54,759 nucleotides of DNA from assembly GCA_964016885.1 (NCBI GenBank), contig CAXHJY010000067.1, positions 1 through 54,759 on the forward strand, read 5' to 3'. This document shows, piece by piece, positions 1 to 54,759 of this stretch. This DNA comes from Eledone cirrhosa (Eukaryota). The first letter of the stretch is position 1, and each line of letters opens with the position of its first letter. Both the position numbers and the translations under genes were made by a program. Under the pieces are notes generated by a model. The model was not told the origin of the DNA. It saw only the letters and a program-made list of their open reading frames with translations, and did not search any database.

Positions 1-21
1 GAAACCTGGTTATGATCGACG

Positions 22-531
22 TTGTGTAGTAATGGCGGTGTGGTGTGGTGGTGGTGGTGTGGTGGTGTGGTGTGGTGTGGTGTGGTGTGGTGGTGTGGTG
101 TGGTGTGGTGTGGTGTGGAGTGGTGGTGTGGTGGTGGTGTGGTGGCGGTGTGGTGGCGGTGTGGTGGCGGTGTGGTGTGGTATGGTGAAGGTGCGGTGTG
201 GTGGTGTGGTGTAGTGTGGTTATGGTGGAGGTGGTGTGGTGGCGTGGTGTGGTGGCGGTGTGGTGTGGTGTGGTTATGGGGGAGGTGGTGTGGTGGTGTG
301 GTGTGGTGTGGTTATGGTGGTGGTGATGTGATGTGGTGTGGTGGTGTGATGTGGTGTGGTGTGGTTATGGTGGAGGTGATGTGGTGATGTGGTGTGGTTA
401 TGGTGGTGGTGATGTGGTGTGGTGATGTGGTGTGGTGCGGTGTGGTGTGGCGTGTTTAAGGTGGAGCTGTTGTGGTGGTGTGGTGTGGATGTAGTGTGCT
501 GTGGTGTGATGGATGTGTGGTGTAGTGTGGT
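22..531. repeat. (GTG)n/(GTGTG)n low-complexity tract
   Basis: Degenerate GTG/GTGTG reiteration visible directly; explains the W/C/G/V-rich ORFs. Confidence 0.9.
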
Positions 532-545
532 GACATGTAATATGG

Positions 546-785
546 AGTTCGATCCTTGTCGTGAGTTTTTTTTTCTATGGGATGTAAAATAAAAAGTGAA
601 AAAGGTTATATGTACCTCGCCCATGATTGAACCCAAGACCGGGGTCTCCACCGTCTCTAGTTCCTACCGCTAGGCCACAGAGACAACTACGAACATCTAC
701 TGAAAATTCATATTTATAAACCTACTTTCAAAATTTTCAAAACAAAATGATGTGGTGTCATTCATGCCTTTCTTAATGTTATTGT
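546..785. mobile_element. Partial copy of palindromic tRNA-box element (family A)
   Basis: Similar to 3901-4164 (gattgaacccaagaccggg.tctccaccgtctc.agttcctaccgctaggccacagagac...ataaacctacttt...tgtggtgtc.ttcatgcctt); keeps the B-box remnant of the left arm and the whole right arm. Confidence 0.8.
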
Positions 786-795
786 TAAGTCATGT

Positions 796-916
<121 letters not shown>

Positions 917-995
917 ACAGCAAACTCTATTAAGAGTATTGCAATGGCTTGTCAGATTACAGAGTTCGTTGTATATGTATATATATATATATATT

Positions 996-1092
<97 letters not shown>

Positions 1093-1157
1093 CCGTAAAC
1101 TCTTGGTAGATTTATCTACATAATTTGCTCCTATATATATATATATATTATATATAT

Positions 1158-1232
<75 letters not shown>

Positions 1233-1233
1233 C

Positions 1234-1302
<69 letters not shown>

Positions 1303-1389
1303 GGGTTCATGATGATTTCCCCACCTCACGAGTAGCCTTTTTCCGACCACTGCTAAACATTTGAGCAAGACGCCACAAATATGACGATT

Positions 1390-1434
1390 GTGATTCTGAT
1401 GATGGTTTGTGAAAGACACGAAACGTTAATACAG
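1390..1434 (+). ncRNA. Degenerate minimal type I hammerhead ribozyme motif (PLE-type)
   Basis: attCTGATGA-tggtttgtgaaagacac-GAAACGTT-aat: both core boxes intact, palindromic ACGT stem III, 3-bp stem I; stem II pairs poorly. Confidence 0.45.
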
Positions 1435-1542
1435 GCACGGACATAGCTACTAGGAAGGGAATGTGAAAATTCTTTAATGAAAGTTCTCAAAATGGATCAC
1501 AGTCGTGTATTTAATATAAAATATTTGAAAGAAATGTTATAC

Positions 1543-1641
<99 letters not shown>

Positions 1642-1672
1642 ATATATCTATATCTATATATCTATATATATA

Positions 1673-1777
<105 letters not shown>

Positions 1778-1787
1778 ATATATCTAT

Positions 1788-1814
<27 letters not shown>

Positions 1815-1820
<6 letters not shown>

Positions 1821-1902
1821 AGTTCTATTTAAATTGTTGGGATACAACAAGCAAATATCTTTATAACTGATATAAAGCACTCAACAAACATTTGTTAATA
1901 TC

Positions 1903-1905
<3 letters not shown>
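1815..1905. mobile_element. Internally deleted copy of palindromic family B
   Basis: 1815-1893 nearly identical to the start of the left arm at 21748; followed by tgttaatatcgta, which matches the right arm; (TA)n on both sides. Confidence 0.8.
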
Positions 1906-1981
<76 letters not shown>

Positions 1982-2047
1982 TCATACATATATGTACACA
2001 TACATATATATATATAAAGCACACATATATATATATATATGTTTATT

Positions 2048-2087
<40 letters not shown>

Positions 2088-2165
2088 TTATATATATATA
2101 TATATATATGTGCTTTATATATATATATATATATATATATTATGCATATGCATAGAGAGAAAAAG

Positions 2166-2237
<72 letters not shown>

Positions 2238-2488
2238 AGAGAGATAGAGAGTGTCAGTATTTAAGTCAGACGTATAAGTATATCCGGTGTGGTTTGTACT
2301 GCCAACAAATGGGATTAACTGTGCCAATCAAATTGCACAGTCGAAGACAGATGAGGATTTTTCGTTGAAAGACAAATAAGATACACGCATTAACACATAC
2401 AGTAAAACGTGCACACATACACACATACAAATATTCATAGATTTATACACACATATGCACATGCACTCAGGCACTTATAAATGCACAA

Positions 2489-2551
<63 letters not shown>

Positions 2552-2614
2552 CATATATATATACATATATATACACACACATGTATATATACCTATATAT
2601 ATAGACATAGATAC

Positions 2615-2653
<39 letters not shown>

Positions 2654-2663
2654 TACATACACA

Positions 2664-2711
<48 letters not shown>

Positions 2712-2777
2712 GTGAGTTTGTGTATACATTTTAAAGTATAACTTTCTAAATCACAAATTTTACATGTTTGACTTACT

Positions 2778-2855
<78 letters not shown>

Positions 2856-3020
2856 ATATATATAGTAGGTTCTTTCACGATTACCGCAGACGACGAAGTG
2901 ATATCCTGTCTACCAAATTTCATTTTTATATAAATGAACTATTTCACTTTAATATTTTCCCTTAAGAATTTTAATCGATATAAATATCTACACACACACA
3001 CACACACACGCACACATACA

Positions 3021-3104
<84 letters not shown>

Positions 3105-3236
3105 CATGTGTGTGTGTGTGTATGGAGCGACTTTTACACTGTTTACTTTCCTGACATCTGTACATTATCTTACATATTATACATGCACCTTTGATGAGTT
3201 GCAGTGCACCTGAGCACTGTACACAATCATTTGTAT

Positions 3237-3277
3237 TATCTATCTATCTATCCATCTATCTGTCTGTCTATCTATCA

Positions 3278-3370
<93 letters not shown>
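3237..3370 (-). repeat. (TAGA)n tail of the adjacent RTE-type LINE
   Basis: (TATC)n run on + that abuts and includes the LINE stop codon at 3368-3370. Confidence 0.8.
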
Positions 3371-3619
3371 GGGCAGGTAAAATTCCCGAGATCCATGGAC
3401 GAGTTCTCTCCAGCGGTCTCTGTCCCTCAGCATCGCTGCCATGTCCTGCTTCTCCCAGAGACCAGTATCTGTCCTTAGGGCATCAGCATATCTCAACCCC
3501 GGTCTTGCTCTTCTTGTGTGTCCATGCAGGGGTCCCCACAGGAGCACAGACTGTAATATCAACTCTGGATGTCGGTGAGCATGTCCAGCTAACCTCAGTC
3601 TCTTCTGTGTTACTTTCGA
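3368..3619 (-). mobile_element. RTE/RTE-X-like LINE, 5'-truncated 3' end of the RT ORF
   Basis: Translates SKVTQKRLRLAGHAHRHPELILQSVLLWGPLHGHTRRARPGLRYADAL...DRDRWRELV..*; the RLRxAGH...W.P.HG..R.GRP...Y.D.L...DR..W pattern is typical of RTE-group C-termini; paralogue at 37281-37539. Confidence 0.85.
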
Positions 3620-3747
3620 CCTGACTTATAGATTATTTGTTTGTTAAATAATCAAATTGAATTAATTTAGCAGTTAAAGATACATGAATAATAGGGTTGT
3701 TACCAAAGGGTCAGAAGATTGACCACAAGTCGACCGTAAATATTACT

Positions 3748-4164
3748 AATAGCTCTAGGAAAGTCATGAACGACACCACACCACATCATTTTAATTTTGA
3801 TTTTGAAAGTAGGTTTATAATTATCAATTTTCCTAATAATTTTGTAGCAGTCTCGGTGGCCTAGTTGGAAGAGTCACGGATGGTGGTGATCCACGTCTGA
3901 AGTTCGATCCTGGTCGGGGGTCGGGTTCTCGGTAAACCTTTTCAGTTTTTTTCTATTGGTTGCAAAATAAAAACTGAAGAAGGTTACATGTACCTCTTAA
4001 CCAGGATTGAACCCAAGACCGGGATCTCCACCGTCTCCAGTTCCTACCGCTAGGCCACAGAGACTGCTACTAAAATCTTATGAAAATTCAGACTTATAAA
4101 CCTACTTTAAAAAATTTCACTACAAAGTGTTGTGGTGTCGTTCATGCCTTAGTTAATGTTATTG
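3748..4164. mobile_element. Palindromic MITE-like element (family A) with two convergent tRNA-like units
   Basis: catgaacgacaccaca (3765-3780) and tgtggtgtcgttcatg (4131-4146) are a perfect inverted pair; further paired blocks aaagtaggtttataa/ttataaacctacttt and gtagcagtctc/gagactgctac; A- and B-box in each arm. Confidence 0.8.
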
Positions 4165-4322
4165 CTCCTACTTAATGTCGACTTCTAAATCATTTGGGTG
4201 TTCCATAAACTACATCCTCCTTTTGTTTCACATCTATCTAGACTAGATTTTAACCTGTAATCCATGTTTCATTTCTGTTGTATCTCATTTCTCTCTCTCT
4301 CTCACCCACTGTCTCTCTCTCT

Positions 4323-4375
<53 letters not shown>

Positions 4376-4387
4376 GTAAATGGCTTT

Positions 4388-4752
4388 TACAGGACTAGAA
4401 CTGTTTCATTCTTTAGAATGATGATTTCTAAATAATTGTTTCTACGTTTGGCACAAGGCCAGAAATTACCCAGTGTATTACTGGTACTTTATTTTATCGA
4501 CCCCGTAAGGATGAAAGGCAAAGTTAACCTCGGCGGATTTGAACTCAGAATGGCAAGGGCCGTAACTCTATGCGTCAAAGCATGGCGTCCGACCCTCTAC
4601 CGATACTGCCAATCCACCGCCCTGATGATTTCTAAATAATGAAACAGTTCTAGTCCTGTAGAATCTCATCTATATTAAAACTTTTATACTCTGCAATGTA
4701 TTGAGTACCTTACTTACTGTGGTTACCTCCGATTCAACCCGGAATAACGTAC
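4388..4752. mobile_element. PLE-type inverted terminal junction interrupted by a SINE
   Basis: tacaggactagaactgtttcatt (4388-4410) is the exact reverse complement of aatgaaacagttctagtcctgta (4638-4660); the + arm continues to gtattgagtac (4698); related sequence at 36591-36660. Confidence 0.6.
4437..4622 (-). mobile_element. Full-length tRNA-derived SINE with 18-bp TSD
   Basis: Minus strand: ggcggtggat-TGGCAGTATCGG (A box)...GAGTTCAAATCC (B box)...tttgcctttcatcc...ggccttgtgccaaa.gtagaaaca; TSD tgatgatttctaaataat at 4419-4436 and 4623-4640. Resembles octopus SINEs from memory. Confidence 0.92.
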
Positions 4753-4898
<146 letters not shown>

Positions 4899-4974
4899 TA
4901 TACATATATATACATACATATAGAGATGTATATATATATATATATCTTTGTATATATATATATATATCTATCTT

Positions 4975-5007
<33 letters not shown>

Positions 5008-5059
5008 ACATATCTATACATACATATACAGATATATATATATCTTTATATCTATCTAT

Positions 5060-5128
<69 letters not shown>

Positions 5129-5404
5129 TATATAAATTTATATATACATACATATATATATACATACATATATATACAGACATATACAGACATATATATA
5201 TATATATACAGATAAATACGTAAGTGGAAAGCCTGTATATCTGATTCGTCATATTTCATGGACAAAGAACGACAAAACAGCCTGGTAGATATTTACATAT
5301 CACAGAACTATGTCTTGTATAGGATTAGTGTCAGTTATATATATTAGATATATATAGATGCGTCTCTCTCGCTCTCTCTATGTATGTATATGTATGTATG
5401 TGTG

Positions 5405-5447
<43 letters not shown>

Positions 5448-5486
5448 GTCTCTCTCGCTCTATGTATGTATGTATGTATATATATG

Positions 5487-5526
<40 letters not shown>

Positions 5527-5528
5527 CT

Positions 5529-5564
<36 letters not shown>

Positions 5565-5695
5565 TATACATACAATGTATACATATATATATATATATAT
5601 ATATACATAGTATACATATACTTACATGTATGTATATATATACACTTACATGCACATATATACAGACAAGTATATATATACATATATATGTATAA

Positions 5696-5749
<54 letters not shown>

Positions 5750-5779
5750 AGAATATATATACACATACACACAAACACA

Positions 5780-5828
<49 letters not shown>

Positions 5829-6114
5829 GTATTATGTATGTATATAAGTATATATTATATACTATATATACATACATAACTATATATATTATACATAAGT
5901 CCCAAATGTCAAGAGTACAACTAACAACAACAATAACAACAACAACAACAACAACAACAACATCACAGTCAATTACAGAATAATAAAAAAATCTAAGGAA
6001 ACACAATTCAAGATGTCGGACATGTCACAAACGAATAAAATAAATTGGCGGACATTTTCTTTTTTCGTTTTTCTTTAGCTATATTCTTATATTCCTGTAT
6101 TTTTGATTGTACTG

Positions 6115-6196
<82 letters not shown>

Positions 6197-6221
6197 ATGT
6201 GTGTCTGTGTGTGTATAAATG

Positions 6222-6252
<31 letters not shown>

Positions 6253-6253
6253 T

Positions 6254-6288
<35 letters not shown>

Positions 6289-6360
6289 GTGTGTGTGTAT
6301 ATGTATGCATGTGTGCATATATTTATATATGTATGTGTATATATACTATATATATATGTG

Positions 6361-6399
<39 letters not shown>

Positions 6400-6431
6400 G
6401 TAGATATGTATATATATATATACATACATAC

Positions 6432-6467
<36 letters not shown>

Positions 6468-6578
6468 ATATATATATATACATACATGTGTATATATATA
6501 TGTATATATATATATGTATATATGTATATATATACATACATACATGTGTATATATATATGTATATATATATATATGTA

Positions 6579-6659
<81 letters not shown>

Positions 6660-6669
6660 GTATATATAT

Positions 6670-7173
6670 CGTGTTAGCCAGGAAGGTTAGGCAGTTTTTT
6701 ATCTGTCTGGTGGCCATGACGGAAGGGGTCATGTGGTGCAGCGTTTGAAAGGGCTAAAGACGAGCATTTACCCCTTCGGTGATGCCCCTGATTAACTTTT
6801 TCAAATGAAACTTGAAAAGGAAAATCAGGGTGGAGAGGAAAGTGCTGTCTTCCCAGCCATTTTGTGAAAGCTGGGTGGGAGAGGCAAGCATGGTCCGAGT
6901 GAATGGGCCCTATCTGAGTATGCGCCTGTAAATTGACGGTGGAAAACTGGGAGAGGGCACTTGCCCTGATGGTCAAGGTCACCGTGGCTTGTTTAATGGG
7001 CTTTCTCCACGATTGTCCTTCGAAAGTTTTCCTTTGTTTCTTTTTTTTTGTCATTTCCTTTGGCGTTTATTTTCTTTACACGCAGAAATGTCCATTTGTA
7101 CCGTCTTGTACTGTCCTTAATGTTATACGCTATGTCAACCCTTGTGGTTAATAAAGAAAACATTATTATTATT
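6670..7173 (+). mobile_element. L1/Tx1-like LINE 3' fragment: decayed ORF2 C-terminus, 3'UTR, polyA signal
   Basis: Frameshifted peptide [64 protein letters not shown], then a T-rich UTR, AATAAA at 7150 and an (ATT)n tail. Clade assignment is by recalled similarity. Confidence 0.6.
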
Positions 7174-7836
7174 TATCGGTAGAGTGTCGGACGCCATGCT
7201 TTCCAGCATAGAGTTACGTCCCTTTACGGTCTGAGTTCAAATCCCGCCGAGGTTAACTTTGCCTTTCATCCTTACGGGGTCGATAAAATAAAGTACCAGT
7301 AATACACTGGAGTAATTGCTGGCCTTGTGCCCCCAAAAGTGGAAACAATTATTACGGGGTCGATAAAATAAAGTACCAGTAATACACTGGGGTAATTGCT
7401 GGCCTTGTGCCCCCAAAAGTGGAAACAATTATTACGAGGGTCGATCAAATAAAGTACCAGTAATACACTGGGGTAATTGCTGGTCTTGTGCCCCCAAAAG
7501 TGGAAACAATTATTACGGGGGTCAGTAAAATAAAGTACCAGTAATACACTGGGGTAATTGCTGGTCTTGTGCCCCCAAAAGTGGAAACAATTATTACAGG
7601 GGTCAGTAAAATAAAGTACCAGTAATACACTGGGGGTAATTGCTGGTCTTGTGCCCCCAAAAGTGGAAACAATTATTACGGGGGTCAGTAAAATAAAGTA
7701 CCAGTAATACACTGGGGTAATTGCTGGCCTTGTGCCCCAAAAGTGGAAACAATTATTACGGGGGTTGATGAAATAAAGTACCAGTAATACACTGGGTAAT
7801 TGCTGGCCTTGTGCCAAAAATAGAAATAATTATTAT
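7174..7836 (+). mobile_element. SINE, slightly 5'-truncated, with its ~80-bp 3' segment repeated 7 times
   Basis: B box gagttcaaatcc near 7233; units ttacggggtc..taaaataaagtaccagtaatacactggggtaattgctgg.cttgtgcccccaaaagtggaaacaatta start at about 7272, 7352, 7432, 7513, 7594, 7676, 7756. Confidence 0.92.
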
Positions 7837-8007
7837 TGGCTTTATTGGTGCTGTTGTTACAATATCTATTTTGGGGGAAATAATTTTATTTTGTCTGCTC
7901 AGGGTCTGTCTTTCTCTCGGAAGTTCTGTGGCGGAGCGGGGTGGCGTATGATGTGTATTGGGGTGGAGTAGGGTGTTGTGGCACCGCGGAGACGTGGTGG
8001 GGTGGCT

Positions 8008-8038
<31 letters not shown>

Positions 8039-8415
8039 CTGCGACTCAGGATCGTCACTGACAATAAATGGAAACGTGGCCGGGGTGCAAGTGGCGGTGG
8101 GGTGGGTGGGAGGTGAAGCGTGTGGGTGCGGTGGGGGGGCATGGCGGTTGGTAGGAGTGGGTGTGGTGGGATGGAGTCCTTCGGTTGGAGGTTGGTGGTG
8201 GTGTGGTGTGGTGGTGGTCGAGACGGTGGTGGTGGTGGTAGTAGTGTAGTAATGGTGGTGGTGTGGTGGTGGAGGTGGTGTGGTGGTGGAGGTGGTGGTG
8301 GTTTAGTTTAAATTTAGAACTGAACGAAACCAAAGAGTTTCGTTATATATATATACATACAAAATTCTACACAAATATGTATGTATATATATTTATATGT
8401 GTATGTATATGTTTA

Positions 8416-8485
<70 letters not shown>

Positions 8486-8501
8486 TATATATATATCTAT
8501 A

Positions 8502-8618
<117 letters not shown>

Positions 8619-8800
8619 GGGAAGTAAAAGGTTCTATGTAAACAAAAACTTTCAAATAATGTTGATATTGTTGTTGTTATTGTTGGAGATGTTTTGATTG
8701 ATTGATGGAAGACGTTTGACACCTTGCACTCGCATTCCAGGTAGTTCCATATATAGATAGACATATAGATGGATGGATATATATATATATATATATACAG

Positions 8801-8911
<111 letters not shown>

Positions 8912-8916
8912 ATATG

Positions 8917-9094
8917 TAACGTGGTAAGGAAATGTGGTAAGGAACCAGGTGGACCATAACGCACCAAAGTACTCAATACTTGAGGTAGTAGAGTGGGTAA
9001 TAGGAACCAGTAAGGCCACGACGGCTGAGCTCAAGCCGTTTTTTAGCCGTCGAAACGGCTTGAGCTCAGCCGTCGGGGTCCTACTGGTTCCTAT
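8917..9094. mobile_element. PLE-type asymmetric inverted junction (family C) with hammerhead 3' halves
   Basis: Hairpin 9000-9094 (ataggaaccagta...gacggctgagctcaagccgttt / aaacggcttgagctcagccgtc...tactggttcctat); the minus arm extends to gtattgagtac; related fragments at about 28305-28342 and 43567-43620. Confidence 0.6.
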
Positions 9095-9097
9095 ATA

Positions 9098-9128
<31 letters not shown>

Positions 9129-9132
9129 TAAC

Positions 9133-9219
9133 TCTTCTTCTTCTTCTTCTTCTTCTTCTTCTTCTTCTTCTCCTTCTCCTTCTTCTTCTTCTTCTTCTTC
9201 TTCTTCTTCTTCTTCTTCT
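9133..9219. repeat. (CTT)n microsatellite
   Basis: Direct inspection. Confidence 0.95.
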
Positions 9220-9573
9220 ATATGGTTGTAGTTGTTGTTGTTGTTGTTGTTGTCGCTGGTGTTGTTTACTGCATGATGGTGATGGTGATGCTGATGTGGT
9301 CTTGTATGTGATAACAGGAAGTTATGTGAATGTTTACCGGAAGTGTTAATGGATGGAGATATGTGTTAATGGCGGACGTTTTATTAAATGACACTTCATT
9401 TATAGGGTCCTTAATTTATACATGCGCCCGCACACACACACACACATTACACACACACACAGACAGACACATACACACATATACACACACACATACTCAT
9501 ACACGCACTGGCACAAGCATAACCTCAGATACACAATAAATCAAATATATATATATATATACATATGTATATA

Positions 9574-9652
<79 letters not shown>

Positions 9653-10053
9653 AGATATATATGTATATATATATATATATTATGAATATATATATACACA
9701 CACATATATATATATGTATATATATATATGTATATATATATATAATATATACATGCACACTTACTAATATGCGTCCCTATATACACATACACTCATACAG
9801 AAAACACTAACTTATACACACACATACATACACCCACAGAGAGATATATATATCTCACACACACACACTACTCTCCTATTATCATAAAAGTTAATAAAAA
9901 AAAACCTTCATGTTTTTATCCTAAATTGCCGTGTAAGCGGCACTTCCGGTTTCTATTACCGAACTTCCGTTCCCTCCTTTTATCCTCTCCACACAGCGAG
10001 ATGCTGCCAACAACTTTTGCTCCGAATTTTTACCCCCTTTTCTCTCTCTCACC

Positions 10054-10090
<37 letters not shown>

Positions 10091-10196
10091 CTCCTCTCTC
10101 TCTCTCCTCACTCTCTCTCTCTCTCTCTTCCACTCTTACTACCTCTCTTTATTACTGCCCCCTTCCTCGCCCTCGCATTCTCTGTATCTTAAGTCC

Positions 10197-10237
<41 letters not shown>

Positions 10238-10360
10238 CTCTCTCTCCACTCTCCCCCCTCCCTCTTTCCCTCCTCTCCCCCCTACTAATATAATATTTGA
10301 TATCAGGAAAATAATTATATGGCAAGGCATGAAAGCCTTTCCCTCTCATACAATATATAT

Positions 10361-10562
10361 TGCTTCTACTTTAGGCAAAAGGCCAGCAATTACCTCACTG
10401 TATTACTGGTACTTTATTTTAATGACCCCGTAATAATTGCTTCTACTTTTGGCACAAGGCCAGCAATTAACCCAGTGGTAATTATTACGTGGGGTCGGTA
10501 AAATAAAGTACCAGTAATACACTGGGGTAATTGCTGGCCTTGTGCCCCCAAAAGTAGAAACA
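10361..10562. mobile_element. Headless SINE 3' units in inverted arrangement
   Basis: About 1.5 minus-strand units (10361-10477) joined to one plus-strand unit (10480-10562) of the same 80-bp tail; no A or B box. Confidence 0.85.
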
Positions 10563-11133
10563 TTATATACTTTACGTTATATTTTGACGTTTGTAGGCAT
10601 TTTTATGGAACGTCAGATATTCGCGGTTTTTCCCTCTTCGCGGGCGTTTAGGAACGTAACCGCCCGCGAATACCTATATATATATATATATATACATATT
10701 ATCTATATATAAACATATAAACAAATATATATATATATATAAACATATATATATATATGTATATATGTGTGTGTTTGTGTTTATGAGATCGTATCTGTGT
10801 ATTTAAGGAGTTTGACCCCTAAATAGTGTCACGTGACCTACATGTATTTATATTTGTTCTTCGTGTCTAGCAACAATTACAGGGGCCAGACGTGTGTTGG
10901 CCCCCTTTTTTTTTTTACTGATTGACACATCAATCATGTATGTGTATATATACATATGTATATATATATATATATATACATAAATTTATATATATATGTG
11001 TATATATATGTATATATATATATATATAAATACATATGTATATATATATGTATATATATGTATGTATATATGTATATATATATATATATTATATATTTAT
11101 ATATATATATGTATATACACACTCACACACACA

Positions 11134-11203
<70 letters not shown>

Positions 11204-11341
11204 ATACTTACATATATATACATATATATATATATACATACACGTTCCTATACACATAAACACACACACACATATATATGTTATATATGCACCCATACAT
11301 ATATACATACACGTTTCTATACACATAAACACACACATACG

Positions 11342-11379
<38 letters not shown>

Positions 11380-11624
11380 CACCCATACATATATACACAC
11401 GTGTATGTATATCAGATTACACTCACGTTACAGTCAATTGCCTGGCTGATCCCCTGCGGTGTATACACATGTCCTCCGGTGTGTTTACATTAAGATTAGT
11501 TGTTATATACACACACACGCACGAGGGCGGGATATGTAAATATACATACACCCTCCTGTTATATACACGCACGCACGCACTTGCTCACTTTCGCATGCAC
11601 GCATGGTGTATATATATATATATG

Positions 11625-11656
<32 letters not shown>

Positions 11657-11739
11657 CATTTATATATATATACATATATATATATATGATATATATATTT
11701 AAATGTATATATGTATATATATATATAAATGTATATATC

Positions 11740-11778
<39 letters not shown>

Positions 11779-11863
11779 ATATAATATACATATATATATA
11801 TATGTATATATATTTAAATGTATATATGTATATATATATATATATAAATGTATATATCTATAT

Positions 11864-11895
<32 letters not shown>

Positions 11896-11988
11896 ATGTA
11901 TATATATATATGTTAATTGTTTTAAAAACCTAAAACCACAAAGACAAACACACACACGTATATATATATATGCATAAATTAAATTATG

Positions 11989-12085
<97 letters not shown>

Positions 12086-12239
12086 CATATATATGTATAT
12101 ATATGTCTACATACATATGTGTGATGTGTATATATATATATATGTATTGTTCATGAAAGATCGTTTTTAAATAATATTTAATGTTGGATCTTATTACAAT
12201 TAGGATAAAATGTATAAAAATGTATATATATATATATTG

Positions 12240-12300
<61 letters not shown>

Positions 12301-12352
12301 CGCGTGTGTGTGTGTTTGTATATCTCTCTCTCTCTCTATATATATATATATC

Positions 12353-12383
<31 letters not shown>

Positions 12384-12471
12384 CCGCACGCTGCGTTCGT
12401 AACAAGCTTCAACATGCAAATATAAGGATATAAAAAATTCCATATGTGTGTGTGTGTGTGTGTGTGTGTGC

Positions 12472-12512
<41 letters not shown>

Positions 12513-12674
12513 TGTGTCTGTGTATTTATGTGTGTCTTTGTTGGTGTGTGTGTGTATATATACACTCTTGTTTATATTGTTAACGATCTGTGACAGACCA
12601 CAAACATTAAATTTCATCACACACATAGTCACACACACATACATGCCTACACACATACACACATATATATATAG

Positions 12675-12714
<40 letters not shown>

Positions 12715-12881
12715 TATGTGTGTATATATATATATGTATGTGTGTGTGTGTGTATATACATATATACACCGTGGTTTGTACATTCACTGGAGCTATGACC
12801 GACAATAAATATAACACTATATCACGAATGTTGACAGATATATATATGTATATATATATATATATTATATATAATATATAT

Positions 12882-12937
<56 letters not shown>

Positions 12938-13258
12938 TTATATATATATATATTATATATATGTATATATAGATAGATAGATAGATATAAATATATATAC
13001 ATATTTCATGCACATATATATACAGCTTCCACCGATAAGCCCATGTACACAGACACACATACACACTCACACATACACAGACACGCACAGACGCACACAC
13101 ATAGACACACACACATATATGTATACATACATATAACACACAACTCTATACGCAGTGATCTATTACAGATCAAACACACCTAAAATCGTAAATATATATA
13201 CATATATATGTGTGTGTGTGTGGTGTTTTATGCGTGTGTATATATTTACATATACATG

Positions 13259-13311
<53 letters not shown>

Positions 13312-13354
13312 CAATAAACACACAGATGTTTATATAAATATATATATATTATAT

Positions 13355-13391
<37 letters not shown>

Positions 13392-13412
13392 TCAATATAC
13401 ACACATATGTTT

Positions 13413-13465
<53 letters not shown>

Positions 13466-13553
13466 TAATATATATATATATATATAATATATATATATAT
13501 ATACATATATACATATATATGTACCTATATATGTACCTATATATGTATATATG

Positions 13554-13608
<55 letters not shown>

Positions 13609-13636
13609 TACATATATATGTACCTATATATGTACC

Positions 13637-13725
<89 letters not shown>

Positions 13726-13726
13726 G

Positions 13727-13791
<65 letters not shown>

Positions 13792-14260
13792 TAATTTTAT
13801 ACATCCATCCTCCTGTTAAAAACCACAACCACCACGGAACACAACTCTCGTTGCAGTCACGTCGAAAAAGCTATCAATATTTGTTTACATTTCAGCGCGA
13901 ACGTAAATCTCTGCAAATATAACTTTCGGCTTAATGCCGTCGGCAAAATGGCGGAGTGTTAATTGTGTTAAGCGGCCATTTTGGTTTAAAGCATTTCTTA
14001 CAGAAATGTGTTGCTGCAGTTGTTGTTGTAGTTGTCGTTTAATTTTTCCTTTTATATTTTGAAGTTTCGTTAGTGTTTGTTCCATATGTGGCCATCTCGA
14101 GTAATATTGTGTTAGAATGTCATAGTGTATCTAGGAGTACACTGTATGTCCATTTTGTTGTGTTAGTATATGATGGTAGTGTCATTGGTAGTTACCTTTT
14201 TGTTGTTGGTGTTTATATATATTATATATATGTATATATATATATATATATGCATATATA

Positions 14261-14333
<73 letters not shown>

Positions 14334-14396
14334 TTATATGTATATATGTATGTATATATATGTGTGTGTATATACATATATATATATGTATATAAA

Positions 14397-14445
<49 letters not shown>

Positions 14446-14576
14446 ATGTATATATTCTTTCCATATATTGTACCGATTGTGTTGTTATTTCTGTTTACCT
14501 TTTATATACATACATACATACTATATATATATATATACACACACATACATACATATATATATACATACATACATAC

Positions 14577-14666
<90 letters not shown>

Positions 14667-15284
14667 ATATATATACATATATATATATATATAATATATA
14701 ATATATATATGTATATATACGTATATGTAGTATATATATATAATATGAATATTACATACACACACACACACACACACACATATAAGCATATATATACATA
14801 TATATATACCACATCTGATGAGAAGATACGGGTTTGAGTCAGGGCTACAAAAACAAATATGGACCTTGAGCCAGCCAAATGCGAAACATACGTAACTGAG
14901 CTAAATCTATGTATCCCCCTCAACGAGAAACCACGTTCGTTTCTTAATATATACGAACTGGCATTTGGGGGAAATGTTTATTGATCTTCTTAAGTAAGTT
15001 AAACTATTGCCTATAATTCTTTCTAGCATTATCGAAAGATTGCTTAATAAAGCCATATATATATATATATATATATATGATGTATATATATATATGTGTA
15101 TATATGTATATGTATATCATACATAAATATGTATATATAAATATGTATATATAAATATGCATATATATGTATATATATATATTTATATATATGTATATAC
15201 ATATATATATACATGCATATATATGTATATATATGCATATATAACTATATATATATACATATAACATGTATATATATATGTATA

Positions 15285-15320
<36 letters not shown>

Positions 15321-15701
15321 CACGTATATATAAATGTCTCACTAAATGTCTATCTATATGTATATATATACATATATAAATCTCTCTCTCTATATATATA
15401 TATGTATATGTATACACACACATACACACACATATATATATATTTATATATATATTATATATATTTATACATGCATATATATATGAAAAATATTGTGAAG
15501 AACGCTTCGCCAAAATCTAAAGTAAAGGAAATTCAAAAATGTCCTGAAAGGTTTGATAAATTAAGAAAACAAAATGTTCGTTATCTAGAGAACGGGGTTC
15601 AAATATTATGAAAGACTTCAAATATATCTTTTATATATAGCGATAGATGTGTCAATTTCCGGGTGTATATATATGTATGTATATATAAATATATATAAAC
15701 A

Positions 15702-15767
<66 letters not shown>

Positions 15768-15882
15768 AATATATATGTATACATACACACATATATATAT
15801 ATATAAATATATATATGTATACATACACACACACATATATATATATATGTATATATATGTATAAATATCTCTCTCTCTCTCC

Positions 15883-15941
<59 letters not shown>

Positions 15942-15977
15942 AATATATTTATGTATAAATATATCTATATATCTATA

Positions 15978-16035
<58 letters not shown>

Positions 16036-16514
16036 GCATATATATATATATATATAAACATAAATGATCTAAGGTATATACAGAAAATATATATATCTTT
16101 CCATCATCCTTTAATCAACTCCTTCCACCCCTCGCCGCATATTATATGTGTATATATATACATATATATATATATACGTATATATATACAAATTATATAT
16201 TATATATGTGAGCATATAACACGTATGTTTACACTTCCATCAAAGATATGCGTACATACATTAAGAGTTACCCTCCCCTTCTTTAGATCCTTTGTGGTTA
16301 AAGTACTTTATTCAATACAGAGTTCAACGAGTGAAGTATTACGTTGTGTAACTCCCACGTGGTATGGTTATATATTGGTAGCTTCCGGTCTACTCGGCGG
16401 CCATTTTGATCTATCTTTAGCAATGGCTGCCTGTCTGTTTTTCTGTCTCTCTCTTCCTGTATATGTCTCTTTCTCCCCCCCACCTTATCCCTCTCTGTAT
16501 GGTTTATATATATG

Positions 16515-16578
<64 letters not shown>

Positions 16579-16629
16579 TATATATCCACGTTTCTTTCTA
16601 ACTATCAATCAATTTATCTATCTAAGTCA

Positions 16630-16690
<61 letters not shown>

Positions 16691-16760
16691 AATCTATCTG
16701 TCTGTCTGTGTGTCTGTCTATTTATCTCTCTATTGATAACTTCTTTTTTCTTATTGTATG

Positions 16761-16814
<54 letters not shown>

Positions 16815-16868
16815 TATATCTATATATCTATATATATATATGTAAGCGTGTGTATATCTACCAACCTA

Positions 16869-16928
<60 letters not shown>

Positions 16929-17250
16929 CGTGTGTATAGCTACCAACCTATCTATCTATCTATCTATCTATCTATATATATATATATATATATATAAGAT
17001 ATATATATACTGTCCAGTTATCCCTTCTGAACTTCCGGTTGCCATAGAGGGGTGATCTTAAATGTAAGTATGTATATCAGTCTATCTGTCTATCTTTCTA
17101 TCTATTTATTTTGTCGGCCATCTTCGTATATATTAAGTGTTTCCGGTTTACGAATTCGCCATATTATATATCTGTGAGACTCTCTTGCGATCTGTCTAGC
17201 TATTGATGATTTTATGAATGTGGACTTCCGGTGTGTTTTTGAATGTGATA

Positions 17251-17284
<34 letters not shown>

Positions 17285-17294
17285 TTTATATATG

Positions 17295-17631
<337 letters not shown>

Positions 17632-17666
17632 CAAATACATAATTAACACACACTCTTTCTCTATAC

Positions 17667-17716
<50 letters not shown>

Positions 17717-17740
17717 TAATTATACATACATACATATATT

Positions 17741-17813
<73 letters not shown>

Positions 17814-17924
17814 GTGTAGATATATACACTTGTATAGTGTATAGAGTACAGTGAAATGTGACATAATTAGTGATAGAAATTGCTTTAAGTGTCTTTGAGT
17901 TTAATGGAGGTCATATAGTGTAGG

Positions 17925-18396
17925 TGGCGACGGTGGTGGCGGTGGTGGTGTGGTGGTGGTGGAGGTGGTGGTGGTAATAGTGGTGGTGGTGATGGTGGTG
18001 GTGGTGGTGGTGGTGTGGTGGTGGTGGTGGTGGTAATAGTGGTGGTGGTGGTGGTGGTGGTGGTGGTGGTGGTGGTGGTGGTGGTGGTGGGGTGGGTGGT
18101 GGTGGTGGTGGTGGTAATAGTGGTGGTGGTGGTGGTGGTGGTGGTGGTGGTGGTGGTAATAGTGGTGGTGGTGGTGGTAGGTGGTGGTGGTGGTGGTAAT
18201 AGTGGTGGTGGTGGTGGTGGTGGTGGTGGTGGTGGTGGTGGTGGTGGTGGTGGTGGTGATGGTGGTGGTGTGGCGGTGGTGTGGTGGTGGTGGTGGTGGT
18301 AATAGTGGTGGTGGTGGTGGTAGGTGGTGGTGGTGGTGGTAATAGTGGTGGTGGTGGTGGTGGTGGTAATAGTGGTGGTGGTGGTGGTGGTGGTGG
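17925..18396. repeat. (GGT)n tract with recurring GGTAATAGT interruptions
   Basis: Direct inspection. Confidence 0.95.
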
Positions 18397-18469
18397 TCTG
18401 TATTTATAGCAATTACGGCCGTTTCATCTCTGAATTGCTTCATCCCCCCACACCTATATGTATATATAG

Positions 18470-18528
<59 letters not shown>

Positions 18529-18564
18529 TCCTATATATATATATATATACGCACACACACACAT

Positions 18565-18642
<78 letters not shown>

Positions 18643-18702
18643 ATTATATGAATATATATATATTTATATGTATATATATATATAATTATATGAATATATA
18701 TA

Positions 18703-18743
<41 letters not shown>

Positions 18744-18903
18744 CTATATACATATATATATATGTATCTATATACATATATATATGTGTATATATATATA
18801 TATATATATACTATATAGACTCATAATATAGACACGTAAGTATATTATACACATATAATTGTATATATATATATATATATCTCTCTGTTTCTCTCTCTCT
18901 CTC

Positions 18904-18981
<78 letters not shown>

Positions 18982-19151
18982 AAACTTCAAATAGGGTATA
19001 TGCTATAACACATCCCTTTCATCAGCTATCTACTGGAGATGGCAGCAATTTCTGCTTATTCCGACGACATCAATCGCTCCCAGCAGTAACAAAGACGAGT
19101 AAACCAGGTTGGGAAACGTTACTGTTTTGTGATACAACCTGTAGTAAGATT

Positions 19152-19211
<60 letters not shown>

Positions 19212-19345
19212 GAGGTTATATTTAATTTGTTGGGATTCAACAAGATTAAACATTTTTTTTATAACTGATATAAAGCACTCAACAAGTTAGTGGAGTAAAT
19301 ATACAATATATTAACAAATGGAAACTATATTTATTAAACCATATT

Positions 19346-19411
19346 TATTTTATTTTACATATTTCAAGGGCCACCAAGGAAAATTATGGTGCGCTTTCAT
19401 CAGATAAAATA
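19346..19411 (-). ncRNA. Type I hammerhead motif, probably inactive (U16.1>A)
   Basis: Reverse complement: tattttat-CTGATGA-aagcgcacca..tggtggccctt-GAAA-tatgtaaa-ataaaata. Confidence 0.6.
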
Positions 19412-19540
19412 TAATACAGATTAGTTTTATAAATAAATATTGACATACCCTGAAAAAAAGACTATCTAGGAAGCTCCAACCGTTAAGGTGTCTTTTTTTC
19501 AGGGTATGTCAATATTTATCTATAAAACTAATCTGTATTA

Positions 19541-19606
19541 TATTTTATCTGATGAAAGCGCACCATAATTTGCCTTGGTGGCCCTTGAAATATGTAAAAT
19601 AAAATA
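19541..19606 (+). ncRNA. Type I hammerhead motif, probably inactive (U16.1>A)
   Basis: tattttat-CTGATGA(19549)-stem II-GAAA(19587)-tatgtaaa-ataaaata; 8-bp stem I. Confidence 0.6.
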
Positions 19607-19644
19607 AATATGGTTTTATAAATATAGTTTCCATTTGTTAATAT

Positions 19645-19716
<72 letters not shown>

Positions 19717-19853
19717 TATATGCGATATGCAAATCAGATTAAAATGTTTCTTGGGTGTGAATATATTTAAATTTATTGAGCACTCTGTTGATGCTTGTCA
19801 CAGTTGTATACTTGAGTAATATTTCCAATGTCAACGCGTAATACAAACACACC

Positions 19854-19930
<77 letters not shown>

Positions 19931-20005
19931 CAGTATATTAAATATATATATATATATATTTAATATACTGTATATTAAATATATATATATATATTTAATA
20001 TACTG

Positions 20006-20154
<149 letters not shown>

Positions 20155-20777
20155 TACAGTATATTAAATATATATATATATATATTTAATATACTGTATG
20201 TATATATACATATATATATATATGTATATATACATAGAGTATATTAAATATATGTTTATATATATATATATGTATATATACATACAGTATATTAAATATA
20301 TATATATACACACATATATATATATATATATATACAGTATATTAAATATATATATTTACAATTCTCCCTCTTTCCCTCATTCTCTCTCTCACTCTCTCTC
20401 TCTTTCATTCTCTCGCCCTCTCTCTCGCTAATTATCTCTCTCTCTCTCTCTCTCTCCCTCCATCTCTCTCTCTCCCTCATTATCTCTCTCTCTCTCTCCC
20501 TCATTACATCCCACTCCCCCTCTCACCCTCATTACCTGCCAGTCCCCACACCCCCCCCCCCCCTAACTCATTATCTCTCTCCCTGTCACTCTCTGCCCTT
20601 CATCTTTATATAGATTGGTTCCACAAATGCTGTTTACTCAGGCGAACCGCTGTAAGAGCACGCTCCACCAGTTCCGGACAATCGCCAACACACTGTGGCC
20701 ATTGCGTAGCAAATTTTGTCGTGATTGCCCTGTAGAGAGAGGGAGGGAGAGAGAGAGAGAGAGAGAGAGACTGAGAG

Positions 20778-20827
<50 letters not shown>

Positions 20828-20831
20828 AGAG

Positions 20832-20914
20832 AGTTCTGGAAAAGTCTTCGAAAATGGTTTTGGACACACACATATATATATATATATGTGTATATATATA
20901 TATATACACATATA

Positions 20915-20954
<40 letters not shown>

Positions 20955-21000
20955 TATATGTGTATATATATGTGTATATATATATATATATACACATATA

Positions 21001-21087
<87 letters not shown>

Positions 21088-21117
21088 CACACACACACAC
21101 ACATATATATAAATATA

Positions 21118-21200
<83 letters not shown>

Positions 21201-21220
21201 CACACATATATATATATATA

Positions 21221-21296
<76 letters not shown>

Positions 21297-21340
21297 CAGC
21301 ACACACACATATACACACACATATCACATATATATATATA

Positions 21341-21392
<52 letters not shown>

Positions 21393-21482
21393 ATAAATAT
21401 CGTGAAACGGCGTGAATATTTGCAGTTTGGAATCTAGAGTCTAACGCAATCCAAAACCAATTTCGAAGACTTTTCCAGAACT
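20832..21482. mobile_element. MITE-like element with 33-bp inverted repeats and TA-rich core
   Basis: agttctggaaaagtcttcgaaaatggttttgga (20832-20864) matches the reverse complement of 21450-21482 at 32/33; (GA)n outside on the left, (TC)n on the right. Confidence 0.65.
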
Positions 21483-21505
21483 TACTCTCTTTCTCTCTCT
21501 CTCTC

Positions 21506-21567
<62 letters not shown>

Positions 21568-21681
21568 CCCACACGCTAACAGACACATATGCATACAAAT
21601 GTACACACACACATATATATATATATATATCTATATATCTATATATATATATCTATATATATCCATATATATTTTTATGTA

Positions 21682-21742
<61 letters not shown>

Positions 21743-21878
21743 ATATATGTAAAAGTTCTATTTAAATTGTTGGGATACAACAAGCAAATATTTTTATAAC
21801 TGATATAAAGCACTCAACAAATATTTGGAGTAAAAATACGATATATTAACAAAGAAACTATATTTATAAAACCATATT

Positions 21879-21943
21879 TATTTCATTATTCATATTTCAA
21901 GGACACCAAGTTAAATTATGGTGTGCTTTCATCAGATAAAATA
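21879..21943 (-). ncRNA. Type I hammerhead ribozyme motif, left arm
   Basis: Reverse complement: tattttat-CTGATGA-aagcacacca..tggtgtcctt-GAAA-tatgaATA-atgaaata. Confidence 0.7.
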
Positions 21944-22119
21944 TAATGTAGAGCAGTTTTATAAATAAATATTGACATACCCTTAAAAAATGCAACCATT
22001 ACTGTTGGAAGCTCCCGGATTGTCTATCCGGATAGTCTATACTATCCGGAGCTTCCAATAGCAATAGTTGCATTTTTTAAGGGTATGTCAATATTTATTC
22101 ATAAAACTGCTCTATATTA

Positions 22120-22184
22120 TATTTTATCTGATGAAAGCGCACCATAATTTAACTTGGTGTCCTTGAAATATGTATAATGAAATA
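22120..22184 (+). ncRNA. Type I hammerhead ribozyme motif, right arm
   Basis: tattttat-CTGATGA(22128)-aagcgcacca/tggtgtcctt (9 of 10 pairs)-GAAA(22165)-tatgtATA-atgaaata; predicted AUA cleavage after 22176; AATAAA follows. Confidence 0.75.
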
Positions 22185-22311
22185 AATATGGTTTTATAAA
22201 TATAGTTTCCATGTGTTAATATCGTATTTTTACTCGAAATATTTGTTGAGTGCTTTATATCAGTTATAAACATATTTGCTTGTTGTATCCCAACAATTTA
22301 AATAGAATTTT

Positions 22312-22382
<71 letters not shown>

Positions 22383-22397
22383 GTATGTATATATGTA

Positions 22398-22428
<31 letters not shown>

Positions 22429-22435
22429 GTATTTA

Positions 22436-22482
<47 letters not shown>

Positions 22483-22515
22483 ATATATATATATATATAT
22501 GTATGTATATATGTA

Positions 22516-22554
<39 letters not shown>

Positions 22555-22561
22555 GTATTTA

Positions 22562-22592
<31 letters not shown>

Positions 22593-22631
22593 CTATCTAT
22601 ATATATATATATATATGTATGTATATATGTA

Positions 22632-22686
<55 letters not shown>

Positions 22687-22756
22687 TTATATATGTATAC
22701 ATACATATATACATATATATATATAATATATATATGTGTATATGTATATCTATCTA

Positions 22757-22848
<92 letters not shown>

Positions 22849-23085
22849 TATACTCGTATATATTTGTGTGTGTATATATGGGTATGTATGTCTGTACGTT
22901 TGTCATCGTAGAAAAGAAGGTGAAGAAGCCATCATGAGCATCGTCACAAGTAGGACACTAAACGACCACAAACACTACACCGACCACACATCACCTGCAA
23001 CACCACCATAATGCCACATGTACACACACACACACACACCCTAGCCAGTCACACACCACACCACACCACACCCCCTAACACCCCC

Positions 23086-24404
<1,319 letters not shown>

Positions 24405-24678
24405 AGGGGCCTTACGGCCGTGTGTGTGTCTTTGTGCGTGTGTGAGAGTGTGTAAATGTGTCTGTGTGTGTATGTGTGTATTTGTGCGTGCGTGTGTGTG
24501 TGTGTTTGTGTGTATGTTTGTGTGTTTTGGAGTGTGTGTGAGTGTGAGTATGTTTGTGTGTGTGTGTTTTTGTGTGTTTGTGTGTTTGTGCTGTATATAT
24601 TTGTGTGCGTTTGTGTGTTTGTGTGTGCTTCTGTGTGTGTGTGCGTGTGTGTTGGTGGTGTGGTTTGGTGGATAGTAG

Positions 24679-25678
24679 TACTAACTACTGTACATTAGAT
24701 AATGTAGTCCTAGGTACACCATGTCTGATAGCCACTAATACTAACTACTGTACTGTACATTAGATAATGTAGTCCTATATACACTATGTCTGATAGCCAC
24801 TAATACTAACTACTGTACTGTACATTAGATAATGTAGTCCTAGATACACTATGTCTGATAGCCACTAATACTAACTACTGTACTGTACATTAGATAATGT
24901 AGTCCTAGATACACTATGTCTGATAGTCACTAATACTAACTACTGTACTGTACATTAGATAATGTAGTCCTAGATATACTATGTCGGATAGCCGCTAATA
25001 CTAACTACTGTACTGTACATTAGATAATGTAGTCCTAGATACAATATGTCTGATAGCCACTAATACTAACTACTGTACTGTATATTAGGTAATGTAGTCC
25101 TAGATACACTATGTCTGATAGCCACTAATACTAACTACTGTACTGTATATTAGATAATGTAGTCCTAGGTACACTATGTCTGATAGCCACTAATACTAAC
25201 TACTGTACTGTACATTAGATAATGTACTCCTAGATACACTATGTCTGATAGCCACTAATACTAACTACTGTACTGTACATTAGATAATGTAGTCCTAGAT
25301 ACACTATGTCTGATAGCCACTAATACTAACTACTGTACAGTACATTAGATAATGTAGTCCTAGATATACTATGTCTGATAGCCACTAATACTAAATACTG
25401 TACTGTACATTAGATAATGTAGTCCTAGGTACACTATGTCTGATAGCCACTAATACTAAATACTGTACTGTACATTAGATAATGTAGTCCTAGATACACT
25501 ATGTCTGATAGCCACTAATACTAACTACTGTACTGTACATTAGATAATGTAGTCCTAGATATACTATGTCTGATAGCCACTAATACTAACTACTGTACTG
25601 TACATTAGATAATGTAGTCCTAGATACACTATGTCTGATAGCCACTAATACTAACTACTGTACTGTACATTAGATAAT
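24679..25678. repeat. 65-bp minisatellite, about 15 copies
   Basis: Unit ctaactactgtactgtacattagataatgtagtcctagatacactatgtctgatagccactaata; starts at 24741 and 24806 give period 65. Confidence 0.95.
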
Positions 25679-25857
25679 TTACTACGAGACAAAATATGTC
25701 TTGCGAGTCGATGCTGGGGTCACAGTTGGAACGGAAATCCTTTGAATATAGCTTAACACTATATAGGACTCATCTTTGAACCAAGTATTTGGGTCAAAAG
25801 AGTAAATAGTTTTACCAATGAAATCTCTCTGATATATTTGCACACACACACACACAG

Positions 25858-25929
<72 letters not shown>

Positions 25930-26081
25930 CTATATGTGTTTATATATAATTATATACATATATGTATATGTATGTATATATGTATATATCTATATATATA
26001 CATATGTATATATATATATATATATATATGCATATATATATATATATGCATATATCTATCTATATATATACATATATATAA

Positions 26082-26138
<57 letters not shown>

Positions 26139-26518
26139 TACATATATATATACATACATATATATATATACTTACATGTATATATATGTACATATATATA
26201 CATACATATATTTATATATACTTACATATATATATATATACTTACATACATATACATATATATATATATATATAATATATATATGTTTATATATACATAT
26301 ATACATATATATACACACTCATATATATATGTATACATATACTCACATACATATATACATATACATACATACATACAAACATATATATATATACATATAC
26401 ATACATATATACATATATATATATATACATATACATACATATATATATATATATACATATACATACATATATATATATATATACATATACATACATACAC
26501 ATATATATATATACATAC

Positions 26519-26549
<31 letters not shown>

Positions 26550-26584
26550 CATATATATACATACATATAAATATATATATATAC

Positions 26585-26631
<47 letters not shown>

Positions 26632-26632
26632 C

Positions 26633-26685
<53 letters not shown>

Positions 26686-26816
26686 CATACATACATATAT
26701 ACATATATACATACATACATACATATACATATATATATATATACATATACATATATATATATATACATATACATATATATACATACATATATATATATAT
26801 ACACATATACATATAT

Positions 26817-26933
<117 letters not shown>

Positions 26934-26950
26934 TATATACATATATATAC

Positions 26951-27017
<67 letters not shown>

Positions 27018-27040
27018 TATATATATACACACATATACAT

Positions 27041-27077
<37 letters not shown>

Positions 27078-27340
27078 CATAACCACATCCTGCTTTTACG
27101 AAATTTTAATGAAATTCTTCAGAAATCCAGACAAGGTTGAAGTGGACTCACATATTTCACTAAATTCGTTTCATCGTTCGTGAGAGTGAATGAAGGGGAG
27201 ATAATTGGGGTGGGAAAATACACGTGAGAGGGGTTAGATAGAGAGAGAGGGATAGGGAGAGAGATATATAGTTAGATAGTGATTGTTTTATGTATATATA
27301 TATATATATATATGTGTGTATGTATATGTATATATATATA

Positions 27341-27416
<76 letters not shown>

Positions 27417-27434
27417 ATATATATAAATAAATAA

Positions 27435-27473
<39 letters not shown>

Positions 27474-27503
27474 TACATATACATATGTCTATATAAATGT
27501 ATG

Positions 27504-27543
<40 letters not shown>

Positions 27544-27625
27544 TATATATACATATATACATATATATATATACGCATATACATATATATATATATACAC
27601 ATATATATACATCTATATATATACA

Positions 27626-27666
<41 letters not shown>

Positions 27667-27771
27667 ATCTATATATATATATATACCTATACATACATAC
27701 ATATATATATATATATATTTAAAGAGAGAGAAAAATATAGTCAGAGAGAAATAGAGAGGGAGGGAGAGAGA

Positions 27772-27828
<57 letters not shown>

Positions 27829-28433
27829 GAAAATGAAATTTATAGATGGTAGATTTTGGCTGCTCAGTCACCAAAGACATCAAATATTTACTGTAGAATT
27901 AAATTTCCGTTCTCTCTTCTTTGATATATTTTGTATCTACTCCATCATCATTTGAAATGAGTGGCACAGTGGTTAAAGTTCCCTGGAAAAGATCGTTAAA
28001 CGGTGTGTTTGATTCTAGTTAGTGGAGGTGCAATTCATTTTGTAGTGCTTTTCCTGCGAGGTGCATGGTTTCGCGTTAATCTCGTCGGTTATGAAACCAA
28101 AAAATACGATCAGATCATGCGGCTGTTGTTTTCAAGCCGGGTTTACTGGCAATTTAGCTACTAAGAGTATAATACTCTCCCTGAAAATATAACCAACACA
28201 CACAGACACACACACACACATACATACACTGACACACACACTCATATGCGTATATATATAAATATATATATGTATACACATATATATATATAAAGGAAAA
28301 GAGTCCTATATAAAGGCCCCGACGGCTGAGCTCCAACTGTTTATGTATGTATATATATACGTACATAAATATACATATACATATATACATATATATGCAT
28401 ACATATGTATATATGTATATACATATATATATG

Positions 28434-28552
<119 letters not shown>

Positions 28553-28565
28553 ATATATATACGAG

Positions 28566-28659
<94 letters not shown>

Positions 28660-29000
28660 AATATAAATATATATATACACACATACATATATATACGTAA
28701 ATACCTGGCTATATATTAATCTGCCACCATTACTATATGACGTCATCTCGTCCGATTAACATTTCAAGAAGAACTCATTATTTTTTTATGTTTCTAGAAA
28801 TCTTACCCCGACATCAACCAACACCGCCCACACAATTACTAATACGAACACCCCACCACTACTACTAGCACCTATACTACACAGAACTAGCCACCACTTC
28901 AGCATACACTTGACCACTAAGACTTATACGGCGGCCCCATAATTAACGTGCCCGCTAGAGTCATAAAACTCCGTTCGTTATATCAGAATATTATATGTTT

Positions 29001-29060
<60 letters not shown>

Positions 29061-29061
29061 G

Positions 29062-29137
<76 letters not shown>

Positions 29138-29279
29138 TATGTATTTAAGTATAGGTATATATATATACATGTACATATCTATCTATCTATATATATATAT
29201 ATCTCTATATATATATATACACACACATATATCTATATCTATATATATATATATATATACACACACATATATATATATC

Positions 29280-29334
<55 letters not shown>

Positions 29335-29346
29335 ATATATATATGA

Positions 29347-29385
<39 letters not shown>

Positions 29386-29455
29386 CATACATATATATAT
29401 ATACATATTCATATATATATGCATTTAATTATACACACACACACACTCACACACA

Positions 29456-29505
<50 letters not shown>

Positions 29506-29995
29506 TATGTATATATAATTATATATATAACTGGTTAACCACCACCTTTGACCAGTGGCGAAAGACACGATGTATCTCTCATAAGTCCCTTTTTTATGTC
29601 CACCCAATAAAACCCCCACCCTAAACCTTACCAGGTCCCTTATTTGAAATATTGAGCGGTTCACGCCTTGTTTTCTGAAAATGGCGCAATATTTCGGCAT
29701 GGATTACTTTAGCTGTCTGTAATTTGGATAACTAGCAAATATTGGTATGACTGCTTTGCTGTCTGCCTCTCTTTGTCTATATATCTGGGAGTCTGTGTGT
29801 GTTTGTGTGCGTCTGCGTGTGTGCGTGTGTGCGTGTGTGCGTGTGTGCGTGTGTGTGTGTATATACATATAGGCATATGTATGTGTATAGAAATATACAC
29901 GCATGTATATATATATATGTATAATTGTATATATAAATATATATGTATGTATGTGTGTATATGTATATGTATGTATATGTATATATATGTATATA

Positions 29996-30088
<93 letters not shown>

Positions 30089-30150
30089 GCGTATACATAT
30101 ACACATATATATATATACAATTATACATATATATATAAGAAGAAGAACAA

Positions 30151-30152
<2 letters not shown>

Positions 30153-30204
<52 letters not shown>
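30153..30204. repeat. (AAT)n microsatellite
   Basis: Direct inspection. Confidence 0.95.
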
Positions 30205-30205
<1 letters not shown>

Positions 30206-30492
30206 CTTGCTGGAACTCTTCTCTTTCAAACGTATATGAAAATATTTCCGTGAGCTGGAAAAAAATCATGGTTGTTAGACATGGCCGCGGTGAGACGTCC
30301 AGTGTATCACCACGACTGACAATAATACAGCATTTATTAACAGAAATGTGAAAGTCTTTAAGGATCTGCTTCTTCTCAGCTGTGCATAAGGCGCACATAT
30401 TATTTCGAAACGTACCGTGTGTAGGTTTAAACGTCAGCGGTGAAGTTGTTGGGGGACTTGTGAGTTAGGGTCAGGTACATATCAACGTGGCA

Positions 30493-30920
<428 letters not shown>

Positions 30921-30946
30921 AACATCTACCAATCTTCACCTAATAA

Positions 30947-31085
30947 CTGTTTCTATTTTAGGTACAAGGCCAGCAATTACCCAGTATATTACTGGTACTT
31001 TATTTTATCGACCCCTCGTAAGGATGAAAGGCAAAGTCAACCTCGGCGGGATTTGAACTCAGAGCGTAAAGGGACGTAACTATGC
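30947..31085 (-). mobile_element. 5'-truncated SINE with 14-bp TSD
   Basis: Same family as 4437-4622; TSD tcttcacctaataa (30933-30946) and tcttcgcctaataa (31086-31099), one mismatch. Confidence 0.9.
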
Positions 31086-31173
31086 TCTTCGCCTAATAAT
31101 ATCAATATGTTTCAATATATATTTTAAGGAACTGCCACAACCAACATTGACACCGCCTCTCCACCGCCACAAC

Positions 31174-31240
<67 letters not shown>

Positions 31241-31242
31241 CG

Positions 31243-31277
<35 letters not shown>

Positions 31278-31336
31278 GTGTGTATATATATATGTGTGTA
31301 TATATATATATATATATGTGTGTGTGTATATATATT

Positions 31337-31375
<39 letters not shown>

Positions 31376-31394
31376 GTATATGTATATGTATATG

Positions 31395-31505
<111 letters not shown>

Positions 31506-31574
31506 TGACCAACACATGTAATTATATATCTATATATAAATTCATACATAACCGCTTTGTGTATATATATATAT

Positions 31575-31607
<33 letters not shown>

Positions 31608-31630
31608 AATTCATACATAACCGCTTTGTG

Positions 31631-31871
<241 letters not shown>

Positions 31872-33040
31872 TGGTCAGCGCATCATCGTTAATCGCCTGC
31901 TGTCTCTGTATATATATATATATATACGCCTGGTAATAACAGTGACCAAAACATCTCCCCCACCCGACCACCACGCCACCAACACCACCACTGACCACCT
32001 GCTGTTTGGCTGGCTGGCTGCATGTATAGTTCATAATAACACTGACCACTGTACAACGAGTCATCATTAGTGAAAAAAGATTAATAGATGCGTATATATG
32101 TGTATATATCTGTGTATATATATATGTGTGTATATATATGTGTGTATATATATGTGTGTGTGTGCATATATATACATATATGTATATATATATATGTATA
32201 TATATACATATATATGAAAATATATGTATACATGTATATGTATATATATATATGTATATGTATGTATATATATACATACATATGTATATATATACATATA
32301 TACATATATATATATATATATGTACACATATATATATATAAGTACATATCTATACATGTATAAATATCTATACATGTATAAATATATATATATATATATA
32401 TATACATGCACATATATACATATATATATATACATATATAAATATGGATATATATATATATATATACATATTTATACATCCATACACGCACACACACACA
32501 CATATATATACACACACATATATATATACACACACACACATATATACACACACACACATATATACACACAAACACAAACACACATATACACACACACAAA
32601 CGCACACACATATACACACACACACATACACACACACACACATATATACACACACACATATATATACACACACACACATATATACACACACAAACACACA
32701 TATATACACACACACACATATACACACACACACAACCACACACATATATACACACACACACATATATACACACACCCACACACATATATATGTAATGTCG
32801 TTGCTTAACAAGCCGATATTTATAATAACTGACCAAAAGAATTCTTTTATTGGTGACGGTAGATGGCGGTGAGGGTTGGGTGGGCGGGCAAGGCGGCCAA
32901 AATACGGCAAAGTCATGGGAGGGTTGGACGGAGTAATGGGAAAGGCTGGGTAATATGTTTTACAGCCACTATCTAACCTTGTTACAACCGCTTACATATA
33001 TAAGGGTTTCGTAAGCTGAACAGGCGAGTGTGTGTGTATG

Positions 33041-33101
<61 letters not shown>

Positions 33102-33116
33102 ATATATATATATATA

Positions 33117-33159
<43 letters not shown>

Positions 33160-33230
33160 ATATATATATATATATGTGTGTGTGTGTATATATATATATA
33201 TATGTGTGTGTGTGTATATATATATATATA

Positions 33231-33325
<95 letters not shown>

Positions 33326-33416
33326 GTGTGTGTATATATAGAGATGTGTGTATATATATGTGTGTGTGTGGACAATTTCGACGAAGTTGATATAATTTCA
33401 CACATAATAATATCTC

Positions 33417-33556
<140 letters not shown>

Positions 33557-34031
33557 CATATATATATATATATGTATATATAAATAATTATATATGTGTA
33601 TATACAGGTTCATACATACTTCTACATATATATGAGCAGACATATATGTATATATACATGAGGATATATACCTATATATATTTATATATATTTATATATA
33701 TATATACATATATATACATACATATATATACATATATATACGTATATATACACACACACATATATTTACATATACATATATACATATATATATGAGTATA
33801 TATATACGTACATACATGTTGTTTAGTCCTGTCACTGATGGAGTCAATATAATTATACGCCAAATATATGAGCGGGTGTATAGAAATTATGTTATATGAC
33901 ATATGCATGTATGTATAAACGTTTGTTTACATGCGTGTATACGTCTCTAACTACTATACACAAGGTGTATATACATATATACATGTGTGTTAACATTTAT
34001 TGGTCAATTAATGATTATATATATATAAGGG

Positions 34032-34067
<36 letters not shown>

Positions 34068-34178
34068 TATATATATATGTATATGGGTGTATATATATAT
34101 ATATATATACAGTGCAATATACATCCCTGGAGGCGTTTCTGTTCATTCTTATGATTCGAACTGTTCATGCGTATAATA

Positions 34179-34245
<67 letters not shown>

Positions 34246-34321
34246 TATATACCTACACAGGTGAACGATATATACACTCTCTCTGTGTATAATCAGTGAT
34301 ATACATACACATACACACACG

Positions 34322-34381
<60 letters not shown>

Positions 34382-34440
34382 CATATGTATATATACACAC
34401 ACACACATATATATATATATATACACACACATATATATAT

Positions 34441-34471
<31 letters not shown>

Positions 34472-34655
34472 CATACACACACACATATATATACACATAT
34501 ATATATATATATATACATACACACACACATATATATATACACACATATATATATATATATATACACGTAGGTATATAATTATTTTTCTTTGACATATATC
34601 TATTGAAATATAATAAGATTACACGCTATACAAACCTGTTAACATTTATACATAC

Positions 34656-34727
<72 letters not shown>

Positions 34728-34872
34728 TTATATATACATACATGTATATATGTATATATACACATGTGTATATGTATATATACACGTGTGTGTATGATAT
34801 TTACCAAGTGGCCAATCTATGACATTTATACATACGTGTATACATATATATATATGTACATAAATATATATG

Positions 34873-34967
<95 letters not shown>

Positions 34968-34970
34968 GCA

Positions 34971-35002
<32 letters not shown>

Positions 35003-35004
35003 CA

Positions 35005-35058
<54 letters not shown>

Positions 35059-35136
35059 CATACGTATATATATATATATGTATATATATACATATATATA
35101 TGTATATATACATATATGTATATATATATATATATG

Positions 35137-35172
<36 letters not shown>

Positions 35173-35174
35173 AC

Positions 35175-35251
<77 letters not shown>

Positions 35252-35450
35252 GTATATATATGTATATATATACTTACTATAACAGTCTCTGATATGAACG
35301 AAACTCGTTGTAGTTCGTTGATAACTTCTATGTAAACAAGAAAATATTTATTATTAATTATATATACACACACATATATATACATATGTGTATATATATA
35401 AATATATATGTATATATATATCTATATATATATATCTATGTATATATATA

Positions 35451-35483
<33 letters not shown>

Positions 35484-35707
35484 AATATTTATATATATAT
35501 ATATATATATAAATATGTATATATATATATATAAATATATATATAAATGTATGTATATATATATGTATATATATATGTGTATATATATATGTCGGTGAAT
35601 ATGTTATTGAGATATTGATTTCGTTGCTCTAAGCATAACGTTTAATATATGTAATCATTGCAGTATTTATACCCCCCCCCCCACATACACATACATATAT
35701 ATGTATG

Positions 35708-35742
<35 letters not shown>

Positions 35743-35771
35743 GTATATATATATATATATTATATGTGTGT

Positions 35772-35820
<49 letters not shown>

Positions 35821-35836
35821 TATATATATATAAATA

Positions 35837-35953
<117 letters not shown>

Positions 35954-35995
35954 GTATATATATATATATGTATGTATATATATATATATATAAAT

Positions 35996-36046
<51 letters not shown>

Positions 36047-36062
36047 TATATATATACATACA

Positions 36063-36130
<68 letters not shown>

Positions 36131-36133
36131 CAT

Positions 36134-36249
<116 letters not shown>

Positions 36250-36467
36250 TTTATCTACACACTGTCAACAATTACTCTGTTATTGACAGTGAATTAAGAC
36301 ACCATTTTCTATCCCAGTCGCCTGGACACCATTTTAGGGGGCGTCGCGTCTAATTTAGGTGATGGTGGCGGTGTTGGTATCGGTGTTGGTCGGTAAGGTG
36401 TTGTTGTTGTTGTTGGTGGTGGTGGTCGTGGTGTTGGTGGCGGTGATGGTGGCCGCATGCCTTCTAC

Positions 36468-36498
<31 letters not shown>

Positions 36499-36523
36499 GA
36501 CATACACACACACACACATATAC

Positions 36524-36577
<54 letters not shown>

Positions 36578-36590
36578 ATATATATATATA

Positions 36591-36660
36591 TAGGGCTTCC
36601 TGATGATTTCTCTCGAATGAAACAGGTGTAGTCCTGTAGAAAGTATTTCTATATTAAATA
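36591..36660 (+). ncRNA. Degenerate hammerhead motif in a PLE terminal fragment
   Basis: CTGATGA-tttctctcgaat-GAAACaggtGTA-gtcctgtaga; homologous to 4623-4680; stems weak. Confidence 0.45.
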
Positions 36661-36679
36661 TATATATATACATACACAC

Positions 36680-36744
<65 letters not shown>

Positions 36745-36761
36745 AACACATAGATACACAT

Positions 36762-36810
<49 letters not shown>

Positions 36811-36935
36811 TATACACACACACACACACACATATATATATGTATATATGTATATTTACATATAGGCAAAATGATTAATGAAAGAGTTACACGCCATTAA
36901 AAAGCTCTGACATATGTTTCTTCGAATGTAGATAT

Positions 36936-37280
<345 letters not shown>

Positions 37281-37283
<3 letters not shown>

Positions 37284-37539
37284 CTCAACCACAGTGACAC
37301 AGAGGAGACTGAGGTTAGCTGGACATGCTCACCGACATCCAGAGTTGACATTGCACTCAGTGTTCCTTTGGGAGCCCCTACATGGACACACTAGAAGAGG
37401 AAGACCAAGGTTAACGTATGTTGATGCCCTAGGGACAGACACTGGTCTGTTGGAGACGCAGGACATGGCAGCGATAATGAGGGACAGAGACCGCTGGAGA
37501 GAACTCGTCCATGGATCTCGGGAATTTTACCCACCTTAG
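37281..37539 (+). mobile_element. 3' segment of the same RTE-like LINE
   Basis: [46 protein letters not shown]...[18 protein letters not shown]; paralogue of 3368-3619. Confidence 0.88.
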
Positions 37540-37620
37540 AAAAAATAGAATATATATATATATATATATATATATTGATATATATATATATATATACATT
37601 AATATATATATACATATATA

Positions 37621-37672
<52 letters not shown>

Positions 37673-38032
37673 TACATATATATCAAAACAACACAGCCTG
37701 ATTACGTCTCATTTGTTCTGAAGAAAGATTATCCCTCAAACATCTTTGTCCGTCGTAAATAATCTAATCGCAATAGTTTATTTCTGTTGTTGTTCTTATT
37801 GTTTGTTTTCTACACTTCTTCTTAATGATAATTGGGTTAATTACAAGCCTCATTGTAGCTGCTGTTGTTGTTGTTGTTATTGTTGTAGCTGTTGTTGTCT
37901 TTGTTTTGGTAGTATTGAAGCGAAGGTCAACTGTAATATCGTAGATTTCATGTCGCGAAGGAATTTTTGTATTAAAAAAAAATCAATTGATGAAGATTGT
38001 TGTGTTATGGGGGGGGGGGGGGGGATTGCTCG

Positions 38033-38033
<1 letters not shown>

Positions 38034-38063
<30 letters not shown>

Positions 38064-38672
38064 ACTATTGTTGTATTTGTAGTTGCTGTTGTTGTTGTGG
38101 TGTGGAAAGTGTTGTTGTTGTTGTTGTTGTTGTTGTTACTATTGTTGTATTTGTAGTTGCTGTTGTTGTTGTGGTGTGGAAATTGTTGTTGTTCTTGTTG
38201 TGGTGGTTGTTGTTACTATTGTTGTATTTGTAGTTGCTGTTGTTGTTGTGGTGTGGAAAGTGTTGTTGTTGTTGTTGTTGTTGTTGTTACTATTGTTGTA
38301 TTTGTAGTTGCTGTTGTTGTTGTGGTGTGGAAAGTGTTGTTGTTCTTGTTGTGGTGGTTGTTGTTACTATTGTTGTATTTGTAGTTGCTGTTGTTGTTGT
38401 GGTGTGGAAATTGTTGTTGTTCTTGTTGTGGTGGTTGTTGTTACTATTGTTGTATTTGTAGTTGCTGTTGTTGTTGTGGTGTGGAAAGTGTTGTTGTTCT
38501 TGTTGTGGTGGTTGTTGTTACTATTGTTGTATTTGTAGTTGCTGTTGTTGTTGTGGTGTGGAAAGTGTTGTTGTTCTTGTTGTGGTGGTTGTTGTTACTA
38601 TTGTTGTATTTGTAGTTGCTGTTGTTGTTGTGGTGTGGAAAGTGTTGTTGTTCTTGTTGTGGTGGTTGTTGT
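38034..38672. repeat. 74-77-bp minisatellite built from (GTT)n, about 8 copies
   Basis: Recurring gttactattgttgtatttgtagttgctgttgttgttgtggtgtggaaa; ORF starts at 38308, 38385 and 38462 show period 77. Confidence 0.92.
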
Positions 38673-38804
38673 TTAGCCCAAGGTCAAAGTTGATCGAGAG
38701 GATATTTTTTGCGGTTCAACATTCGTGTGTCAAATTGATTCAATATATTTACTCGTTGATCTTGGTGTTGTTGTTGCTATTGTTGCTGTTTTTGTAGGTG
38801 TTGT

Positions 38805-39443
38805 TGTAGTAGTAGTAGTATAGTAGTGGTAGTAGCAGCAGTAGTAGTAGCAGCTGCAGTAGTAGTAGTAGCTGTAGCAGTAGTAATAGTAGTAGTAGCA
38901 GTAGGAGTAGTGGTGGTAGTAGCAGCTGCAGTAGTAGTAGTAGCAGTAGCAGTAGTAATAGTAGTAGTAGCAGTAGTAGTAGTGGTAGTAGCAGCAGTAG
39001 TAGTAGTAGTAGCAGCAGTAGTAGTAGTAGTAGTAGTAGCAGTAGTGGTAGTAGTAGCAGCTGCAGTAGTAGTAGTAGCTGTAGCAGTAGTAATAGTAGT
39101 AGTAGCAGTAGGAGTAGTGGTGGTAGTAGCAGCAGTAGTAGTAGTAGTAGCAGCAGCAGCAGTAGTAGCAGTAGTGGTAGTAGTAGCAGCAATAGTAGTA
39201 GTGGTAGTATCAGCAGTAGTAGTAGCAGAGCAGCAGTAGTAGCAGTAGTAGTAGTAGTAGTAGCAGCAGCAGTAGTAGCAGTAGTGGTAGTAGTAGCAGC
39301 AGTAGTAGTAGTAGTAGCAGCAGCAGCAGTAGTAGCAGTAGTGGTAGTAGTAGCAGCAGCAATAGTAGTAGTGGTAGTATCAGCAGTAGTAGTAGCAGCA
39401 GCAGCAGTAGTAGTAGTAGTAGAAGTAGTAGTAGTAGTAGTAG
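38805..39443. repeat. (GTA/GCA)n compound tract
   Basis: Direct inspection; contains internal block duplications. Confidence 0.92.
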
Positions 39444-39657
39444 CTAGTATCTTGGTATTTATTGTCCAGTTAGTTGAGCCAGAGATCAAATTTGATCCAG
39501 TATGTATGTCTAGTTCAGCAAGGCTGTATCAAAACCATTTAAAAAGAGCCGAGATTTGAACACACGACCTTAAGATTCTTAGCCAAACATTTGACTGACC
39601 AAACCATTATATATATATATATATGTGTGTGCGTATATATATATATACACATATATA

Positions 39658-39722
<65 letters not shown>

Positions 39723-39800
39723 ATAAATATATATGTATATGTATAAATGTGTGTGTGTGTATAAATACATACATATATATATATACATACATACATATAT

Positions 39801-39853
<53 letters not shown>

Positions 39854-40056
39854 CAAATATATAAATATATATATACATACATATATATACACATATACAT
39901 ACATATATATATATATATATGCATATATATGTAAATATATACATACATACATAAATACATTTTTATACATACATATCTATATATACATATATCTATATTT
40001 ATCTATCTGTCTATCTCTCTCTCTCTATATATATATATACATAAATACATCTCTAT

Positions 40057-40088
<32 letters not shown>

Positions 40089-40090
40089 CT

Positions 40091-40122
<32 letters not shown>

Positions 40123-40155
40123 CTATATATATATCTATACACACACACACACATA

Positions 40156-40187
<32 letters not shown>

Positions 40188-40352
40188 AACACATATATAT
40201 ATATATACACACTCGGCCATAAACAGGCCAATTACCCAGTGCTCATATGTAATTATAAGGTGTAGTTATAGAGAAGAATCTAAGACATTGTTTATTACCG
40301 GCCATTTTGAATACTAACAACACTCACACCATCACACACACACACACACAGG

Positions 40353-40444
<92 letters not shown>

Positions 40445-40491
40445 CACACACACACACACATATCTATATATGTTTGGGTGTATATGTGTTC

Positions 40492-40552
<61 letters not shown>

Positions 40553-40907
40553 CATATATATACATATATATATAAATATTTATATATATATATATATATA
40601 TAAATATATATATAATTGGCGGCTTATATATATATGTATATATATATATTCATACATACACACAAGCATTTCTATATATATATATATAAGTATACACGTA
40701 TGTAAAAAGATGTATATATCTGTATGTATATATATATATATATATATACACACAGACACACACATATATATATATATATATATACATATATCTATATGCA
40801 TACATATACACACATATGTATATGTATACACTCTCACACACACATATATGTATGTATATATATATGCATACATACATACATACATATATTTACACACATA
40901 TTTATAA

Positions 40908-40963
<56 letters not shown>

Positions 40964-41134
40964 CATATGTATAGTTATTAAGCCTTCTTAGGGATCTTAC
41001 ACAGACAGACAAACAGACAGACAGACAGAGAGACAGACAGACAGACATTTAGCTGATTCGATTAACCGACCAGGAATTGGATAGGAATCGATTTATTAAA
41101 CTCAGTTATCCGACAAATCCGTTTTTCCCAACAT

Positions 41135-41822
41135 ACTGGCCGTAAGGTTAAGGCACGGATAAAATACGTTTTCGCTTCGCTATTATTAAGATCGCGAGTT
41201 CGTGTCCCACCTAATGGCTGGTTCCTTGGATAAATGACACGCTTCGGTGGTGAATCGGCCGTATCGGTAGAGGGTTGGACGCCATACTTTCTAGCATAGT
41301 TAAGTCCCTTTACAGTGTGAGTTCAAATCCCGTCGAGGTTAACTTTGCCATTCATCCTTACGGGGGTCGATGAAATAAAGTACCAGTAATGTACTGGGGT
41401 AATTGCTGGCCTTGTGCCAAAAGTAGAAACAATTATTAAGATCGCGAGTTCGTGTCCCAGTACATGGCTGGCTTCTTGTGTAAATAACATGCCTCGCTAT
41501 TATTAAGATCGCGTGGTCGTGTCCCACCTAATGGCTGGCTGCTTGGGTAAATGACATTTACCACAGATTTTCATGGGCTGACTGGCCCCATGGTTTCGTC
41601 TTGTGATAGAAATATGGTAGACGGAGACTGTTTGGAAGCCCAAACCCGAAGCCAGTCGGATATAATGATTAAGTCTTTAAAATTTGGTAGACAGAGGGTG
41701 TTTGGAAGCCTAAAACCGAAGCCAATGATTAATTCGACGGAAATTTGGCAGGCGGAGACTGTTTAGAAGCCTAGAAGCCTAGAAGCCTAGAAGTCGGATA
41801 TATTGATTAAGTCTTTAAATTT
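41135..41822 (+). mobile_element. Degenerate second SINE family with a triplicated 67-bp segment and a repeated 3' block
   Basis: tggccgtaaggttaag (A-box-like), gagttcgtgtccc (B-box-like), cttgggtaa, tggtagacggagactg...gaagcc; units at 41174, 41241/41432 and 41491; 3' block repeated about 3 times in 41610-41822. Confidence 0.55.
41246..41431 (+). mobile_element. Full-length tRNA-derived SINE, nested
   Basis: ggtggtgaatcggccgtatcggtagaggg...gagttcaaatcc...ggccttgtgccaaaagtagaaaca; same family as 4437-4622. Confidence 0.92.
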
Positions 41823-42246
41823 ATATTTATAGAGTCAGACCTGTGGCGAATTATGGCACACTGAATCTCCCTGAGAACTGTGTTAAGAGAACACGCGTGT
41901 GTATATTTATATCTATACACACATAAATATATATATATACGTGTGTATGTATGTGTGTGTGTGTGAGTTCAGTGTAACAAGGCATTAACGTAGTTACATA
42001 AAGGAAGAAGCACTGCATAAGGAGTAGCGGTAAGAGCAATGCATATAAAGGAGGGAGGTGCTGGGGGTGGCGGGGTGGCGGCGGTGATGACGGGTATCGA
42101 TGGAGGAGTGGGGTGGAAGATGATTGGCAAAATCTAATAATTGTTCAATCAAGTGTTAGCTTAATTGACCTAATTAAAGAATGATTTAAGGGTATACGGA
42201 TTATCCGACTTATGGCGGCCAAGTGGCCTGAGGCGCTGAGTATATA

Positions 42247-42291
<45 letters not shown>

Positions 42292-42538
42292 GTATATATA
42301 AATATATGTTTATATATATATATATATATATGTTTATATATATATATAAAATTATATATGTATATATATATATATATAAATATATATATGTAAATATATA
42401 TACATATATATATATATATATAAATATATATATGTATATATATATATATATATATAAATATACATATATATATGTATATATAAATATATGTTTATATATA
42501 TATATACATATATATGTGTATATACACATATATATGTA

Positions 42539-42571
<33 letters not shown>

Positions 42572-42617
42572 GTGTGTGTATGTATGCATATATATATGTA
42601 TATATATATACATATAG

Positions 42618-42678
<61 letters not shown>

Positions 42679-42822
42679 TGTATATGTATATAAGTATGTA
42701 TATATATGTATATAACTATCTATGTGTGTATATATATACACATATGTATGTATATGTATGTATATATATATATATATGTTTGTGTTGGTGTTTGGCTGTG
42801 GTCAGTTGTTGTGGTCGTCTGA

Positions 42823-42871
<49 letters not shown>

Positions 42872-42881
42872 CATACATACA

Positions 42882-42917
<36 letters not shown>

Positions 42918-42958
42918 TAAATTTACATATATACCTAACCCATAAATTCACATACACG

Positions 42959-43064
<106 letters not shown>

Positions 43065-43187
43065 AATATATATACATTGAGTCATACATACGTGTATAAA
43101 GAGGACGTTACTGCATAGAAAACAAGAGATTAACGGATTAACTTGAGATAGAAATTACCGAAATGAGATTTAGATAATCCGGTATAG

Positions 43188-43417
<230 letters not shown>

Positions 43418-43487
43418 ATGTATACATTACGTATATATATATGTATACATATATACATATATAAATATATATATATATATATACTTA

Positions 43488-43539
<52 letters not shown>

Positions 43540-43653
43540 TATATGTATATGTATATATATATATACAGGAGAGTTTCAGGATCCCGACGGCTGAGCTCCG
43601 GCCGTTTCGACACCTTTATCCAAACATTTCGGATATATATACATGTATATATA

Positions 43654-43775
<122 letters not shown>

Positions 43776-43902
43776 TATACATACGTATAAATTTATATAT
43801 ATCAAGAGTGATTGTTGTATAGTATACAGCGGTATACATATATGTGTGTATATTTTATCTATGCATATATATACTCTGCCCGTCTCTGTCTACTTATTTA
43901 TA

Positions 43903-43960
<58 letters not shown>

Positions 43961-44041
43961 TTTCCGAACCTGTTTGTTGTTTCCATGATATATATATGTA
44001 TATATATATATATTTATATATATATATATATATACATACAC

Positions 44042-44233
<192 letters not shown>

Positions 44234-44568
44234 GTATATATATACATATATATACATATATATACACATGCACATACTCAGCTCTGCTGTAATGTCGAGT
44301 TGTGAGCGAAATGCGTCTAAATGTGAAGAATTCAAGATGGCCGCGTTACCTTGCCTGACATGGCACGACACGGACTTAAACAACATCACACTGAGATCAC
44401 ACGAGATCACACGCCATCACATGACAAGTGCTTGACACCCACGTGACATTGGTTGACACAAGCTCGACATTTTGGACAAATGTGAAAGATATTGATTTTT
44501 TTTTCTTTCTTTTCTGAAAACTGGAAATGAAAAGAGAGTGTATATATATATGTGTATATATATATATG

Positions 44569-44645
<77 letters not shown>

Positions 44646-44841
44646 TTATATATATATACGTTTGTGTATGTGTGTACATGTGTATATATATATATATGTG
44701 CATATCCACGTACATACACATATAAATATATGCATCTGTCTCGCTCTCTTTATATATATATACATATATATGTATATATACATTCATATATAAATATATA
44801 TATATATGTACACACGTATATATATATATATATTTAACGAC

Positions 44842-44906
<65 letters not shown>

Positions 44907-44928
44907 ACGACAAGTATATAAATATATA

Positions 44929-44980
<52 letters not shown>

Positions 44981-45006
44981 AGTATATATATATATCTATA
45001 CTTTTC

Positions 45007-45045
<39 letters not shown>

Positions 45046-45295
45046 ATGACAAGTACAGATTTGACAAAATCAATCAAAGGTGTGTATATATGTATCTATG
45101 TGTGTACGTGTGTATGTTTATATACTTATATATGTTTGTATTGTATGTTAAGGTTTTATAATTTTATAAATGTTTACCTATGTATGTATATATGTATGTA
45201 TATATGTTTATATACATACATGTATATATGTATGTATAAACGTATGCATAAATGTATGTATATATTTATATACGCATATATGTATGTATGGATGG

Positions 45296-45420
45296 CAGCA
45301 GTGATGGCTGTGTGGTTGATTTACAAGTTGACATAGCAATCTCGCGGTAGCTGTTTCAATTAGTTTCCTTGGGCAAGTTTCTTCTCTTCTCCATTACTTC
45401 AGGTTGAATTAGATTCTTGA
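45296..45420 (+). mobile_element. Highly decayed SINE fragment
   Basis: tggctgtgtggtt (A-box-like) and ccttgggcaagt (CORE-like motif); little else recognisable. Confidence 0.35.
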
Positions 45421-45448
45421 ATATACCTGGAAACACCTGCAATAAAAA

Positions 45449-45960
45449 ACAAAAATAATTAATATTACAATAGATTCATGTCGAATGTTGTTTGATTGCT
45501 GAAGCGACAGACATAAAAGAACTCAAACCTAAACTAAATAGATGGGCGGAATAGGAACAACATCATAACTTGTAATTAAGGAAATGACTAAGACATACAG
45601 AGGTACAGGAGAAGAACCAAAGTAATAAAACAAACCAGGGAGACACAGACAGAAGCGCCAGAACAGACAGAACAGAGAGAAGAAGCAATCAACTAGTGAC
45701 AAGTAAATAAACGTACAAATAAACACACACACATACACACAATCCAGATACAACGCATGTTCAACACAAGTACACATCAAACAGCTAACAAAAACTAGGT
45801 GGCTTAGAACAGAATAAAGGAGACACACAAAACAAGATATTAGTCACAGAAGAGGTCACATAATGTGTGACGAAAGACGTTCGAAAATAAACAAATAAAC
45901 AACTAGCTTACTATTAAACTAACTGGAATTGCAGTGGTTTCTTCGAACAATTATTATTTA
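45449..45960 (+). mobile_element. Penelope-like element 3' remnant: GIY-YIG C-terminus, 3' region and decayed hammerhead
   Basis: TKIINITID (frameshift) LIAEATDIKELKPKLNRWAE* fits the PLE endonuclease end L.I.EA..I...KP.LN; cAGAAGA-g-gtcaca-taatg-tgtgac-GAAA at 45847-45875 followed by AATAAA. Confidence 0.6.
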
Positions 45961-46170
45961 GGTAAAACCCTGCAAATGTCGGGAGTACACTTATATATAG
46001 CAAGGAATCTTGGTATCTTTTTAAGTTTAACTAGTTAAATAGGTTTTATACTACAACTGCTCCACAGACCAACTTTCATTTCATATACACCCGTAATATA
46101 CAGACATATTCATATATATATACATATATTTATAAATGTATAAATCTATATATGAATTTATGTGCATATA

Positions 46171-46201
<31 letters not shown>

Positions 46202-46711
46202 CCTATATTTGTATATATAAAAATATATATATATGCATATATATACATATATATATGTATATATATATATACATATATATGTGTACATATATATATACAT
46301 ATATATGTGTACATATATATATATATATTCATATATATGTGTACATATATATATATATATACATACATATATATGTGTACATATATATATATATACATAT
46401 ATATGTGTACATATATATATATATATACATATAATATATATATTTGTATATATATATATTTGTTTATAAAACTATATAATATTATATGTATATATATATA
46501 TATATATGTACCTATATTTATATGCACAAATACATATATATATATATCTTATATATATGATTAATATATTAAATTCTGTCTCGACTTCCCGTAAAATAAT
46601 CTATATATTCTAATTTGATAATAATGTTTATTTTGATTACAAAGGGTAATGTGTTTGTAACATGTTTTAGGCATCACGCTTCAATACATACACATGCGTA
46701 TATACATATAT

Positions 46712-46766
<55 letters not shown>

Positions 46767-46990
46767 TTTATATATATATATATATATATATAAATATTTA
46801 TATATATATATATATAAATATTTATATATATATAATTATAAATATTTATATATAAATATATATAAATATTTATATATATATATATGTATATATATTTATA
46901 TATATATATATTTATATATATATATATTTAGATATATATATTTATATATATATATATTTTTATATATATATATATGTATATATATGTATG

Positions 46991-47023
<33 letters not shown>

Positions 47024-47029
47024 ATGTAC

Positions 47030-47099
<70 letters not shown>

Positions 47100-47277
47100 T
47101 GTGCATATATATATATGGAAACACATAATTCGGATAACTATGTTTAAATAGTAGCAACAACAACAAGGAACAATAGTGGAACAAAATTTACTAATGAGGT
47201 ATAGAGATTCTGTATGTGTAATTTAATAATACATATACACACATATATACATACATATTTAAATATGTATATATTGC

Positions 47278-47338
<61 letters not shown>

Positions 47339-47419
47339 GTAGAAATATGTAAATATTGGTATATAAATATATATGAAAATATATATATATGTATGTATGT
47401 ATATATATATATATATATG

Positions 47420-47486
<67 letters not shown>

Positions 47487-47600
47487 GCACGCGCGCGTGT
47501 GTCTGAGTATATGTGTAAATATTCAAATATTTAAGCATATATATAAAAGTTAATATTCATTTCTATATAAATATATATATATATATACATCAATATATTA

Positions 47601-47632
<32 letters not shown>

Positions 47633-47803
47633 CCACACACACATATATATAAATATACACACACATTGTATATATATTTATACGTATTTCCGGTGACTTC
47701 CTTACTAATGTGTTTCTAACACGTTTTGCCGGGATAAATACATAAAAATTCAAATGTAAAAGGACTAGCTTTATGTCTGGTTCTGGTTTGAAGATGCTGA
47801 AGG

Positions 47804-47857
<54 letters not shown>

Positions 47858-47927
47858 GTATTATATATATATCAATGTTTGCATGATACGTTTGGGTACA
47901 TCCCTGATCGATGCAAACCTCATCTGC

Positions 47928-47962
<35 letters not shown>

Positions 47963-47966
<4 letters not shown>

Positions 47967-48058
47967 CTTATTATATATATATATATATACATAATATATA
48001 TATATATATAGCCTCACCCCCACACACATATATATATATACTATATTCATATACATAC

Positions 48059-48129
<71 letters not shown>

Positions 48130-48187
48130 CATACTTATTATATATATATATATATACATAATATATATATATATATAGCCTCACCCC

Positions 48188-48227
<40 letters not shown>

Positions 48228-48319
48228 TATACATACATTTATATATATATATATATATATATATACATACTTATTATATATATATATACATAATATATAT
48301 ATATATATAGCCTCACCCC

Positions 48320-48357
<38 letters not shown>

Positions 48358-48384
48358 TATACATACATTTATATATATACATAT

Positions 48385-48438
<54 letters not shown>

Positions 48439-48476
48439 TATACATACATTTATATATATACATATATCATATATAT

Positions 48477-48514
<38 letters not shown>

Positions 48515-48528
48515 ATTCATATACATAC

Positions 48529-48540
<12 letters not shown>
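47963..48540. repeat. Compound minisatellite with variable (TA)n spacers
   Basis: catacttatta..cataata..gcctcacccccacac..attcatatacatacattt occurs three times, plus two partial units. Confidence 0.8.
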
Positions 48541-48589
<49 letters not shown>

Positions 48590-48693
48590 AGGAAAAGTTA
48601 CATCTTATGCAGTGTGGTATGTATTTGAAACACCGTAAAAATGCCTTTATATGTACATATACACACACACAAATATATATATACATATATATG

Positions 48694-48737
<44 letters not shown>

Positions 48738-48930
48738 CGTGTGTATGCGTTATTTAGTAAATTATGTTGACTTTGGTACCATACGGTTCACAAGTTCATG
48801 TCCCTTGCCCACCCATTTTGTACAAATGGCGGCTACGAGATGTTTATCCTGCACTAATGCCTTCTGATTTATATCAAGAAACACCATGATGTATCTCTGT
48901 ATCTCTTCTTTGTGATCCTGTCTCTTTAGT

Positions 48931-49045
48931 AGTACCCCTGAAGAAGGACTAAAGATGGAAACATCGAATTTTCTTTCCCTTTCTCCCTTTATCTATATAA
49001 AGCGTGAAACTAGTAAGAATCTTTGTACTGCTGCTTGTTGCTTCT
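48931..49045 (+). mobile_element. Decayed PLE terminal fragment (family D)
   Basis: CTGAAGAagg...GAAACatcg followed by agcgtgaaactagtaa...tgtactgc, matching the minus-strand copy at 53628-53717. Confidence 0.5.
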
Positions 49046-49110
49046 TTGAACTGTATATATATATTATATCAAAAATGCAAGGAAATAATAGAAAAATAAT
49101 AGAAAAGTAT

Positions 49111-49190
<80 letters not shown>

Positions 49191-49463
49191 CGTGTGTGTA
49201 TATGTGTGTGTGTGAGAATAGTTGGAAGTGTGAAGAAATTTAGTGGAAGGAATAGGTCTCTAGATTTTGCCTTAAATGTTCAATGGTCAGTTAAATTGTT
49301 CTTATATATATATATAAGATTACATATATATATATATGTATGTATATAAATGTATATATAAATAGGTTTATGCGTATATACACAAGATCATTTAGCATGG
49401 ACCATTGAGATTCGTGTCTCTGATTCTGTTATAATGATCTGTAGAATTGTTCTCTTTAGAAGG

Positions 49464-49576
<113 letters not shown>

Positions 49577-49728
49577 ATGTGTGGTTGCGTATCTATGGGT
49601 ATATATATCAATCTTAGATGGTATAAGATCACTGGAAAAACTACTATATACATACATAAGTACATATATAAATATCTACATACATACATATATATATATA
49701 TATATCTATATATATCTACACACACACA

Positions 49729-49772
<44 letters not shown>

Positions 49773-50234
49773 GGCGAGAGAGGGAGAGAGAGGTAAGTAG
49801 ATGTGCGTATATTATATATATATATTGTATATATATAAAGAGAGATATATAGATAGAGAAATAGCCAGATATACATATATAAATGTAGGCAGACATAAAG
49901 ATAGACACCAAATACAGGGACAACCAGAAATACAGACAGACAGACAGGCAGACAGACAGACATATAGACAGGCAGACAGACAGACAGACACTCTGCTAAA
50001 CAAACTGAATCTCCCATTGAAATCTCATCGGCAGTGGAGATGGCGGAGAACTGCCACCAAAGGAGAATAAATCTTTGACAATGTAACCCTAAAATAGGAA
50101 TAGACGCGAACACGTGAATGCCAAACCGAAAGTGAAACTAAGATTTTACGTCTTTGTGAATATCGCGCCAAATACTTGATTGGTGATGTTGGTTATGAAG
50201 TTTTCTATTTCAACGTAGACACATCTTACATTGT

Positions 50235-50329
<95 letters not shown>

Positions 50330-50377
50330 GTATGTATATGTATAGATATATGTAAATATATATGTAAATATATATAT

Positions 50378-50411
<34 letters not shown>

Positions 50412-50434
50412 GTATATATATGTAAATATATATG

Positions 50435-50587
<153 letters not shown>

Positions 50588-50595
50588 GTATATAT

Positions 50596-50629
<34 letters not shown>

Positions 50630-51003
50630 AGATGTTATATATATGTAAATATATATATATATATATATATGTTACAATGTGAGATGTTTCTATATATATA
50701 TATATATGTGTGTATATATATACATATATATATATAAATATATGTATATATACATACACATATATGTATATAAATATATATATACTTACATATATACTTA
50801 CATACATACATACACACATACATACACTGAGAACTACAATATACTGAATCACAATCTTAGAAAAATCAAAAGATTAAAGCAAATAAAAGCTCATCTCCTG
50901 GAATCGATCTCCCTACTATTGCTTTGAAATTGACTGTCGTATCGATTATAACAAAAATTAAATAAATAAAATTCTGTTTTGTCTGTAACGACTTACGTGA
51001 TCG

Positions 51004-51052
<49 letters not shown>

Positions 51053-51111
51053 TACATTCATATACACACATATATATATATGTATATAATGTATATCACA
51101 TATATACATAA

Positions 51112-51171
<60 letters not shown>

Positions 51172-51348
51172 TACATTCGTATACACACACACATTTATAT
51201 ATATATGTATATATATGTATATACACATATATACATAAATATATATATATATATGAATATATATATATACAAACATACACATATACATATATACACACAC
51301 ACACATATATATATATGTATATATATGTATATACACATATATACATAA

Positions 51349-51381
<33 letters not shown>

Positions 51382-51432
51382 CAAACATACATATATAGAT
51401 ATATATACACACACACACATATATATATGCAC

Positions 51433-51520
<88 letters not shown>

Positions 51521-51676
51521 CACACACGTATATATATATAACTTATGGACATAAAATGACACTCCAAGTGTAGAAGGTAAAAGCGCCATTACAACGTCTC
51601 TTCTTTAAATGTTCCCAGATTTCCTTGCTTTGGTCTGCCATTCTTTTAATGATGCAAAGATGAAAGCAACGGCGTT

Positions 51677-51709
<33 letters not shown>

Positions 51710-51823
51710 GTGTGTGTATATATGTAAGGTAGTGTGTCTGTGTGTGTGTGTCTGTGTTTGTGTGTGTGTGTTTGTGTGTGGTTTGGTTGGGCAGATATAG
51801 ATTTATATAGGTGTAGACTTTTG

Positions 51824-51857
<34 letters not shown>

Positions 51858-51881
51858 TTTACGTACTACGCTGCGAATATC

Positions 51882-51945
<64 letters not shown>

Positions 51946-52021
51946 ATGTATGTATCTGTATATATATATACATGTAAATATGTTCATGCTTACGTATCTA
52001 TATATATCTATATATATGCAC

Positions 52022-52058
<37 letters not shown>

Positions 52059-52189
52059 TAGGGTGTATATATATATATACACATAGGGTGTATAATATAT
52101 ATATATATATATATGTGTGTATGTGTGTGTGTATCTGTATATATATACATATATATTCATGCATAAGTATCTATATTTATCTATATATA

Positions 52190-52235
<46 letters not shown>

Positions 52236-52316
52236 GTATATATATATACATAGGGTGTATATGTATATATATATATTCTTGGTGTCTGCGTTGGCAACAT
52301 GACCCTCCCAAAGTCT

Positions 52317-52360
<44 letters not shown>

Positions 52361-52672
52361 CCTAACAAAACCAGGCCTAGGAACTATATAAAAGCCACAA
52401 TATTATGGAAAACTCACCAATATGGTAACCAATATATATTAACCAACGCCAAAACGGTCATTCTGTTCTAATAACCAATATTTCGTATATTATATCAACA
52501 TTATATCTATTTCGTATATTATATCAACATTATATCTATATGAAAGCAATATGAATGCAATATTTCATATTAAATTCCTATATAAAATCCACTCTCAATG
52601 GATAAAATATAAAATTGGCATCAGAACGGTAATATAGTTTCATTTACATCTAGAAAATTTTATAGGAATATA

Positions 52673-53012
52673 AAATCTACCCCAGTATTTCACTGGTACT
52701 ATATTTTATAAACCCCAAAAGAAATCTTTGTTCATTAAATCTACCTCAGTATTTCACTGGTTCTATATTTTATCAACCCCAGAAGAAATCTTTGTTCATT
52801 AAATCTACCTCAGTATTTCACTGGTACTATATTTTATAAACCCCAAAAGAAATCTTTGTTCATTAAATCTACCTCAGTATTTCACTGGTTCTATATTTTA
52901 TGAACCCCAGAAGTATGAAAGGTAAAGTTAGTGTTACTCTATCAAATCTACCCCAGTATTTCACTGGTACTATATTTTATCAACCCCAGAAAATGTAAGA
53001 TAAAGTTAATCT
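52673..53012 (-). repeat. 64-bp tandem array derived from an old SINE body
   Basis: Units at 52673, 52737, 52801, 52865 and 52944 contain cagtatttcactggt.ctatattttat.aacccc; the fourth continues into atgaaaggtaaagtt as in the SINE. Confidence 0.8.
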
Positions 53013-53039
53013 TAGTTTTAATTCATATATACCCTTTTA

Positions 53040-53089
<50 letters not shown>

Positions 53090-53119
53090 AGATCAAAAGA
53101 TCGTTGAAAGAGTTCCAAG

Positions 53120-53190
53120 TATTTTATTATGCCCATTTCAAAAACAAATATCATCATGGGATGATATCTGCGTTTTCATCAGATAAAATA
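53120..53190 (-). ncRNA. Type I hammerhead ribozyme motif with long stem II
   Basis: Reverse complement: tattttat-CTGATGA-aaacgcagatatcatc-ccat-gatgatatttgttttt-GAAA-tgggcATA-ataaaata; stem I 8/8, stem II 15/16 including G-U, stem III ATG/CAT. Confidence 0.82.
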
Positions 53191-53281
53191 GGGATATATG
53201 ATATGAAGCTTAAAAAAACACTTGTGAATAGTGAAGTTTTAAATCAACATGCTTTATTGTGCTACAATAACCCCCCCCCCC

Positions 53282-53331
<50 letters not shown>

Positions 53332-53335
<4 letters not shown>

Positions 53336-53555
53336 AAAGTTTTATTTAAGATTGTTGGGTTACAACGAGTAAATATTTTATAACTGATATAAAAGCAGTC
53401 AACAGTTTTTGGAGTAGGTTTACGATATTAAACAAATGGAAACTATATTTATAAAACCATATTTATTTCGTTATATATATTTCTGGGATATCATGTTAAA
53501 AATATGGTATGCCTTCCTCAGACAAAATACAATATATAAGGTGTTTTATAAACAA
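53332..53555 (-). mobile_element. Single diverged arm of family B
   Basis: tgcaaaagttttatttaagattgttggg...taactgatataaa...gaaactatattt.ataaaaccatatttatttc, homologous to 21748-21965. Confidence 0.85.
53464..53529 (-). ncRNA. Type I hammerhead ribozyme motif (family B variant)
   Basis: Reverse complement: tattttgt-CTGAGGA-aggcataccat..atgatatccca-GAAA-tatatATA-acgaaata; G-C replaces A-U in stem I relative to other copies; base of stem II imperfect. Confidence 0.68.
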
Positions 53556-53563
53556 ATTTTTCC

Positions 53564-53597
<34 letters not shown>

Positions 53598-53685
53598 GGA
53601 AAAATTTGAACAGGGACAAAACAGAGAGGCAGTACAATAAATGTTTATTAATTTCACGCTCAGGAGAGTGGGGGGTAGGTGGGGT

Positions 53686-53717
53686 ACGACGTTTCGGGCA
53701 TAAGCCCTTCCTCAGGT
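53686..53717 (-). ncRNA. Minimal type I hammerhead motif, PLE-type (family D)
   Basis: Reverse complement: ac-CTGAGGA-a-gggc-ttat-gccc-GAAACGTC-gt; palindromic ACGT stem III, GUC site; AATAAA about 35 nt downstream; stem I only 2 bp. Confidence 0.72.
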
Positions 53718-53877
53718 GAGAAGTGTGTGGGAACAGAGTTCAAAGGTGTGTAGGGGAGTGGTGGAGAGACACACACACATATATATATATATATAAATAT
53801 ATATATATTATGAAGAGAGAAGAAACATTTAGATATAATTAGTAATAAAATGTATCATACCTAAACTGTTCCTAAAT

Positions 53878-53965
53878 TCCTCGACTACGTAGTTTCGTGG
53901 CATAAACAAAAACAATATATCAAAGATATAGAGTCCTTGCGAGGTCTGCCGACTTATCAAGAGGA
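53878..53965 (-). ncRNA. Type I hammerhead ribozyme, U3:A8 core variant (unit 1)
   Basis: Reverse complement: tcctc-TTGATAA-gtcggca...tgccac-GAAAC-tacgta-GTC-gagga; 5-bp stem I, palindromic ACTACGTAGT stem III, GUC site. Confidence 0.75.
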
Positions 53966-54468
53966 TACCTCATTTTACTAGTCTCAAGAACGCGTCTACA
54001 CGACGTGAGAAAGAATCCCAAAAGGCGGAGGGGGAGACAGTCACGCGATATAACGGTCGAGAAACAGAGCTAAGCCTCTTATAACCACGAAGAAAATACC
54101 ACGGAGGCGGAGGGGGTATTCATATCGAGGCCGTAGAAGAGGTAGTGAAGAAGGCGAGAAGTATGAGTAATGGAAGCTTTCCAGTTGTCCCCACACTTCA
54201 AAGATTGCTCGACCAGAGGGAGTTATTAATATATTTAGAAACACACAGATACATGCGGACACACACATATATACATGAATGCATCCGCACCCAACTGTGA
54301 GTTAAGGGTGCCAACTTCACCGATGTTGCTCAATGAATGACTGGGACAGACCAATTCAGTTTGAACCAGACTGAACCAGTATCAGAGTTAAAAATACATT
54401 ATGAAGAGAGAAGAAACATTTAGATATAATTAGTAATAAAATGTATCATACCTAAACTGTTCCTAAAT

Positions 54469-54556
54469 TCCTCGACTACGTAGTTTCGTGGCATAAACAA
54501 AAACAATATATCAAAGATATAGAGTCCTTGCGAGGTCTGCCGACTTATCAAGAGGA
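54469..54556 (-). ncRNA. Type I hammerhead ribozyme, U3:A8 core variant (unit 2)
   Basis: Identical to 53878-53965, shifted by 591 bp. Confidence 0.75.
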
Positions 54557-54759
54557 TACCTCATTTTACTAGTCTCAAGAACGCGTCTACACGACGTGAG
54601 AAAGAATCCCAAAAGGCGGAGGGGGAGACAGTCACGCGATATAACGGTCGAGAAACAGAGCTAAGCCTCTTATAACCACGAAGAAAATACCACGGAGGCG
54701 GAGGGGGTATTCATATCGAGGCCGTAGAAGAGGTAGTGAAGAAGGCGAGAAGTATGAGT

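Follow-up and report, generated by a model that had tools for sequence, protein, structure and literature searches.

A 591-bp tandem repeat with U3:A8 hammerhead motifs: most likely a young non-LTR retrozyme

The final 953 bases of the window (the whole stretch of DNA analysed, 54,759 nt) are occupied by a direct repeat with a hammerhead-like motif in each of its copies, and what kind of element this repeat represents is the question addressed here. Positions 53807-54168 were identical to 54398-54759, with 0 mismatches over 362 bases in a self-comparison (100 % in blastn), and 591 was the sole period between 560 and 619 that gave an identical run of more than 30 bases. The visible tandem amounts to 1.61 copies, namely one full unit (53807-54397, minus strand, 42 % GC) followed by 0.61 of another (54398-54759, minus strand, 362 bp visible), which is truncated by the window end. 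The low end of the full unit, at 53807, lies beside (TA)n and corresponds to its 3' end in ribozyme-strand orientation; the right end of the tandem and any target site duplication lie further on. Microsatellite matches aside, blastn found no further copies of the unit elsewhere in the window.

The unit is non-coding. Its longest stop-to-stop frames measured 86 and 71 aa and displayed no protein relic, no Pfam family reached its cut-off in 16 frames of the repeat, and no RT/GIY-YIG ORF was found in or between units up to 54759. The description given in the initial annotation, that of an identical direct repeat of period 591 lacking an ORF, was thus confirmed. A minus-strand frame of 47 aa (54082-54222) was considered as the end of a GIY-YIG domain and rejected: it yielded one match in 1.84 billion proteins (E 6e-4, 15 residues), which concerned a repetitive protein. 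No tRNA gene was detected in 53500-54759 and no B-box-like motif was found. A G-rich, GC-box-like direct repeat of 12 bases is present inside the unit (54023-54034 and 54105-54116).

On the minus strand, each copy displays the elements of a type I hammerhead in the order UCCUC, UUGAUAA, 57 nt from G10.1 to C11.1, GAAA, C-U-ACGU-A-G-U, C17 and GAGGA. In copy 1 (53878-53965) these correspond to stem I (5 bp, 53965-53961 with 53882-53878), U3 (53960), A8 (53955), stem II (53953-53897), GAAA (53896-53893), a palindromic helix III up to U16.1 (53884) and C17 (53883), with a predicted cut after C17, between 53883 and 53882. Copy 2 (54469-54556, U3 at 54551, C17 at 54474) is identical and shifted by exactly 591. 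Positions 3 and 8 are the only ones at which either core departs from CUGAUGA, as had been noted initially, and the accompanying proposal that U3:A8 is a compensatory 3:8 pair holds as well, such a pair being a published natural variant (PMC3088659, PMC4209133). Perreault et al. (2011) reported U3-A8 as a natural covariation of C3-G8 in several examples, and the in vitro activity of such pairs had been established before (PMC3088659). A matched double change of this sort is hard to get by decay. The Watson-Crick 3:8 pair, the GAAA and a correctly placed UH triplet (GUC) are visible in the sequence itself, while the three helices with an open helix I, the G10.1-C11.1 pair and the A15.1-U16.1 pair were present in the constrained fold, which for the 100-nt hammerhead reached -21.5 as against -22.6 for the free one.

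A loose descriptor, composed after the motif was seen (matched 3:8 pair, G10.1/C11.1, palindromic helix III, stem I of at least 4 bp), was satisfied once when the unit underwent 5000 dinucleotide shuffles; relaxed to a stem I of 2 bp, it gave four matches across the whole window. Scanning both strands of the window for matched 3:8 cores with a stem II returned three motifs, i.e. the two U3:A8 copies and a canonical one at 53715. Over the repeat, Rfam displayed neither a hammerhead family (6 weak matches) nor any other ribozyme family at E up to 10; over 50000-54759 and at E up to 1 it displayed no ribozyme and 84 matches, all to microRNA models and nearly all on simple repeats. Rfam appeared insensitive here, since the canonical hammerhead of the neighbourhood (53688-53715) was missed as well. 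The plus strand lacked any hammerhead core in a pattern scan of the whole window, and a rolling circle of two polarities is therefore not to be expected. This separates the unit from viroid-like RNAs with ribozymes in both polarities, which carry a motif on each strand (PMC8781251).

The element ends 76 bases beyond the cut site, where it abuts (TA)n at 53807; the (CA)n/(TA)n tract at 53769-53806 is its likely insertion target. PLEs are known for tandems, tails and a bias towards (TA)n and microsatellites (PMC8557442), and recently active PLEs were described in octopods, with 31 families in Octopus vulgaris (PMC13282606). On the other side of the tract lies the canonical (C3:G8) minimal hammerhead (53688-53715, minus strand), which was encountered in the scan and had been overlooked in the initial annotation. 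It belongs to an unrelated family outside the unit and displays C3 at 53715, an extra A after A9, a stem II of 4 bp and a stem I of 2 bp; it passed the descriptor with a 2-bp stem I and failed it at 3 bp. The fragment that contains it (53596-53775, minus strand, ~180 bp) has an AATAAA (53649-53644) after the hammerhead, gave no blastn match with the 591-bp unit and, in Rfam at E up to 10, only two matches, none to a hammerhead. It probably represents the 3' terminus of a different PLE family, inserted in the same microsatellite and in the same orientation. A perfect palindrome of 56 bp (53553-53608), with (TA)n at its centre and non-microsatellite arms of 13 bp, is located at the 3' end of this fragment and may be an inverted stump of an insertion end.

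The unit was also found in other sequence data. Among 24 listed public runs, 20 held part of it and 14 held at least half of the sampled words, under 11 organism labels and in 10 studies; the six runs with word shares of 0.22-0.35 were excluded from the evidence, and the share of 0.00 in X21 and X24 is not proof of absence. The listed holder runs include no RNA run and are uninformative on expression. Four of the 24 runs were compared in detail (X1, X9, X13 and X22). The joint from 54397 to 53807 was present, at 99 % identity or more, in X1, X9 and X13, that is in three of the four (or in two of three without X1, which is a possible source). An assembly artefact, which the initial annotation had named as a possible explanation of the duplication, was consequently rejected as the origin of the joint.

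In X1, a single contig of 621 bases (591 plus an overlap of 30, depth 7.8) formed a closed cycle with no flank, compatible with either an RNA circle or a DNA array; the six other records of this run were all microsatellite matches, at depths of 2 to 61. X9 held two pieces, 53932-54118 and 54089-54397, the latter joined to 53807-53868 and 30 unplaced letters, with a gap at 53905-53931 and a break at 54089-54118 (depths 12.6 and 10.2). In X13, (TA)10 was joined to 54227-54397, which continued to 53807-54086. Contig ends in low-depth runs of this kind can be assembly effects and holes prove nothing; the contigs of X9 and X13 end close to the G-rich 12-base repeat (54086-54118). The main contigs of X1, X9 and X13 differed from the window by 1, 1 and 2 letters, respectively. 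Both copies in the window carry a C (54038/54629) where the three runs display T; a private letter common to both copies would be expected if one template had been copied twice, and equally if the assembly were collapsed. U3 and A8 were covered in all three runs with no alternative letter listed at either, and U3:A8 is therefore the core of the family rather than that of one decayed copy. X22, a raw Hi-C run of 1,938 million letters from a study that includes another run holding the unit, gave five reads, all on the internal microsatellite.

The tandem, its motif, its non-coding content, its (TA)n neighbour and the recurrence of joint and core in other runs are most likely those of a young, non-coding, head-to-tail, non-autonomous non-LTR retrozyme derived from a PLE terminal repeat. 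As in retrozymes, at least two consecutive tandem units are present, each with a complete type I motif, and the unit is non-coding, with a GC content of 0.42 (below 50 %) and a stably self-paired monomer. As in PLEs, the hammerhead lies in a repeat and the insertion in a microsatellite or AT-rich site, while no ORF was encountered up to 54759. The initial annotation had proposed a young non-autonomous element mobilised by PLEs; its age, non-coding nature and head-to-tail arrangement were borne out and the (TA)n site fits, while the part played by PLEs would follow by analogy.

The units could instead constitute a doubled pLTR that forms the 3' terminus of an autonomous PLE, the ORF of which would be located past the window end; the 591-nt piece would then be a by-product unable to spread by itself. 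The window does stop inside the repeat, partial tandems and pLTR-borne hammerheads are both known from PLEs (PMC4209133, PMC8557442), and among animal PLE motifs U3-A8 was first noticed in the Cercyon element (PMC4209133); the break of the X9 contigs at 54089-54118 may, in addition, mark a minor branch elsewhere. However, an ordinary PLE has the end of its ORF directly upstream of the last pLTR, where another unit was found here, X1 assembled as a cycle without branches, and the unit displays no relic of an ORF. This alternative is thus considered unlikely.

Predicted folds of the minus strand modified one feature of the motif and reinforced another. Stem II had been described as opening into an insert of about 45 nt; it was predicted instead as a single imperfect hairpin of 57 nt (53897-53953), with 20 pairs arranged as 2+4+8+6, G10.1-C11.1 kept and a bulged C after the second pair, at -16.6 kcal/mol (z -3.5, equalled by two of 500 shuffles). 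The suggestion that the palindromic helix III lets the motifs act as dimers was favoured by the predictions: in a minus-strand transcript of 953 nt, the perfect 10-nt palindrome (53884-53893) paired with that of the next copy (54475-54484) with a probability of 0.83-0.98, as against 0.00 within the copy, and the duplex was estimated at -12.9 kcal/mol. The dimer-active fold (-270.1) was favoured by 8.4 kcal/mol over two monomer-active folds (-261.7). In the unconstrained fold (-276.1) the two palindromes were already paired, which places the predicted active dimer 6 kcal/mol above the minimum. Stem I, on the other hand, was nearly absent from the predicted ensemble (pair probability of at most 0.02) because a small hairpin of 4 bp with a 3-nt loop (53961-53971, minus strand, pair probability 0.68-0.86) competes for its 5' strand. 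In these models this hairpin would be a possible brake on cleavage.

The predicted monomer between cut sites (53883-54473, minus strand, 591 nt) was 63 % paired as a circle and folded at -173.0 kcal/mol (z -6.7 with 60 shuffles; z -8.3 with none of 40 shuffles as low). The circle of the opposite strand reached -130.3 (z -1.4, four of 40 shuffles as low). G-U pairs numbered 32 out of 186 on the ribozyme strand and 16 out of 162 on the other. This strand-specific folding is the best sign that the unit was shaped as ribozyme-strand RNA in single-stranded form, although part of the difference in folding between the strands may reflect the higher U content of the ribozyme strand, preserved by the shuffles. 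In the predicted circle, a hairpin of 19 pairs (53821-53873, minus strand) follows the cut site immediately on its 3' side and stops 14 bases short of the insertion end. X9 also held a diverged contig of 151 bases over 53807-53904 (11 differences, two gaps, depth 2). Three of its six listed substitutions fell on unpaired positions, one changed G-U to A-U and two broke a pair, while its two deletions lay on opposite arms of a hairpin; judging from these letters, the changes are too little to count as covariation. Older subfamilies of the unit probably exist, as suggested by this contig.

A second alternative takes the repeat for a pLTR-derived satellite, amplified as DNA by unequal crossover and catalytically silent, whose motif is intact through youth only. 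It agrees with the blocked stem I of the predictions and with the inactivity of eight out of nine tested Xenopus dimers, for which satellite-like local amplification was proposed (10.64898/2026.07.22.740005), and a long homogeneous array would also yield the closed cycle of X1. Against it stand the specificity of folding for the ribozyme strand, the matched change of U3 and A8, difficult to obtain by decay, and the two distinct (TA)n joints, at 53807 in the window and at 54227 in X13, both AT-rich spots of the unit, which point to insertion events. A silent satellite is accordingly regarded as distinctly improbable.

Should the repeat be the retrozyme that we favour, the minus strand would be the RNA, in which successive motifs are predicted to join, by pairing of their 10-nt palindromes, as a dimer that cuts between 54474 and 54473 and between 53883 and 53882, releasing the 591-nt monomer. 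Cutting would be slow or protein-assisted because the small hairpin competes for stem I. By analogy with published retrozymes, a host ligase would then close the monomer into a circle (RtcB closed a retrozyme circle in vitro; PMC7229834), and an autonomous PLE would supply the reverse transcriptase and the GIY-YIG nuclease that nick an AT-rich microsatellite and copy the RNA into it. A circle or multimer copied more than once round would leave tandem copies with variable ends, and the variable ends seen beside (TA)n do agree with a template of circular or multimeric form. The protein of the one reconstituted PLE cuts AT-rich DNA and begins reverse transcription inside its RNA, at an initiation site not homologous to the target; the ribozyme of this element required protein, and insertion could proceed without it, so that cleavage need not belong to the jump (PMC11167929).

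The weakest alternative, that the unit currently passes from one animal species to another, as a horizontal retrozyme or a viroid-like circle sometimes reverse-transcribed into DNA, starts from the 14 of 24 runs with at least half of the sampled words and from contigs of X1, X9 and X13 that are nearly identical to the window and yet end differently, but it is scarcely credible in view of the low depths (5.9-12.6), of X22 with no read on the unit outside the microsatellite, of organism labels that are coded and may designate sister species, of the absent plus-strand hammerhead, of published retrozyme sequences being species-specific (PMC7229834), and of index hopping, which produces exactly such a pattern for abundant tandem repeats (PMC12692304). 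Low depth, the flankless X1 cycle and the blank X22 fit carry-over between pooled libraries, while X9 and X13, with their distinct ends, agree with genuine single insertions; for the copies under many labels, library carry-over of an abundant repeat is more likely than horizontal spread. That a retrozyme with U3:A8 and a long stem II is now crossing species barriers, these copies being germline or somatic insertions, appears very unlikely. Were they real insertions, the finding would matter far more, retrozymes having been described as species-specific (PMC7229834), and a crossing retrozyme would be a horizontally spreading animal ribozyme circle, between transposon parasite and viroid.

Pattern scans for relatives returned 0 loci in metagenome contigs, viral contigs and prokaryote genomes. 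With a pattern of 18 bases, 18 loci were retrieved from metagenomes, none of which displayed an upstream hammerhead core or a match to the unit beyond 25 bases. Twelve of these 18 (L002-L008, L010, L011, L013, L014 and L016) form one bacterial intergenic repeat family, unrelated to the unit, of ~130 bp with a palindrome of 44 bases, sometimes in tandem and distributed over two metagenome assemblies.

Other repeats were observed in the window. Tandem arrays at 7272-7815 (81 bp, 6.8 copies) and 52673-52913 (64 bp, 3.8 copies) share a core and appear to resemble pieces of an abundant octopod SINE; together with the microsatellite load, they would point to an octopod host. Minisatellites are located at 24686-25678 (65 bp, 15.3 copies, 96 % matches) and 38032-38673 (77 bp, 8.4 copies). 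A stop-free frame at 36856-37284 (minus strand) displayed no Pfam family at E 0.001; its first 75 residues presumably resemble the C-terminal region of a protein encoded by RTE-type non-LTR retrotransposons.

If the retrozyme reading is true, a large retrozyme family is invisible to standard CUGANGA descriptors and to Rfam, and published retrozyme counts would accordingly be low. The repeat would also provide a natural and very young test case of dimer cleavage by a U3:A8 core that has a long stem II and a competing hairpin. Each ingredient is already in print, and the finding is useful to specialists and unsurprising.

In the mostly open-access main texts searched, no description of a tandem U3:A8 retrozyme was found, nor any paper on cephalopod hammerheads by title; the combination of U3:A8, a 57-nt stem II, a 10-base palindrome and an exact tandem was likewise not found in print, although figures and supplements may contain U3-A8 motifs that have long stems or stand in tandems. 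Animal non-LTR retrozymes are the closest known systems (PMC7229834, 10.64898/2026.07.22.740005). They match, and descend from, PLE terminal repeats, and their units range from 51 to 972 bp according to the preprint of Li, Clavereau and Pollet (2026), in which eight of nine predicted Xenopus dimers showed no cleavage in vitro (10.64898/2026.07.22.740005); the 591 bp of the present unit fall within this range. Like them, it is arranged head-to-tail and non-coding, with one type I hammerhead per unit, a GC content below 50 %, a strongly self-paired monomer and a dimer-type helix III. Unlike them, it displays a U3:A8 core, and its stem II of 57 nt contrasts with the ~4 bp and loop 1-loop 2 contacts described for animal retrozymes. 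Tandem type I hammerhead repeats yield circles in coral, mussel and axolotl, and the animal circles validated by northern blot measure 170-400 nt (PMC7229834); the unit exceeds this size.

Schistosoma mansoni harbors ~1,300 minimal U3-A8 motifs, mostly single, which were traced in 2014 via the Cercyon PLE (PMC4209133). They share with the unit the core covariation and an animal PLE context; they are minimal, mostly single and heterogeneous, whereas the motif described here stands in an exact tandem. In the minimal type, moreover, A9 is followed by an additional base and helix II measures 7-8 bp, while the unit lacks this base and displays a much longer stem II and a helix III of 3 bp closed by a palindromic loop. 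The U3-A8 hammerheads of Perreault et al. (2011) were not placed in retrozyme tandems in the text available (PMC3088659). Atypical pLTR hammerheads are known from Drosophila virilis Penelope and from PLEs of rotifer, shrimp and mosquito; like the unit, they have a helix II with a bulged base and a helix III that is small and palindromic (PMC4209133). That of D. virilis has a helix I of 2 bp and a helix II of 6 bp, and all of these hammerheads, unlike the unit, sit in or derive from ORF-bearing elements (PMC4209133). Set against these systems, U3:A8 is not in itself new, and the repeat is most likely a new animal retrozyme with an uncommon ribozyme.
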